The notes below the pieces were generated by a model that was not told the DNA's origin, ran no database searches, and was given only the letters and a program-made list of their open reading frames with translations. From contig JAPLCU010000018.1 in NCBI GenBank assembly GCA_026392045.1, positions 5,417-69,416 of the forward strand: a stretch of 64,000 bases of DNA. Reading direction: 5' to 3'. The position numbers were made by a program, and so were the translations under genes. Of this stretch, positions 1 through 64,000 are shown piece by piece (within the stretch, counting starts at the first letter, position 1; each line of letters starts with the position of its first letter). This stretch comes from Armatimonadota bacterium (GTDB lineage Bacteria > Armatimonadota > UBA5829).

Positions 1-56
1 CCCATATCATCCTCCATGTCAATTGACATATTAGCCTTACCCACTAGACAGGCGGC

Positions 57-488
57 CTATCTTGTCGTGGTGAAGATAATGGCCAGTATTATGTTGATTA
101 CCTGTGCGGCTACACATAGCGGGCAGATTTCATGCACCATGAAAACCATTGCCCAGGCCAAATAGATACTGAATAACGCGGCAAAGATCGAAATTGCCGT
201 CAAAGCCGCGCCGAAAGGCCAATATTTGAGCTTGAAACGTGATACTGCCGCAATCCCCACCAGCGCATAATAGCCCATGCCGAATATGCTGTTCGGAATA
301 CCGAATGTGCTCGCCCAAGCACTGGTGGCGAGTGTTCGGCACACGCTTTGCTTGAGTTCGCAAATCATAGGCACCACGGGGGATTGGAATCCCAAATAAC
401 CATAGTGCAGCAAAGTATAGTAAAAGCTATCGGCAAAGCCGATTAAAGCCATGAACAGAACCAGGATAGTAATGACCATATCAACCAC
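57..488 (-). CDS. Vitamin K epoxide reductase (VKOR) family membrane protein
   Basis: 4 TM segments, loop cysteine pair (C..C..LATSAWASTFGIPNS) and CPLC redox motif. Confidence 0.85.
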   Translation of the reverse strand: MVDMVITILVLFMALIGFADSFYYTLLHYGYLGFQSPVVPMICELKQSVCRTLATSAWASTFGIPNSIFGMGYYALVGIAAVSRFKLKYWPFGAALTAISIFAALFSIYLAWAMVFMVHEICPLCVAAQVINIILAIIFTTTR

Positions 489-699
489 TTCGCATTCAAA
501 AACATTGCAGCCCTAATCTAGTAATACCCGTAAACCGATGCAGTTGGCACGAATTGAGACGCTTGATTTCTGGAAACGGATGTCCAAAACTTCTGGATTC
601 TTAATGTCTTAAACCCTCCAAATATGCTTCTATCTGTGGTAAAATATAGCCTGTTCGGTCCGCACTTCGTTTTATAGCGCCGATCAGGTTAGGAAAAAT

Positions 700-3600
700 A
701 TGAGCGCGCCTGGTTTTGTTCATCTTCATACGCATACCGAGTATAGCTTGCTTGACGGCGCCAGCCGGATTAAGGAAATCATCAAAGCGGCGCAGGAATA
801 TGAAATGCCGTCTGTGGCTATTACCGACCATGGCGTGATGTATGGCAATCTCCAATTTTATTCCGAGGCCAAAGCCGCTGGTATTAAGCCGATTCTGGGC
901 TGCGAGGTCTATGTGGCCCCGCGCCATCGCACGCAAAAAGACGCCAGGCTAGATAAAGAACAGCACCATCTCGTTCTTCTTGCGAAGAGCGAAAAGGGTT
1001 ATAAGAACCTCATAAAACTGGTCAGCATGGCGTTCAGCGAAGGCTTCTATTACAAACCCAGGGTCGATAAAGAGCTTCTGGCGCAATATTCGGATGAGTT
1101 GATTGCTATGTCCGCGTGCCTCGGCGGCGAAATTCCTTACCATATTTTACAAGGTGATTTGGCGCAGGCTGAGAGGTCGCTTGGTGAATATCTGGATATC
1201 TTCGGCAAGGAAAACTTCTATCTTGAGCTTCATGACCACGGCTTGGCCGAGCAGAAACCTACCAATGAGGCGCTAATCAGGCTGCATGAGATCACTGGGG
1301 TTCCGCTGGTAGTGTCGAATGACAGCCATTACACCGCCAAAAAAGACGCTGAAGCGCATGATGTGCTTCTTTGCATACAGACCGGCTCGACCCTCGATGA
1401 CCCGAATCGGCTCAGATTTGGCACGCATGAGTTTTATTTCAAGAATCAGGAAGAGATGGGGCTGTTGTTCCCCAATCATCCTGATGCCTATGCCAATACC
1501 CTCGAAATAGCCGACCGATGCAATCTTGATTTCGATTTTGGCAGATCAAAGCTGCCTGACCCGGGCGTGCCTGAAGGCATTGCGCCTGGGGACTACATGT
1601 ATAAGGAAGGCTGGGACGGTCTGACACGTCGCATGGGCTATGAACCGCCGGAGGATTACAAGAAGCAGTTCGATTACGAGTGCCGGATCATCAACGACTG
1701 CGGCTTCCCGCTCTATATGCTTATTGTGCGTGATTTCACTGACTTCGCACGAGCGCAGGGGATGTATATCGGCGCGAGAGGGTCTGCTGCATCGAGCCTG
1801 GTGGGTTACGGATTGGGAATTACGGACGTTGACCCCATCGAATACGGCCTGGCTTTTGAGCGATTCCTTAACCCCGAGCGCGCGGAGATGCCCGATGTCG
1901 ATCTTGATATTCAGGACGACCGCCGCGAGGAGCTTATACAATATGCCTGCCAGAAATATGGGCGGGATCGTGTCGGCCAGATTGCAACATTCGGCAGCAT
2001 GAAAGCGCGCGCGGCTGTGCGCGACTGTGGCCGAGTGCTTGGAATGGACCTGGCTGAGGTTGATAAGGTCTGCAAGATGATCCCGAATATGCCCATAGGA
2101 ATCACTATTGACGATGCACTGCAAGTCAATCCCGAGCTCAAACGCGCCTATGATGGCACATCAAGCGTCAAGAGGCTGATTGATACCGCGAAGACTCTGG
2201 AGGGGATCAACCGCAACGTCGGCGTGCATGCGGCGGGTGTGCTCATCTCCGACGACCCGCTCACGGAGCACGTGCCGGTACAGCAGGGCGGCAAGGGCGA
2301 GTTTGTGGCGCAGATGGCAAAAAAGGACATCGCGAAGGTCGGTCTTCTGAAGATGGACTTTTTGGGACTTGCGAACCTCACAATCCTTGCTCATGCCATC
2401 AAAAATGTGAAGCAGAGCCATGGCATCGACGTCGATATCATGAAGATTCCTCTGGATGACTCCAAAACCTATGAAATGCTCGGGCGGGGCGATACAAACG
2501 GCGTTTTCCAGCTTGAAAGCGCGGGTATGCGCAGAAACGTTGTCGATCTCAAGCCGAACTCGGTGCGAGAACTCGCCGCTATTGTGGCGCTCTATCGCCC
2601 TGGGCCGATGCAGTTTATTCCCAAGTTTGTGCGCTCGAAGTTCGGAAATGAGCCGATTAAGTATCTGCATCCGAAACTTGAGCCTATTCTTGAAGAGACC
2701 TACGGCGTCATCTGCTACCAGGAGCAGGTTCTGAACATCGCCCGCGCAATCGCCGGGTTCTCTATGGGCCAGGCGGATCTCCTTCGCAAGGCCATGTCCA
2801 ATAAAAACAAAGAGATAATGGACAAGGAGAAGGAGAAGTTCCTCGAAGGCGCGAAAAAGAATGGCGTCGCTCCGAGAATTGCTGCGGCCATCTTTGAGCA
2901 GGTGGAGCCGTTCGCCGGTTACGCGTTTAATAAGGCGCATGCGGTCTGCTATGCATTCGTTGCGTATCGAACGGCTTATATGAAGGCGAATTACCCCGTA
3001 GAATACTGTGCGGCGCTCCTTTCGGCAAATATGGACGATAAAGACAAGCTCTCGATGTATATCGAAGACTGCAAACGCTTCGGCATAGAGATTTTGCCGC
3101 CGGATGTGAACAATAGCTGCGCGGAGTTTACCGTGGAGAAGCTGGCGGAGCGCAAAGAGGGTTCCAGCTTTGATTTCGGCATCCGATTGGGATTGGCAGC
3201 TATCAAAGGCTGCGGCCGCGCGGTGATCGATGGAATGGCGGCGGCGAGGGAATCGGGCGGGAAGTTTACCGATCTGTTCGATTTCTGCGAGCGAGTATCC
3301 GAGAGTGTCACCATCAATAAGAACACCGTTGAGAGCCTTATTAAGGTTGGCGCGTTCTCGTCCGTGAACCCAAATCGCGCGCAGCTATTGGAAATGCTGC
3401 CGGATGCTATGAACCATGCGGCGACAAAACTTAGGGAATCAAAATCCGGTCAAGTTGGGCTTTTTGGCACAGATTCAGCCGATAACTGCCACTATGACCT
3501 GAACAAATATAATCACATATCAGACTTCAAGCCCGAAGATTTCTTTTCGATGGAGAAGGATCTCGTCGGCCTATATCTATCGGGGCATCCGCTCGAAAAC

Positions 3601-4203
3601 CTGCGCGCCAATCTGGAGCGCAGCGCCACCGCGAACGCCGCCAACTATTCCGAGCTGGAAGACGGCAAAGAATGCGTAATCGGCGGTATAATATCGGACG
3701 TTCGGTTCCGCATTACCAGGCGCAATGAAAAAATGGCCGTCGTGAAGATCGAAGACCTTTACGGCAGCATCGATGTCACATTCTTCCCAAGAGACCTCAA
3801 GACCTGCGAGCAGCTTTTGGTCAAGGATAAAGTTGTCTTGATAAAGGGCAAGGCTGTCCACCGCGAACGCTTCGGCGCTGCCGCTGACGATGAGGACACG
3901 GCATTTGAAGTTGAAATTCGCGGCGAATCCGTGAGCCCTGTTCAAAAAGTCAATCGAGCAGGTTCCACCAAGCCAAATGCCCCGCGCGCCGTCCATATTC
4001 GCATCAACGGCGCCTCTGCCGACCGCCTGGGCAGCCTGAAGGCTCTGCTGGACTCGAACCCCGGCGAAAGCCCCGTCTTCTTCTGGATGGAGCACTGCGG
4101 CGCTCGCCAAAAAGTGGTCACCAAATACCGCGTAAACGCCAGCACTAAGTTTGTGGCTGATATTGAAAGCATGCTGGGAAGCTCGACTGTGAAGGTTGGA
4201 TGA
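700..4203 (+). CDS. dnaE: DNA polymerase III subunit alpha
   Basis: PHP domain FVHLHTHTEYSLLDG, RGSAASSLV, PDVDLD, KMDFLGL, YAFNKAHA, C-terminal OB fold. Confidence 0.98.
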   Translation: MSAPGFVHLHTHTEYSLLDGASRIKEIIKAAQEYEMPSVAITDHGVMYGNLQFYSEAKAAGIKPILGCEVYVAPRHRTQKDARLDKEQHHLVLLAKSEKGYKNLIKLVSMAFSEGFYYKPRVDKELLAQYSDELIAMSACLGGEIPYHILQGDLAQAERSLGEYLDIFGKENFYLELHDHGLAEQKPTNEALIRLHEITGVPLVVSNDSHYTAKKDAEAHDVLLCIQTGSTLDDPNRLRFGTHEFYFKNQEEMGLLFPNHPDAYANTLEIADRCNLDFDFGRSKLPDPGVPEGIAPGDYMYKEGWDGLTRRMGYEPPEDYKKQFDYECRIINDCGFPLYMLIVRDFTDFARAQGMYIGARGSAASSLVGYGLGITDVDPIEYGLAFERFLNPERAEMPDVDLDIQDDRREELIQYACQKYGRDRVGQIATFGSMKARAAVRDCGRVLGMDLAEVDKVCKMIPNMPIGITIDDALQVNPELKRAYDGTSSVKRLIDTAKTLEGINRNVGVHAAGVLISDDPLTEHVPVQQGGKGEFVAQMAKKDIAKVGLLKMDFLGLANLTILAHAIKNVKQSHGIDVDIMKIPLDDSKTYEMLGRGDTNGVFQLESAGMRRNVVDLKPNSVRELAAIVALYRPGPMQFIPKFVRSKFGNEPIKYLHPKLEPILEETYGVICYQEQVLNIARAIAGFSMGQADLLRKAMSNKNKEIMDKEKEKFLEGAKKNGVAPRIAAAIFEQVEPFAGYAFNKAHAVCYAFVAYRTAYMKANYPVEYCAALLSANMDDKDKLSMYIEDCKRFGIEILPPDVNNSCAEFTVEKLAERKEGSSFDFGIRLGLAAIKGCGRAVIDGMAAARESGGKFTDLFDFCERVSESVTINKNTVESLIKVGAFSSVNPNRAQLLEMLPDAMNHAATKLRESKSGQVGLFGTDSADNCHYDLNKYNHISDFKPEDFFSMEKDLVGLYLSGHPLENLRANLERSATANAANYSELEDGKECVIGGIISDVRFRITRRNEKMAVVKIEDLYGSIDVTFFPRDLKTCEQLLVKDKVVLIKGKAVHRERFGAAADDEDTAFEVEIRGESVSPVQKVNRAGSTKPNAPRAVHIRINGASADRLGSLKALLDSNPGESPVFFWMEHCGARQKVVTKYRVNASTKFVADIESMLGSSTVKVG

Positions 4204-5024
4204 GAAGGGATGATAAATTGAACAAAGAAATGTTATCCCGTATTGCAGAACAACTGAATCAATATTCTGAATTGGCGGCCACAGCTTCATCTGTCACTTC
4301 CATGTTCGGTCAGCTCAGATTGACAATTGCAAAGCAGAACGATTTGATGAAGACAATGGCGGCTTTCGCCGAAATGTCGCGGCGAGCATCAGATGTGCTA
4401 CGGCATTTTGATTCACAATCACTGACAAATGACATAAGAAATGCATTCCCGTTCCTTCTAAGTTATGGTTGGCCTCCGCCTGTGGAACTTGGTCTCGGTG
4501 ATTTGCGAACGATTATGCGCGATCAATCTGAGAATGATGAACCAGCAATTGGCAGGGCTATAGAAAAACTTGTATTGAGTTGCTACGGAAATGATAAATT
4601 AGAGAGAATCCATGAAAATTGGGAGCATCGGCTTTTTCTAAAACATCGCTTACCAATACTTCGCGCGGTTATGGATGCTCATATAAGCAAGAACTATTGG
4701 CTATCAGTACCGTCTATGCTTCCTCAAATAGATGGAGTTATTGCTGAATACTATGGGCATAAAGGGCATCTATCGGGTAAAAAGCTAGTTGAGTATGTTG
4801 AGAAGCTATTTGCGGCGCAACCAAGTAATCTTATGGGATTAATAAGCTCTGCAAATAGGGATTTTTACACCACGATACTACTTTTCCCATTCCTCTTTGG
4901 TCAGCTTCCAGCGTTTATAAGTAGGCATGCAATTTTACACGGTGCCGATACCGGATATGGAACAGAAGCCAATTCGCTAAAGGTAATCTTGTTTTTCGAT
5001 TATCTTGTAAGCAATTTCAGCTAG
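4200..5024 (+). CDS. Hypothetical protein with C-terminal HEPN-like RxxxxH motif
   Basis: 274-aa ORF overlapping the dnaE stop (ATGA), AT-richer than its flanks, ISRHAILHG motif near the C-terminus. Confidence 0.6.
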   Translation: MRRDDKLNKEMLSRIAEQLNQYSELAATASSVTSMFGQLRLTIAKQNDLMKTMAAFAEMSRRASDVLRHFDSQSLTNDIRNAFPFLLSYGWPPPVELGLGDLRTIMRDQSENDEPAIGRAIEKLVLSCYGNDKLERIHENWEHRLFLKHRLPILRAVMDAHISKNYWLSVPSMLPQIDGVIAEYYGHKGHLSGKKLVEYVEKLFAAQPSNLMGLISSANRDFYTTILLFPFLFGQLPAFISRHAILHGADTGYGTEANSLKVILFFDYLVSNFS

Positions 5025-5247
5025 CAAGCGTGAGCAAATCCAGATATTACCACAAGGTGGGATGCTCAAAGATTTGGGGCAAACCCGACCTATTGTTATA
5101 TGATACCACTGAAGAAGCAGAATTGAACGAAAAGGTAGCCTGCAAAGTATGCCAACCATTTTGCTAATGTCAGCAAAATGGTCTTGCGCAGGCATCCGCA
5201 GTAACTTGTGTTTGTTCTTAGATGCAAAAAGGTCAGGAAACAGGTAT

Positions 5248-5811
5248 ATGTCCACCGGAAATCGAATTATGGTTATAGGCTCGCCCGGAAGTGGGAAAAG
5301 CACATTTGCTCGTGAGCTTGCTTCTATAACCGGCATGCCTCTTGTTCATCTTGATAAGCATTTTTGGAATGCAGGTTGGGTTGAAACACCTAAAGACGAG
5401 TTTTACGCATGGCAGCGCGAAATCGTCAAGGATGAGATGTGGATTATAGATGGCAACTACGGCGGTTCAATGGATATACGCCTTGAAAGAGCTGACATGG
5501 TCATAAACTTTGAGCTTTCAAAAATAGTCTGTTCTCTGAGCTGGCTGAAGAGACTGGCAACCCATGTAGGACGAAACCGTGTTGATATGCCAAAGGGATG
5601 CCCTGAGAAACTGGACTGGGAGTTTAAGAAATACATTTGGGACTTTCCCAAGACTTCCGGCAAGCGCAATCGCGAACGCCTTGTGAGATATAGCGAACTT
5701 AACGTGGTCACATTCAAAAATCGGCGGGAGACTAACAGTTTTTTGAATGAGCTGCGAAAAGACGCGGGCGAAAACGCCGTTCCTAAGGAGCCATTAAATT
5801 GCCCAAAATAA
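5248..5811 (+). CDS. P-loop kinase, topology modulation protein/FlaR-like family
   Basis: RIMVIGSPGSGKSTFA Walker A, HLDKHFW, WIIDGNY; ATG at 5248. Confidence 0.85.
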   Translation: MSTGNRIMVIGSPGSGKSTFARELASITGMPLVHLDKHFWNAGWVETPKDEFYAWQREIVKDEMWIIDGNYGGSMDIRLERADMVINFELSKIVCSLSWLKRLATHVGRNRVDMPKGCPEKLDWEFKKYIWDFPKTSGKRNRERLVRYSELNVVTFKNRRETNSFLNELRKDAGENAVPKEPLNCPK

Positions 5812-6707
5812 TCCAATGCGTGCCGAACTTCAGCGAGGGGCGGCGGAGAGATGTTGTTGAGAAGATAGTTGACGCTATCGCCTCGGCTTCGGGCGCGCGG
5901 GTTATTGACTGGTCTATGGATGCTGATCATAACCGCGCTGTGGTCACGTTTATCGGTGCGCCGCAGGAGATTCGGGCTTCGATGCTTGCGGGCGCGCGGG
6001 CTGCTGTCGAGCTGATAGATTTGAATGAGCACACCGGCGGGCATCCAAGAATTGGCGCTGTGGATGTTATTCCCATCGTGCCGGTTGATGGTGTTTCGAT
6101 GGATGAGGCCGTTGCGCTTTCGCGCGAAATTGGGTCGGACATTGCAAATGAGCTTCGAGTGCCGGTCTATTTCTATGAGAACTCGGCTATTAAACCCGAA
6201 TACTGCAATCTGGCGGATGTTCGCCGAGGTGGTTTTGAGGAGCTTAAGGCTTCGAACTTGGTCGAATGCCGGGAGCCCGATCTTGGGCCTCGCGAGCTTC
6301 ACCCAACAGCGGGAGCAACAGCGGTCGGTGCTCGCGGGCCGTTGATCGCTTATAACGTCAATTTAGCCACCCATGACATTCATATTGCCCGCAAAATAGC
6401 CTCAAAGATCAGAAATATGCGCGATTCCGGCGAAGGCATGGCGGGGGTCAAGGCTATCGCTGTCCTGTTGAAATCCCGCGACATCGCCCAGGTATCCACA
6501 AATCTCACCAAACCACACCTGACGGGCCTATGGGACGTCTTCTCATTCATCGAACGCGAGGCGCGTGAGATAGGCATTGAAGTCCTCGAATCCGAACTCA
6601 TTGGAGCATTGCGAGAGCGTGACCTCATTAACGCCGACATACCTGCGATGAAATTTATCGATCTGTCTGAGAAGCGGGTTATTGATTGGTGGATCAGTTC
6701 TTTATAA
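5799..6707 (+). CDS. ftcD: Glutamate formiminotransferase
   Basis: CVPNFSEGR, DADHNRAV, GGHPRIGAVDVIP, GARGPLIAYNVNL. Confidence 0.92.
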   Translation: MPKIIQCVPNFSEGRRRDVVEKIVDAIASASGARVIDWSMDADHNRAVVTFIGAPQEIRASMLAGARAAVELIDLNEHTGGHPRIGAVDVIPIVPVDGVSMDEAVALSREIGSDIANELRVPVYFYENSAIKPEYCNLADVRRGGFEELKASNLVECREPDLGPRELHPTAGATAVGARGPLIAYNVNLATHDIHIARKIASKIRNMRDSGEGMAGVKAIAVLLKSRDIAQVSTNLTKPHLTGLWDVFSFIEREAREIGIEVLESELIGALRERDLINADIPAMKFIDLSEKRVIDWWISSL

Positions 6708-8127
6708 GCAAATGAATGGTCTCCACCAGAGAGTTATCGTCGTCGATCACGTCGATGGTGTGGTAGCCGTTGGTGTATTTTGTTGAGTCCCAGGCAAATC
6801 TATATGGGCTGCTCGTGCTGTAGGCGATACGGCCGTCCACATAGAAGCTGACGACCTCTGATCTCGCCTTGAGAGACGCTATGCATATCGTGCCGCTTTT
6901 GGCTTTTGCGCCGGATTTTATGGTTCTGGCAGTGTATTCATCAGATTCACGTTTCAGCTCTTTGGCTGCCTCGGCTGTGTCGTATTCAGGGAAAAGCAGC
7001 TTGATGGAGGTGACGCCCCTGGTCACGGTTCGGCTCTTTCCAAGCCTCTTGAAGTAGCCCTGCAGATAAGCGGGCGTGAATGCGTTGTCTACTCTTCCAA
7101 CAATCTGAGGCACGGTTTCCCAGTTGCCGTCATCTATCCTGACCTGGGTGCGGTATGAAAGCTTGGAATCGGCGCCATATCGGCAAAGGTTGATGAAGCC
7201 GTTAAACATCGGCGGAGTGCCTTCCATCGCTGGTTTGGTCTTGTCTTTCGGCCCGATTACCATCACTTGAACAGCGCCTTCGCCCTGATCTGCGACGTGA
7301 TAATATGGCTGCACCATAAACCCGCCGCGAGTCTCGATTGGGCCGCCCTCATGGGTTCCCGGTGCGCAGACAGGAGCGGTGGAGAGGGTGAGAACTCCGC
7401 CGTGGTTGGTGTTGACGGAGCCAACCCCAGTGAATGATGTGCCGTCATATCTTCCAACGCCCTGCACAGCCCTGTCCACCTGCGCGATTACATCGTTGGA
7501 ACCATCGGGATAGCGCACGGTGACGTTTCCGCCGCTGCGGTTCTCAAACTCGATTTCTGAGGGCATTTTATCCGGCCTTTTGACCACTATGACGAAGGTA
7601 TCGCCTACCGAGGGGGTATAATCCTCGGGCAGAGGAATCAGGTCCTGCTTTCGCTCAAGGAAAACTTGGCTGCCCACATAAGGCGAGAGGTTTCTGAATA
7701 TCGAATGGCCCGAGTAGATATCGCTAAGAACCCCGGATGAGCGGGGAATATGCCCGCCATATCCCTTGGGAATTGAGGAGAATTCCAGCGGTGTGAGGCT
7801 GAACATCAGCGGCATCTGCTCTCTGCCGGTCGTACCCTCCCTGAACTGCCCTGTCTTGATCCGCAGCCCGTGGACAGCTGTCGCCGCGACCGTGCCAGTC
7901 GGAATATATGACGAAGCCGTAAAGCCGATTATCCGTGCGTTAGCAGCAATTTTAACCCTGCCCACGGCGGCATAACTCTTGCCGCCGTCCACACTCACCT
8001 GCACCAGCCCACCGGCTTGATTAAGCACACGTATCCGATAGACCTCGGTAGAAGCAAAATCGGCTGCGGAAACCTGCGTCGAGGCGATCAACAAAAAGCA
8101 TATTAAGATTAGAAATCGCTTTAGCAT
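6694..8127 (-). CDS. Secreted hypothetical protein with C-terminal Ig-like domain
   Basis: Signal peptide MLKRFLILICFLLIASTQVSA; C-terminal VSFYVDG...PYRFAWDST..TNGYHTI (Big-like). Confidence 0.7.
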   Translation of the reverse strand: MLKRFLILICFLLIASTQVSAADFASTEVYRIRVLNQAGGLVQVSVDGGKSYAAVGRVKIAANARIIGFTASSYIPTGTVAATAVHGLRIKTGQFREGTTGREQMPLMFSLTPLEFSSIPKGYGGHIPRSSGVLSDIYSGHSIFRNLSPYVGSQVFLERKQDLIPLPEDYTPSVGDTFVIVVKRPDKMPSEIEFENRSGGNVTVRYPDGSNDVIAQVDRAVQGVGRYDGTSFTGVGSVNTNHGGVLTLSTAPVCAPGTHEGGPIETRGGFMVQPYYHVADQGEGAVQVMVIGPKDKTKPAMEGTPPMFNGFINLCRYGADSKLSYRTQVRIDDGNWETVPQIVGRVDNAFTPAYLQGYFKRLGKSRTVTRGVTSIKLLFPEYDTAEAAKELKRESDEYTARTIKSGAKAKSGTICIASLKARSEVVSFYVDGRIAYSTSSPYRFAWDSTKYTNGYHTIDVIDDDNSLVETIHLLIKN

Positions 8128-8317
8128 GACACGGTTATTATACCAGATAAATAACTTCAAACATTGACGGTAAGAAAATGCCATCACAGAAACACAGAAT
8201 TAAGAAATCGCAGAAATGCGCATATTTCTTTTGGCGCTGCTTGATTGTTTGTGGAACTATCAATATGAAGGTCGAGGCTCTGGACGCCTGACCTCATATC
8301 CCTTGAAAGGAGACATT

Positions 8318-8815
8318 ATGAATAGAGTTATCAAACTGACTGTAGTATTTGCAATTCTGGCTTTTGTGCTTATGGGCGCTGCGTACGCTGAGCCGGTTAA
8401 GGACACATCGGAGGCCTTTAGCATCAAGGTGGCTAAGGGTTGGACCTCGCAGGAAACCGAGGATTTGATGAGTCTGGTAGGGCCAAGCGGAATTCCGCAT
8501 ATAAACATGAGCGGTGAAGCTGTTGAGGGAGTCACCCTGGCACAGTTTACTAAGGTTTTCCCAGCACTGATGAAGAAAGAGCTCGCTAAGTTCAAGCTCA
8601 TCTCGTCTGGTAAGACCAAAGTTGACAGCATTCCTGCCGCCGTGTGGGTATATTCGGCCAAGATCGACGGTATAATTCTGCAATTCAAGAATTACGTGAT
8701 TTTCAAGGACGGCAAGTTCTATAATGTGGTCTTTTGCACCACAACTGGCCGCTTCAAAACAGACGTGACCGGGTTCGATGCAATGGTAAAGTCCTGGCAG
8801 TGGATCCAGGATTGA
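8318..8815 (+). CDS. Secreted PsbP/DcrB-like protein
   Basis: AAGGAG RBS, signal peptide, FSIKVAKGW start and FDAMVKSW end typical of the PsbP-like fold. Confidence 0.6.
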   Translation: MNRVIKLTVVFAILAFVLMGAAYAEPVKDTSEAFSIKVAKGWTSQETEDLMSLVGPSGIPHINMSGEAVEGVTLAQFTKVFPALMKKELAKFKLISSGKTKVDSIPAAVWVYSAKIDGIILQFKNYVIFKDGKFYNVVFCTTTGRFKTDVTGFDAMVKSWQWIQD

Positions 8816-8832
8816 TGATGTAGAAAAATTAA

Positions 8833-8871
8833 AGGGGCGGCGTGAAACTGGTTCATGCCGCCCTGTTTTTT
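8833..8871 (+). terminator. Rho-independent terminator
   Basis: GGGCGGCGTGAA-loop-TTCATGCCGCCC followed by a T run. Confidence 0.75.
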
Positions 8872-8986
8872 GTGCGTTATACTGAAGTCTATCTATCCAA
8901 TTCCCCGCAGAGAATGTGCTTGTAGTTGCTGATGGTAAGCTCAAGCTGCCTGCGTATTTCCAAATTAGAGTCCTTTTGATTGGTCA

Positions 8987-10744
8987 TTATTCTGTCTTCT
9001 CATAAGGCAGCAGTATGGTGAACTTTGCGCCTTTGCCGGGTTTGCCGCTTTCAAAAATCACGCCGTCGTGCGCTTCCACTATGCCTTTCACAATCGAAAG
9101 CCCGAGGCCCATACCCTTGGCGCGGGAAGTATAGAACGGATTGAATATCTTGGGTTTGTCGATCAGAGCGATGCCCGGGCCATTGTCTTCGAAGCGCACC
9201 ATCAGGAAATTGCCGGATTGCTGGCTTGGCCGCAGCCACTTTTTGCTGGGTTCGTCGGCGATGCCTGTGGTCACGGTAATCCGGCCGCCTTCGGGTTGGA
9301 AGTTGACCGAATTTTCCATTAGTTCCCCGAAACATCTCTTGAGCATTGTAGGATCCGCGCTGATTCTGGGCAAGTCCGCCTTGATCCTGGTTTTAATCTC
9401 TGTTTGGGAGCGCCTGGGGAAACCCTCGTCGATAGATTCCATGACCAGGCTGTTGAGATCGATCTCTTCGATGTCGAGCTGAGTCGCCTTCACGAATTCT
9501 CTAAACTCGTTAAGAATGTCTTCCAGCAGAAAAATACCCTTTTTGATGCTCTCAGATATCCTGAGCGCGCTCTGGGAATCGATATTTGGCTGGCCCAGCA
9601 TCCATTCCAACTCGTTGAAGTCGCCTTTGATCGCAAAAACCCTGTTGCCGATCATATGCGCCGACCGGGCGGACATCTCTCCCCACGCAGCCATTCTCTC
9701 GGTCTTAACCAGTTGATCTATGAGCCGGCGGTTATCGAGCGTGATTCCGAGCTGCGCCGCGATAGTGGTGAGAATGCTTTCGTCATCGTCTGTAAAATCG
9801 TTCGGGAACCACTGATACGGGCTCTTTTTGCGCTGAACTCTTATAACGCCGATCACGCCCCTGTGGATGCGAATCGGCACCGCCATGTATGCGCCCACCT
9901 CGCTGGATGGCAGTTCCTGATAAAGGCCTTTCCAGCGGGGGTCGCTTGGAGGGTCGATTACCCTCAGAATTTGCTCGTTTTCGGCAGTCCAACCCGTAAG
10001 CCCCTCGCCGAGGTCATAGCTGGCCTTGCCGATCAGTTTGGCGAGCGGCCCTCTGGAGGCGCGCAGCACCAGCTTATCAGTCACCACGTCTATCATGAAG
10101 AGCGAGCAGTCCTCAAACTTTAGCGCGTCTGCCGCTACATCGATCACTTTCTGCAGCAGCGCATCGGTGTCTGAAAATCGATTGAGCTCCTGACCGATCT
10201 GCACGAGCGCCATCTCACGGGCGCGATGATCGTCCATAGTGATTGCGATGGTCGCGAGATCTGCAAGTCCCATCACAATGCAGACGCTGGCAGGTTGAAA
10301 ATGGTTGTATTCCAGGCTTTCGAGGTTAATCACGCCGCGCGCGCGCCCGTAGTTGTCCACCAAAGGCGCCGCAAGCTCGCTGCGGGCATCTTCAAATGAC
10401 ATCAAGTAATAGGGATCATTCAACACATCATCGGAGCGATATGGTGAACGGGTCGCTGCGGAGTGGCTGGTTATCCCCTTGCCAGTCTTCTCAGAGATTT
10501 TCAGCCGCCCCAGCCGCTTTTCTTCGGTCCAACCCTGGCCATAGGTATAGCGCACATCCAGCTCGCCGCGGTCATGGTCGACTATAGCCAAAAAGCCTCT
10601 ATCGGCCCCGCTCGCCTTAGCGGCCTCTTCGAGGATGTTTTGAAGGACGTGTTCGATGGCGTTGTCGGTGGCCACAAGCCTGCCGACTCTCGCAAAAAGC
10701 GAGGGTTCCTCCATCGGCCCGCAGAAAGAATGATCTTTGCTCAT
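8987..10744 (-). CDS. GAF-GAF sensor histidine kinase (start uncertain)
   Basis: Two GAF domains, H-box SAHMIGN, N-box ELMENS, DNGPGI, FNPFYTS, GMGLGL. Confidence 0.88.
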   Translation of the reverse strand: MSKDHSFCGPMEEPSLFARVGRLVATDNAIEHVLQNILEEAAKASGADRGFLAIVDHDRGELDVRYTYGQGWTEEKRLGRLKISEKTGKGITSHSAATRSPYRSDDVLNDPYYLMSFEDARSELAAPLVDNYGRARGVINLESLEYNHFQPASVCIVMGLADLATIAITMDDHRAREMALVQIGQELNRFSDTDALLQKVIDVAADALKFEDCSLFMIDVVTDKLVLRASRGPLAKLIGKASYDLGEGLTGWTAENEQILRVIDPPSDPRWKGLYQELPSSEVGAYMAVPIRIHRGVIGVIRVQRKKSPYQWFPNDFTDDDESILTTIAAQLGITLDNRRLIDQLVKTERMAAWGEMSARSAHMIGNRVFAIKGDFNELEWMLGQPNIDSQSALRISESIKKGIFLLEDILNEFREFVKATQLDIEEIDLNSLVMESIDEGFPRRSQTEIKTRIKADLPRISADPTMLKRCFGELMENSVNFQPEGGRITVTTGIADEPSKKWLRPSQQSGNFLMVRFEDNGPGIALIDKPKIFNPFYTSRAKGMGLGLSIVKGIVEAHDGVIFESGKPGKGAKFTILLPYEKTE

Positions 10745-10952
10745 GATGCTTATACCTGGCGGAATAGTATCGCCTGCTAAAAGCCTCCGCCATAAGGCAG
10801 TATACCAGAGCTGAGCAGGAAGGTCAAAAACGCTTCGCGGGTTATGAGTTATGAATTGGAAATTGGGAAACACCGACAAAACCTCCCGCGCGCATCGATT
10901 GAGCGCTGCAGGAGGTTTTTTCAAGACAATATTTTTTACACCCTCAGGTGGC

Positions 10953-11516
10953 CTAGAAGTTGCTGCCGGATTCGACGAGCATCTTCATACTGTAACTTTG
11001 TTTAGTTGCGTCCCACTGCGTAATCGCAGTTCTCCATTCTTCGCCCGTGGCAACTTTCTTGAAGTAAGTATACACGGCTACTCTTTCGTTGAGCTTGTGC
11101 TCTATGAGTTTGGCAGCCATCTTTGATGTAAAATCGATGTCATCAGCGCTGGCATCGCTGGGCATAACCAGCCTGAATATCCCAGGGCTGGTAAACCCGC
11201 CTTCTATGACAGATTTGCAGTAGCGTTTGTTCTTCAAAAACTCATTGGTAAAATCTCGGTGCGCCTGGTCAGTATAATTCATGTTCGTGGACATGACGAG
11301 CGCCTTTTTAGCGACGTCCTCATTATCCTTGCCCTGCAAGCCCATAATTATCCAAAAAGTCAGCGCTACTATAGCTCCGGCAACTATCAGCCAAAGCCGG
11401 TTGTCTTCGCCTAACTTTTGTCTCAATGAATAATGAGGGCCGCTCACTTCGAGCTCATTCACATCTAAAGCCCATCCTTCTGTTCTTTTGCGTCTATGTA
11501 TTCCTACCATGAGCAA
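10953..11516 (-). CDS. Hypothetical single-TM protein
   Basis: AAGGAGGAG RBS before TTG; one hydrophobic helix. Confidence 0.7.
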   Translation of the reverse strand: MLMVGIHRRKRTEGWALDVNELEVSGPHYSLRQKLGEDNRLWLIVAGAIVALTFWIIMGLQGKDNEDVAKKALVMSTNMNYTDQAHRDFTNEFLKNKRYCKSVIEGGFTSPGIFRLVMPSDASADDIDFTSKMAAKLIEHKLNERVAVYTYFKKVATGEEWRTAITQWDATKQSYSMKMLVESGSNF

Positions 11517-11686
11517 TTAAGCTCCTCCTTGACTCGCAACCAGGTTAATTATACCAGAGTTAATACGCTTGCTAAACGGTTGAAGTTTCCTGTTTTTTTA
11601 TATTCGGTATATTATTAAGCTTTTCTGAGGTCTTCCGTAACATACGGAACGATTTTTTGTATGTTCGTTCCGGGGTATTTTTGTCT

Positions 11687-11815
11687 TTCGGGATTTGAGG
11701 GTTGGACCACAAGCCCATCAAACTATAATTCAAGCGTTTAACCCAACCCGTAAATCCCGAAATAGCTTACAGCAACAACTAAGCAGATACGGTTTCGGGA
11801 ACAAGTTTCCCGAAA
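11687..11815 (+). repeat. REPIN-like element, TTCGGGATTT...AAATCCCGAA family; inverted copy at ~22310-22440
   Basis: ~75 bp near-identical reverse complement at 22365-22440, each copy accompanied by a TTCGGGAA-N5-TTCCCGAA hairpin. Confidence 0.85.
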
Positions 11816-11931
11816 CACCGATGGGATGCACCCAGTCGAATGGTTCAGCAACTATTTGTGATGCGCCCAAAAATGGTTCTACTTTCCCAAGTTCGGGTAT
11901 TGTGTGCATGCCAGGTGGGAAAGATGTGATT

Positions 11932-12030
11932 TAAGTTTCACGTCACTTATCCCGTATTATTCATGATGTGCGGTAGGCTTCGGCATCAGGATACCGAAGC
12001 AACTAACTAACTAAGTTTCACGTCACTTAT
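11932..12030 (+). mobile_element. 52-bp palindromic mini-element flanked by a 19-bp direct repeat
   Basis: Core TATTATTCATGATGTGCGGTAGGCTTCGGCATCAGGATACCGAAGCAACTAA (11955-12006); DR TAAGTTTCACGTCACTTAT at 11932-11950 and 12012-12030. Confidence 0.75.
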
Positions 12031-12074
12031 ATTGATGATTGCGGCTGGTTTGCCAGTTCTTCAGAGATTCGAGA

Positions 12075-14516
12075 ATGAATACACAAGTTGAGAATGGTGA
12101 AAGAATAGAGTCGCCGCCGTGGCTCGGCTACTTGGTAGTAGCCATCATCGAGGTTGTTTTGACTCTAGGGCTGAGGTTGTTGCAGCCGATTCTTCCCCTT
12201 GCCGACTTCCCTATCCCCTATATCCTGGTCATGATGCTGATTGCCTTTCGATTTGGCAAGGGCCCCACCATTTTTGCATTTGTTTTGGGTTTTGTCTGCT
12301 TTGCATATTTCTTCCCGCCACATCACGGAATTTGGCCTCTGGCAATTACGCCCACAGGGTGGGCCGGGCTGGTCGCGCTTCTTATCGGAACAGGCATCGT
12401 GGGCTTTGCATCGGTTTCTATACGTAAGAGCATGAATCGTGCTGAATCCTTAGCGACCGAATTGCGCCGTGCGAATCAGCACACTATCGATACGCTCGAA
12501 CGTATTGCCGAATGCTATTTTAGAATGGATTTGGAATGCCGGTTTCTGGAGGTCAACCGTATAGCCGAGGAGACAGTGTTCAAGCGCCCGGCCTCTGACC
12601 TGCTGGGAAAGTCGCATGAAGAGGAATATTCAAGTTTTGATTCGGAATTTCAGCGGCAATGCAAGCGCGCTGTCGCGGAAATGCGTGAGGCGCATTTTGA
12701 AGCTCAGATCGAGCCGACTGGTCGATGGTTTGAATGCTATGTATTCCCACAAGAGACGTATCTGGATGTCTACATGCACGATATACACGACCGCAAACAG
12801 GCCGAGGAATCGCTGCGGAAAAGTGAACAGAAATACCGGCTGCTTATCGAGACGATGGACGAAGGTTTTGCCACAGCAGATGAGGATTATGTATTTACCT
12901 ATGTAAACCTGCGATTCACACAGATGCTGGGCTATGCGCAAGATGAAATGCTGGGACACGGGATACAAGAATTTCTCGATAAAGCTAACTGGGCATTAAT
13001 GCAAGAGCAGATTGCCCAACGGCGCAAAGGTGTATATGGTCACTACGAACTGTCTTGGGTGGCAAAGGACGGTCAAGCTGTATACACGATCATTTCACCC
13101 AGACCGATTGTTGACGATGATGGGCGTTTTATCGGTAGTTTTGCCACAGTTACTGACATTACAGACCGAAAGCGCTCCGAAGAAGCCTTGCGCGAAAGTG
13201 AACACAAATATCGTGAACTCTTTCATAATGCCAATGATGCAATTTTTCTGCTTGAGGTGATGGAAGACGGTTCCCCCGGTCATTTTATGGATGTAAATGA
13301 TATAGCGTGCCGCAGATTGGGTTACAGCAGAGAGGAACTGCTGAACATGGGCCCCAAGGACATCGATGGTCCAGACGCTGGTAAGCATTTGCCTGCCATT
13401 ATGAAAGAAATGCTTGAGAAAGGCACCGGCACTTTTAAGATGGTGCAACTATCCAGGAGCGGCGCTAGAATCCCCGTCGAGATCAGTTCGCACCTCCTCG
13501 AACTGTCCGGCAAGAGAGTCATATTATCCATTGCCCGCGACATTACCGAGCGCAAACTTTCTGAGGAAAGGCTTCGAAAGAGTGAAGAGAGATTTCGCGC
13601 GTTATGTGAGCGTGCCGCAGATGGATTGTTCTTGCATGATTTAGAAGGTCGGTTTGTGGAAGTCAACAAAGCCGCCTGCGAAACCTTGGGCTACACCCGT
13701 GAGGAACTCCTTGGGATGAGCGTGGCGGACATAGTGACAACATATAGCCAAGCTGATCTCGATGAGCTATGGAAGGAACTGCTGGCAAAGGGCCCGATGA
13801 CGGTTTACATGGAGCACCGGCGAAAAGACGGTTCAACTCTTGATGTGGAGGGTCGTCTCAGCCCATTCGATTACCATGATCAAGCGCTCGTCTTGGAAGT
13901 TGTGCGCGATATTACCGAACGCAAACGCACAGAGGAAGAGCAGCGCGCTTTTGAAATGCGCATAGAAGAGCAAAAACGGGTTTTCTACAAGGAGACCATT
14001 CTCAGTGTTACAGATGGGAAACTCGACATTTGTGATGAATGTGAGTTGGCGCCGTATCTCACGAACGCTGAACTCATGGTGGACGTGAGTAACGCAGCTC
14101 AGCTTTCTGTGGCGAGGTGTGAGGTGGAGGAGTTCTGTCATACGCACGGGCTCGATGGCGATCTCCTGGATTTGTTCACCATAGCTGTTGGAGAGGCGAT
14201 GACGAATGCCGTGAAGCACGGCACAAAGGGGCGTGTCTACGCAGGTGTTAAGGGCGATTATGTCTGGGTCGGAATCCAGGACGAGGGCCCCGGTATAGGC
14301 TCCTTAATTCTGCCTCGCGCAGTCTTGCTTCGAGGCTTTTCCACAAAACCTTCCCTTGGCCTGGGCTACAGCGTAATGCTGGACGTGGCAGACCAAATCC
14401 ACCTCAAAACTGATGAGCACGGCACCATTGTCATACTTGAAAAGCGGATTAGGGAGCAGGATGAAACGCTATTATTGCAAAACTTCCCGGATACCTGGAA
14501 CAACATTCCGGGTTAA
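12075..14516 (+). CDS. Membrane multi-PAS sensor with C-terminal RsbT/RsbW-like ATPase/kinase domain
   Basis: N-terminal TM helices, four PAS/PAC repeats ending D(I)TERK-like, AVGEAMTNAVKHG, DEGPGI, GFSTKPSLGLG; no HisKA box seen. Confidence 0.85.
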   Translation: MNTQVENGERIESPPWLGYLVVAIIEVVLTLGLRLLQPILPLADFPIPYILVMMLIAFRFGKGPTIFAFVLGFVCFAYFFPPHHGIWPLAITPTGWAGLVALLIGTGIVGFASVSIRKSMNRAESLATELRRANQHTIDTLERIAECYFRMDLECRFLEVNRIAEETVFKRPASDLLGKSHEEEYSSFDSEFQRQCKRAVAEMREAHFEAQIEPTGRWFECYVFPQETYLDVYMHDIHDRKQAEESLRKSEQKYRLLIETMDEGFATADEDYVFTYVNLRFTQMLGYAQDEMLGHGIQEFLDKANWALMQEQIAQRRKGVYGHYELSWVAKDGQAVYTIISPRPIVDDDGRFIGSFATVTDITDRKRSEEALRESEHKYRELFHNANDAIFLLEVMEDGSPGHFMDVNDIACRRLGYSREELLNMGPKDIDGPDAGKHLPAIMKEMLEKGTGTFKMVQLSRSGARIPVEISSHLLELSGKRVILSIARDITERKLSEERLRKSEERFRALCERAADGLFLHDLEGRFVEVNKAACETLGYTREELLGMSVADIVTTYSQADLDELWKELLAKGPMTVYMEHRRKDGSTLDVEGRLSPFDYHDQALVLEVVRDITERKRTEEEQRAFEMRIEEQKRVFYKETILSVTDGKLDICDECELAPYLTNAELMVDVSNAAQLSVARCEVEEFCHTHGLDGDLLDLFTIAVGEAMTNAVKHGTKGRVYAGVKGDYVWVGIQDEGPGIGSLILPRAVLLRGFSTKPSLGLGYSVMLDVADQIHLKTDEHGTIVILEKRIREQDETLLLQNFPDTWNNIPG

Positions 14517-14518
14517 TT

Positions 14519-14586
14519 GGGAGGGCGAAGGTCCCCCTGAGCCGAATTCTTCGCGGCCAATGGCTCGGCGGGAGCCTCGCCCTCCC
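14519..14586. repeat. Palindromic REP, GGGAGGGCGA...TCGCCCTCCC family; second copy at 59581-59650
   Basis: Both copies share the arms GGGAGGGCGAAGGTCCCCCTGAGCC and GGCTCGG.GGGAGCCTCGCCCTCCC, with different loops. Confidence 0.85.
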
Positions 14587-14607
14587 CTACTTACTTGCTT
14601 CGGTATC

Positions 14608-17322
14608 CTACTTGCTTCGGTATCCTGATGCCGAAGCTTGGCTTGGGGTAATAGACACGGTGACCGGCGATGCGGCTTGGGTCTTGAGCCAGATCACCAT
14701 ATCCGCGCCGTCCAGCTCATAGTTGATGCCTATTCGGCAGTCTTTGCCCTGAGCTATAAGTTTGCCATTTATCTTAATATTGGGTATGTTATCCCCCCAG
14801 CCTTTGATAACGAATGCCGGGTTCAAAACCGGCGTATTGGCGCTGCCACCGAGGGTAAGATCGACCTTCGAGGGCTTACCCGGCGTTGCGCTGGTCAATA
14901 AATACGCATGCTGGCAGGTATCATAGCTCTGGCTCGTAATGTTTCCACCCTTTATACTTAGAGCCGCCGGTGAGTTCCAGGACTTTGAAAGAGTGGTCAG
15001 CTCAGTTGCCTTCTTATCGGTCAGCCCATACATATATATCCATGTGTGCAGGATGCCCTCTGATTTGATCGGCGGCTCGCAGAACCACGCCAGCGACGTG
15101 TGCGCGGGGCGGTCCGTGCGTGTTGCCTGCCTGCCGTCATTGGGCAGCAGCGAAACCGGCCAATGGTTCCAATACGGGAAGTTGCGGTCGACGCCGCCCG
15201 AGGGCGGGAATGCCGCTATGGTCGCTCCCGGTCTGCGGATCATATATGGCTTATAGGTGGACCTGAAATTCACCATTTGGATGGTCGGTTTGGCGGGTTC
15301 TCTGCCAATACTCCATGGGAAATCGGGCTGCCAGGCGAATGTCTGGCTTTCCCCGGCATCGTTCGCCACGGTCAGCGCAATCACATCCACCGTATCCAAC
15401 GGCCCTTTGCCGGGTTGGCTGAAGAAAATTGTCTCCTGGTTGGACGGCGATCCGCCATACCCGCCCACGCTCTTCTTTTCCACATAACCTGTAGTCCAAA
15501 ACTTCTGATCGCGCATCATCACGCCGTCAGGATAGATATAAAAATACTCATCCACCCAGTCGCCCCAGTTGGTTTTGGGGTCGAGATTAGTCTCGTTGTA
15601 GAAAATATCGCATGGGTTGTAGCGCCAATGGAGCGCCACGCGGGCATTGTTGTTTTCTACAATGTTTATATGCGAATATCTGTCTTGTTTATCGGACATA
15701 TGCTCGGTGCAGCCATTTTCATTGCCGCGTTCCACGCTCTGATCCGCCATCAAAAGACCGTTTTCCGAAACCATGCAAAGGCCGTAGTTCCAGCCGTGCC
15801 AGAAGACGTAGTTGACAGGCATCTCGTCGAACTTCACCACCACATCCGCAGGGCCGCTCATCCTGAAAACGCTGTCCCATGAGTCGCCATATTTCAGTTC
15901 TTCGTTGATAGCGCCGAACTCAGCTTTGCCAAGAGCGGCTGTGGGCATCTGCCAGTAGCTCAAAGGTTTAGGATCGGCAGGTTTAGCCGATGCGTAGGCC
16001 TTGATGATCTCATCGGGAGAAAGAGCAGAATCGTATATCTTAACCTCATCAATCAAGCCGTCAAGAAGCATAGGTGAGCCGAGCATACTCGGGCCGCGTT
16101 CTGTCCTTGCCGGAGGGAGCTTTTCATGGCTCATTCCGATCAGCAAATCGGTATCAGCGGCTTCGGTTAATTTGCCGGTGACGGGCTTGCTTCCGACCAG
16201 CTTGCCGTTCATATAGACAGCTATGCCGCTCGCGGGGTCGTAGGTACCCACGACATGCGTCCAGGTGTGCAATGGAATTTCGGTGGATTGTATAATCGGG
16301 TTTACCCAAACAGCCATGGTGAAGTCGTTGAACTTACCTACAGCAGGCGCTTCGATGTGTTGATCCGTGCCGTCCAAAATCAACGCGTTGCCGATCTTGC
16401 CCTGGCCGAAAGCTCCGCCGACCAGCTTGCCGTTCTTGCCGCCGGCTGAGTCGGCAGCATTTTCGCCGCTGGTCTCGTCGAACTTCCACCACGCAGCCGG
16501 GGCACTCGGGCCTTTGCCAGCAGCAACATCGGTTATATCGGCGTCGGTCAGCGCACAGCCATAAATGCGCAGGTCATCCATTTTACCGTTGAAGTTGCGC
16601 TTGCCGCCGTTCCAACCGCCTATCTGCATGTCTATAAAGTCTGCGGCGACGGGTCTGCTAACTCTGCGGGCGCTGTCTAGTTTGCCATTGATGAATATTT
16701 TGCAGGACTTATCCGAACTGCTGTAAACGACTGCAATATGTGTCCAGGTATTGCTGGGTATCTTTGCGTTGGAGTCCAGATCGCCGACGCCGCTTACGGA
16801 AAACTGAAACTTACTGTCGCTGCGGATCATTGTGTGAACACCGCCTGCCTCCCAGCCGTTTGTATGCAGAATCGAGCTATAATCTCGGCTGGAGTTGCCG
16901 CACTCGACCCATTTGCCGTCCACCGCCACATTCATCGCAATCGCTCCCTGGAAATCAATACCAAGGAAGTAACCCTCCTTCTTATCTGCGTTTCGGTCGA
17001 CAATCGCGGTCCAATTCCACGGGTAATTCTGAAGCGCAACCCATGCCTCTATGGTGAACGGTCCGGTCAGCTCAGGCGCCTTTACAGCGCTGCGAATTAC
17101 ATAACTGGTGAATCCGTCCAGCTTTAGACACTTTCCAGCAACACCTTTGTCTGAGTATTTGTAAAGGCCCATAAGAGCATCTTGGATGCCGCTGACGCTA
17201 TCGGTAGCAATGTCGCCCTTCTCAGACTCGAAGCGCCAGGTTGCCACCGGAGCCGCGAGTATTGCTGGTGCGCTCAGCCCGAGTATGAATATCCCAAATG
17301 CGCCAAAATATAGTTTTCGCAT
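14608..17322 (-). CDS. Secreted LamG/concanavalin-like domain protein
   Basis: Signal peptide, two LamG signatures (FTIEAWV, WTHIAVVY, FNGKMDDLRIY, GLIDEVKIY), uncharacterised C-terminal region. Confidence 0.85.
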   Translation of the reverse strand: MRKLYFGAFGIFILGLSAPAILAAPVATWRFESEKGDIATDSVSGIQDALMGLYKYSDKGVAGKCLKLDGFTSYVIRSAVKAPELTGPFTIEAWVALQNYPWNWTAIVDRNADKKEGYFLGIDFQGAIAMNVAVDGKWVECGNSSRDYSSILHTNGWEAGGVHTMIRSDSKFQFSVSGVGDLDSNAKIPSNTWTHIAVVYSSSDKSCKIFINGKLDSARRVSRPVAADFIDMQIGGWNGGKRNFNGKMDDLRIYGCALTDADITDVAAGKGPSAPAAWWKFDETSGENAADSAGGKNGKLVGGAFGQGKIGNALILDGTDQHIEAPAVGKFNDFTMAVWVNPIIQSTEIPLHTWTHVVGTYDPASGIAVYMNGKLVGSKPVTGKLTEAADTDLLIGMSHEKLPPARTERGPSMLGSPMLLDGLIDEVKIYDSALSPDEIIKAYASAKPADPKPLSYWQMPTAALGKAEFGAINEELKYGDSWDSVFRMSGPADVVVKFDEMPVNYVFWHGWNYGLCMVSENGLLMADQSVERGNENGCTEHMSDKQDRYSHINIVENNNARVALHWRYNPCDIFYNETNLDPKTNWGDWVDEYFYIYPDGVMMRDQKFWTTGYVEKKSVGGYGGSPSNQETIFFSQPGKGPLDTVDVIALTVANDAGESQTFAWQPDFPWSIGREPAKPTIQMVNFRSTYKPYMIRRPGATIAAFPPSGGVDRNFPYWNHWPVSLLPNDGRQATRTDRPAHTSLAWFCEPPIKSEGILHTWIYMYGLTDKKATELTTLSKSWNSPAALSIKGGNITSQSYDTCQHAYLLTSATPGKPSKVDLTLGGSANTPVLNPAFVIKGWGDNIPNIKINGKLIAQGKDCRIGINYELDGADMVIWLKTQAASPVTVSITPSQASASGYRSK

Positions 17323-18515
17323 TATTTACCTCCCTGCAGCGGTTTGATCTCGATTGAGACCAGCTTGGTGGATTGTTTCTTAACCCAGATTATAAGATCG
17401 CTGACGGTATCCGTCTTGCGGAAGCCGTAACGGAAATCTGGCCCACGCTTGATGGGTTTGCCGTCTATGCTAAGCGAGATATCGTTCTTTCCCCAGCCTT
17501 TGATTACGAAGGCGGGGTTGTAGACGGGAGATGCTGCGCTGGCTGCAAGCTGCAATTTTAAGGTAGATGGACCGCCACATACTATGTGGTATGCCTTGTC
17601 GCTCTGGTCGAATCCTTTAATCGTAAAAGAAGATTCCGTCCGCGCCGTTAGCTTGGGTGCAGAAAGCCATGAGTCTGGTGTGGTGTCCCTGTAATCAGCA
17701 TTTTTTACCAGGCGCAACATCGTCCTCCAAGACCTGCTTGTTTTGTCTTCAGCGTATGGTTTCAGATTTTCGCCGCGCATTGCCAAAACCCGGATGCGGT
17801 CAGCATCAGCGCTATCCAAAATGGGCCATTGCAAGGGTCCCTCTTGTTGGTATTCGTCAGCCATCGAGCCCCATTCATCGAGTATGCGTGCCAACGACGC
17901 ACCTTGTTTCGCGCCTTTTAGGAGTTGATTATCAGGCTGATACATATATAGAGCGTGACTATAGAGAATCCAGTCTTCCAGATCAGAGCTAAAGAGTTTA
18001 ATCGTCCGCGTAGCATAAGCATCTGGGTAGATTGTATAGTATTCGTCCACCCAGTCGTTCCAATTCGTTATTGGGTCTGTGTTGATAAGCTTATAGTCTT
18101 TGTCGACCAAAGCATAGCGCCATCGCACGACCACGCGGGCATCATTGCTTTCAACTATGCTAACAAACGAATATTTGCACAGCTTGTCCCACTTGGGGCT
18201 CGCGTTGCTTCGCTCCACGCAGCCATCGGAATACCACACGCGCTTCTCATTCACCCAGAAAGGCACGTAATTGGTTCCGCGCCAAAAGACCACTCGATAA
18301 TCATACTCATCGAACCTCACAACAACATCGGCCTTATCGCCGACTCGCCAAAGCGCATCCCATTCGGGGCTGTAATTCAGCTTGGTGTAATAAGCTCCAA
18401 ACCGGCCTTTTCCTTCAGGGCCGTAAGGCAGCTTCAGCGGTGCGGCTGCAAACGCCTGCGCGCTTACAGATAACAGCACAGCCAACGCCAGCCCAACATA
18501 TATTTTGCGGGACAT
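17322..18515 (-). CDS. Secreted protein paralogous to the C-terminal part of the adjacent LamG protein
   Basis: Shared motifs ADVVV(R/K)FDE, DWVDEY, NPAFVIKGWG; GGAGG RBS. Confidence 0.8.
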   Translation of the reverse strand: MSRKIYVGLALAVLLSVSAQAFAAAPLKLPYGPEGKGRFGAYYTKLNYSPEWDALWRVGDKADVVVRFDEYDYRVVFWRGTNYVPFWVNEKRVWYSDGCVERSNASPKWDKLCKYSFVSIVESNDARVVVRWRYALVDKDYKLINTDPITNWNDWVDEYYTIYPDAYATRTIKLFSSDLEDWILYSHALYMYQPDNQLLKGAKQGASLARILDEWGSMADEYQQEGPLQWPILDSADADRIRVLAMRGENLKPYAEDKTSRSWRTMLRLVKNADYRDTTPDSWLSAPKLTARTESSFTIKGFDQSDKAYHIVCGGPSTLKLQLAASAASPVYNPAFVIKGWGKNDISLSIDGKPIKRGPDFRYGFRKTDTVSDLIIWVKKQSTKLVSIEIKPLQGGK

Positions 18516-18625
18516 CCATTTACCTCCTGGTTATGTTTTAAGCATTTACGGTAATTACTTAGTGGATGGGGTTGATATCACCTTCTCTTGAGTTAAAAAA
18601 TATGGGCGGACAGGAGAAATCTCGA

Positions 18626-18654
18626 TTGACAAGAGCGCATTTTGCGTATAGCAT
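18626..18654 (+). promoter_or_regulatory. Sigma70-type promoter
   Basis: TTGACA-17 bp-TAGCAT upstream of 18690. Confidence 0.6.
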
Positions 18655-18689
18655 ATCCAAGGCAGCAAGATTGCTGTCGAGGAGGTTTC

Positions 18690-19040
18690 ATGGATAAACT
18701 ATTAGCCCCCTGCGGGATTGATTGCGCAGAATGCGAGGCTTATAAGGCAACTCAGGAAAATAACCTGGAAGATATGAGAGAGATCGCAGTTAAATGGACA
18801 GAGCAATACCGCACCGAGCTCGCGCCTGAGAATATCAAATGCGATGGCTGCCTTGCGCAGACAGGTCGCAATGGGCGCTACTCGCAGATGTGCAGCGTGC
18901 GCAGATGCGCAACAAGTAAGAAAGTAACAAACTGCGCTCAATGCAAAGATTATGGCTGCGATAGGCTTATTGAGATATTTGCAGTTGCCCCGCAGGCCAA
19001 AGACAACCTTGAGGCGATTCGCCCGAAGAAACGAAAGTAG
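18690..19040 (+). CDS. DUF3795-like cysteine-rich protein
   Basis: APCGIDCAEC, CDGC, CSVRRCA, NCAQC; GGAGG RBS. Confidence 0.8.
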   Translation: MDKLLAPCGIDCAECEAYKATQENNLEDMREIAVKWTEQYRTELAPENIKCDGCLAQTGRNGRYSQMCSVRRCATSKKVTNCAQCKDYGCDRLIEIFAVAPQAKDNLEAIRPKKRK

Positions 19041-19082
19041 ATATTAGGTGTTAGGTCTTAGGTCTTAGTGAAGGAGGATGCA

Positions 19083-19847
19083 ATGGAAAGTCAGATATCG
19101 CAGGAATTAAAGCTCAGGTATTTGCCGGTTGCGATTATTCTCAGTGATGAGAAACCCGAGGGCGCGCTGCAGTTCGCAGAAGGGCATTGGGGCTGCGTTA
19201 TTGCCATGCTGAGCGCTGCTGCGAAGGGTAAGACGGCTGCGTTCGACAGCGATACCGTCACATGCGGCGGCGGCAAGATCGGCCTTGGATTTTGCAGTGA
19301 GTTTGAGGGGCATCCCGGTGGGATTGAATATTTCCTTTCTACCGGCAAGGGCGAAGGGTTCCCTGAAGGCGAGGCCTACAAGAAAACCCCAGAGCTCGCC
19401 AAAGCATTTGTGGACGAGCTTCCCACCACAGATATCCCCACCAGGTATGTAATTTTCAAACCTCTGAGCGAGGTAGACCCGGAGCGCGAAAAGCCGGAGG
19501 TTGTTGTCCTGCTTGCAAACCCCGACCAACTTTCCGCGCTGATTGTGCTCGCCAACTATGATCGGCCCACCTCCGATAACGTGAGCGTGAGTTTCGGCGC
19601 CGGCTGCCATCAGATTTTTCTGCTGCCCTATGCAGAATCCAAGAAAGAGCAGCCGAAGGCAATCTTGGGCGTGACCGATGTCACAGCCAGACCGTATGTA
19701 GACCCCGACCTGCTATCGTTTGCCATGCCCTATGCAATGTTCCTCAAAATGGAAGCCAACATACCCGGCAGTTTCCTTGAGAAGCGCGATTGGAAGAAGG
19801 TGCGAGAACGAATTTTTGGATGCTGCGGGAATGACGAATCGCGATAA
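19083..19847 (+). CDS. DUF169-like protein
   Basis: LKLRYLPVAI, TCGGGKIGLGF, NPDQLSALIVLANY, FGAGC. Confidence 0.75.
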   Translation: MESQISQELKLRYLPVAIILSDEKPEGALQFAEGHWGCVIAMLSAAAKGKTAAFDSDTVTCGGGKIGLGFCSEFEGHPGGIEYFLSTGKGEGFPEGEAYKKTPELAKAFVDELPTTDIPTRYVIFKPLSEVDPEREKPEVVVLLANPDQLSALIVLANYDRPTSDNVSVSFGAGCHQIFLLPYAESKKEQPKAILGVTDVTARPYVDPDLLSFAMPYAMFLKMEANIPGSFLEKRDWKKVRERIFGCCGNDESR

Positions 19848-20351
19848 CGTGGCAATATTAAGCAAACATCAATTCCCGAAGCTATCACCGGCTGATCGTG
19901 CAATAGCTGCGGGAACTCTTGAACGCGCAAATCTGGAAGTGAAGTAGACAAAGCCGTTTCAGATGCTGCGGGAATGACGGCGCGTGATAAGGCTGTGATT
20001 CTCGCCAAACGTCAATTCCCGCAGCTATCACCGGCTGATTGTGTAATAGCTGCGGGAACTCTTGAACGCGCAAATCTGGAAGTGAAGTAGACAAAGCCGT
20101 TATATGCTTCGGGACTGTTTTTCCGTCCCGAAGCATTTCTTTATACGTAAATTATTGATCGAGTGGATTTTCAGATGCTGCGGGAATGTCGTTGACCGAT
20201 AACACAACAAGATTCATCAAACGTCAATTCCCGCAGCTATTACTGGCTGATTGTGCAATAGCTGCGGGAACTCTTGAACGCGCAAATCTGGAAGTGAAGT
20301 AGACAAAGCCGTTCCCGCAGCATCTGAAAGCCGTTCCCGCAGCATCTGAAA
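19819..20351 (+). repeat. Array of three ~143-bp GCTGCGGGAA/TTCCCGCAGC units with a fixed-length variable segment
   Basis: Units start at 19819, 19962 and 20174; the last is bounded by the perfect inverted repeat TTTCAGATGCTGCGGGAA/TTCCCGCAGCATCTGAAA; 22-bp tandem duplication at 20305-20348. Confidence 0.9.
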
Positions 20352-20359
20352 ACCCTTAC

Positions 20360-21214
20360 CTAGTAACTTGCTTTGTATGAACTGCGGACCAGCGGCCCGG
20401 ATTCAACATACCCAAAACCCATATCAATGCATAGCCGTTTTAGCTCAGAAAACTCTTCGGGGGTGTAGTATTTTGCTATTTGAGCGTGGTTTACGGATGG
20501 CGCAAGGTATTGGCCAATGGTCAGAATGTCCACATTTGCCTCGCGAAGGTCTTTCAATGTCTGAATGATTTCATCCCAGGTCTCTCCAAGCCCCACCATT
20601 ATCCCAGACTTGGTGCGTCCTTCGACGGAGCTCAGGATGCTGGGTTTGATGGATTTAGCTTTCGCAAGCAGCTCTATTGAGCGCCAATAGACTGCTTGCG
20701 GGCGCACTTGATCGTAAAGACGGCTTACGGTCTCTATATTATGATTGAGAATTTCCGGGTGGCCGGAGAGCGCCGTTTTCAGAGACAAATCATAACCCTT
20801 GAAATCTGGAATCAGCATTTCCACGCTGCAGCCGGGCAGCGCTTTATGGATAAGCCTGGAAGTCTCGGCGAAGACACCCGCGCCGCCGTCGGAGAGGTCA
20901 TCGCGGGTGACACTCGTGATCACGGCGTGCTTGAGCTGAAGCTCCGATACAGCCTTCGCGACGCGCATCGGCTCATTTTTATCTACCGGCCCGGGCTTGC
21001 CGTGCTTAACCGCACAGAACCCGCAATCGCGCGCGCAAGTATCGCCGAGTATCATAAAAGTGGCCGTGCGCTCGTTCCAGCACTCGCCGATGTTCGGGCA
21101 ATTCGCGCTCTGGCAGACTGTGTTGAGCCGCAAGCTATTCACCAGCGCCTTGATCTCTTCATAATTGACCCCCTGCGGGGCTTTAGCTTTGAGCCATTCG
21201 GGGCGTTTTTGCAT
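20360..21214 (-). CDS. lipA: Lipoyl synthase
   Basis: CQSANCPNIGEC, CARDCGFC, HNIETV, TKSGIMVGLGE, GPLVRSSY. Confidence 0.96.
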   Translation of the reverse strand: MQKRPEWLKAKAPQGVNYEEIKALVNSLRLNTVCQSANCPNIGECWNERTATFMILGDTCARDCGFCAVKHGKPGPVDKNEPMRVAKAVSELQLKHAVITSVTRDDLSDGGAGVFAETSRLIHKALPGCSVEMLIPDFKGYDLSLKTALSGHPEILNHNIETVSRLYDQVRPQAVYWRSIELLAKAKSIKPSILSSVEGRTKSGIMVGLGETWDEIIQTLKDLREANVDILTIGQYLAPSVNHAQIAKYYTPEEFSELKRLCIDMGFGYVESGPLVRSSYKASY

Positions 21215-21293
21215 ATAATTTCTCTGTTCAATAGGATGATTTCTTTGTTCGGGCGGAATCTCTGATCCGCCCGCAAAAGGTGACCGCGACCCT

Positions 21294-22151
21294 TTAAGCT
21301 TTCTTGTGAATGGTAAATAACGGGACTAACTCACTAGCGCGAGCGATGAGCTTGGCGTCTTCGTCGAGTGTTAGGTCAGCGACATGCTCGGCGGCATCGC
21401 ACAAGAGCCACAGAAGCTCTTCATGGCTGGGGCTGATCGCGCAGGTCACTCCCAGCGAAAGTGTGAAGTTTAGTGCGGCGATTGCTTCCTCAAGGGTCTC
21501 CACGGGTTTATACCAGCACTTGGGCCATGTGCGCTCTTCGCCATCTTTCCACGGTCTTAAAGCAAGGGTCTTAAGCGCCAAAATGCCGAGGCCATCGCGC
21601 TTTGCCCGCTCGACGATGCGCTTGCCATAATCTCCGGCATGCCAGCAGGCCCAGTTGAGCGGAGTCATCACCGAGTCAAACGGGAACCGGTCCATCAGCG
21701 CCAGCGCGGCCTCTTCTGTGTGAGCGGAAAAGCCAATGTGCTTGAATATACCAGCCTCACGCGCCGCCAGAAATGTCTCCATGCAGCCGTCGGGCCCGAA
21801 AGCCTGCTCGACCTCTTCTACCGTCTGAACTGCATGGATCTGATAGAGGTCGAAATGGTTGGTATGCGCCAGGCGAAGGGATTCCTCAAGCTCTTCCTGA
21901 GACCCCGCGCGATCTCGGCGAGTGGTCTTGCAAGAAAGAAATATCTGATCGCGATAGGGTTTCAGCGCAGGTCCGAGCATCTTTTGCGCCTCGCCATAGA
22001 TCGGGGCGACATCAAAATAAGTGATCCCACGCTCCACCGCCTGCGCCACGATGCGCGCAGCCTCCGCAGGCTCGGTCTTATCCACCACCAGCCCGCCAAA
22101 GCCCACCACAGAAAGCGAGCGCCCGGTTTTTCCCAATTCACGATAAATCAT
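21294..22151 (-). CDS. Aldo/keto reductase
   Basis: YRELGKTG, GITYFDVAPIYG, DLYQIH, IGFSAH. Confidence 0.9.
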   Translation of the reverse strand: MIYRELGKTGRSLSVVGFGGLVVDKTEPAEAARIVAQAVERGITYFDVAPIYGEAQKMLGPALKPYRDQIFLSCKTTRRDRAGSQEELEESLRLAHTNHFDLYQIHAVQTVEEVEQAFGPDGCMETFLAAREAGIFKHIGFSAHTEEAALALMDRFPFDSVMTPLNWACWHAGDYGKRIVERAKRDGLGILALKTLALRPWKDGEERTWPKCWYKPVETLEEAIAALNFTLSLGVTCAISPSHEELLWLLCDAAEHVADLTLDEDAKLIARASELVPLFTIHKKA

Positions 22152-22461
22152 GGCTTCCTCCCAAGAAAACATAGAGCAAAGGGCGGAAAGCCCAGCAATC
22201 ACTCTATGTTGATGGATTAGTATAACATATCTTGGCGCAGATTCATGCTCTAAATTGTGGAAGTGATCGCTCAGAAATAACCAACGATTGTTCGGGCGGA
22301 TTTTTGGTGTTATTCGGGAAACCCTTTTCCCGAAACCGTATCAGTTTAGTTGTTCAGTTAGCTGTTTCGGGATTTCCGGGTTGGGTTAAACGCTTGAATT
22401 ATAGTTTGATGGGCTTGTGGTCCAACCCTCAAATCCCGAAGGACCAAGTAATTTCCGAGCA

Positions 22462-22659
22462 TCAAGCCTGGGCGTCTATATTGTTTCCAATCCCCATACT
22501 CTGCAGAAGCTGAGTGAGCGCGATGGACTGGGTGTCCATCGTTTTCTGCAGCATTGAAACAGCAACTTCCATACCCACCGATTGCGGCTGCACGGCTTGA
22601 GCAGCGCTTAATGTATACGGTGAGTATATCTGAGAGCTATTCGAGATTCCATTGACCAT
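22462..22659 (-). CDS. YjfB-like (putative motility) small protein
   Basis: VAVSMLQKTMD...LLQSM.GIGNNIDAQA pattern; GAGG RBS. Confidence 0.7.
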   Translation of the reverse strand: MVNGISNSSQIYSPYTLSAAQAVQPQSVGMEVAVSMLQKTMDTQSIALTQLLQSMGIGNNIDAQA

Positions 22660-22748
22660 ATTTTCGCCTCACAAGGGTTATTCATGGGGCTTTTTCCATA
22701 GTTTTCAATGGAAATACTGTAATAATTATCAGGTTTTTGCCTAAGGCG

Positions 22749-22800
22749 TATTATTCATGATGTGTGGTAAGCTTCGGCATCAGGATACCGAAGCAACTAA
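22749..22800 (+). mobile_element. Copy of the 52-bp palindromic mini-element
   Basis: Matches 11955-12006 with 2 substitutions; imperfect flanking repeat GCCT(A/T)AGGCG at 22739 and 22819. Confidence 0.8.
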
Positions 22801-22821
22801 AGACCAAGTGAATAGATCGCC

Positions 22822-24021
22822 TTAGGCGACGAACCCGACGGCGGTGTCGCAGCGTTCCGTTTTCACCAAACTCGCCCGTTTGATGGTGAATTCGCCATAC
22901 TTATCATTGATCGAATCCATTGTATCCAGCAGTTTCCTGTCACGCTCATCCGCAAATAGATTGAGCTGTCTGGAGTCCTTTGCCAGGTTGGACACACAGA
23001 CGCCCAGCAGGCGGATAGCGCGCTTGTCGCCATACTGCTCGCGAAGAATGGACAGGGCCACCTTGTAGATGGCGTAGCCATCGTCTAGTCTCTCGCAGAT
23101 TGTGCGTCGGCGGCTGAAAGTGTGCATGTCCGAATAACGCACCACCAGAGCGACCGTCCTGCCGGACAAGTCCTTTTCACGCAAACGTCTGCCGACCATC
23201 TCCGAGAGCCTCAGCAGATGGCATGAGAGCACATTCCAATCTCGGGTATTCTGCGAAAGCGTATGTGAATGGCCGACAGATTTGACGTCGGCTTTATCGT
23301 GGTAAGGAACCACCGGGGTCTCGTATATGCCATTGCCCATGTCGTGCAGGGCGTCGCCTAAGACTCCGAACTCACGCTTGAGCCTGGCTCTCGATGCCCG
23401 GCCGAGCGTGCCCGCAGTTGCGATCCCCATTTGCCTCAGGCGGGCCGCTGTCTTTTCCCCGATGCCATGAAGCTTTTGCACAGGCATATCTTCGAGGACG
23501 CAGCGCACTTCTTCCGGTCGGATTTCCGTCAAGCCATCCGGTTTTTGCATACCTGCGGCCAGCTTGGCGAGCACTTTGTTCGGCCCGATACCCACCGAGC
23601 ACCTCAGCCCCAATTCCTCAAAGATTCGCCTCTTAACCTCTCTCGCCAAGCTCCACGCGCCGCCAAATCGATCCATCGTGGGCGTGACATCCATGAAGCA
23701 CTCGTCTATGGAGTATATCTCCATGAGGTCTGTATAATCACCACATATCTTGAACACCCTTCGAGAAACATCGACATATTTTCTCATACTGCCATGCACA
23801 ATAATCAGCTCAGGACAGCGAGCAAGCGCCTCCATCATCGGCATTCCAGACTTTACCCCAAACGGCCGCGCTTCATAACTGGCCGCCGAAACCACCGAGC
23901 GCGTGCCCACAGGCCCCCCGACAACCACAGGCTTGCCCTGCAGACAAGGATTGCAGAGCTGCTCAACGCTCGCAAAAAAAGAGTTCATATCGACAAGTAA
24001 GATTTTGCGGTCTTGGTTCAT
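22822..24021 (-). CDS. dinB: DNA polymerase IV (Y family)
   Basis: VDMNSFFASVEQ, AASYEARPFGV, YSIDECFMD, SVGIGPNKVLAKLA. Confidence 0.95.
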   Translation of the reverse strand: MNQDRKILLVDMNSFFASVEQLCNPCLQGKPVVVGGPVGTRSVVSAASYEARPFGVKSGMPMMEALARCPELIIVHGSMRKYVDVSRRVFKICGDYTDLMEIYSIDECFMDVTPTMDRFGGAWSLAREVKRRIFEELGLRCSVGIGPNKVLAKLAAGMQKPDGLTEIRPEEVRCVLEDMPVQKLHGIGEKTAARLRQMGIATAGTLGRASRARLKREFGVLGDALHDMGNGIYETPVVPYHDKADVKSVGHSHTLSQNTRDWNVLSCHLLRLSEMVGRRLREKDLSGRTVALVVRYSDMHTFSRRRTICERLDDGYAIYKVALSILREQYGDKRAIRLLGVCVSNLAKDSRQLNLFADERDRKLLDTMDSINDKYGEFTIKRASLVKTERCDTAVGFVA

Positions 24022-24023
24022 AG

Positions 24024-24275
24024 CTATTGCCCCGCGCATACCTCGCCCAATGTCCACTCCAACGTGGTGGTATTGAACCGCAGCTCATACAAATTGGCCC
24101 CATCGCTGACGGAGTAATGGTGAAGCGTCGCGATGCCCTGGTTTGTACACCAGGAAAAGGTGACGGTTTTGACCCTGTAGCGCCGGTCCCGCCATCGAAA
24201 CCACATTGGAATCACCCTGCGGCCATCGAACGCCGCCCCCACGCGTATACCCTCGTCAATTGAAACAGATTCCAT
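24024..24275 (-). CDS. Small conserved protein co-transcribed with dinB
   Basis: GAGGTG RBS; P.WFRWRDRRYRV...YELRFN...W pattern; ends 2 bp before the dinB start. Confidence 0.75.
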   Translation of the reverse strand: MESVSIDEGIRVGAAFDGRRVIPMWFRWRDRRYRVKTVTFSWCTNQGIATLHHYSVSDGANLYELRFNTTTLEWTLGEVCAGQ

Positions 24276-24314
24276 TACATTGCACCTCAATTATTGTTCA
24301 AATGGGTGTAAGAT

Positions 24315-24344
24315 ATAATAACCGAACATGTGTTCGTGTGTCAA
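24315..24344 (-). promoter_or_regulatory. Promoter with LexA (Cheo-type) SOS box
   Basis: Minus-strand TTGACA-18 bp-TATTAT with CGAACATGTGTTCG (24323-24336) in the spacer, upstream of the dinB operon. Confidence 0.85.
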
Positions 24345-24378
24345 GTAATATTGTTATACCATGTTTTTGGGATTTTTA

Positions 24379-24497
24379 CAGCCTTGATCGCCCTGGAAAT
24401 CTGTTCCAGCCTTGATCGCCCTGGAAATCTGTTCCAGCCTTGATCGCCCTGGAAATCTGTTACAGCCTTGATCGCCCTGGAAATCTGTTCCAGGGCG
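24379..24497 (+). repeat. 4 x 28-bp tandem repeat ending in a complete hairpin
   Basis: CAGCCTTGATCGCCCTGGAAATCTGTTC x4 (one mismatch) then CAGGGCG; single copy at 26683-26717. Confidence 0.95.
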
Positions 24498-24707
24498 CAG
24501 GTATTGCGGAAATCCATTCCGTTAGTATAGGCCTTGGCAGATGAGTTGTCCTGATTTAATCGGGAGAAACGTGCATCCCGAATGGCGCTTCGGGACGATC
24601 ATCATCGATGCGTTCCAGTGCGTACCCGGTTTGCTATTTTCTGTTTACTATTTGCCAACTCTGTGCTATTATTCACAGGGCTTCGGGTGAAAGAACAGGA
24701 GATGGAT

Positions 24708-24935
24708 ATGAGCGAGCCTAATTTCAAATGGGCCAAATCACTGGGTTTGATCACCAGCATTCCTTTGCTGATTCTGATTTCGGTCGGAATCGGCCTGTTC
24801 GCGGGTATATGGCTGGACGGCAAATTTCACTCTAATCCATGGTTTACTATTATTTTGATTATTCTCGGCCTGGCTGCCGGACTATATGAATCAGCGAAAT
24901 TGCTAATAGATGTTACACGTGAAGACAGAGATTGA
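24708..24935 (+). CDS. AtpZ/AtpI family protein
   Basis: IGLFAGIWLDGKFHSNPWFTIILIILG motif, first gene of the atp operon. Confidence 0.85.
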   Translation: MSEPNFKWAKSLGLITSIPLLILISVGIGLFAGIWLDGKFHSNPWFTIILIILGLAAGLYESAKLLIDVTREDRD

Positions 24936-25314
24936 TGATGCATTCATAAAGCGAGTTTACAAGACCAGCGCCTATGTCTGGGGATTTGTTGCGCTGGTAT
25001 TGTTGAGTTTCGGCCAATGGTGGGCGATTGCGGGATGGAGCTGGGGCTCGATATTATCGGCAGGGACGCTGTGGAGCCTTCAATACATCATTCGCAGGGC
25101 GTTTGTACCCGAAAACATAAAGGCGAAAACGCAGCTAGGAAAGTTTTCTATACTAAAGATTGCGGCTGTAATACCAATACTATTGGTAGCTGTCTGGGCC
25201 TGTAAGCATAGCACAGCTTTTATTTTCGCATTTTTTGCTGGGGTATTATTGACTCAGACCGTGATTGTCCTTAAAGTATTAGGGATAGCGATTTGTCAGT
25301 ATTCTAACGATTGA
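24919..25314 (+). CDS. atpI: ATP synthase protein I (start approximate)
   Basis: 4-TM hydrophobic protein directly upstream of atpB. Confidence 0.7.
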   Translation: MKTEIDDAFIKRVYKTSAYVWGFVALVLLSFGQWWAIAGWSWGSILSAGTLWSLQYIIRRAFVPENIKAKTQLGKFSILKIAAVIPILLVAVWACKHSTAFIFAFFAGVLLTQTVIVLKVLGIAICQYSND

Positions 25315-26174
25315 ACGGAGGCAATTTGTTGGGCAGCGCATTTCCGATGGAGTTCCTATCGAATTTGTGGTCATGGATAGCCATGAGTGGGCACGGACTC
25401 ACAGGGCTGTCCCTTGAGGGCGGAGAGAACCCTCTTGAGCACCCGACATGGCTTCATTTTCTGGTTACCACACCGCAACACAAGGGACTACTTCCCGGCT
25501 GGGTTCCGGAAATAGTACCTGTCACCTGGTTTGTCGCCCTCGCTTTGTGCGCTACCGTAATAATCGCAAGTAGAACCCTCAAAGTGCAAAACCCGGGCAA
25601 GTTTCAACTCGCCCTGGAGTTTATAGTTACTTCCCTGGAAAACTTTGTGCGCGGGATAGTTGGCGATGCAGAGGCAAAAATCCTCACTCCGATTATCGGC
25701 ACAACTTTTATATTCATCTTGTCTTTAAGCCTTATAGGTCTTGTGCCGGGGTTCATCAGCCCAACGGCGAATACCAACACAACGGTTGCGCTTGCGCTGA
25801 TGGCATTTCTGTTTGTTCAATACGTGTCGATATCAAGGCAGGGGTTGTTAACCTACCTGAAGCATTTCCTGGGCGAACCATTATGGTTGGCTCCTCTGAT
25901 GCTGCCGCTGCACATCGTGGGTGAGCTTGCGAGGCCGCTTTCACTCTCAATTCGTCTTTTTGGAAACATATTCGGCGAAGAGACGGTTGTGGCGGTATTG
26001 GTTTTGATTGTTACCAAAATCGCTGTTGTAAACGGCCATGTCATACCGATTCCATTCCAATTCCCGATGATGCTCTTTGCCATATTCGGCTCATTGGTGC
26101 AATCATTAGTCTTTTCGATGCTGGTAAGCATATACATAGCAGTGGCCCTTGCCGGTCACGAAGAACACCGTTAG
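25311..26174 (+). CDS. atpB: ATP synthase Fo subunit a
   Basis: PGFISPTANTN, RPLSLSIRLFGNIFG, LVQSLVFSML. Confidence 0.95.
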   Translation: MNGGNLLGSAFPMEFLSNLWSWIAMSGHGLTGLSLEGGENPLEHPTWLHFLVTTPQHKGLLPGWVPEIVPVTWFVALALCATVIIASRTLKVQNPGKFQLALEFIVTSLENFVRGIVGDAEAKILTPIIGTTFIFILSLSLIGLVPGFISPTANTNTTVALALMAFLFVQYVSISRQGLLTYLKHFLGEPLWLAPLMLPLHIVGELARPLSLSIRLFGNIFGEETVVAVLVLIVTKIAVVNGHVIPIPFQFPMMLFAIFGSLVQSLVFSMLVSIYIAVALAGHEEHR

Positions 26175-26258
26175 GAAAGTATCGGTGTTTAGTTGCTTCG
26201 GTATCCTGATGCCGAAGCCTACCGCACATCATGAATAATATGGGTTAGGAAAGTATCG
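26170..26258 (-). mobile_element. 52-bp mini-element (reverse orientation) flanked by a 15-bp direct repeat
   Basis: DR GTTAGGAAAGTATCG at 26170-26184 (includes the atpB stop) and 26244-26258; core is the reverse complement of 11955-12006. Confidence 0.8.
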
Positions 26259-26294
26259 TCTCTCATCGCGAGGGGCAAAGGAGGAACGCGAAAA

Positions 26295-26573
26295 ATGCAT
26301 GCAGAAGTTGTTGCGTTAATTCTCGCAATAGGTTTCGGAGTTCCAATCGCCGTCATCGGCGGCGCTTTGGGACAGGGAAAGGCAGCCTGTTCGGCTCTTG
26401 AAGGCATTGCACGGCAGCCCGAAGCAGCCGGAAAGATCCAGACAGCTATGATCATTGGTCTGGCGCTGATTGAGTCTCTCGTAATCTATGCGCTTTTGAT
26501 CTCTTTGATCCTACTTTTCATGGGCGTCCCGAGCGCAGAAAAGCTGATGGAAGCCGTCAGCAAATTCAAGTAA
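26295..26573 (+). CDS. atpE: ATP synthase Fo subunit c
   Basis: GQG...[11 protein letters not shown]...[10 protein letters not shown]. Confidence 0.97.
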
Positions 26574-26583
26574 ATCGCCTACT

Positions 26584-26607
26584 AGACCCCGAAAACCTTC
26601 GGGGTCT
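26584..26607 (+). terminator. Intra-operon stem-loop after atpE
   Basis: AGACCCCGAA-AACC-TTCGGGGTCT perfect 10-bp stem. Confidence 0.55.
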
Positions 26608-26748
26608 TGTGGCAAAAGTTTTTGAGATTGTAAGGCTCATTGAGTGCTGAGAGCTATGAATTACTCATTTCCGGCGCCAAAACAGCCTTGATCGCCCTGG
26701 AAATCTGTTCCAGGGCGAAGGCATGAGCGGTCTCTTAGGAGTTCAACA

Positions 26749-27243
26749 GTGGATATCATACCAAAAGGTCCAGTTCTGATACTGCAGGCGCTCGGATTTT
26801 TGTTAGTGCTTCTGGTTTTCAAGAAATATCTGTTCGGCCCGGTTAGGAGCATACTTGATGCCCGACGAGCAGAGATCGAAAATCAGTATGAGAGTGCAGG
26901 GGCTCAAAAAAAAGCGGCTGAAGAGCTCAAGACCGATTACGAGAAACGCTTGACAGGCATAGAGGAAGAAATGCGCGCCAAGATCACCGAGGCCATAAAA
27001 GATGGCCAGGCTATACGCGAAGAGATAATTTCGGATTCGCGCACCAAGGCCGACCAGATCCTCGAAAAGGCGCAAGCAGAAATCAGCCGCGAAAAAGAAC
27101 TTGCGCTGGCTGAGCTCAAGGGAAAGGTCGCTGACCTGACCGTGGCTGCGGCTGGCAAGCTTATCGATGCTAACTTGGATGACAAGAAACACCGCGACCT
27201 TGTGAACAAATTTATAATTGATCTCGATGAGGTAGCCAGATGA
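26749..27243 (+). CDS. atpF: ATP synthase Fo subunit b
   Basis: N-terminal TM, FGPVRSILDARR, coiled coil, AAGKLI. Confidence 0.93.
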   Translation: MDIIPKGPVLILQALGFLLVLLVFKKYLFGPVRSILDARRAEIENQYESAGAQKKAAEELKTDYEKRLTGIEEEMRAKITEAIKDGQAIREEIISDSRTKADQILEKAQAEISREKELALAELKGKVADLTVAAAGKLIDANLDDKKHRDLVNKFIIDLDEVAR

Positions 27244-27776
27244 TAGGGCGCCGCGTGGTTAGAAGATATGCGAGCGCACTGTTTGGCGCAGCGTCTAAGG
27301 CCGGGGTAGTGGACCTGGTCGAGAGCGACCTCGGGCTGATTTCTTACACGGTCGAAGCTTCACCGCGCCTGATGCAAGCTATCGCATCGCCGCTGGTTCC
27401 CACAAAGGCAAAGCGCGAAGTGCTGCAAACAATTTTTAGCGGCAAGATTCAGGAAATCACGCTCAATTACCTCTTCCTGCTGGTGGACAAGCGCAGGGAA
27501 GAGGCTGTTTTGAAGACCGAAGAGGAGTTTGTTATCCTCGCCAATGAAGCTCGCGGGATAGTGAACGCTGAAGTTATTACGGCTATCGAGATGACCAAAG
27601 AGCAGCAAGCAGCGCTCGCGGCGAAGCTCTCTAAGCTAACCGGCAAGAGCGTAAATTTGCAAGTAACGGTCGATTCCTGGATCAAAGGCGGCGTGATCGT
27701 GCGGATAGGTGACACTGTCATCGACGGCAGCATCAGAGGTCAGCTCGCCGCTCTTAAAGAAACGCTATTGAGTTAA
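27240..27776 (+). CDS. atpH: ATP synthase F1 subunit delta
   Basis: RRYASALF, GGVIVRIGDTVIDGSIRGQL. Confidence 0.95.
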   Translation: MIGRRVVRRYASALFGAASKAGVVDLVESDLGLISYTVEASPRLMQAIASPLVPTKAKREVLQTIFSGKIQEITLNYLFLLVDKRREEAVLKTEEEFVILANEARGIVNAEVITAIEMTKEQQAALAAKLSKLTGKSVNLQVTVDSWIKGGVIVRIGDTVIDGSIRGQLAALKETLLS

Positions 27777-27817
27777 AGTGGCATACTTTTTGACTTCTCT
27801 TAGAACGGAGTAATACT

Positions 27818-29332
27818 ATGGCAGTCAATATAAGGCCGGATGAGGTTGCGAAGATTCTTGAGACCCATCTCGCGTCGTATCAAAAAGAGATAACCGAGGT
27901 CGGCGTTGGCACTGTTTTGCAGGTCGGCGACGGTATTGCGCGTATCTATGGGCTTCAGGACGCGATGGCGAGTGAGTTGGTGGAGTTCCCCAACGGCATT
28001 TTGGGCATGATTCTTAACCTGGAAGAGGACAACGTGGGATGCATCATCATGGGTCCCGACACGGAAATCAAAGAAGGCGACCAGGTCAAGCGAACCGGGC
28101 GCATTATTGATGTGCCGGTGGGCGAAGCGCTGCTGGGCAGAGTCGTGAACGCTATCGGCGATCCGATCGACGGCAAGGGAGCCATTTTGGCAACCGAGCG
28201 CAGGTTTGTTGAAAGCCGTGCGCCGGGTGTTGTCGAAAGACAGCCGGTTAAGGAATCGCTTGCGACGGGAATCAAGGGTATCGACTCTATGATCCCGATC
28301 GGAAGAGGTCAGAGAGAGCTTATCATAGGCGACCGTCAAACCGGTAAGACAGCCATTGCGATAGACACAATTTTGAATCAGAAGGGCGATGATGTCTACT
28401 GCTTCTATGTTGCAATCGGTCAGAAGATGTCTACTGTGTCCAGTATAGTAAATATTTTCGAGAAGTATGGTGCGATGGAGTATACCACAGTGGTTGTTGC
28501 CTCTGCCAGCGACCCCGCGCCGCTGCAATATATAGCGCCTTACTCGGGCTGCGCTATGGGCGAATATTTTAGAGATACCAAGCGCCATGCGTTGGTGATT
28601 TATGATGATCTCTCAAAGCATGCGATTGCCTACAGGCAGGTTTCGCTGCTCTTGAGAAGACCGCCGGGCCGCGAGGCATATCCTGGAGACATTTTCTACC
28701 TCCATGCACGATTGCTGGAGAGAGCCGCCAAGGTGAGCGACGATCTGGGAGGCGGGTCGCTGACGGCGCTTCCGATCATTGAGACCCAGGCGGGTGACGT
28801 TTCGGCGTATATCCCGACCAACGTCATCTCGATTACAGACGGCCAGATTTACCTTGAGCCGGATTTGTTCTACTCGGGCATTCGACCGGCGGTCAACGTT
28901 GGCGTGTCTGTTTCGAGAGTGGGTTCGAGCGCTCAGAAGAAGGCTATGAAAACCATCGCCAGCCAGCTCAAGCTGGACCTTGCGAGGTATTGGGAACTGC
29001 AGGCATTCGCGCAGTTTGCAAGTGACCTCGACAAGGCAACCCTTGCGCAGCTTGCGCGCGGTGAGAGAATCGTTGAGACCCTCAAGCAGCCGCAGTATAA
29101 GCCGATGAACCTGGCTGCGGAAGTTTTTATCATCTTCGCCGCAACCAACGGCTATCTGGATGATCTTCCGGTTTCAAGCGCGGGCAAATTCGAGAAAGAA
29201 TTCGACGCATTTATGGCTGATAAGTACCCAGACGTGGGTCACACTATCCTAAAGACCGGCGTGCTGGATGATGCGACACTCGAAACCCTTAAGAAGGCTA
29301 TTGAGGAGTTTAAGAAGCAGTTTACTGCGTAG
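27818..29332 (+). CDS. atpA: ATP synthase F1 subunit alpha
   Basis: [27 protein letters not shown]. Confidence 0.98.
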
Positions 29333-29361
29333 TGGAGAGTGGAAAGTGGAGAGTGGAGAGT
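29331..29361 (+). repeat. Heptamer tandem tract (AGTGGAR)n
   Basis: AGTGGAG AGTGGAA AGTGGAG AGTGGAG AGT starting within the atpA stop codon. Confidence 0.9.
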
Positions 29362-29391
29362 CCGGAAGGGGCAGCGTTCCAATCAAAACTC

Positions 29392-29748
29392 ATGTCTAAG
29401 GAACACAACTTGGATGGATCGAAGTTACAGCTTGATGATGTTGTTGCTCAGTTCCTCAAAGAGAAACTAGACTTGATTAAGAAAGAATATGCGCCTACGC
29501 ACTTAATAGTGTTTGGCTCGCGAGCAGAAGGCAGAGCACGTGTTGAGAGCGATATTGATATCATAGTGGTTTCGGAACGGTTCAAGGAATTACGTTTCGT
29601 AAATCGTATGGGGCAGTTTCTGACTAAAGTGCGCCCACATGTTCATGTGGACGCTCTCTGTTATACACCTGAAGAGTTTGAAATAATGCTGCATAAGCAG
29701 TCGCCATTTGTGCGAGATGCTGTGGCGCGTGGCATTCACATTGAGTAG
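29392..29748 (+). CDS. Minimal nucleotidyltransferase (MNT) domain protein
   Basis: VFGSRAEG...SDIDIIVVS, DALCYTPEEF; interrupts atpA-atpG. Confidence 0.88.
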   Translation: MSKEHNLDGSKLQLDDVVAQFLKEKLDLIKKEYAPTHLIVFGSRAEGRARVESDIDIIVVSERFKELRFVNRMGQFLTKVRPHVHVDALCYTPEEFEIMLHKQSPFVRDAVARGIHIE

Positions 29749-29751
29749 ATT

Positions 29752-30603
29752 ATGGCTAATGCAAAAGACATAAGACGGCGTATACGCACCGTCAAAAATA
29801 TAGAGAAGCTCACCAACGCCATGAAGATGGTTGCGGCGGCTCGGCTGAGAAAGGCGCAGGAGCGCGCATTAGTTGCACGCCCCTATGCCGAGAAAATGGC
29901 CGAGGTTATGGCTAACCTTGCGGGAAGCGTGGGTGAGATTGATCATCCGCTGCTTGAGGTGCGCGAGGAGAAGAATATCGCGTATGTGGTGATTGGCGCC
30001 GAGAGAGGCCTCGCGGGGAGCTTCAATTCAAACGTGATGAACAAAGCCCTGCGCGAGATCGGAACTCGTGACCCTGCTACAGTGAAGCTGGTTCTGGTTG
30101 GCAAGAAGGCTGTTGGGTTCTTCCGCAAGAAGCCGTATGAGATCGCCGCTGATATGGAAGTGGGCTCAAAAATGAACTTTGTGGACATCAAAAAGGTCAC
30201 CACAAAGGTTCGCATGATGTTCGAAAACGGCGATGTGGATGCCGTCTACCTGATCTATGCTAAGTTCATATCAGCTATGCGCCAGGTGCCGACCGCCGCA
30301 AGGCTGCTGCCGATGGCAAAACCCGAAACGCAAGAGTTTGTGAAGTCTGAATTTGTGTTTGAACCTGATGCCGCCGCGCTGCTGGGCACGCTGCTGCCCA
30401 AGTATGTGGATACCGGTGTATATCAGGCCCTGGTAGAATCGCAAGCGAGCGAGCAGGGTGCGCGGATGTCGGCGATGTCCGCTGCTACAAAGAATGCGGG
30501 TGAAATGATTAGTAATCTCACCCTGGTATATAACAAAGCGCGTCAAGCCGCGATTACAAAAGAAATCACAGAGATCGTGGGCGGCGCAGAAGCGCAGAAA
30601 TAG
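29752..30603 (+). CDS. atpG: ATP synthase F1 subunit gamma
   Basis: AMKMVAAARL, ERGLAGSFN, ASEQGARM, RQAAITKEITEI. Confidence 0.97.
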   Translation: MANAKDIRRRIRTVKNIEKLTNAMKMVAAARLRKAQERALVARPYAEKMAEVMANLAGSVGEIDHPLLEVREEKNIAYVVIGAERGLAGSFNSNVMNKALREIGTRDPATVKLVLVGKKAVGFFRKKPYEIAADMEVGSKMNFVDIKKVTTKVRMMFENGDVDAVYLIYAKFISAMRQVPTAARLLPMAKPETQEFVKSEFVFEPDAAALLGTLLPKYVDTGVYQALVESQASEQGARMSAMSAATKNAGEMISNLTLVYNKARQAAITKEITEIVGGAEAQK

Positions 30604-30608
30604 CAGAT

Positions 30609-32105
<1,497 letters not shown>

Positions 32106-32272
32106 TTTGGTAGGATAGTCTGATGGCCCGATGGTCGGATAGTCCGGAAGGGAATTTGTTCTTTTCCAGAAGTTTGGCTGCGGGAACTCTTGATTGTGGA
32201 GTGTTGATCACTAAGTTTCAGGAGCCATTCATTCAGCATAGAACCAATGAAAACGAAGGAGTGAGAGTGACG

Positions 32273-32628
32273 ATGACATTTTTCTTAGCGACACTTGCGT
32301 TCATGTTCCTTGGAAGAAAGCTCGGTTGGGCACTCTCCCGCAACATTTTGTATACCGCGCCAATTATACTCACTGTGGCGCTCGCTCTTTCATGGGGAAT
32401 AGGCGTTGGTTTGGTGATTCATCGCCTTATCATTTGTCAAGAGCCGAATCTGATATTAAGGCTCATCATGGGCTATGCACTCGGCGCTTATGTGGCGCAA
32501 CCAATTATGGTTTGCTTGATGAATCGAGCGTTCCCGATCGTGCTTTGCCGCGCCATGTAGCAATCGGAGTTCTTCCATTATTGGCATACATTACGACGCT
32601 ACTGGTAATCAGCTTCATGCTCAAATGA
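32273..32628 (+). pseudogene. Frameshifted small membrane protein between atpD and atpC
   Basis: Hydrophobic ORF from 32273 continues in another frame (NYGLLDE...LLVISFMLK) after ~32500. Confidence 0.55.
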
Positions 32629-32765
32629 CAGGTTTTTAGTGTCAAAGAATCACACGGCTGACGTTATGCAGTTTCGCAGCCTGGCATTCGATGTAAAAAA
32701 TATGGAAGTAATATCGCCAGTAAGTGGTATAGTGAAAAGTAAGAAATGCTCACTGGAGGCTTATT

Positions 32766-32963
32766 ATGGCTGCTGATAAGATGATTCGCGTTTCTACAAG
32801 AGGTCGAATTACATTGCCAAAATGGCTGAGGGAAAAGGCGGGGATTAACGCTGGTGATTACCTGCTCGTGAGCAAACTGAGTGACAACACCTTGTTCATC
32901 TCGAAACCATCATCTCAGAATGAAAACGTAGATGGCGTTACTCATACCGAATCTGAAAACTGA
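32766..32963 (+). CDS. AbrB/MazE/SpoVT family DNA-binding protein
   Basis: RVSTRGRITLPKWLREKAGINAGD; GGAGG RBS. Confidence 0.85.
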   Translation: MAADKMIRVSTRGRITLPKWLREKAGINAGDYLLVSKLSDNTLFISKPSSQNENVDGVTHTESEN

Positions 32964-32992
32964 CAGCTGAATGCTGAGAGCTGACAACTATT

Positions 32993-33406
32993 ATGGCAAA
33001 AACATTTACATTAGAAGTTATAACCCCGGACCGTAAGGTCCTTTCAGACAGCGAGATCACTTCGGTGGTGCTGCCGGGTGTTGAGGGATACCTGGGGGCG
33101 CTGGCGCACCATGAGCCGCTGATGACCTCGCTCGCCATCGGTGAGCTGGATTACCACCGCACGGACGGCCAAGTCAATGCTATGGCGGTCACTGGCGGGT
33201 TTGTGGAAATCTTCGATAACAAGATAACCGTCCTTGCGGATACCGCCGAACTGCGAGAAGAAATTGATCTCCCCCGTGCAGAGGATTCCGTGCGCAGGGC
33301 CGAAGAAAGGCTCGCCTCTCGACCGGACGACTTTGATCTGGAGCGAGCCCAAATCTCCTTAAAAAGAGCGCTGAACCGTCTAAGCGTGGCCAGAAAGCAG
33401 TTCTAG
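32993..33406 (+). CDS. atpC: ATP synthase F1 subunit epsilon
   Basis: LEVITPD, GYLGALAHHEPL, GGFVEI, RALNRL. Confidence 0.95.
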   Translation: MAKTFTLEVITPDRKVLSDSEITSVVLPGVEGYLGALAHHEPLMTSLAIGELDYHRTDGQVNAMAVTGGFVEIFDNKITVLADTAELREEIDLPRAEDSVRRAEERLASRPDDFDLERAQISLKRALNRLSVARKQF

Positions 33407-33429
33407 GAATAACTCAATAAGGAGCTGCC

Positions 33430-34869
33430 ATGAAGCGTTTTGTTAGATTGGTTCTCACCCTGATTCTGCTCACCGTCGCCGCGTGCGCCCACGCCTACAA
33501 AATCCCCTATGAAGCCTGGATGGGCTCGTATATCGGCGAAAAGAAGGTGGGGTATCTCTCTTTTAAGATTGAGAAATCAGATGGCAAAGATTCATCGGTA
33601 TATAAGATTTCGAGCGTAATGAACAACCATCTGACCGTTCTTGGCGCGGAACTTACCCAGCTTGTCGCCACTGTTGTCTACACCGACGCCCAATACGCTC
33701 CTTTGTCTGAGAGCTTTTCCATGTCCAGCGGAGGAAAGACTACTCGCATAGATTCCAAGTTCACCAATAACTCCATCAATTGCATAATCTCCGCCGGAAG
33801 CGGGTCCTCGAAGCAGTCCATACCTATCCCAAAGGGCGTTTCGCTGGTGGGGGATTCGCTTTTTGCGCTGCCTGGCGGCAAAATGAAGATAGGCAAGGAA
33901 TATTCGCTCAGCTATTTCAACCCGCTCACTATCTCCATCGACAGCCTCAAGATTAAGGCGGAGGGCAGGGAAAAGATCACTATTGGCAAAAAGCAATATG
34001 ACGCCCTTGTTGTAATGAACACTAGCGCATTGGGTGATATGAAAACCTGGCAGAGTGATGAAGGCGATATATTAAAAATCCAGGCGATGATGGGGATCAT
34101 TATGATTATGGAAGACAGGCGCACAGCCATGTCCGGGATAACCATTGGCGGAGGCGATGATTTCGCCGTGCGCAACAGCCTGAAACCCGACAAAGAAATC
34201 CTGAATCCGAGGTCGGTTAAGGAGCTGGACATCATCCTAAAAGGATTTAGCGATCCCAAAATGATGATCAACGATAAGCAGCAGACTTTTGAAGCCATTG
34301 ATGGTCAAAAGGACAGTGTGCGGGTCAAAACCAAGGCTTCGACCTTCGATGAGTCCAAATCCGTGAGCTTCCCTTTCAATCCGGTTGACTTTGCTCTCGA
34401 ATTATTAGCCACCCCTTATGTGGACAGCGATGTTGCCGCGATCAAGACTGCGGCAACGAAAATTATAGGCGACGAAAAGAATGTTTATCGCGCCTGCTGC
34501 AAGATTCGCGAGTGGATTTATGCTAACATGAAGCCTAAGGCCGATATAGGTATTACGCGCTCGGCCTCAGATGTGTTACAATCTAAGGTAGGTGTGTGCA
34601 GGGATTACGCGATTTTGTTCGCCGCGCTCACCCGAGCTGCCGGAATACCCTCGCGAATTGCATCCGGGGTATTGTATACCAATGGCAGTTTCTATTATCA
34701 TGCGTGGGTTGAGTGCTATGTGGGCGAGTGGGTTCCGTTTGATGCCACCCTTTCGCAAAATCAGGTAGATGCCACTCACATCAAGATGGCCCAGGGGGAT
34801 GCAACAACCATGTTCGCGCTTTCCAAGGTCATCGGGAGCCTGAAAGCAGAGATTAAAGATTATAAATAA
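33430..34869 (+). CDS. Secreted transglutaminase-like protein
   Basis: Signal peptide; catalytic triad GVCRDYA, YHAWVE, FDAT. Confidence 0.88.
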   Translation: MKRFVRLVLTLILLTVAACAHAYKIPYEAWMGSYIGEKKVGYLSFKIEKSDGKDSSVYKISSVMNNHLTVLGAELTQLVATVVYTDAQYAPLSESFSMSSGGKTTRIDSKFTNNSINCIISAGSGSSKQSIPIPKGVSLVGDSLFALPGGKMKIGKEYSLSYFNPLTISIDSLKIKAEGREKITIGKKQYDALVVMNTSALGDMKTWQSDEGDILKIQAMMGIIMIMEDRRTAMSGITIGGGDDFAVRNSLKPDKEILNPRSVKELDIILKGFSDPKMMINDKQQTFEAIDGQKDSVRVKTKASTFDESKSVSFPFNPVDFALELLATPYVDSDVAAIKTAATKIIGDEKNVYRACCKIREWIYANMKPKADIGITRSASDVLQSKVGVCRDYAILFAALTRAAGIPSRIASGVLYTNGSFYYHAWVECYVGEWVPFDATLSQNQVDATHIKMAQGDATTMFALSKVIGSLKAEIKDYK

Positions 34870-34871
34870 CT

Positions 34872-34941
34872 GGTTGGCAGTTTGCAGTTGACGGTTAGCG
34901 GTTGATAAACACCGCAAACCGCTAACCGTTAACCGTCAACT
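34872..34941. repeat. Inverted pair of heptamer tracts, same family as 30609-30686
   Basis: GGTTGGC AGTTTGC AGTTGAC GGTTAGC GGTT facing AACCGCT AACCGTT AACCGTC AACT. Confidence 0.85.
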
Positions 34942-34958
34942 CACTTGGAGAGTGAAAT

Positions 34959-35336
34959 TTGCTGGCAAAAGATTTCTTAACAATTGGCATATTTGCTTTA
35001 TTCGGAATTGCGTTTATCGTGATAACGCTGATCGCCTCGTGGGCGGTGCGGCCGCACAGGCCGTCAGATGCAAAGCTGTCCACCTACGAATGCGGCGAGA
35101 TTCCAATCGGCCCGGCGTGGACTCAGTTCAGGGTGGGCTATTACATATACGCGATTATATTCCTGATCTTCGATGTTGAAGCGATTTTCCTGTATCCGTG
35201 GGCAGCGCAGTTATTGGGTTTCAAAAACAACCACGCGATGATGGTTATGGGATTTGTTGATATGGTAATATTTGTTGCCGTGCTCTCAGTCGGTTTGGCG
35301 TGGGCGTGGAAGAAGGGTGTTTTGGAATGGAAGTAG
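34959..35336 (+). CDS. nuoA: NADH-quinone oxidoreductase subunit A
   Basis: [29 protein letters not shown]. Confidence 0.95.
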
Positions 35337-35836
35337 AACGCCAAATAGATCATCTTGAGCGAATCCCCGGCGGGGCAATTATAACTACAACGGTCGATAA
35401 GGTTCTTGAATGGGGCCGTGAATCGTCGTTGTGGTATTTCGCTTTCGGGCTTGCGTGCTGCGCTATCGAAGTGCTTATGGCTGCGGGCGCCGCGAGATTT
35501 GATCTGGACAGATTCGGGATGATGTTCCGCGCGACCCCCAGGCAATCCGACCTGATGATAGTTGCTGGCACGGTCACAAAGAAAATGGCTCCAAGGGTGA
35601 AGCTCCTTTACGAGCAAATGGCTGAGCCGCGCTACGTGATAGCAACCGGCAGCTGTGCCTGCGCGGGTGGGCCGTTCGCCGATTCTTATGCCGTGCTGAA
35701 GGGGGTCGACAAGATCATCCCGGTAGACGTCTACGTCCCAGGCTGCCCGCCCCGCCCCGAAGCTCTGATGTTTGCTGTGCAGCAGCTAAAGGAGAAGATG
35801 CGCGAAGAAGTCAAAGAGAAGCACGCGAAGAAATAG
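35327..35836 (+). CDS. nuoB: NADH-quinone oxidoreductase subunit B
   Basis: [29 protein letters not shown]. Confidence 0.96.
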
Positions 35837-35877
35837 TTTTGAGTTATGAATTATGAGTTCTGAATTGGGGATCAACC

Positions 35878-36039
35878 GTGAAGCTTAAAGTTGTGATACA
35901 CGAAGAAAAGACCGGCGGGTTCTGGGCTGAAGTTCCGGCTATTCCGGGCTGCGCGACTCAGGGTGATACTTTTGAGGAACTTCTTCAGAATGTTTACGAG
36001 GCGGTCGAAGGTTGTTTGGCGGTAGACGTTGCGGCTTAA
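35878..36039 (+). CDS. HicB-like (UPF0150) antitoxin, 53 aa; not in the ORF track
   Basis: Own translation from GTG: [53 protein letters not shown]. Confidence 0.85.
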
Positions 36040-36058
36040 ATAGTGGAGTATAGAACTA

Positions 36059-36370
36059 ATGAGCGCCCGAATCCAGTTTGATAATGAGAAAATAGCGGAG
36101 TTTTGCAAGAGACAGGCAATAGTGGAGTTTTCTCTGTTTGGCTCTGTGTTACGAGACGATTTCGGGCCGCAGAGCGACGTGGATGTGCTCGTGAAATTCG
36201 AGCCCAGCGCTAAGCTTAGCCTTTTTGATATGGTGCGAATGGAAAACGAACTTAGTGAGCTATTGGGCCGCAAGATTGATCTTGTTGAGCGAAAGGCTGT
36301 TGAGCAAAGCGAAAATTATATTCGGCGAAAGCATATTCTGAGTAATCTGGAGCAAGTTTATGTGGCGTGA
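36059..36370 (+). CDS. MNT nucleotidyltransferase antitoxin (MntA-like)
   Basis: LFGSVLRDDF...SDVDVLV, LLGRKIDLV. Confidence 0.9.
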   Translation: MSARIQFDNEKIAEFCKRQAIVEFSLFGSVLRDDFGPQSDVDVLVKFEPSAKLSLFDMVRMENELSELLGRKIDLVERKAVEQSENYIRRKHILSNLEQVYVA

Positions 36371-36701
36371 TGATGCATATCTGCTAGATATTATCATCTC
36401 ATCGCGAAAGGTGTTGAAATATTCTGACGGCCTATCGCAAGCAGAGTTTGACAGTGACGAAATTGTCCAGAATGCTATAATGCGAATGCTAGAGATTATT
36501 GGCGAAGCGGCGCGTCGAGTTTCACAGGAGACACGCGATGCCCACGCTGATATTCCCTGGGCTGGCATGATCGGTATGCGGAACCGTCTAATTCATGAGT
36601 ATTTTCGAATTGATGCTCAAAAGGTTTGGGAAACAATCCAAGAGGATATTCCGGCTCTTGTAGCATTGATAGAACCTTTGTTACCACCTGATGCAAAATA
36701 G
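36360..36701 (+). CDS. HEPN/DUF86 RNase toxin (HepT-like)
   Basis: LEIIGEAA, IPW..MIGMRNRLIHEY (RxxxxH); overlaps the MNT gene. Confidence 0.92.
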   Translation: MWRDDAYLLDIIISSRKVLKYSDGLSQAEFDSDEIVQNAIMRMLEIIGEAARRVSQETRDAHADIPWAGMIGMRNRLIHEYFRIDAQKVWETIQEDIPALVALIEPLLPPDAK

Positions 36702-36746
36702 AGGTAATGCCCATGAATGTCCGAATCTGAGAGAGGAATCACATAG

Positions 36747-36992
36747 ATGTTAGCAAACGTAATCTGCGTAGCTTTTCTATCCCTTGCGTCACTCCTGATA
36801 TTTCTGAAGAAGGAAGATCGCACTGGCAGGTCTAGTTTCTTTGTGTTTACAGTCGGATTCGCTCTGATGGCGATAGGATTTGCCACAAAGGGAATGTCAA
36901 TTACACCCGGTTTGACACTTATCGTAATCGGTTTCGGCTGGATACTTTTGGATGCTTATGGCTGCCTTGAATGGACAAAGCGGCGCAGATGA
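36747..36992 (+). CDS. Small 3-TM membrane protein
   Basis: GAGG RBS; hydrophobic 81-aa ORF. Confidence 0.55.
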   Translation: MLANVICVAFLSLASLLIFLKKEDRTGRSSFFVFTVGFALMAIGFATKGMSITPGLTLIVIGFGWILLDAYGCLEWTKRRR

Positions 36993-37035
36993 TAATGACT
37001 GTTGACTGTCGACCGTCGACTGAGGACTTAAAACA

Positions 37036-37473
37036 ATGTCTGAACTAATAGAAAAAGCAATAAGAGACGCATTCCCGGAGGCGGTTATAGATAGCCGCGA
37101 CAATTTCGGGGTGCTCAATATCAAGATCGACGCTGGGGCGCTGTTGGGTGTTTGCGAGATGTTGAAGTCGGCTCACGGCTTCGATTATCTTGCGGATGTG
37201 ACGGCTATCGACTGGAAAGATAGGATTGAAGTCGTTTACCAGCTTACCGCTCTCGTTTCGAATACGAAAATTGCGCTGCGAGTAGATTTAGACGCCAATA
37301 AGCCCGAGGTGGACTCTGTGGTATCCGTCTGGAAGGGCGCAAATTATCAAGAAAGAGAAGTATTCGACCTGATGGGGGTCGTTTTTAAGGGTCACCCCGA
37401 CCTGCGGCGCATTCTGCTGCCGGAGGATTGGGAAGGTCACCCATTGAGGAAAGATTATGTCATCCCGGATTAG
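37036..37473 (+). CDS. nuoC: NADH-quinone oxidoreductase subunit C
   Basis: GANYQEREVFDLMG, GHPDLRRILLP, GHPLRKDY. Confidence 0.95.
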   Translation: MSELIEKAIRDAFPEAVIDSRDNFGVLNIKIDAGALLGVCEMLKSAHGFDYLADVTAIDWKDRIEVVYQLTALVSNTKIALRVDLDANKPEVDSVVSVWKGANYQEREVFDLMGVVFKGHPDLRRILLPEDWEGHPLRKDYVIPD

Positions 37474-38563
37474 AACCGATGTTTTAGAACTGAATATGGG
37501 CCCGCAGCACCCCAGCACACACGGCGTGCTTCGTCTTGCTCTAAAAATTGATGGCGAGGTGGTTGTAGATTGCGACCCGGATATGGGTTATCTGCACCGC
37601 GGCATCGAGAAATTGGCTGAGATGAGGACTTATCTGCAGTTTATGCCCATCACGGACAGGCTGGATTACATCGCATCTATGCTCCAAAACCAGGCGTATG
37701 TCGGCGCTATCGAAAAGCTCGGCAACATTGAAGTGCCTGAGCGCGCTGAGTATATCCGCGTGATAATGGCGGAGTTACAGCGAATTGCGAGCCATCTCAT
37801 CTTCTTTGGGGCATTTGGCTTGGACCTCGGCGCGACCACCCCGTTCCTTTATTGTATCCGCGAACGCGAAGACATCCTTGATATATTCGAAATGGTCTGC
37901 GGCGCAAGGCTTACTTATAACTATTTCAGGCCGGGAGGAGTATCGCGAGACTTGCCCGCCGGTTTTCACGCAAAAGTGAAAGCTTACATCAAAAAGCAGC
38001 GCGAAAAGCTGCCTGAATACGATGATTTGCTCACCGGCAACCAAATATTTATCGCGCGAACCCGCAATGTCGGGTATATATCACCCGAAGACGCGGTAAA
38101 CTATTCGCTCAGCGGCCCGAACTTGCGTGGTTCGGGAACAGCTTATGATGTGCGCAAGGTCGATCCATATTCTGTTTATGACAAGCTGGATTGGAAAGTG
38201 ATCACGCGAACCGAGGGCGATGTGCAGGCGCGGTTCCTGTGCAGGTGCGCAGAAATTCGCCAGAGCCTTAACATGGTTGAGCAGGCGCTGGATATGATGC
38301 CTGAGGGTGAGCTCAAATGCAAGCTGCCGGCAAGGCTCAAGTTGCCCGAGGGCGAGGTTTATCATCATATAGAGTCTGCCAGGGGCGATCTTGGGGTATA
38401 TCTTGTAAGTGACGGCGCCGACAAACCGTATCGCCTGAAATGGCGCGCGCCGTCATTTATCAACCTGGGTGCGCTCAATGCGATGTGCGCCAACTGGAAA
38501 ATAGCAGACATAGTCGCGATTTTGGGAAGTCTGGACATAGTGCTGGGTGAGATAGACCGATAA
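37457..38563 (+). CDS. nuoD: NADH-quinone oxidoreductase subunit D
   Basis: NMGPQHPSTHGVLRL, GYLHRGIEK, RLDY, SLDIVLGEIDR. Confidence 0.96.
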   Translation: MSSRIRTDVLELNMGPQHPSTHGVLRLALKIDGEVVVDCDPDMGYLHRGIEKLAEMRTYLQFMPITDRLDYIASMLQNQAYVGAIEKLGNIEVPERAEYIRVIMAELQRIASHLIFFGAFGLDLGATTPFLYCIREREDILDIFEMVCGARLTYNYFRPGGVSRDLPAGFHAKVKAYIKKQREKLPEYDDLLTGNQIFIARTRNVGYISPEDAVNYSLSGPNLRGSGTAYDVRKVDPYSVYDKLDWKVITRTEGDVQARFLCRCAEIRQSLNMVEQALDMMPEGELKCKLPARLKLPEGEVYHHIESARGDLGVYLVSDGADKPYRLKWRAPSFINLGALNAMCANWKIADIVAILGSLDIVLGEIDR

Positions 38564-38687
38564 TCAGCCTTGCTTCGGGATAAAAAGCATCCCGAAGCAT
38601 CAAATAAAGGAATTTATTGTCTTGTTGCGGAACGCATAATTTATAAATCATTTTTCTTAATTCATAATAGAAAGGGGGTGATACTAG

Positions 38688-39866
38688 ATGGCTTTTAGTA
38701 GCAAAAAGGTAAGGCCGCTATTCACCCTGGTATTCGCGATTCTGGGCGGCGTGGCAGGAAACGCGTATGTTTCGTCTCTGCTTAATTTAATAAAAGCTAA
38801 AGATCATAACCTATTTGGAATAATCCCCATTAATCAAACACCTCTGAACTCAAATGAGCAGGCGACCCTCTACGTCGGCTTCATTATTCTGGGTGCGCTG
38901 TTCGGCTTTATGGCCGAGCGCATTGCGTATGTTCAGGCAGCAAAGACACGTTTGAAATTAGAGAGCATGGCCGCGCAAGATAAGATCGCAGTGGTTGTGG
39001 GGCTTTTGGTAGGTCTGTTGCTTACCGCTCTGATAGTGAGTATTCTCAAGATTCCGCTGTATATGTGGTGGGTGAATATAATACTGGCTGTTTTGCTCTG
39101 CTACATTTCTGTGGCAGCGGCAGATAGCCTTAAAGAACAGGTGCGCTTTTACTTCCCTGGTTCAATGCCTTCAATGAAAGGGGACTACAAATCGGCTAGC
39201 CGTCCCAAGATCCTCGACACCAACGTTATCATAGATGGCCGCATAGCGGACATTGCTAAGGCCGGTTTTGTTGAGGGACCAATTTATGTGCCGAAGTTCA
39301 TATTGGAAGAGCTTCAGCAGATAGCCGATTCCAGCGATTCGCTCAAGCGCGCGCGGGGCAGGCGAGGCCTGGATATTCTCAACCAGATGCAGAAAGAAAT
39401 GGAACTTATTATTCCGGAGTTCGAGGCGGACTCTTCCGACGAAGAAGTGGATGCGCGGCTCGTTAGGGTTGCGCGAGAGGTCATCGGCATAATCGTTACA
39501 AACGACTACAACCTGAACCGCGTGGCGGAGCTGCAGGGAGTGGAAGTGATGAATATAAACGAACTCGCAAACGCCCTGAAGCCGGTTGTGCTGCCGGGCG
39601 AAGAGATGCGGGTTATAATCATTCGCGAAGGCAAAGAAAAAGAACAGGGCATCGGTTACCTGGACGATGGCACGATGATCGTTGTAGAGGGCGCCAGACG
39701 GCTCATTGGCGAGTCGCTATTGGTCTGCGTAACCAGTGTTTTGCAGACCGTGCAGGGCAAAATGATCTTCGGAAAGATCAAAGACGATGCAGAACAGGAA
39801 AACGAGAGCTTTGAGGATAGCATCCGCTCTTATTCCGGCGGCAGGCCAAGGAAAAAGATTCGGTAA
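38688..39866 (+). CDS. PIN/TRAM domain membrane protein (YacL-like)
   Basis: ILDTNVIIDGRI, RGRRGLD, TNDYNL, GYLDDGTMIVVE; typical position before ispD. Confidence 0.92.
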   Translation: MAFSSKKVRPLFTLVFAILGGVAGNAYVSSLLNLIKAKDHNLFGIIPINQTPLNSNEQATLYVGFIILGALFGFMAERIAYVQAAKTRLKLESMAAQDKIAVVVGLLVGLLLTALIVSILKIPLYMWWVNIILAVLLCYISVAAADSLKEQVRFYFPGSMPSMKGDYKSASRPKILDTNVIIDGRIADIAKAGFVEGPIYVPKFILEELQQIADSSDSLKRARGRRGLDILNQMQKEMELIIPEFEADSSDEEVDARLVRVAREVIGIIVTNDYNLNRVAELQGVEVMNINELANALKPVVLPGEEMRVIIIREGKEKEQGIGYLDDGTMIVVEGARRLIGESLLVCVTSVLQTVQGKMIFGKIKDDAEQENESFEDSIRSYSGGRPRKKIR

Positions 39867-41022
39867 GGGCTCAAACAAAGTCTTCTCCACTATTGCGGGG
39901 AAGCCGATTCTTGCCCATACCATATCCGTATTCGAGGCTTGCGAAGCCGTCAACGAAATAGTGCTGGTAATAGGCCGGCAAGAACTCGAAGCGGCTGGCG
40001 ATTTGGTTGGCCGCTTCGGTTTTCAAAAGGTGCGCCATATAGTGCCGGGTGGAAACCACCGCCAGGATTCCGTGAGCCGGGGCCTTGAGATGGTCACCGG
40101 AGATGTGGTGGCAATACACGATGCCGTCAGACCGATGGTGACCTGCGAAATCATCGAGCGCTCAATCGATGAAGCAAGAAATACGGGAGCATGTATAGCT
40201 GCGGTGCCGGTCGTCGACACCATCAAATCCGCCGCACCTGATCTACTTGATCGTCGGGGAAATCTCGATCGTCGGGGAAATCTGTTCCCCGACGCACCTG
40301 ATTTGATCGTGGAAAGCACTGTCGATAGATCGAACCTCTACGCCGTGCAGACCCCGCAGACATTTCAGACCGACCTCATTCGCCGTGCATTCCAATTGGC
40401 GTTTGCTGATAACTTTTATGCTACTGATGATGCGGCGCTTGTAGAAAGAATGGGGCATAAAGTCAGTATTGTGCCAGGATCTTATGACAACATCAAAATT
40501 ACAACCCAAGCCGACCTGGAGCTTGCCATTATGAAGCTCGGCGGCGGTGAGACCAGAACCGGAATGGGCTTCGACGTGCATACGCTCGTGGAAGGCCGAA
40601 GACTCATCTTGGGTGGGGTCGAAATACCTTACGAGCTGGGCTTGTTGGGGCATTCGGACGCGGATGTGATGCTCCACGCGATAGCGGACGCATGTTTGGG
40701 AGCGGCGGCGATGGGCGACATCGGCAGGCGCTTCCCCGACACCGACCCCAAATATAAAGGCATATCCAGCCTCACATTACTCAAACATGTGGCCGATATT
40801 CTAGCAACGGACGGCTGGCGGATAGTGAATGTGGACGCCACCCTCGCGGCTGAAAGACCCAAGATCGCTAAATACGTTCCAGACATGATCAGCGGCATCG
40901 CCGCGTGTCTGGGTGTTGACGTGAGCCGAGTCAGCATTAAAGCCACTACGACTGAGAAGCTCGGCTACATAGGTCGAAGCGAAGGAATGGCATGCTGGGC
41001 CGTTGTAACCGTTTCGCGTTGA
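39811..41022 (+). CDS. ispDF: Bifunctional IspD/IspF
   Basis: PAAGQGKRF, IHDAVRP, QTPQ, TDDA, NIKIT, then GFDVH, GHSDADV, KATTTEKLG. Confidence 0.95.
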   Translation: MRIASALIPAAGQGKRFGKGSNKVFSTIAGKPILAHTISVFEACEAVNEIVLVIGRQELEAAGDLVGRFGFQKVRHIVPGGNHRQDSVSRGLEMVTGDVVAIHDAVRPMVTCEIIERSIDEARNTGACIAAVPVVDTIKSAAPDLLDRRGNLDRRGNLFPDAPDLIVESTVDRSNLYAVQTPQTFQTDLIRRAFQLAFADNFYATDDAALVERMGHKVSIVPGSYDNIKITTQADLELAIMKLGGGETRTGMGFDVHTLVEGRRLILGGVEIPYELGLLGHSDADVMLHAIADACLGAAAMGDIGRRFPDTDPKYKGISSLTLLKHVADILATDGWRIVNVDATLAAERPKIAKYVPDMISGIAACLGVDVSRVSIKATTTEKLGYIGRSEGMACWAVVTVSR

Positions 41023-41023
41023 C

Positions 41024-41135
41024 AGCTCACTCTTGATGAATACAATGTGAGCATGCTGAGCTCCGTCGAAGTATGCGGCTGCGAAGAAACATGTAACTAA
41101 ACTTGACCGCGCCCTTCGACGGAGCTCAGGATGCT
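41024..41135. repeat. 112-bp REP doublet (CTGAGCTCCGTCGAAG family); inverted copy at 48302-48413
   Basis: Near-identical arms and an equal-length, diverged spacer in the two copies; a single arm also lies inside lipA (20619-20643). Confidence 0.9.
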
Positions 41136-41144
41136 GGTTTGTAC

Positions 41145-41711
41145 GTGTATTCTCACGAAGAGAAGGGCAAACATTTTGAAGTTACTGAGGCCCTTAGCAG
41201 CTACGCGGACAAGAAGCTGCAGAAGCTCGAGAAACACTTTCACGATCTGAAAGAAGCAGTCGTTACGCTTAGCGTGCAGCGTGGGATGCACGTTGTTGAA
41301 GTTCAGCTTGAGGGCGACGGCATTACGCTTCGCGCTGAAGAGCGACGCGTTACCGATATGTATGAGTCTATCGACAAGGTAGTTGAAAAGCTGGAATCGA
41401 GAATTACGAAGTTCAAGGGCAAACTTCACGGTAAGACCATCCATGAAGGCCCTAAGGCAAAAACGCTCATCAAAAACAGCATCAGAACTGAAGCTTTTGG
41501 GGAGGAAGGCGAAGAGGGCGAAATCGATGAAGAGCCTAGCGTGGTGAGAACCAAGCGCTTTGCTATGAAGCCGATGACCCCCGAAGAAGCAGCACAAAAA
41601 ATGGAACTGCTGCATCACACATTCTTCGTGTTCCGAAACTCACAGACCGAGGATGTGAATGTCGTTTACAAGCGAGATGACGGAAATTACGGTCTGATCG
41701 AGCCAGCGTAG
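41145..41711 (+). CDS. hpf: Ribosome hibernation promoting factor, long form (start uncertain)
   Basis: KGKHFEVTEAL, DMYESID, KPMTPEEA, NVVYKRDDGNYGLIEP. Confidence 0.92.
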   Translation: MYSHEEKGKHFEVTEALSSYADKKLQKLEKHFHDLKEAVVTLSVQRGMHVVEVQLEGDGITLRAEERRVTDMYESIDKVVEKLESRITKFKGKLHGKTIHEGPKAKTLIKNSIRTEAFGEEGEEGEIDEEPSVVRTKRFAMKPMTPEEAAQKMELLHHTFFVFRNSQTEDVNVVYKRDDGNYGLIEPA

Positions 41712-41830
41712 CACAAAAATAATATCTGAGATTTGGAAGACCTGAAGGTCAAAAGGCTATGGCTACGCATTTATGCGGCTTCCAAACTTTTTGGCCTTTT
41801 AGTTTAATACTATATAAGGAGCAACACCAA

Positions 41831-42778
41831 ATGATCATCACTACCAATCAACTCTTTGAGCAGGCCTATGGCAAGTATGCTATCGGCGCTTACAACATCA
41901 ACAATGCCGAGCAGACCATGGGCTTGTTCCGCGGCTGTCTGGACTCCAAGGCCCCGTTCATCATTCAGATTTCCAAGGGCGCACGCAACTATACAAACAA
42001 GTTGATGCTTGAGTCTATGATCCGCGCTGCTGACCAGATTTTCCCGGACGCCGTCTTTGCCGTGCATCTTGATCATGGCGACGAAGCCGCCTGCTACGAC
42101 TGCATCAAGTCCGGCTTCTATTCATCGGTTATGATTGATGCCAGCCATGAAGATTTTGAAGGCAACATCGCCACCACCAAGCGCGTTGTGGATGCTGCTC
42201 ATGCCAAGGGCATCAGCGTTGAAGCTGAGCTTGGCCAACTGGGCGGCGTTGAAGAAGATATTCAGGTTTCTGAAGATAAGGCTCACTTGACCGATCCAAT
42301 ACAGGCCGCCGAGTTCATTGAGCGCACCGGATGCGACAGCCTAGCTTGCGCAATCGGTACCAGCCATGGCGCTTTCAAGTTCGCTGGAAGCCAGGGACTG
42401 CACTTTGAAGTTGTTGAAGCTATCCAGAAGCTCAAGCCGGGCTACCCGCTGGTTATGCACGGTTCTTCCTCGGTTCCGCAGGACGAAGTTGAGAGAATCA
42501 ATGCTGCCGGCGGCGCGCTCAAGGGCGCCAAGGGCGTAGATGCCAATCAATATCTGCCTGCCGCCAAGCTTGGCGTGTGCAAGATCAATATTGATACAGA
42601 TGGCCGCTTGGTGTGGACCCGCGTTCATCGCGAGTTCTTCCGCGACAAGCCCGAAGTATTCGACTTCAGACCGATTGGCATAGTCTTCATGGACGAGTAT
42701 GCAAAGTTCATCGCCAGCCGAAACGTGCTCTTGGGCTCCGCCGGTCATCTCGATGAAGTGCGCGCCTCCATTAAGTAA
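41831..42778 (+). CDS. fba: Fructose-bisphosphate aldolase class II
   Basis: VHLDHG, SSVMIDAS, GTSHG, VMHGSS, KINIDTD; AAGGAG RBS. Confidence 0.95.
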   Translation: MIITTNQLFEQAYGKYAIGAYNINNAEQTMGLFRGCLDSKAPFIIQISKGARNYTNKLMLESMIRAADQIFPDAVFAVHLDHGDEAACYDCIKSGFYSSVMIDASHEDFEGNIATTKRVVDAAHAKGISVEAELGQLGGVEEDIQVSEDKAHLTDPIQAAEFIERTGCDSLACAIGTSHGAFKFAGSQGLHFEVVEAIQKLKPGYPLVMHGSSSVPQDEVERINAAGGALKGAKGVDANQYLPAAKLGVCKINIDTDGRLVWTRVHREFFRDKPEVFDFRPIGIVFMDEYAKFIASRNVLLGSAGHLDEVRASIK

Positions 42779-42895
42779 ATCAAAACGACCATTTATCCCT
42801 CCAGGCATAATGTCTGGGGGGATTTGGCGTAACTCATCGCTATGTCATCGGCTGCTGCAAAGCTGATGGCTGATTGCTGAAAGCGCTTTGCCAAT

Positions 42896-43846
42896 ATGAT
42901 AACTACCGTAACACTCAACCCATCGATTGATAAGACTATCTATATCTCCAAACTGATTCCAAATGACACCAATCGGGTCACTAATGTAGAGATGGATGCC
43001 GGCGGCAAGGGGATCAATTGTGCGCGAATGCTTAGAAGGCTTGGCGTTGAGACCACTGTGGTTGCGATGCTTGGCGGCAAATCCGGCGACTTTGTGGCAA
43101 GCGTGCTTAAAAATGAAGGCATCTGCCTTGAGGCAATTACCACTAAAACAAACACCCGCTCGTGTGTCTGCGTGGAAGAATCCACCGGAGCGCCGCCTAC
43201 CACGTTCAATGAGCGCGGCGGTCCAATTGAGCACAAAGAGCTTGTGGACTTGCTTGAACTTGCAAAAAACGTCTCACGCGAGAGCAGCTATGTGGTCTTT
43301 GGCGGCAGTGTGCCGCCTGGGATTAACGATGACATCTACAGAGTTTTGATAGACATTGCCAGCGCTGGCGGAGCAAAATCGATATTGGATGCCGACGGGC
43401 TGGCGTTGGTTGAAGGCCTTAAGGCTAAGCCATACATGATCAAGCCGAATCGCGAAGAAGTGGAGCGGCTGCTGGGAGTTGAGTTCGTGTCCAAGTCAGA
43501 TGTAGCTCGCGCGGCGCTCACCCTGGGGGAACGCGGTATAGAACTGGTTGTTATTTCCCTTGGTAAACAGGGCGCGATGGCCTGCCAAGATGGAATAATA
43601 TATTATGCCCAACCGCCAGAGGTGAAGGTGGTCAGCACGATAGGGTCAGGCGATTCAATGATCGCGGGAGTGCTGTGCGCCCTGGAAAACGGGGCAGGCG
43701 TTGATGAAGCTCTCAAACTTGGCTGCGCTGCCGGCGCTGCAACCGCTATGAGTAATGGCGCGGATATTGGCGCTAAGGCCGATGTTTATGAGCTTTTATC
43801 GCAGATTCGAGTGTCTAAAATAAAGCCTTCTCCAATTACCCATTGA
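42896..43846 (+). CDS. pfkB: 1-phosphofructokinase family hexose kinase
   Basis: TVTLNPSID, GGKGIN, IKPNREE, STIGSGDS. Confidence 0.9.
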   Translation: MITTVTLNPSIDKTIYISKLIPNDTNRVTNVEMDAGGKGINCARMLRRLGVETTVVAMLGGKSGDFVASVLKNEGICLEAITTKTNTRSCVCVEESTGAPPTTFNERGGPIEHKELVDLLELAKNVSRESSYVVFGGSVPPGINDDIYRVLIDIASAGGAKSILDADGLALVEGLKAKPYMIKPNREEVERLLGVEFVSKSDVARAALTLGERGIELVVISLGKQGAMACQDGIIYYAQPPEVKVVSTIGSGDSMIAGVLCALENGAGVDEALKLGCAAGAATAMSNGADIGAKADVYELLSQIRVSKIKPSPITH

Positions 43847-43871
43847 CATTATCTCGAGTTCCGGTTACATT
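43843..43871 (+). promoter_or_regulatory. Sigma70-type promoter
   Basis: TTGACA-17 bp-TACATT upstream of 43909. Confidence 0.55.
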
Positions 43872-43908
43872 GATACATGGTGGGAAGAACTCAAGAGGTA
43901 AATGAGCT

Positions 43909-44229
43909 ATGAAACTCGCTGCGTTCAGGAAGCTTGTAAATGCAGAGTTTGGCGCGAGGCTTGAGCACGCCACCCCTGCGAACGTCCGAGAGTTCCTGGA
44001 TCAAATGGATGGTGATCTTCTGCCGGATGCAATCTCCAGCAGGATCATTTTGGATGAGCCATGTTCTTCTTATGAGGAAGTAATTCGGGATTTCTTCGCG
44101 CAAATTCTGGAAATGCCCTCAGAAGAAGCAATTGTGGCGCTTTGGACGCTGTCGTTCTACCTCGCTTTCTCGGCGATCGAGTCTCAATATGCAGACCGAT
44201 TCGCGCCTCTGTTTCAGGAAATGGATTAG
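43909..44229 (+). CDS. Hypothetical protein
   Basis: 106-aa ORF with GAGG RBS and an upstream promoter. Confidence 0.7.
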   Translation: MKLAAFRKLVNAEFGARLEHATPANVREFLDQMDGDLLPDAISSRIILDEPCSSYEEVIRDFFAQILEMPSEEAIVALWTLSFYLAFSAIESQYADRFAPLFQEMD

Positions 44230-45575
44230 CACAAGTTTCCAGTTGCCTTTCCCCGCCGCTTTATTGCAGTTTTGATGAGTTTGCAGACCATTTCGGCTGT
44301 CAAGGAAGAACCCGGTTCCTTAACCTTGCATGCTGCTGCAATTGCAGCTATGCAAAATAGCTGGCTTATGTAGAAAGTGCAGCGGAGGTCAACGTGGAGG
44401 CCGAGTGATTTCAACCAGCCCGGCAAATGGCCGCCCAGCACAGGCATTGGCGCGATTAATAAAGTAATGACCACTGAATAGATAGCCATTTGCACAGAGC
44501 GCCCGGCTTGGGTTGTCACTTTGTAGATGATCGTGCTGATTGCAACCCCTATTCCGCCATTCGCAAAACCGGTTAGGACATTCACGATGGGTACCCCGAT
44601 ATATGCTGAATGCGGAGTTGAAATCCAGATCCATGCGCTCGCCATTGGCGCTGTGATCAGGGCGCAAAAGATGATAACCGGCCGGCAGCCATGTTTGTTG
44701 ACCATGCGTCCCCAATATGGCGAAGATATCAGTATGATTATCCCTTGAATTGTTCCCAACATGCTAAATGTGGTGTAGGAGAGCCCGACACCACGCAACA
44801 AATAGGGCGCGTAGAATGGCCAGGCGATACTCTGCATATTCCAAAACGCCGCAAACGCCACAAAAGCCATCAGAGAACGGTTTCTGAGCGTTTGGCTAAC
44901 CAGCCCCAGCAGGCTTAGATCGTGCTTTACCGATTTTACATCAGGTTGAGGAATATAAAGAATCGCATTCGCCACGCCAAACACCATTGCAAATGCGAAA
45001 ATCCAACCAAAAGCCGAAATCCCCGCGCCTTTCATGTAGTCTAAAAATCGGCCCTGGATGATTGCTAGAATTGCGGCAATTAACCCGCCATATAGTGCGA
45101 GCCTGCCGAAAAACGAGCCCAGCTTATGTGATGGGATGAGGTCGCCTATCCAGCTTGCGCGCGCGTTATTCGCCAAATGCCCGAATACGCTGATGAGAGT
45201 AAATACAGCTATAAGGCCAGTAACTTTCGTGCTGGCTGACGTGTGTTTGAGGAGAAATGGCAGAGCAATTACAAGCCCCCAACAGAATACTCCGGAAAGC
45301 GAGCCGATAACTGTCATTCTCTTCCGACATGCGCCCTTTTCGACCATCACAGCCGCCAGGAGCTGCACGAATACGGCATACATCGGCAAGGTGGAGAGCA
45401 GGCCTATTTGCTCATCGCTAGCCCCCAGCTTGATCATGTAGGCCATCACTATCCCGCCGCCGATGCCATAGAATGCGCACAGAATCGACTGCGCATAAGA
45501 AAGCTTAATCGCCTTTGCAACGCCTTTTGGGGGGACAGGGTGGTCCCATACTAAAGAATCTTCTTCACCTTGCAC
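44226..45575 (-). CDS. MFS transporter
   Basis: ~12 TM segments, SWIGDLIP, WGRMVNKHGCRPV. Confidence 0.88.
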   Translation of the reverse strand: MQGEEDSLVWDHPVPPKGVAKAIKLSYAQSILCAFYGIGGGIVMAYMIKLGASDEQIGLLSTLPMYAVFVQLLAAVMVEKGACRKRMTVIGSLSGVFCWGLVIALPFLLKHTSASTKVTGLIAVFTLISVFGHLANNARASWIGDLIPSHKLGSFFGRLALYGGLIAAILAIIQGRFLDYMKGAGISAFGWIFAFAMVFGVANAILYIPQPDVKSVKHDLSLLGLVSQTLRNRSLMAFVAFAAFWNMQSIAWPFYAPYLLRGVGLSYTTFSMLGTIQGIIILISSPYWGRMVNKHGCRPVIIFCALITAPMASAWIWISTPHSAYIGVPIVNVLTGFANGGIGVAISTIIYKVTTQAGRSVQMAIYSVVITLLIAPMPVLGGHLPGWLKSLGLHVDLRCTFYISQLFCIAAIAAACKVKEPGSSLTAEMVCKLIKTAIKRRGKATGNLC

Positions 45576-45829
45576 CTAACTGGCTGCTCCTCGCTCTTTT
45601 TACCGCAAATATGTTTTAGCGTTCAGAACTCGCGATTCCTCTGCGAGATACCCAAAAAAGTGGAAAGCGGCTAGTGGAGAGTCCGGAAGCAATTACGAAT
45701 TGCAAAAATAATAATGTGCTGACGGAACAAAGCACTCGCCAAAGTCGTATATTTAATAAAGCACTTTATATAACAAAGCATTATCAGGCAGATTGAACTT
45801 TGGTCCTGCCGGACTTGAGGAGGACGACC

Positions 45830-47206
45830 ATGAAAGTAAAGATGATTCTACCCGCGCTCACGGAGGCAAGGAGCCCCTATTGGAGACCGATCAAGTATTC
45901 TCTATTTCCACCTTTGGGTCTGGCAACCCTTGCGGGCTATCTGAGAGACGATGACGAGATTGAAATTCAGGACGAACACGTGGAGACGCTGGATCTGAGC
46001 GACGAGCCCGATCTTGTCGTGCTGGAGGTGTACATTACATCCGCCTATCGATCTTATGCAATTGCCGATCATTACCGCGCCAGGGGAGCCTATGTGGTTA
46101 TGGGCGGGTTGCACGTAACATCTATGCCCGATGAGGCTGCGGCGCATGCGGACAGCATCTGCACAGGCCCCGGTGAAGACACATGGCCCGTGTTTCTTGC
46201 TGATTTTCGCGCCGGTAACCCCCAAAAGGTCTACAATTCAACCGTGCGAACTCTCCAAGGACAGCCGCTCGCCCGCCGAGACCTTATCAAGCGGCATCTT
46301 TATCTGGTGCCGAATTCGCTGGTGGTATCGCGGGGATGCCCACACAGGTGCGATTTCTGCTACAAAGAGGCGTTTTTCAAGGGAGGGAATTCTTTCTACA
46401 CCCAGACTGTGGACGACGCCCTGGCGCAGATCGAAAGCCTGCCGGGTAAGCATCTATACTTTCTGGATGACAACATATTCTCCGACACCAATTTCGCCCG
46501 AGCGCTCTTCGACGGAATGAAAGGTATGGGACGAGTTTGGCAGGCTGCAGGTACGGTGCAGTCGGCGTTCGATCCGGGGCTTTTGGAAAGCGCGGCCCAG
46601 AGCGGGCTGCGCAGCTTGTTTGTCGGATTCGAAACTCTAAGCACAACCAATCTCAGAGACCAGGGCAAGTACCAGAACCTCGACCGCGACTACAACGCCG
46701 CCATTAAGCGCCTACATTCGCTTGGGATAATGATCAACGGTAGTTTTGTATTTGGGATGGATGATGACGATGAGCATACCCCCGCGCGCACGGTGGATTG
46801 GGCGGTGCGCCAGGGTATGGAAACGGCCACTTTTCATATTTTAACCCCTTATCCTGGCACGGCGCTGCACGAGAGGCTTTCGGGCGAGGGCCGCATAACA
46901 TCCAACAACTGGGACATCTACGACACCCGCCATGTGGTTTACAGCCCAACGCAAGTAAGCCCTGAAAAGCTGGAAAAAGGTTATTGGCAGGCTTATCAGG
47001 ATTTCTACAGATGGAGCTCAATTTTCAAAGGCGCGTTCACAAAGGATACTCTGCCAGATCGCCTCAGACATATTGCTTATGCAGGCGGTTGGAAAAAGGC
47101 CGAGTCCGTTTGGAAATGCGTGGTGCAGGCGCGGAGAGTCTCCAACCTGGTGCCGCTTTTGGAGGCAGTTTTGTCAGGATCAAAGCAAAAAAGCCCCAAA
47201 ACCTGA
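45830..47206 (+). CDS. B12-binding radical SAM protein
   Basis: PPLGLATLA, VVMGGLH, SRGCPHRCDFC, GFE, TPYPGT; GAGGAGG RBS. Confidence 0.92.
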   Translation: MKVKMILPALTEARSPYWRPIKYSLFPPLGLATLAGYLRDDDEIEIQDEHVETLDLSDEPDLVVLEVYITSAYRSYAIADHYRARGAYVVMGGLHVTSMPDEAAAHADSICTGPGEDTWPVFLADFRAGNPQKVYNSTVRTLQGQPLARRDLIKRHLYLVPNSLVVSRGCPHRCDFCYKEAFFKGGNSFYTQTVDDALAQIESLPGKHLYFLDDNIFSDTNFARALFDGMKGMGRVWQAAGTVQSAFDPGLLESAAQSGLRSLFVGFETLSTTNLRDQGKYQNLDRDYNAAIKRLHSLGIMINGSFVFGMDDDDEHTPARTVDWAVRQGMETATFHILTPYPGTALHERLSGEGRITSNNWDIYDTRHVVYSPTQVSPEKLEKGYWQAYQDFYRWSSIFKGAFTKDTLPDRLRHIAYAGGWKKAESVWKCVVQARRVSNLVPLLEAVLSGSKQKSPKT

Positions 47207-47296
47207 CGAAAAGGCCTTAATCACACTCAATAGGAGTAATTCTGCAATCAATTCGCGAAGGAGCATGTGAGGCATGACCTCCACGGAGTAAACTAA

Positions 47297-47827
47297 ATGT
47301 CCAGAAGCAGATCGAAAAACATCATTCTGCCGATTATCATATTAGTAGTCGCCCTGATTTACAGCAGGGGCGGAATTGGGCCGCGAAACGTGCGCCAAAG
47401 CGCATCGCCTAAAGGCTCTATTTCAGGTAAGTGTGTGGCTGTTTCCGATGGAGACACCATTCGGGTGCTATACGCTAACAGCGAAGTTAAGGTGCGTCTG
47501 TTTGGCATAGATTGCCCTGAGAAAAAGCAGGCTTTCGGCTCGGCTGCCAAGAAGTTTACCAGTGAGATGGTCTTCGGCGAAGATGTGAATGTCGATGTTC
47601 GCGATACCGACCGCTACGGCCGCAGTGTGGGATGGGTCACCACTTCGGATGGCCGCGCTTTGAACGAAGAACTCGTGCGCGCGGGGATGGCCTGGTGGTA
47701 TTCGGAGTATGCGCCTTACGAAACGCAGTTGGCGAGCCTCGAAAAGCAGGCCCGCGCAGCCAGACGCGGACTCTGGTCTGACAAAAACCCGACTCCGCCT
47801 TGGGAATTCAGGAGTATGCAGCGGTAG
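47297..47827 (+). CDS. Thermonuclease (SNase) family protein
   Basis: VSDGDTI, VRLFGIDCPE, DRYGR, ARRGLWS. Confidence 0.93.
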   Translation: MSRSRSKNIILPIIILVVALIYSRGGIGPRNVRQSASPKGSISGKCVAVSDGDTIRVLYANSEVKVRLFGIDCPEKKQAFGSAAKKFTSEMVFGEDVNVDVRDTDRYGRSVGWVTTSDGRALNEELVRAGMAWWYSEYAPYETQLASLEKQARAARRGLWSDKNPTPPWEFRSMQR

Positions 47828-47831
47828 GTTA

Positions 47832-47864
47832 GTTTCGGGATTTCCGCTGCGCTCAAATCCCGAA
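47832..47864. repeat. Short TTCGGGATTT...AAATCCCGAA hairpin; inverted copy at ~63827-63860
   Basis: TTTCGGGATTTCCGCTGCGCTCAAATCCCGAAA is found reverse-complemented near 63830. Confidence 0.85.
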
Positions 47865-47926
47865 AAACCGGCAGCATCACCATTCCCTTCCCGCCATCAA
47901 ACCATCGGACTATCGGACTATCAGCC

Positions 47927-48118
47927 CTACCGCACCTTCTGCCAATCCTCAAAATCCTCTGTTTCAATCTCCATGAACGGTTCGCCTTTGGTTTTGTCTT
48001 CGCGCTCTACGTGGGCTATGCCATCGCAAACACCCAAGAATGTGAAAAGCTCGCTCTTGGGCGATTTCACCTTATCCGAGCGCTTGATGCCATAGATGCT
48101 GGGGCCTGTGCTGGCCAT
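47927..48118 (-). CDS. Small hypothetical protein
   Basis: 63-aa ORF filling the intergenic space; no motif recognised. Confidence 0.5.
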   Translation of the reverse strand: MASTGPSIYGIKRSDKVKSPKSELFTFLGVCDGIAHVEREDKTKGEPFMEIETEDFEDWQKVR

Positions 48119-48418
48119 TATGTCTCTGCGGATTACCGCTATGGGTTTATCGTTCAATCTATATACCTCCAGAATAATACCATCATACCATAAATCAGAA
48201 TTGTCCGGTTTATGTGTTAGATACGTGATTATCGTAGTATAGCGGCGGCAATCTGTCAAATACGAATAAAGTAAGAGTTCACAAATAGTGTGTACAACGT
48301 TAGCATCCTGAGCTCCGTCGAAGGGTGCGGATAAGTCTAATCAAATGTAATTTCCCTGCCGCGTGCTTCGACGGAGCTCAGCATGCTCACATTGTACTCA
48401 TCAAGAGTGAGCTCTTAC

Positions 48419-48462
48419 CGAATAAACGTTCGATTGACACAGGCATAATGATGGGGTATGAT
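48419..48462 (+). promoter_or_regulatory. Sigma70 promoter with adjacent LexA-like box
   Basis: TTGACA (48434)-17 bp-TATGAT; CGAATAAACGTTCG at 48419-48432. Confidence 0.6.
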
Positions 48463-48507
48463 AATCGACACAAGCAGCTTGATCGCCACATATAATGGAG
48501 CAAAGAA

Positions 48508-48927
48508 ATGCGAAAGGAAGCGTACCTCAGTAAGAGCGGTTCTACCTATGAACCTGCAACCCGACCCGAATCACATGCAACCACGCGTGAGCGCTTGCGC
48601 CCCGTGCGGCGTCGCCGAAAGCGCTCTGTCTGGCGTAAGACGATTCTTCCGTTGTTCTTGTATTCATGTGTGATTGTGGCTGTTGTGTTTTTAATTGGCA
48701 GGATATCGCGGCCTTTCGTATTCTATGATAGAGAGATACAGGCCACGCAGAAGCTCCAGAATCAGGTTGATGCTTACCGGGCGGAAAACGCCGCTCTTGA
48801 GCGCCGAATCAAGTATCTTCAGACCCCCGAAGGGGCCGCGCAGGCGGCTCGCGAGCTGGGATGGGTCAAGCCCGGCGAAATTACGCTGGTTATCCCCTCA
48901 GAAAAGGACAAAAAACCGAAAAAGTAG
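48508..48927 (+). CDS. Septum formation initiator (FtsB/DivIC family)
   Basis: Basic N-terminus, one TM, coiled coil, ARELGWVKPGE. Confidence 0.85.
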   Translation: MRKEAYLSKSGSTYEPATRPESHATTRERLRPVRRRRKRSVWRKTILPLFLYSCVIVAVVFLIGRISRPFVFYDREIQATQKLQNQVDAYRAENAALERRIKYLQTPEGAAQAARELGWVKPGEITLVIPSEKDKKPKK

Positions 48928-48934
48928 GCGCCAG

Positions 48935-49609
48935 CTATTCGGAAGATACCCGATGCCACCAGGGCTTTCGCACGGACGCGGGTTTGCTTTGAGTGTCTGA
49001 TTCTCCCGCCATTACCGGTTCAAGCTCCTGGATTATCTCTGATTCATGGTTTTCCACCGTGGAATGATATTCGGGCAATAGTTCGGATTCCACGCTGGAC
49101 GGCTCATGCGCTTCTTTGCTGCTCCAGATGGAATCTTTTCGCCCGAATGCTTCCTGGCTCTCGCGTGTCATCTCATCTGTGTTGAGCGAAGGCGGCTCAG
49201 AGCCTTCGAGCCCGAGAACATCCCCGTCCTGGATGCCGCTCTGCTTGAAAAGGTCGTTAATCTTGGAGATTCTATCAGACCATTCCGCCTTTTTCGGCTC
49301 CGGCAGCGCTTTTGCTATCTCGTTGAACTCCACTGAGGTCAGCGCCATGGCTTCATGCGCGCGGTTGAGCATGATATTCGAGCGGTTGAGCATCACATTT
49401 AGCTCTCGCTGCCGCTCCAAGAGCATCATCACAAGCTCGTTGGAATGTTTTTCGCGTTCGTGTGAATCGACATATTGAGTCCCCAGAACTGCGCTCTTTT
49501 GCTTGAGCCCTTCAGCTCTGCGCAAAGCTCTGATTAGTTTTTCTTTTGTCTTTTCTAACTCTCTAATTAAATCTGCTTTGATCAAGGCACAATCCTCCAA
49601 CACGAACAT
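48935..49609 (-). CDS. Hypothetical coiled-coil protein
   Basis: 224-aa ORF with heptad-rich N-half, acidic C-half and KPWW tail. Confidence 0.7.
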   Translation of the reverse strand: MFVLEDCALIKADLIRELEKTKEKLIRALRRAEGLKQKSAVLGTQYVDSHEREKHSNELVMMLLERQRELNVMLNRSNIMLNRAHEAMALTSVEFNEIAKALPEPKKAEWSDRISKINDLFKQSGIQDGDVLGLEGSEPPSLNTDEMTRESQEAFGRKDSIWSSKEAHEPSSVESELLPEYHSTVENHESEIIQELEPVMAGESDTQSKPASVRKPWWHRVSSE

Positions 49610-49868
49610 TATCGGGCAAAATCGCTCTCATAGCAAGCCCTGTTGATTAATACGCATGAGATTTATTATATTGTTCCGCTTATTATGGACAATAAAACCC
49701 CTCCAATGAGAAATTTTAAGTGGATTGGAACGATGAGCTTTTGTGTGGGTAGAGCGTCTGTTCTTCGATATAAAACAGGAGCGCGATTACTTGCGAAGCG
49801 TCTGAATCCATGTCTGCAGGGCTCGGCTGACAATTCCAACCGAGCCCCTGTATAAGAGAGATAAGCAA

Positions 49869-50771
49869 TTACGCCCTGCGCCTTCTTATGCCGATAAGTC
49901 CTGCCAAGCCGCCAAGCAAAACGATGATTGATGACGGCTCAGGGACGGGAGTCATATCATAAACGAAACCCTGATAGCCTTCCTCCTCGTTCCAGGAGTA
50001 GCCGACAATATTGTTACCGTCGATACCTGTAGCGAAGGTGCTATACGCTCCGGGTGCATCCAGCGTCATCCAGGTAGCACCGTCATACACAAAACTGTGG
50101 TACCCACTGTTATAGTAGTAGCCGACAATATTGTTATCGTCGATGCCTGTGGCGTGGGTGCTCGTCGCTCCAGGTGCATCCAGCATCATCCAGGTAGCAC
50201 CGTCATACACAAAACCGTGGCTCACACCACCTCCGGTGACGTAGTTGCCGACAATATTGTTACCGGAAATGTCCAAGGCATATGTGCTCGTCGCTCCTGG
50301 CTTGTCCAGCGTCGTCCAGGTAGCACCGTCATACAAAAAGCCGTGGTACCCGCTGTTGTAATAGGCTCCGACAATATTGTTACCATCGATGTCCTCGGCG
50401 TATGTGCTCGTCGCTCCAGGCTTGTCCAGCGTCGTCCAGGTAGCACCATCATACAAAAAGCCGTGGGTAGCCATAGTCCAGTCACGGTATAGTCCGACAA
50501 TATTGTTACCGTCGATGCCATAGGCGTGGGTAAGGTCCGTCTCTGGCTTGTCCACCGTCTTCCAGGCTAAACCGTTGCATACGAAGCCGTGGTCGCGACC
50601 ACTGACGCTGTAGACTCCGACAATATTGTTACCGGAGATGCCTAAGGGCATGGTCTCCGTCGCACCAAGTCCAGCCACAGTTCTCCACGTCCCCGCATGA
50701 GCAATACCACCCAGGCTCAGCAGCGCGATGGCTGCTGTTACTTGAAATACTTTCTTGATCTTTTCTTCCAT
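49869..50771 (-). CDS. PEP-CTERM surface protein with ~40-aa tandem repeats
   Basis: Signal peptide, six GI(D/S)GNNIVG.Y-type repeats, C-terminal VPEPSS-TM-RRRR. Confidence 0.92.
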   Translation of the reverse strand: MEEKIKKVFQVTAAIALLSLGGIAHAGTWRTVAGLGATETMPLGISGNNIVGVYSVSGRDHGFVCNGLAWKTVDKPETDLTHAYGIDGNNIVGLYRDWTMATHGFLYDGATWTTLDKPGATSTYAEDIDGNNIVGAYYNSGYHGFLYDGATWTTLDKPGATSTYALDISGNNIVGNYVTGGGVSHGFVYDGATWMMLDAPGATSTHATGIDDNNIVGYYYNSGYHSFVYDGATWMTLDAPGAYSTFATGIDGNNIVGYSWNEEEGYQGFVYDMTPVPEPSSIIVLLGGLAGLIGIRRRRA

Positions 50772-51069
50772 TCCGACTCTCTTTGGAGTCATTCAAAGTG
50801 TTGTGATAGACAAAAAGCCCCTGGCAATCCTGATATTGCTGGGACTTGTACGCAGTATAGCACTGATTTTCGGAAAGTCAACCAGTTTGCTCTAAAACAG
50901 TCGCATTTATTATTTGCGTGCTCGCAAGTTTAGTTTTTTAGAACTGTATATGTGCGTATAAGCAATAGGGTTCATCCACAAATTTCCCCATTGAGCCAGT
51001 GGATTAAGTGGGGTATTTGTGATAAAGTAGAGCATGAAAAGAAAGTCCGCTTGATTCGAGGAAATAATA

Positions 51070-52482
51070 TTGGACGATAATCAGGGATCGGCGATGGATT
51101 GCGGCAGCCGATCCACATATAAAGCACTGCAAAAGCGCATAAACGCAGCCGGTCTGTGGCGTATCCCAGGCGAGCCGGATGGTCAGCGCTCGCATCTCTT
51201 GGGGGCCGAGCCATTTTGCCTCAGCCAGGCGCAGGCCGAGCAGTTGGATAAGCTGGGCGAGGCGCTGCTGACGTTTTATAAGGCTTTCAACGACCTCTAC
51301 CTCAAAGCTCACCAAGCATGGGTGAACAGCTGCCTTGATATTGGCAAAGGCGATGATCTGCTGCGCCATGCCGCTATGAAATATCAGCGGCGGGCGCTGC
51401 CAGGCATTATTCGCCCTGATATTCTTATGACAAGCGACGGATTTGTGATCACTGAACTAGACAGCGTGCCCGGTGGGTTCGGTCATTTGGATTGCCTTTC
51501 CGCCGCTTATGAAGACGCTGGCTGGGAGTTGATCGGGTCCAAAAGGGGGATTCGGGACGGTTTCGCGGGGATGCTTAGGAGTTCATCGGCTGCGGATGAG
51601 CCCGTTTGCGCGATTGTTGTCTCGGACGAATCCGTGGATTATCTGCCTGAGATGACATATATTGCACGCGAGCTGCGCGAGGTTGGGCTGCGGGCGTATA
51701 CTGTTCGGCCCAAAGAAGTGTTGTTCACCGAGGACGGCCTGTTCATCGAACCTGGGGGTGAGCGGCTGCGGGTGGACGTTTTATATCGGTTTTTCGAGCT
51801 TTTCGATCTGCTCAATATTCCAAAGGCCGAACTATTTGCGTATGCAGCGAAAAAGAAGCAGGTGGTGGTAACCCCGCCGTATAAGCATTTCCTAGAGGAG
51901 AAAATGTTGCTGGCTATGCTTCACAGTGATGTGCTGAGGGCATATTGGCTTCAGGCATTAGGCCAGGAAAACTATGCGCTGCTGATCTCAACAACCGCGC
52001 CGACCTGGATCATGGACAATCGCCCCGTGCCGCCGCATGCCCAGATTTCGGGGTTCCGGTGGCGGGGAAACCCCATCAGGGACTGGCGAGAGATTGCATC
52101 GGCCACACAAAAAGAGCGCGCGTTGGTATTGAAACCATCGGGGTTTTCGCCGCTCGCCTGGGGCGCGAGGGGGGTCAAGGTCGGTCACGATATGCCGGAG
52201 GTGGAATGGGCGCAGGCGGTGGAAATGGCGTTGGCAAGTTTTGATAATGCGCCGTATGTGCTGCAGCCGTTTCATGATACGGCCCTTTTCGGGGTAAATT
52301 ATTTCGGAGAATCGGCAGACGATATTCGGGAGATGAGCGCGCGCGTGAGGCTTTGCCCTTATTACTTCGTGGAGAATGATGGCGCCAAACTTGGCGGGGC
52401 GCTCGCCACCGCTTGCCCGAAGAACAAGAAATTGATACATGGCATGGCGGACGCTGTGATGGTCCCCTGCCGTGTCGGTTAG
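51070..52482 (+). CDS. Circularly permuted ATP-grasp / glutathionylspermidine-synthase-like ligase
   Basis: IIRPDIL, ITELDSVPGG, LYRFFE, LVLKPSG..AWGARGV, YVLQPF, RLCPYY. Confidence 0.7.
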   Translation: MDDNQGSAMDCGSRSTYKALQKRINAAGLWRIPGEPDGQRSHLLGAEPFCLSQAQAEQLDKLGEALLTFYKAFNDLYLKAHQAWVNSCLDIGKGDDLLRHAAMKYQRRALPGIIRPDILMTSDGFVITELDSVPGGFGHLDCLSAAYEDAGWELIGSKRGIRDGFAGMLRSSSAADEPVCAIVVSDESVDYLPEMTYIARELREVGLRAYTVRPKEVLFTEDGLFIEPGGERLRVDVLYRFFELFDLLNIPKAELFAYAAKKKQVVVTPPYKHFLEEKMLLAMLHSDVLRAYWLQALGQENYALLISTTAPTWIMDNRPVPPHAQISGFRWRGNPIRDWREIASATQKERALVLKPSGFSPLAWGARGVKVGHDMPEVEWAQAVEMALASFDNAPYVLQPFHDTALFGVNYFGESADDIREMSARVRLCPYYFVENDGAKLGGALATACPKNKKLIHGMADAVMVPCRVG

Positions 52483-52525
52483 CGCCATTCTCTGCACTCT
52501 TGCGGAGAGATAAAGTGAGGAAATT

Positions 52526-53452
52526 ATGCTTGAAAAGGTATCCGATCATATTGAATCTCTGATGGTTTATGAAGAAGCTATCCGCCGCCAGTTTGAGATT
52601 AGCAAAGAAGAACTGGCTCAGGATTTGCAGGGCAATTGCGACCCGCTGCATGAAGATGAATATGAAGTTGCGCCGGGGATGATCAACAAATACGGCAACC
52701 GTGTACTTTGTCTGCTCACGGCTGAGTGCGCCGCTTATTGCCGGTTTTGCACCCGTCGGAGGCTCGTTTCAAACAGCGGGCAGGGGCATGTGGATCGCGC
52801 ACAAGTCAACATGTGGGCCGAGTATCTTTCGCGGCATCCTGAAGTGAGCGAAGTCATTCTTTCCGGCGGCGACCCGTTTATTGTGGATAATTGCATGTTC
52901 GGTTATGTGCTCAATACTCTGTCGGAAGTCGAGTCCATTAAGGTTTTACGGATTGGCACTCGCGCGCCTGTCAGCGACCCTTCGTTGATCAGCTGCTGCA
53001 AACTCGGCGCTATTCAGAGGGTGGAGCAGCCGGTATATGTTGGGATTCATTTCGAGCACCCGACGGAGATCACGCATCGGACCGTCAAAAGCATCAAGGA
53101 CCTCATTTCCGCCGGGGCGATACTGTATTCTCAGTCGGTTTTCTTGAAGGGTGTAAATGACGACTACGAGACGCTTTATGAGCTCTTTTCTCGGCTTGTA
53201 GAGATTGGGGTGAGGCCGTATTACATTTACAGATGCGACCCTGTGCCGGGCGCGATGCATTTCATTGTGGAACCGTATATTGAGCGACAGATTATGACCC
53301 GGTTGCGCCGTAATCTTTCCGGTCTTGCCTGCCCGACCTATGTCATTGATTCGCCCGATGGCATCGGAAAAGTGCCTGTGCCATTGGATTTTTGGGACGG
53401 CGACAAGGCAACCTATACCGATTTTGAGGGTAAGAGACACTATATAGAGTGA
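52526..53452 (+). CDS. KamA-family radical SAM aminomutase (short form)
   Basis: KYGNRVL, CAAYCRFCTRR, LSGGDP, QSVFLKGVND, PYY, SGLACPTYVID..GIGK. Confidence 0.9.
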   Translation: MLEKVSDHIESLMVYEEAIRRQFEISKEELAQDLQGNCDPLHEDEYEVAPGMINKYGNRVLCLLTAECAAYCRFCTRRRLVSNSGQGHVDRAQVNMWAEYLSRHPEVSEVILSGGDPFIVDNCMFGYVLNTLSEVESIKVLRIGTRAPVSDPSLISCCKLGAIQRVEQPVYVGIHFEHPTEITHRTVKSIKDLISAGAILYSQSVFLKGVNDDYETLYELFSRLVEIGVRPYYIYRCDPVPGAMHFIVEPYIERQIMTRLRRNLSGLACPTYVIDSPDGIGKVPVPLDFWDGDKATYTDFEGKRHYIE

Positions 53453-53496
53453 TGGCGGCCGCATCGGAGATTGCGCCGAACATAGGAGGAAATGCC

Positions 53497-53739
53497 ATGC
53501 TTAAACTTTATCAGGCTGAATGGTGCCCTTATTGCGCTAGTGTGCGCTCTAAAATGACCGCGCTCGGGATCACCTATATAAATATCAATGTGCCGCGGGC
53601 TAAGGCTGATCGGAAGGAATTGACCGAAATATCCGGTCAGGCTGGGATTCCGACGCTTGTCACGGAGGATGGCACGGTGATCGCCAATGACGATGAGGCC
53701 ATTAATAAATATCTTGAGGATAATTACGCCAAAGCCTAG
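53497..53739 (+). CDS. Glutaredoxin-like protein
   Basis: WCPYC, SGQAGIPTLV; AGGAGG RBS. Confidence 0.9.
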   Translation: MLKLYQAEWCPYCASVRSKMTALGITYININVPRAKADRKELTEISGQAGIPTLVTEDGTVIANDDEAINKYLEDNYAKA

Positions 53740-53930
53740 CAGGGCGCGGATAAAGTCACAGTGATATACTTCGGGACTGTTTTTCGTCCCGAAGTGTGAG
53801 GTTCTCAAGCGTGCTTCGGGGCGAAAAGGGAGCCCACGAAGCATAGTCCGGCTGATTAGCAGACTTTATCCGGAGGCTGCTAGCCTGATATATTTCATAG
53901 ACAACAATCTTTTACAGAGGTAGATGATAG

Positions 53931-56378
53931 GTGATTTTTGCTCAAACTCTCGATGGCGCCTGGAAGCTCAGACGGGTGGGATCTAAGAGTGCATTCAAGG
54001 CTCATGTGCCGGGCAGCGTGCATTTGGACCTGATGCGCGCGAAAAAGATCGAGGACCCGTTTGTCGGTGATAACGAGTTCGCGGTCTCGTGGGTGCATGA
54101 GTGCGATTGGGAATACAGCAGGACGTTTGAGGCTGATCCTGAACTCTTGAAAGGCAACCGCATCTTCCTGGAATGCGAGGGGTTGGATACGTTCGCCCAG
54201 ATATCGCTGAATGGCGCACCTCTTGGGGCAACGGATAATATGTATGTCTCGCATCGCTTCGATGTGAGCAAAAAGCTGATTCCGGGCCAAAACGAGCTGA
54301 AAATCACTTTTCAATCGCCTGTGAACTACGTAAAGCCGCTGTTGGAACAGGACCCGCTGCACAGTCCTGGTGATTCGCTGCCGGGCGCAAGCTACACGCG
54401 CAAGTCACCCTCGCAGTGGGGTTGGGATTGGGGACCTAAACTGCCCACCAGCGGCATTTGGAAGCCTATTCGGCTCGCTGCATATAGCATCGCGAGAATA
54501 GATGATATTCGGGTGCAGCAGAAGCATGGGCGCAGCGGAAGCGTGGCGCTGGATGTGCTGGTAACGCTTGAAAGGTATAAGCGCACGTCTTGCGGGATAG
54601 AAATAACGCTCACACACCCGGATGGCCATGTCGAGGCGAAACACTGCAAGGCCATCGGCGCCAATGCGAAGCGCTCGATCAATATTGATAAACCCGAGTT
54701 GTGGTGGCCAAACGGCTATGGAGATCAGCCGCTTTATACCCTGGAAGCGAGTATAATTTGTGATGACCGGCCGCTTGGAACTCTCAAACGCCGAATAGGC
54801 CTGCGCACCATAAGGCTCGAACAGAGGAAAGACAACCACGGCCGCAGCTTTACTTTCATCGTAAACGGCGTCAAACTCTTCTGCAAGGGAGCCGATTGGA
54901 TTCCGGCAGACCAGTTCCCCGCGCGAGTCACAGAAGAGCATTATCGGCACCTCATCTCCAGCGCCGCAAAGGCAAACATGAACATGCTCCGCGTTTGGGG
55001 CGGAGGTATTTATGAGAACGACGTTTTCTATGATCTCTGCGACGAATACGGCGTGCTGATCTGGCAGGATTTTATGTTCGCCTGCTCGATGTATCCCGTC
55101 AATAAAGAGTTTCTGGCTAATGTCGAACGCGATGTGGGGCATAACATAGTTCGCCTGCGTGATCATGCGTGCCTTGCGCTGTGGTGCGGGAACAACGAAA
55201 TGGAATGGTTCCTGGCGGATCGCTGGGGAGGCGACAAGAACGCTCTGCGGCGAAAGCAGTATTCCAAGATTTTCCATGAGCTGATACCCTCGATTGTGAA
55301 CAAACTTGATCCCGCAACTGCGTATTGGCCAAGCTCTCCTGCATCGCATCAGCCTTTCGATAAGCCGAACGACCAGAGCAGCGGCGATGGACACTATTGG
55401 GACGTCTGGCACGGTCGGTTGCCATTCACCGCCTACCGAACCCAGTATCACAGGTTTATGAGCGAGTTCGGGTTTGAATCATTGCCATCGTATGAGACTT
55501 GCAAAGCCTTTGCCGGCGGCGATGATTTGAATATTACCAGCTATGTCATGGAGCGCCATCAGAAAAACAGCGCCGGAAATGGTCTGATTTTGCATTATCT
55601 GGCGCAGACATTTAGAATGCCCAAGAACTTTGAGATGATGTGCTATGTCAGCCAATTATTGCAGGCTGAGGCGATGCGTTATGGCGTGGAACACTGGCGA
55701 CGCCACCGCGGCAGGTGCATGGGCGCGTTGTATTGGCAGTTTAACGATTGCTGGCCCGTTTGCAGTTGGTCCAGCATAGATTATTACGGCAGATGGAAAG
55801 CGCTGAACTACGCGGCAAAGCGTTTCTACTCGCCGATAATGCTCTCCGTCTGCGAAGAAGGCGCTCACGCGCAGATTCATGTGACCAACGACACGACCGA
55901 AGCTGCGAAGATAGAAGTGCGATGGTCGCTGGAACGCCTGGACGGCAAAGTGATCAGAAAGAGCAAGATAAAAACTATCATTGACGCCGAGCAAAGCAAG
56001 AATTTAGCCGATCTTGATTTCAGCGACGACCTCATCGACGATGACATCAGGCAGGCGGTATTGGTTCATGAACTGCTCGTAAATGGCAAGCACGCCAGCA
56101 TCGGCATGACATCGTTTGTGCCCAGCAAGCACCTCGATCTGCCTGCAACTAAGATTATGGTGAAACCCAAAACAGACGAAAACGGCGCTTATCTTGAAGT
56201 AACTTCGGAAAAGACAGCGCGGTTTGTGTGGTTGGCGATACCCAGGCACGACGTTATCTTCTCGGATAATTACTTCGATCTTCCTGCGGGAAGAAAGGTG
56301 ATAGTGCGAATAGACGGGGCCGTCAGCCCATCGGCTTTGTCTAAGGTGAAGGCTTTTTCATTGAGGGATTCTTATTAA
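53931..56378 (+). CDS. GH2 beta-mannosidase
   Basis: WGWDWGP, LWWPNGYG, MLRVWGGG, WQDF, WCGNNE, FMSEFG, YWQFND. Confidence 0.93.
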   Translation: MIFAQTLDGAWKLRRVGSKSAFKAHVPGSVHLDLMRAKKIEDPFVGDNEFAVSWVHECDWEYSRTFEADPELLKGNRIFLECEGLDTFAQISLNGAPLGATDNMYVSHRFDVSKKLIPGQNELKITFQSPVNYVKPLLEQDPLHSPGDSLPGASYTRKSPSQWGWDWGPKLPTSGIWKPIRLAAYSIARIDDIRVQQKHGRSGSVALDVLVTLERYKRTSCGIEITLTHPDGHVEAKHCKAIGANAKRSINIDKPELWWPNGYGDQPLYTLEASIICDDRPLGTLKRRIGLRTIRLEQRKDNHGRSFTFIVNGVKLFCKGADWIPADQFPARVTEEHYRHLISSAAKANMNMLRVWGGGIYENDVFYDLCDEYGVLIWQDFMFACSMYPVNKEFLANVERDVGHNIVRLRDHACLALWCGNNEMEWFLADRWGGDKNALRRKQYSKIFHELIPSIVNKLDPATAYWPSSPASHQPFDKPNDQSSGDGHYWDVWHGRLPFTAYRTQYHRFMSEFGFESLPSYETCKAFAGGDDLNITSYVMERHQKNSAGNGLILHYLAQTFRMPKNFEMMCYVSQLLQAEAMRYGVEHWRRHRGRCMGALYWQFNDCWPVCSWSSIDYYGRWKALNYAAKRFYSPIMLSVCEEGAHAQIHVTNDTTEAAKIEVRWSLERLDGKVIRKSKIKTIIDAEQSKNLADLDFSDDLIDDDIRQAVLVHELLVNGKHASIGMTSFVPSKHLDLPATKIMVKPKTDENGAYLEVTSEKTARFVWLAIPRHDVIFSDNYFDLPAGRKVIVRIDGAVSPSALSKVKAFSLRDSY

Positions 56379-56444
56379 ATAGGGGGCAGTATCGGGAAAG
56401 GGGTTTCCCGATACAACGAACCATCCCATAAGCTCAATGCACCA

Positions 56445-56524
56445 AGGCCACACTTCGCCATCCTGAGGCCACACTTCGCCATCCTGAGGCCACACTTCGC
56501 CATCCTGAGGCCACTCGAAGGATG
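56445..56524 (+). repeat. 3 x 21-bp tandem repeat ending in a hairpin
   Basis: AGGCCACACTTCGCCATCCTG x3 then AGGCCACTCGAAGGATG. Confidence 0.95.
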
Positions 56525-56951
56525 AGCAGCATGATAAGCCATCAAACTTAGTCTTTTTGTGTGCAAATAGTTTTATCCCACAAAACGAAATGGTCGCTGA
56601 GCGTGAATTGAGCTGATTTCGTTCCTTCCAAAACAGCGAAATTCGGGTCTAAAAAGTGCAAAACAAAATGCCTTGAGCACCCCCTTTATTTGCGCCAAAA
56701 TAATTTGCCTCTCATGTACTAGACAACGAGAATGCCCATATTTGGCCTAATTTCCGGTATATTTCAGTTAAATCTCGTTCACATGTTGTGGGCGGCGAGA
56801 TTTTAAGCTCCTGAACCACTGAGACACTGAGGGGAATGAATGGGATGAAACTTGGATTGGGGGGTTTATCTGTGTAGTGAGGGGTTTCGGGAAAAGGGTT
56901 TCCCGAAACAATTAACAATTAACAGTATAAAAAAAGGGACATCTATTTTAC

Positions 56952-58481
56952 CTAATCAAAAAGAGCTGGCTGAACCGCACGGCGTTTTGCACCATACCTA
57001 CCACTTACTTCTCTAAGGTATACAAACTCAGCAAGGCGTTCCTCACAACCCAGTTCTTGAGCCAGAGCTCTGATATCCAAGCGACGCAAGAGATCAACAG
57101 TAATAGGACGTTTTGAATCACGGAAAAGAAGTGAGCTATAAAACTCCTGTGAAGGTTCTGAAGATAACAGATGCAAAAGCAAGTTTGCCTCCTCCTCAGT
57201 ATCGCATGCCAAGAAATAGCAGGTATCATCCATAACAGACGGCTTGCTCTCAAATGATGGTACTATACGGAATGCCAATCTCTTATAGAGACCGGAGACG
57301 GCGACCTTCCACGGACCAAAGGTATAATCACCTACACCAAATACGGCAAACCGCGGCTGATGCTTGTATATGGTACTTCGCCGGTTCTCCATTTGGACCC
57401 CGTGGCTTTCAAGGTAGGCCCACGTCTTCGGAGCTAGCTGTCTGATAACATGCGTATCATCGCCAACTCTTCTTTGCGGCACCAGTAGATAACGCTTCGG
57501 TGCGTCGATTCGGTCATTGGCAATATCGGAGCTCTTAAACAAAGGAAACAAGTAGGTGTCCTCTATTTCTACACGCTCATGCATTCCGTTAATGTAGCCC
57601 GTTGATGTAGGTTTAAGCTCCATAACTGCCGAACAATCATGCTTTATGCCAGACCGCCAGCGAAATGGGCTGTGACCTGACAAGCTACGCCAATGAAGAT
57701 ACCTGTCCACATCTGCGACTATTTGACCATCAATGTAGCCAATCTTGCTTCCACTATTGTGTTTAGACAAATTTGGATAGACGACACATGTATCACAATT
57801 ACTGGCAGGAGCAAGAACACAGACTAGCAGGCATGCATCAACGGAAACACCAAAACTAGCTTGCGCATCAATCAGATGCATGCTGGCTGACTGAATCTGA
57901 ATACCAGAACGCCAAGCGTAAGCGAGAACCTTTCTGGCCACGGAAGTTTTGCACAACATGGCGAGAACAGCATTATGCTCTGAGAGCCAATCAAGAAGGC
58001 GAATCAGCATCCACTCAGAAATGTCAAAGTTGCTCTTTCCAGATATTGCTTCGTAACCAGATACCCCATCCGCATTGGATTTGTCTGGCGAGTTCAGGCT
58101 GCCAAGTTTACTCAGGTGTGTGTTAGTGACCCAAGGCGGATTACCAACTACCAAAATAGGAGTAGCACAATCCATTAGAAACTGCTTCCAGTTGGTGGAA
58201 AAGAAATCGCCTTGTGTCAGATCAGCAGTCGGGCATTCCAGTTCAACACGTTGCTGAGCCTTCGCTACATATTCCGGGTTAATATCCACACCAAAAGCCT
58301 GCTTAGTGGTGGGAAACGCCTTGAGGGCGGCAACAAGGAGATTGCCAACACCACATGTCGGCTCAACAATTGTGGCCGGGCATGGAATGGATTCTGCAAG
58401 TAACCGGCATACGGCCTCCGCAAGCTGTGGCGGCGTCTGAAAGTCACCGAATTCTGCGATCTGTTTTCTGTCATTCAGCAT
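56952..58481 (-). CDS. Type II amino-DNA methyltransferase (gamma-type motif order)
   Basis: GDFQTP, EPTCGVGN (SAM binding), VGNPPW (catalytic). Confidence 0.9.
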   Translation of the reverse strand: MLNDRKQIAEFGDFQTPPQLAEAVCRLLAESIPCPATIVEPTCGVGNLLVAALKAFPTTKQAFGVDINPEYVAKAQQRVELECPTADLTQGDFFSTNWKQFLMDCATPILVVGNPPWVTNTHLSKLGSLNSPDKSNADGVSGYEAISGKSNFDISEWMLIRLLDWLSEHNAVLAMLCKTSVARKVLAYAWRSGIQIQSASMHLIDAQASFGVSVDACLLVCVLAPASNCDTCVVYPNLSKHNSGSKIGYIDGQIVADVDRYLHWRSLSGHSPFRWRSGIKHDCSAVMELKPTSTGYINGMHERVEIEDTYLFPLFKSSDIANDRIDAPKRYLLVPQRRVGDDTHVIRQLAPKTWAYLESHGVQMENRRSTIYKHQPRFAVFGVGDYTFGPWKVAVSGLYKRLAFRIVPSFESKPSVMDDTCYFLACDTEEEANLLLHLLSSEPSQEFYSSLLFRDSKRPITVDLLRRLDIRALAQELGCEERLAEFVYLREVSGRYGAKRRAVQPALFD

Positions 58482-58485
58482 AATC

Positions 58486-59142
58486 TTAGAGCAACCTCGA
58501 AATTCCTTCGATAGCCCCTGCTTCTCTGATCACTCTCCCATATTGCAGCCGCCACTGCAACGCATTGGATATCGTGAGATATCCTTGTACAGGTGGCCCT
58601 TGGATTAGCAGGTCTGCGGCGATATTGTGCGCCTCGATATCATCCACTAGCAGGAAACGATCATTCAGAAACGCCACAATATCCGCTTCATCCGCGCCGT
58701 TCGCTAGAATCTGCCTCAACCCCAGCGTCATCTGATAATCGGCGGTTCTAGTTGCATCAACAAAAATCGTGTGCTGGATGTTTAGGATGCCGGTTTGTGT
58801 TTGTGCATCGTCTGTCTTCTCATAGACGAATACAAGAAGTGAGTATCCTAGTCCAAAGATCTTCTGGCGCGCAGACTTGTATGGACAGGATGATTGAGGC
58901 TGTGTAATGCTTGTGGTTTTAACATCAATTTGCAGGTCCGGAAAATCGATGCCCTTGGCGGCGTTACTTACAACAAAGTCATATTTTTGGCTCAGATACA
59001 TCCTAAACTTAGCCTCAAAATACGTTCCCACTGCTTTTCCATCCGTGACACCATATAGGGCCGGCTCGGGATGTGCAGATTCGAGTTTGGCAAATTTCGC
59101 TGCGTGATCGAGCAACAGGTCAATGGTCAACGAAGGTAGCAT
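58486..59142 (-). CDS. Type II restriction endonuclease
   Basis: GIDFPDLQIDVKTT PD-(D/E)xK-like motif; directly upstream of the MTase. Confidence 0.8.
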   Translation of the reverse strand: MLPSLTIDLLLDHAAKFAKLESAHPEPALYGVTDGKAVGTYFEAKFRMYLSQKYDFVVSNAAKGIDFPDLQIDVKTTSITQPQSSCPYKSARQKIFGLGYSLLVFVYEKTDDAQTQTGILNIQHTIFVDATRTADYQMTLGLRQILANGADEADIVAFLNDRFLLVDDIEAHNIAADLLIQGPPVQGYLTISNALQWRLQYGRVIREAGAIEGISRLL

Positions 59143-59222
59143 TATTTTAAGTCTCCAGTTATTCGTATGAGTTTCTTTATTATTATATCAGGCAACCGGT
59201 CATTCTTACTAATTCGGGCAAA

Positions 59223-59554
59223 TTGCAGGTGAGCAAGGTCGCGAAACCGATACTCACGCCCATTTCGCCCGATAAAGAATCCGAAATCCGCTCGGAGATT
59301 TCAGACAAACCGGCTATGATCATCTTCGACAACCCGACGGAAACCGATTTCCATATCTTCAAGCTGGACGAAAACGGCGAGCGCCAAAACCCGCACCACC
59401 GAGCACGAAGGCAGCGCCACACTGCACGCAGGCAACCGAGACGGCCACGAAAACCTTCGTAGGCAGCGCCTGGCTGGTAGCCGACATGCAGGGCAAAGCC
59501 CTCAGCATCTACATAACGCAAGAGCAGCCGGGTAAGGTAATTTTGGGGAGCTGA
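59223..59554 (+). pseudogene. Frameshifted remnant resembling a VHL beta-domain protein
   Basis: RS...IIFDNPT...FKLDENGER in one frame, TFVGSAWLVADMQG...ILGS* in another. Confidence 0.45.
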
Positions 59555-59755
59555 AAGTGGAGAGTGGAGAGCTTGTTCTTGGGAGGGCGAAGGTCCCCCT
59601 GAGCCATTTCTCTTCGCAGCTACAAGGCTCGGAGGGAGCCTCGCCCTCCCGTTTTTGCCAAAAAAATTGAATGCTGCGGGAACTTTTTATTGTGCTAAAT
59701 TGGAAATTCTGAGATTTCGGTGTGTCGGGAAACTTGTTCCTGACACCGTATCAGC

Positions 59756-60505
59756 CTAGTTGTTCAGTAAATCAGTTAATGGCCGATATTTACCATCGCT
59801 GGGCAACTCTTCCTCTACCACTGTTCCTTTAGCACGATACACCCGGTAACCATGTGCATTCTCCCGTGAGCAAATTACTCGAAATGACAAGTCTACTATC
59901 TCCACTGCGCAGCAGTTATCGAGCGCTATGGCGACGCCGGGTGTTTTCTTCATCATCTCGTGCAGCTTAGGCCTTCTGTCCAACTCGACATCGTAATGAG
60001 GACAAAGGCCAGCGTTGTGTAGATTCATGCCTCCAACGCGTATCAAGCTCGCATTAGGGTCAGAAAACTTATGGGAATCTGAACACCCGAATCGGAACCA
60101 ACATATAGCGCCTGAGCTAAGACCTGACAAAACAATCCCCTTGTCCCACGCATTGCGAAGAACCTCATCTACACCCAAGCGGCGCCAGATACGCATCATC
60201 CGCGCTGTATTACCCCCACCGACATAAACTATATCCGACCCAAGAATCTTCTCTTCTATTTCCTGCTTGCCAGGTTTTGCATTAATCAGATGCAGTACGT
60301 CTGTATTGCAGCCCAGGCCCTCACCAAAATGCTTTCGAAAACAGTCAAAATACATATCGGAGTCCCCACTAGCCGTAGGTAGTAACATTGCTTTCGGTTT
60401 AGATTTGCCAGTAAGTGCAATGATTTTTCGGTCGATCTCAGTTGTCTCTATTGGGTAGCCGGGTCTGCCTATCTCACCCCCGCCAATAGCAACCAGCTTT
60501 CGCAT
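59756..60505 (-). CDS. Peptidase S51 (dipeptidase E-like)
   Basis: LVAIGGG, LPTASGD, YVGGGNT, GLSSGAICW, CPHY. Confidence 0.88.
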   Translation of the reverse strand: MRKLVAIGGGEIGRPGYPIETTEIDRKIIALTGKSKPKAMLLPTASGDSDMYFDCFRKHFGEGLGCNTDVLHLINAKPGKQEIEEKILGSDIVYVGGGNTARMMRIWRRLGVDEVLRNAWDKGIVLSGLSSGAICWFRFGCSDSHKFSDPNASLIRVGGMNLHNAGLCPHYDVELDRRPKLHEMMKKTPGVAIALDNCCAVEIVDLSFRVICSRENAHGYRVYRAKGTVVEEELPSDGKYRPLTDLLNN

Positions 60506-60708
60506 TTGATGATCCTCCAAAATGTGGCATATCCTTTGACTTCGCAATTGAATGCTGCGGGAACTCTTGATTGTGCTAAATTTAAAACTCTGAGATTTCA
60601 GCCGTTTCCGCAGCATACAAGGACTCGCCACCTTCGGTGGCGGCATCGGCAGCAGGCTACCGATGCAACCAAGCCCTCCATTCCGGGCTTTCCGCTTTCA
60701 GCTTTCAG

Positions 60709-62448
60709 CTACTCTCTATACTTATTCGTGATCGGTAGTCTTCTATCTCTTCCAAAAGCCTTCGGGGTGATTTTGATGCCTGGCGCAGCTTGGCGGCGTT
60801 TGTATTCATTTCGGTCGATCATACGGACTATGCGGCGGACGGTTTCTTCATCGAAGCCGAGGGCAACGATTTCGCGCACGCTGCGGTCTTCCTGCACGTA
60901 GGCCTCTATGATTGGGTCAAGTATATCATACGGCGGCAGGGTGTCTTGGTCGGTTTGGTCGGGTTTCAGCTCGGCGGAGGGCGGGCGAGTGATGATGCTT
61001 TCAGGGATCACCGGGCTGATCGAATTGCGATAATTCGACAGCCTGTAGACAAGCGTTTTCGGCACATCTTTGATCACTGCAAAACCGCCCGCCATATCGC
61101 CGTAAAGGGTCGAGTATCCGCAGGCTATTTCGCTCTTATTTCCCGTGGTGAGGACCAGCGAGCCGAATTTGTTCGAGAGCGCCATCAGGAAGTTGCCGCG
61201 AATCCTTGCCTGTAGATTTTCCTCGGCCACCCCTGGCTCTGTCCCTTGAAAGACTTCGGCCAGCGATATGTTATACGCATCAAATACATCAGAAATCGGG
61301 ATGAAGCCGCAGCGAATTCCCAGATTTTTGGATATAACTTCGGCATCTGATTGCGTTGCTTCCGATGAATAAATGGACGGCATAATGAGCGCTCTGACGC
61401 GCTCGGCTCCGAGCGCGTCGCACGCAATGCATGCCGTGAGAGCGGAATCTATACCGCCGCTCATACCCAGAACCACTTCCTTGAAGCCGTTTTTCTCGAC
61501 ATAGTCCCGTGCGCCCGTTACCAGGGCTGCGTAAATCTCTTCAAGTTCACCTGGAGGCTCGGACGATATGGAAAGATCGCCTTTTTTGGCCGTGGTTTCT
61601 ACCGGATCGAGCTTTATCTGAGGAACTTCGACCATCCCAGCGATCTCCCGCCTGACCTTTCTTCGCCTCGGGTCAACAAGCCTCTGGTGGCCAACCAGCG
61701 AGAGGTCTACATCCACAATTGCGAGCTGCTCCTCAAATGCCTTGCATCGAAAGATCACGTCGCCCGTGGGGCTAAAAATCAGCGATTGACCGTCGAAAAC
61801 CAACTCGTCCTGGCCGCCGACCGCATTCACATACGCAATCGCGCAGGAGTTGTCGCTTGCGCGGGTTCCCAGCATGCGTTCGCGATAACGCCATTTGCCC
61901 GCATGGAACGGCGAGGCATTGATATCAATAATCAGCTCCGCGCCGCCCATAAGCGCCTGCATAGTGTGCGGCCCGGCAGCATACCATGCGTCTTCGCACA
62001 CTTCAACGCCGAAAGTCGTATGACCGAGAGTATAGACCTGCGCCTTGGTACCCGCCTGGAAGTAGCGGTTTTCATCAAAAACGCCATAATTCGGCAGGAA
62101 GAACTTGTGCTGCACCCCTACCATGCGGCCGTTGTGGAGAACCCCAGCGGCGTTGTAGATATCTTTATCGATATCCACGAAACCCACTATTGCAGTGATG
62201 CCGCTCGTCGCGGCGGCGATCTGGTTGATGGCATCCAGGTTAGATTCCACGAAGCCTTGTTTCAGGAGAAGGTCTTCGGGCGGATATCCGGTCACCGCCA
62301 GCTCTGGAAACGCGACAATATCAGCGCCCCGCTCTCTAGCGCTGGAAATACTCTCGATAATCTTTTTCGTATTCCCCTCGATATCCCCTACCGCAAGATT
62401 TAGCTGCGCCAGAGCCAGGCGCAGAGTATGCATAGACCGAATTCGCAC
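60709..62448 (-). CDS. nadE: Glutamine-dependent NAD+ synthetase
   Basis: Nitrilase domain (FPEL, LPNYGVFDE, VCED) plus SGGIDS, NLQARIRG, GNKSE, PSAEL. Confidence 0.96.
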   Translation of the reverse strand: MRIRSMHTLRLALAQLNLAVGDIEGNTKKIIESISSARERGADIVAFPELAVTGYPPEDLLLKQGFVESNLDAINQIAAATSGITAIVGFVDIDKDIYNAAGVLHNGRMVGVQHKFFLPNYGVFDENRYFQAGTKAQVYTLGHTTFGVEVCEDAWYAAGPHTMQALMGGAELIIDINASPFHAGKWRYRERMLGTRASDNSCAIAYVNAVGGQDELVFDGQSLIFSPTGDVIFRCKAFEEQLAIVDVDLSLVGHQRLVDPRRRKVRREIAGMVEVPQIKLDPVETTAKKGDLSISSEPPGELEEIYAALVTGARDYVEKNGFKEVVLGMSGGIDSALTACIACDALGAERVRALIMPSIYSSEATQSDAEVISKNLGIRCGFIPISDVFDAYNISLAEVFQGTEPGVAEENLQARIRGNFLMALSNKFGSLVLTTGNKSEIACGYSTLYGDMAGGFAVIKDVPKTLVYRLSNYRNSISPVIPESIITRPPSAELKPDQTDQDTLPPYDILDPIIEAYVQEDRSVREIVALGFDEETVRRIVRMIDRNEYKRRQAAPGIKITPKAFGRDRRLPITNKYRE

Positions 62449-62542
62449 AACATGCCTCCAAATATTACTTAAGTATCCAGAATGCCAAGCCGATAATATA
62501 AACAGGAACAGGTTAATAATTCACTCTAGGAAGGTGACAACC

Positions 62543-63028
62543 GTGCCACAAGTAAAAACAAGAAGCCAAGTCAAGACTAACAAAAGCGCTGCGGCAAGTC
62601 CGGTAATCCAAAGACCGAGCCATCTGGACGCATATGAACTCATTGCAAAAATGCTCGAGCACGAATCCGCCGCGCAACATGAAGGTATCGACCTTACATC
62701 GGGTCGATTCGAAATGCTCACCGCTTCGGAACAACAATATTACCGCGCCGAGCTCATTGCTGATTATATCAGACTCAGCGCAGGCAATATGGGCAACAGC
62801 CAGGGTTACTTCGACGCCTCTTTAAGCGTATTCTGCAGCAAGGTCTGCGATATGAAGATCCCTTCTCAAGAACTCATCGGCACTTATCTTGCGGCCGTTG
62901 ATATGGCTGACAAAGAAGAAAATTTACATGATGTTCTAGGCCTCAAGGATGCAATCAAACGCACAATGATATTCGTGTTGCAATCTTGCGTGGCCGAAAT
63001 GGCGCATCGTGCGAAAATGGCCGCTTAA
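62543..63028 (+). CDS. Hypothetical protein
   Basis: GTG start after AGGAAGGTG; helical 161-aa ORF. Confidence 0.6.
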   Translation: MPQVKTRSQVKTNKSAAASPVIQRPSHLDAYELIAKMLEHESAAQHEGIDLTSGRFEMLTASEQQYYRAELIADYIRLSAGNMGNSQGYFDASLSVFCSKVCDMKIPSQELIGTYLAAVDMADKEENLHDVLGLKDAIKRTMIFVLQSCVAEMAHRAKMAA

Positions 63029-63100
63029 GAGTTATCTGTCATAATAAGTAGAAGTAAGTGTCGATGGTCACTTACGTCTTTGGTGACATAGCGCTAACCT

Positions 63101-63676
63101 CTATAGCGCCGGAATGAGCACAATAATCTGCTGTTGTTGGGGCAGATTATCCTTTATTACTTCTATTTCTGACACATCCGCGATGTTAACATTAGCTTTG
63201 CCTCGCAAGAACTCGTCAACATCCGATATCGGAAAGAGACACTTCTCATTGCGATAATGCATGGGGATGATAATTTTCGCTCCCAACTGCTCTGCAACTT
63301 TCTGGGCCTGTTTGGCGTCGATAGTGTAATATCCGCCGACAGGCAGCATTATGACATCCACCGCCCCGATCTCCGTGTTCTTGCCACGCTCAGCGCCGTG
63401 AGCGGCATCGTGGAAAGTCTCAACTCCCAAAAATTCCACCTCATCAGCGCCAAACTTACCATTGCCTTTTATGATCATGGGGTTTCCGGGCAGCGTTGAG
63501 GTATCACCGTGGTCTCCATGCCCATGGCTGATGGTCACGATATCGACCATCTCTGTGATTTTGCCATAGAAAAGCTTATCTGGATATTGATCAGGATTAA
63601 ACGGATCAGTGAGAATTTTAGTTCCCGCAGCCGTGGTGATCAGAAATGACGCATGTCCCATAAATTTTATCTTCAT
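63101..63676 (-). CDS. Metallo-beta-lactamase-fold hydrolase, apparently with an internal deletion
   Basis: GHASF, TDPF, SHGHGDH, LPVGG, IIPMHY; the usual HLGD segment is absent. Confidence 0.8.
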   Translation of the reverse strand: MKIKFMGHASFLITTAAGTKILTDPFNPDQYPDKLFYGKITEMVDIVTISHGHGDHGDTSTLPGNPMIIKGNGKFGADEVEFLGVETFHDAAHGAERGKNTEIGAVDVIMLPVGGYYTIDAKQAQKVAEQLGAKIIIPMHYRNEKCLFPISDVDEFLRGKANVNIADVSEIEVIKDNLPQQQQIIVLIPAL

Positions 63677-64000
63677 ATCGGCTTCCTTGAGACAGATTTT
63701 TTTACAGACGCATTATAGGTCGGATTTCGGTCGGCAGTCAATAGGGCTGCCAAGGAAGGGAGGGAACAGGTTACAGGGAACAGGGAATAGAAGGGAAGGG
63801 AGGAGATGAAGGGAAGGGAGTAGGTATTTCGGGATTTGAGCGCAGCGGAAATCCCGAAACTCTTGTTCGGGGGGATTTGCAATCCCGCCCGTAAGTGGCC
63901 ATCTGGGATCTGTGATCCCCTGCCAACGAAACGCCGCAATAGACCAATAATCCTGTCGAATGATGGCTGGGGCAATGGCACAGCATAACCTGGTATAATT

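Follow-up and report, generated by a model that had tools for sequence, protein, structure and literature searches.

The array at positions 19812–20351 of the window (the whole 64,000-nt stretch of DNA analysed in this study) is very probably a tandem cluster of REPIN-type elements belonging to a RAYT-linked repeat family. The element is of a known kind, REPIN/BIME-like, and the family itself is new and has some unusual proportions. An earlier note, made from the sequence alone, had set three readings side by side, namely a guide-like RNA array, an array of diversified peptides and a REPIN cluster. The last of these is the one supported here, because the family is dispersed, extragenic, palindromic and tied to a RAYT gene. 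The question raised by the note can be regarded as settled: the array is not a guide-RNA system of a new type, and it does not encode a series of peptides.

The cluster contains three copies of a repeat of approximately 147 nt (19812–19958, 19955–20101 and 20167–20313; pairwise identity 85–86%) and lies between convergent genes. The start-to-start spacing is 143 nt between the first two copies and 212 nt between the last two; unit 3 is offset by about 70 nt containing a hairpin of a second family, so that the array is not regular. Three units of about 143 nt, each with CTGCGGGAA/TTCCCGCAG arms enclosing a variable segment, had already been described in the earlier note, and this description is confirmed. 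Each unit is composed of a module A, a 25-nt linker and a module B in the opposite orientation. Module A (59 nt) consists of the arm CTGCGGGAA, a 41-nt centre and the arm TTCCCGCAG; module B has the same arms and length, with a different centre and an inverted orientation. The arms measure 9–11 nt, and every arm bears a short tag on its outer side. The outer arm is missing in two of the six modules (B of units 1 and 2), and one mismatch is present in an arm of module A of unit 1. In a complete doublet, the outer ends form an 18-bp perfect inverted repeat, and a 9-nt word recurs at the nesting points of the array. The following features were annotated in the window (coordinates, strand and description):

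19068–19847, plus strand: flanking gene of the DUF169 family
19812–20351, no strand assigned: whole cluster between convergent genes; its six modules follow one another as A, B, A, B, A, B with the orientation alternating, and a 22-nt duplication forms the tail
19823–19881, plus strand: module A of unit 1, 59 nt, 3′ arm with one mismatch
19831–19947, plus strand: 38-codon frame of unit 1, judged non-coding
19882–19906, plus strand: linker of unit 1, 25 nt, which together with the adjacent arms lengthens a 13-bp inverted repeat
19907–19958, minus strand: module B of unit 1, without outer arm
19966–20024, plus strand: module A of unit 2
19974–20090, plus strand: 38-codon frame of unit 2, judged non-coding
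20025–20049, plus strand: linker of unit 2
20050–20101, minus strand: module B of unit 2, without outer arm
20104–20136, no strand assigned: hairpin that belongs to a second REP-like family (also placed at 20107–20133), with a loop of 8–9 nt and the stem CTTCGGGAC / GTCCCGAAG
20178–20236, plus strand: module A of unit 3, centre identical at 39 of 41 positions to a copy on contig C97
20186–20302, plus strand: 38-codon frame of unit 3, judged non-coding
20237–20261, plus strand: linker of unit 3
20262–20320, minus strand: module B of unit 3, both arms present
20305–20351, plus strand: tandem duplication of 22 nt in which the end of module B, outer arm included, is repeated
20360–21214, minus strand: flanking lipoyl synthase gene (lipA), convergent with the DUF169 gene
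32176–32230, minus strand: diverged or partial module of the same family
59669–59715, minus strand: partial module of the same family
60550–60618, minus strand: B-type module of the same family, standing alone outside the cluster

The stop codon and the last ~10 codons of the DUF169 gene fall within unit 1. A promoter and terminator scan detected neither promoter-like nor terminator-like sites in the array, the second-family hairpin having a 9-nt loop that lies just beyond the limit of the terminator scan; this second family has 73 copies in the genome. Contigs assembled from four metagenome runs, compared over 19300–20900, break inside the array; none of them spans it, and no movement of modules was seen.

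The window lies on contig C74 of a 3.55 Mb assembly of 206 contigs, in which the 147-nt unit matches 30 places. The 10-mer arm occurs 102 times over both strands, where about seven occurrences would be expected by calculation, and the 9-mer arms are overwhelmingly arranged in inverted pairs, with 50 or 49 nt from one start to the other. When at most one mismatch per arm was allowed, 46 palindromic modules were counted, including 38 of 59 nt, seven of 58 nt and a doubtful one of 60 nt. A profile search with nhmmer gave 70 module matches (about 69 modules) at approximately 45 loci, and the six-module cluster of the window proved to be the largest in the genome. Only nine of these 70 matches fall inside long open frames (stop-to-stop, at least 150 codons), the corresponding share for random 65-nt segments being 84%. 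The modules are for the most part dispersed and solitary; they also occur as inverted A-linker-B doublets. Many are located within a few hundred bases of contig ends, as expected of repeats, which break assemblies.

Conserved pairing predicted with RNAalifold is limited to the arm stem, which is 9 bp long in both module types, and does not include the centre. The stem often reaches 11–14 bp by means of the flanking tags and a GACG/CGTC word pair. The centres fold hardly better than shuffled sequences, with a mean z of −0.85 in 21 A modules and −0.68 in 13 B modules, and no compensatory changes were found among the arm variants. On one side the modules carry a GATG or TATG tag (27 of 37, with seven more being IS junctions), and on the other an xTAG tag (19 of 37), which takes the form GTAG in only three. 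The GATAA word that the earlier note had placed in a constant layout is a consensus word of the A subfamily that is only moderately conserved. An IS110/IS1111-type element was also observed to target the module arms, the modules not being its own ends; an Rfam search of the IS ends returned no match.

The genome contains eight matches to Y1_Tnp. A 195-aa open reading frame on contig C153 scored 80.4 bits against the NCBIfam model NF047646 (REP-associated tyrosine transposase; cut-off 80) and also matched PF01797. A second copy, 96% identical, is present on C96; both contigs are short and the assembly is fragmented, so the two are possibly assembly or strain variants. A paralogue on C179 (75.3 bits on NF047646) shares 38–39% identity with them. 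Published RAYTs are usually single-copy. An alignment of 15 sequences shows no variation at the two histidines of the HUH motif or at the tyrosine, which belongs to a YIHNNP-type motif. The profile built from 15 relatives had its best PDB match in 4ER8, the Escherichia coli TnpA-REP (E=2.8e-14), ahead of the IS200/IS605 transposases; a PDB search with the single RAYT sequence gave no match, and the profile was needed.

On C153 as well as on C96, about 30 nt separate the end of an upstream A module from the start codon of the RAYT gene. The module adjoins only the upstream side of the gene in this genome, the next one lying 1 kb downstream in direct orientation. RAYT flanks were also surveyed at 15 loci from other genomes, with identities taken from the alignment of relatives. 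All seven loci whose proteins are 44–61% identical to that of C153 are abutted by modules of 56–60 nt at a distance of ~10–60 nt, and six of these seven have modules on both sides of the gene in inverted orientation. None of the eight loci with 28–37% identity has adjoining modules. Among 41 related genomes, 16 contain at least four exact-arm modules, and a RAYT-family match (E ≤ 1e-10) was identified in 15 of these 16 and in eight of the 25 genomes with zero to two modules; because the genomes are related, these counts are descriptive only. The single module-rich genome lacking a RAYT match (G013) has 17 modules.

The full 147-nt unit was found in this genome only, and there is no close relative with empty sites. 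Three other genomes that match the unit share just 22–48 nt of arm-adjacent sequence. The exact arm pair with a gap of 30–55 nt is much more widespread, being present in 21 of 41 related genomes, which cover four of the five families and range up to class level, and a reversed-pattern control gave zero in every genome. The earlier note had proposed that the constancy of loop length be checked, and length proved to be held: 38 of 46 modules in this genome are 59 nt long, and the gap is 39–41 nt in 331 of 372 exact-arm pairs across the 41 related genomes. The centres, by contrast, are unrelated between genomes among the matches listed. Since arms and spacing are shared and centres are not, the arms and their spacing are old and held and the centre sequence is free. 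The centre being essentially unstructured, it seems to be length rather than pairing that is held.

The earlier note also took freely varying loop lengths and uniform divergence to be the mark of an ordinary REPIN. This expectation was mis-set, as published REPINs have a held spacer length, and in the consulted sections of Bertels & Rainey (2011; PMC3116915) both a fixed centre length and uneven divergence are described, so that neither is an argument against a REPIN here.

The claim that the units differ mainly in one segment is borne out, with divergence concentrated in the A centre. Between units, the A centres are identical at 24–27 of 41 positions, the linkers at 22–23 of 25 and the B centres at 41 of 41; outside the A centres, the units are 97–100% identical. 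Across the family, the mean pairwise identity is 62% for A centres (range 14 to 41 of 41 positions) and 66% for B centres, and the A centres of the array are as different from each other as random family members. The term “hypervariable” is overstated, the A centres being homologous members of a family at 62% mean identity. The best relatives found anywhere match the A centre of unit 1 at 30 of 41 positions and that of unit 2 at 28 of 41. The A centre of unit 3 agrees with that of the C97 copy at 39 of 41 positions overall (35 of 35 by BLAST), although the two copies agree outside it at only 20 of 25 positions in the linker and 33 of 41 in the B centre.

Because diverged A centres are embedded in near-identical scaffolds, neither tandem duplication alone nor simple transposition can explain the mosaic pattern. 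It might stem from concerted evolution that halts where the centre has diverged, from A modules inserting independently into a scaffold that had been duplicated, or from centres being exchanged between arms of identical sequence. Donor copies may be hidden by the fragmented assembly, and we conjecture that nested insertion with a 9-nt target duplication could account for the array junctions. DGR-like diversification was considered and dropped, as the differences among A centres, judged by eye, span all base types and are not adenine-specific.

A more specific proposal, which we consider unlikely, is that the 41-nt centre acts as an exchangeable cassette, swapped between loci by the RAYT or by template switching at hairpins. 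The common arms on every module would make swapping between loci possible, and such exchange would explain both the background-level A centres within scaffolds that are 97–100% identical and the sharing of a centre between unit 3 and C97 despite the B half matching at 33 of 41 positions. At the ends of IS200/IS605 elements, guide tetranucleotides direct the choice of cleavage site and target. In a bolder form of the cassette proposal, which draws on this analogy, the arm-adjacent part of the centre may act as a DNA guide for the choice of cleavage site or target.

The two other readings in the earlier note both appear highly improbable. Under the first, the array would be a guide-like structured RNA array (CRISPR/TIGR/bridge-like) whose stems would offer two programmable windows to an effector encoded at another locus, a view that is suggested by the fixed length of the centre between invariant arms and by the strong differences among A centres on a near-identical scaffold. 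The modules, however, are mostly solitary and dispersed rather than arrayed, and their centres are ordinary sequence subfamilies, as illustrated by the presence of the unit 3 centre at another locus (39 of 41 positions). When the variable segments were searched against phage, plasmid and self sequence, as the note had suggested, only members of the family were matched: all six centres matched only family members in the genome, the non-family matches being at chance level (E ≥ 0.02), and searches of 50,697 phage records and 72,556 plasmid records gave no match. Rfam returned only two sub-threshold chance matches on 18500–21500 (mir-2070, 20.6 bits against a threshold of 95; snoR134, 19.3 bits against a threshold of 40), and no promoter-like site is present in the region. 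In line with the note, which saw no adjacent effector gene, the array is surrounded by genes of metabolic or unknown function (DUF3795, DUF169, a 302-aa uncharacterised ORF and lipoyl synthase), and the gene that consistently adjoins modules is the RAYT, a DNA transposase. The second reading, in which the units would be small, diversified peptide genes whose 38-aa products vary in their N-terminal part, meets with similar difficulties. The frames are real in the sense that three intact ATG-to-TAG frames of equal length occupy 19831–19947, 19974–20090 and 20186–20302, just as noted; a few synonymous changes separate units 1 and 2, and 19 of 22 A modules can be read from end to end in the ATG frame without a stop. 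Yet pN/pS in the ATG frame is 0.91, with the five other frames at 0.66–1.14 and none standing out, and the entropy by codon position (1.10, 0.88 and 0.99) has no third-position excess. The frame is also erratic among copies: in the 22 A modules its length is 13–34 codons in 15, 38–40 in four and 82 to more than 100 in three. Four of the six composite copies in which the frame was read keep an ATG-to-stop frame of 38–40 codons, and in one composite copy (C55) a linker longer by 1 nt shifts the frame. The GC-rich arm runs directly up to the ATG, so that a Shine–Dalgarno site would have no spacing; B-type modules and many foreign modules lack an ATG at this position and have C in place of its T, and neither Pfam nor NCBIfam gave a match for the frames.

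A quite different objection concerns the agent rather than the nature of the repeats. The modules might form a MITE-like or REP-like family that is moved or maintained by something other than a RAYT, be it host recombination or a different transposase for which the arms would serve as terminal inverted repeats, in which case the linkage to the RAYT would be incidental. The 18-bp perfect inverted repeat at the outer ends of doublets, the 9-nt word at the nesting points, which can be read as a target duplication, and the presence of modules without a RAYT match in G013 all fit this possibility. We nevertheless regard it as quite improbable, given that modules abut all seven RAYT orthologues of at least 44% identity across families and orders and that a RAYT-family gene accompanies the modules in 15 of the 16 module-rich genomes. 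No other transposase gene consistently adjoins modules, and the IS110-type element uses them as a target.

Under the preferred reading, a REPIN cluster, the RAYT encoded in the same genome, an HUH/Y1 single-strand DNA transposase, would recognise the arm hairpin in single-stranded DNA. It would then cut beside the hairpin and copy or move modules, often into or next to existing ones, and the cluster between the convergent genes DUF169 and lipA may have arisen in this way. The geometry of the unit would yield the 38-codon frames as a by-product, with the ATG at the boundary of the A arm, a combined module and linker length (59+25 nt) that is a multiple of three and the TAG in the B centre. For the two converging transcripts, the hairpins would be at most passive structures on the 3′ ends.

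The full-text collection searched yielded no publication that deals with this arm motif or with Armatimonadota REP or RAYT elements. The present analysis adds a clearly defined REPIN-RAYT family for a little-studied lineage. The family may be of interest to the REPIN field in that class-wide arms and a spacing of 39–41 nt are retained while the centres turn over completely, and in that the centre is largely unpaired. In addition, the mosaic array, together with the arm-targeting IS110/IS1111-type element, offers material for testing how repeats are copied and exploited.

The family resembles several known systems to different degrees. With CRISPR, TIGR and bridge-RNA arrays it shares the alternation of conserved structured segments with variable segments of fixed length; it differs from them in that no effector is adjacent, copies are singly dispersed, and the variable parts are common to several loci and no targets were found for them. 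In E. coli, REP sequences of types Y and Z alternate within BIMEs, joined by a few defined linkers, and tandem arrays occur between convergent genes. Two alternating types, linkers, a tandem arrangement and a convergent-gene setting are likewise present here, and as in the E. coli REPtron the transposase falls in the TnpA-REP (4ER8) protein family, by a profile match at E=2.8e-14. Unlike in E. coli, the tags are xATG and xTAG rather than GTAG, and the protein is too distant from 4ER8 for a match with a single sequence.

The GTAG REPs have stems of 5–13 bp and loops of 2–20 nt according to Table 1 of Di Nocera et al. (2013; PMC3733652). The loop of 39–41 nt in the present family, together with its different tags, sets it apart from that superfamily as delimited in the table. 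A further parallel is provided by RAYT subclasses that, in the consulted part of Quentin et al. (2018; PMC6006769), are bordered by secondary structures described as atypical. As in those subclasses, a RAYT-like gene of ~180–195 aa with a YIHNNP-type tyrosine motif is flanked here by non-canonical hairpins that have copies elsewhere in the genome (PMC6006769). The motif following the HUH core is WK, whereas the table of that study gives WQ or WE (PMC6006769), and a word search of its main text did not return the word Armatimonadetes (PMC6006769).

The family can also be compared with the REPINs of Pseudomonas fluorescens SBW25. In the sections of Bertels & Rainey (2011; PMC3116915) considered here, REPINs are described as two invariant inverted ends with a less conserved spacer whose length matters; they form ordered tandem clusters that arise by insertion beside existing copies, and family-specific clusters adjoin RAYT genes. 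Relative to that description (PMC3116915), the ends of the present elements are only 9–14 nt long and not self-palindromic, and the 41-nt centre lacks the long hairpin of Pseudomonas REPINs, pairs only slightly and shows no compensatory changes. The modules are of two types, A and B, and arm conservation reaches class level although centres from different genomes are unrelated, both of which are differences from the SBW25 elements as portrayed in those sections (PMC3116915). In the main features of the same account (PMC3116915), the two families nevertheless agree. Both have invariant inverted ends and a less conserved spacer of held length, both are dispersed, extragenic and mostly solitary with some ordered tandem clusters, and both possess a family-specific RAYT gene flanked by the same elements.

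An insertion sequence (IS) of the IS110/IS1111 type uses the long modules, the 59-nt REPIN-type elements dispersed in the source genome, as its target. In all nine copies in this genome, the right end of the IS meets a module's 5′ arm at the identical base position, and the same junction base recurs in two related genomes, G006 and G030, each of which carries one complete copy. The left end occurs 13 times and is followed by a DEDD transposase (PF01548 and PF02371). Together, the junctions imply the insertion site TATGC-TG-CGGGAA. The body of the IS is absent from the source assembly, where its ends lie mostly at contig ends; these and the complete copies in extracted loci L064 and L065 are as follows.

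Occurrences of the IS
Ends of source-genome contigs C9, C42, C96, C106, C120, C130, C158, C170 and C179: one end of the IS
Eleven source-genome contig ends, C67:25780-26230 and C177:1-280: the other end of the IS
L064:1420-2790: complete copy
L065:1500-2800, minus strand: complete copy

Several further multi-copy elements terminate contigs in the source genome, with contig-end clusters of 36, 10 and 8 members; one such element is found at 36 contig ends, and another case is a pair of ends with the common word GGGGACATTTTCCCTTTGC.

Downstream of the transposase gene, the non-coding sequence in G006 and G030 repeats 8-9 nt of the left junction and also carries the complement of the right-hand flank of the target, the content that would be expected of a bridge RNA or seekRNA guide. 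Targeting of REP sequences by IS110/IS1111-type elements is already known (PMC1525189, PMC11187229, PMC11208160).

A second REP-like family, with 73 copies across the source genome, consists of a 26-nt hairpin with the stem CTTCGGGAC / GTCCCGAAG, a conserved 8-nt loop and the tag TATA or TATG. Its stem is similar to the long-module arms, and some copies form tandem runs, such as four on contig C102. The window holds three of these hairpins.

Second-family hairpins in the window
20104-20136: hairpin
38573-38597: hairpin
53769-53794: hairpin

The stop codon and final ~10 codons of the DUF169 gene lie, at 19818-19847, inside unit 1, the first A-linker-B repeat of the window, and the present C-terminus of this gene is therefore supplied by the repeat. 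Of the 259 residues of the protein, the DUF169 Pfam domain reaches only as far as residue 231.

In G002, a genome of the same family (68% complete), the RAYT query gave 79 matches at 34-38% identity, many of them in tandem on the same contigs. Such a proliferation of copies of a RAYT/IS200-like gene is unusual. An arm-pair search of related genomes identified no CTGCGGGAA-type modules in this incomplete assembly. On contig C153 of the source genome (locus L034, 856-2556), the RAYT gene is directly followed by a secreted-looking 342-aa ORF (1445-2473) that starts 2 nt past the RAYT stop. A second A module lies only beyond this ORF, in direct rather than inverted orientation, an arrangement that differs from the usual REPtron layout.
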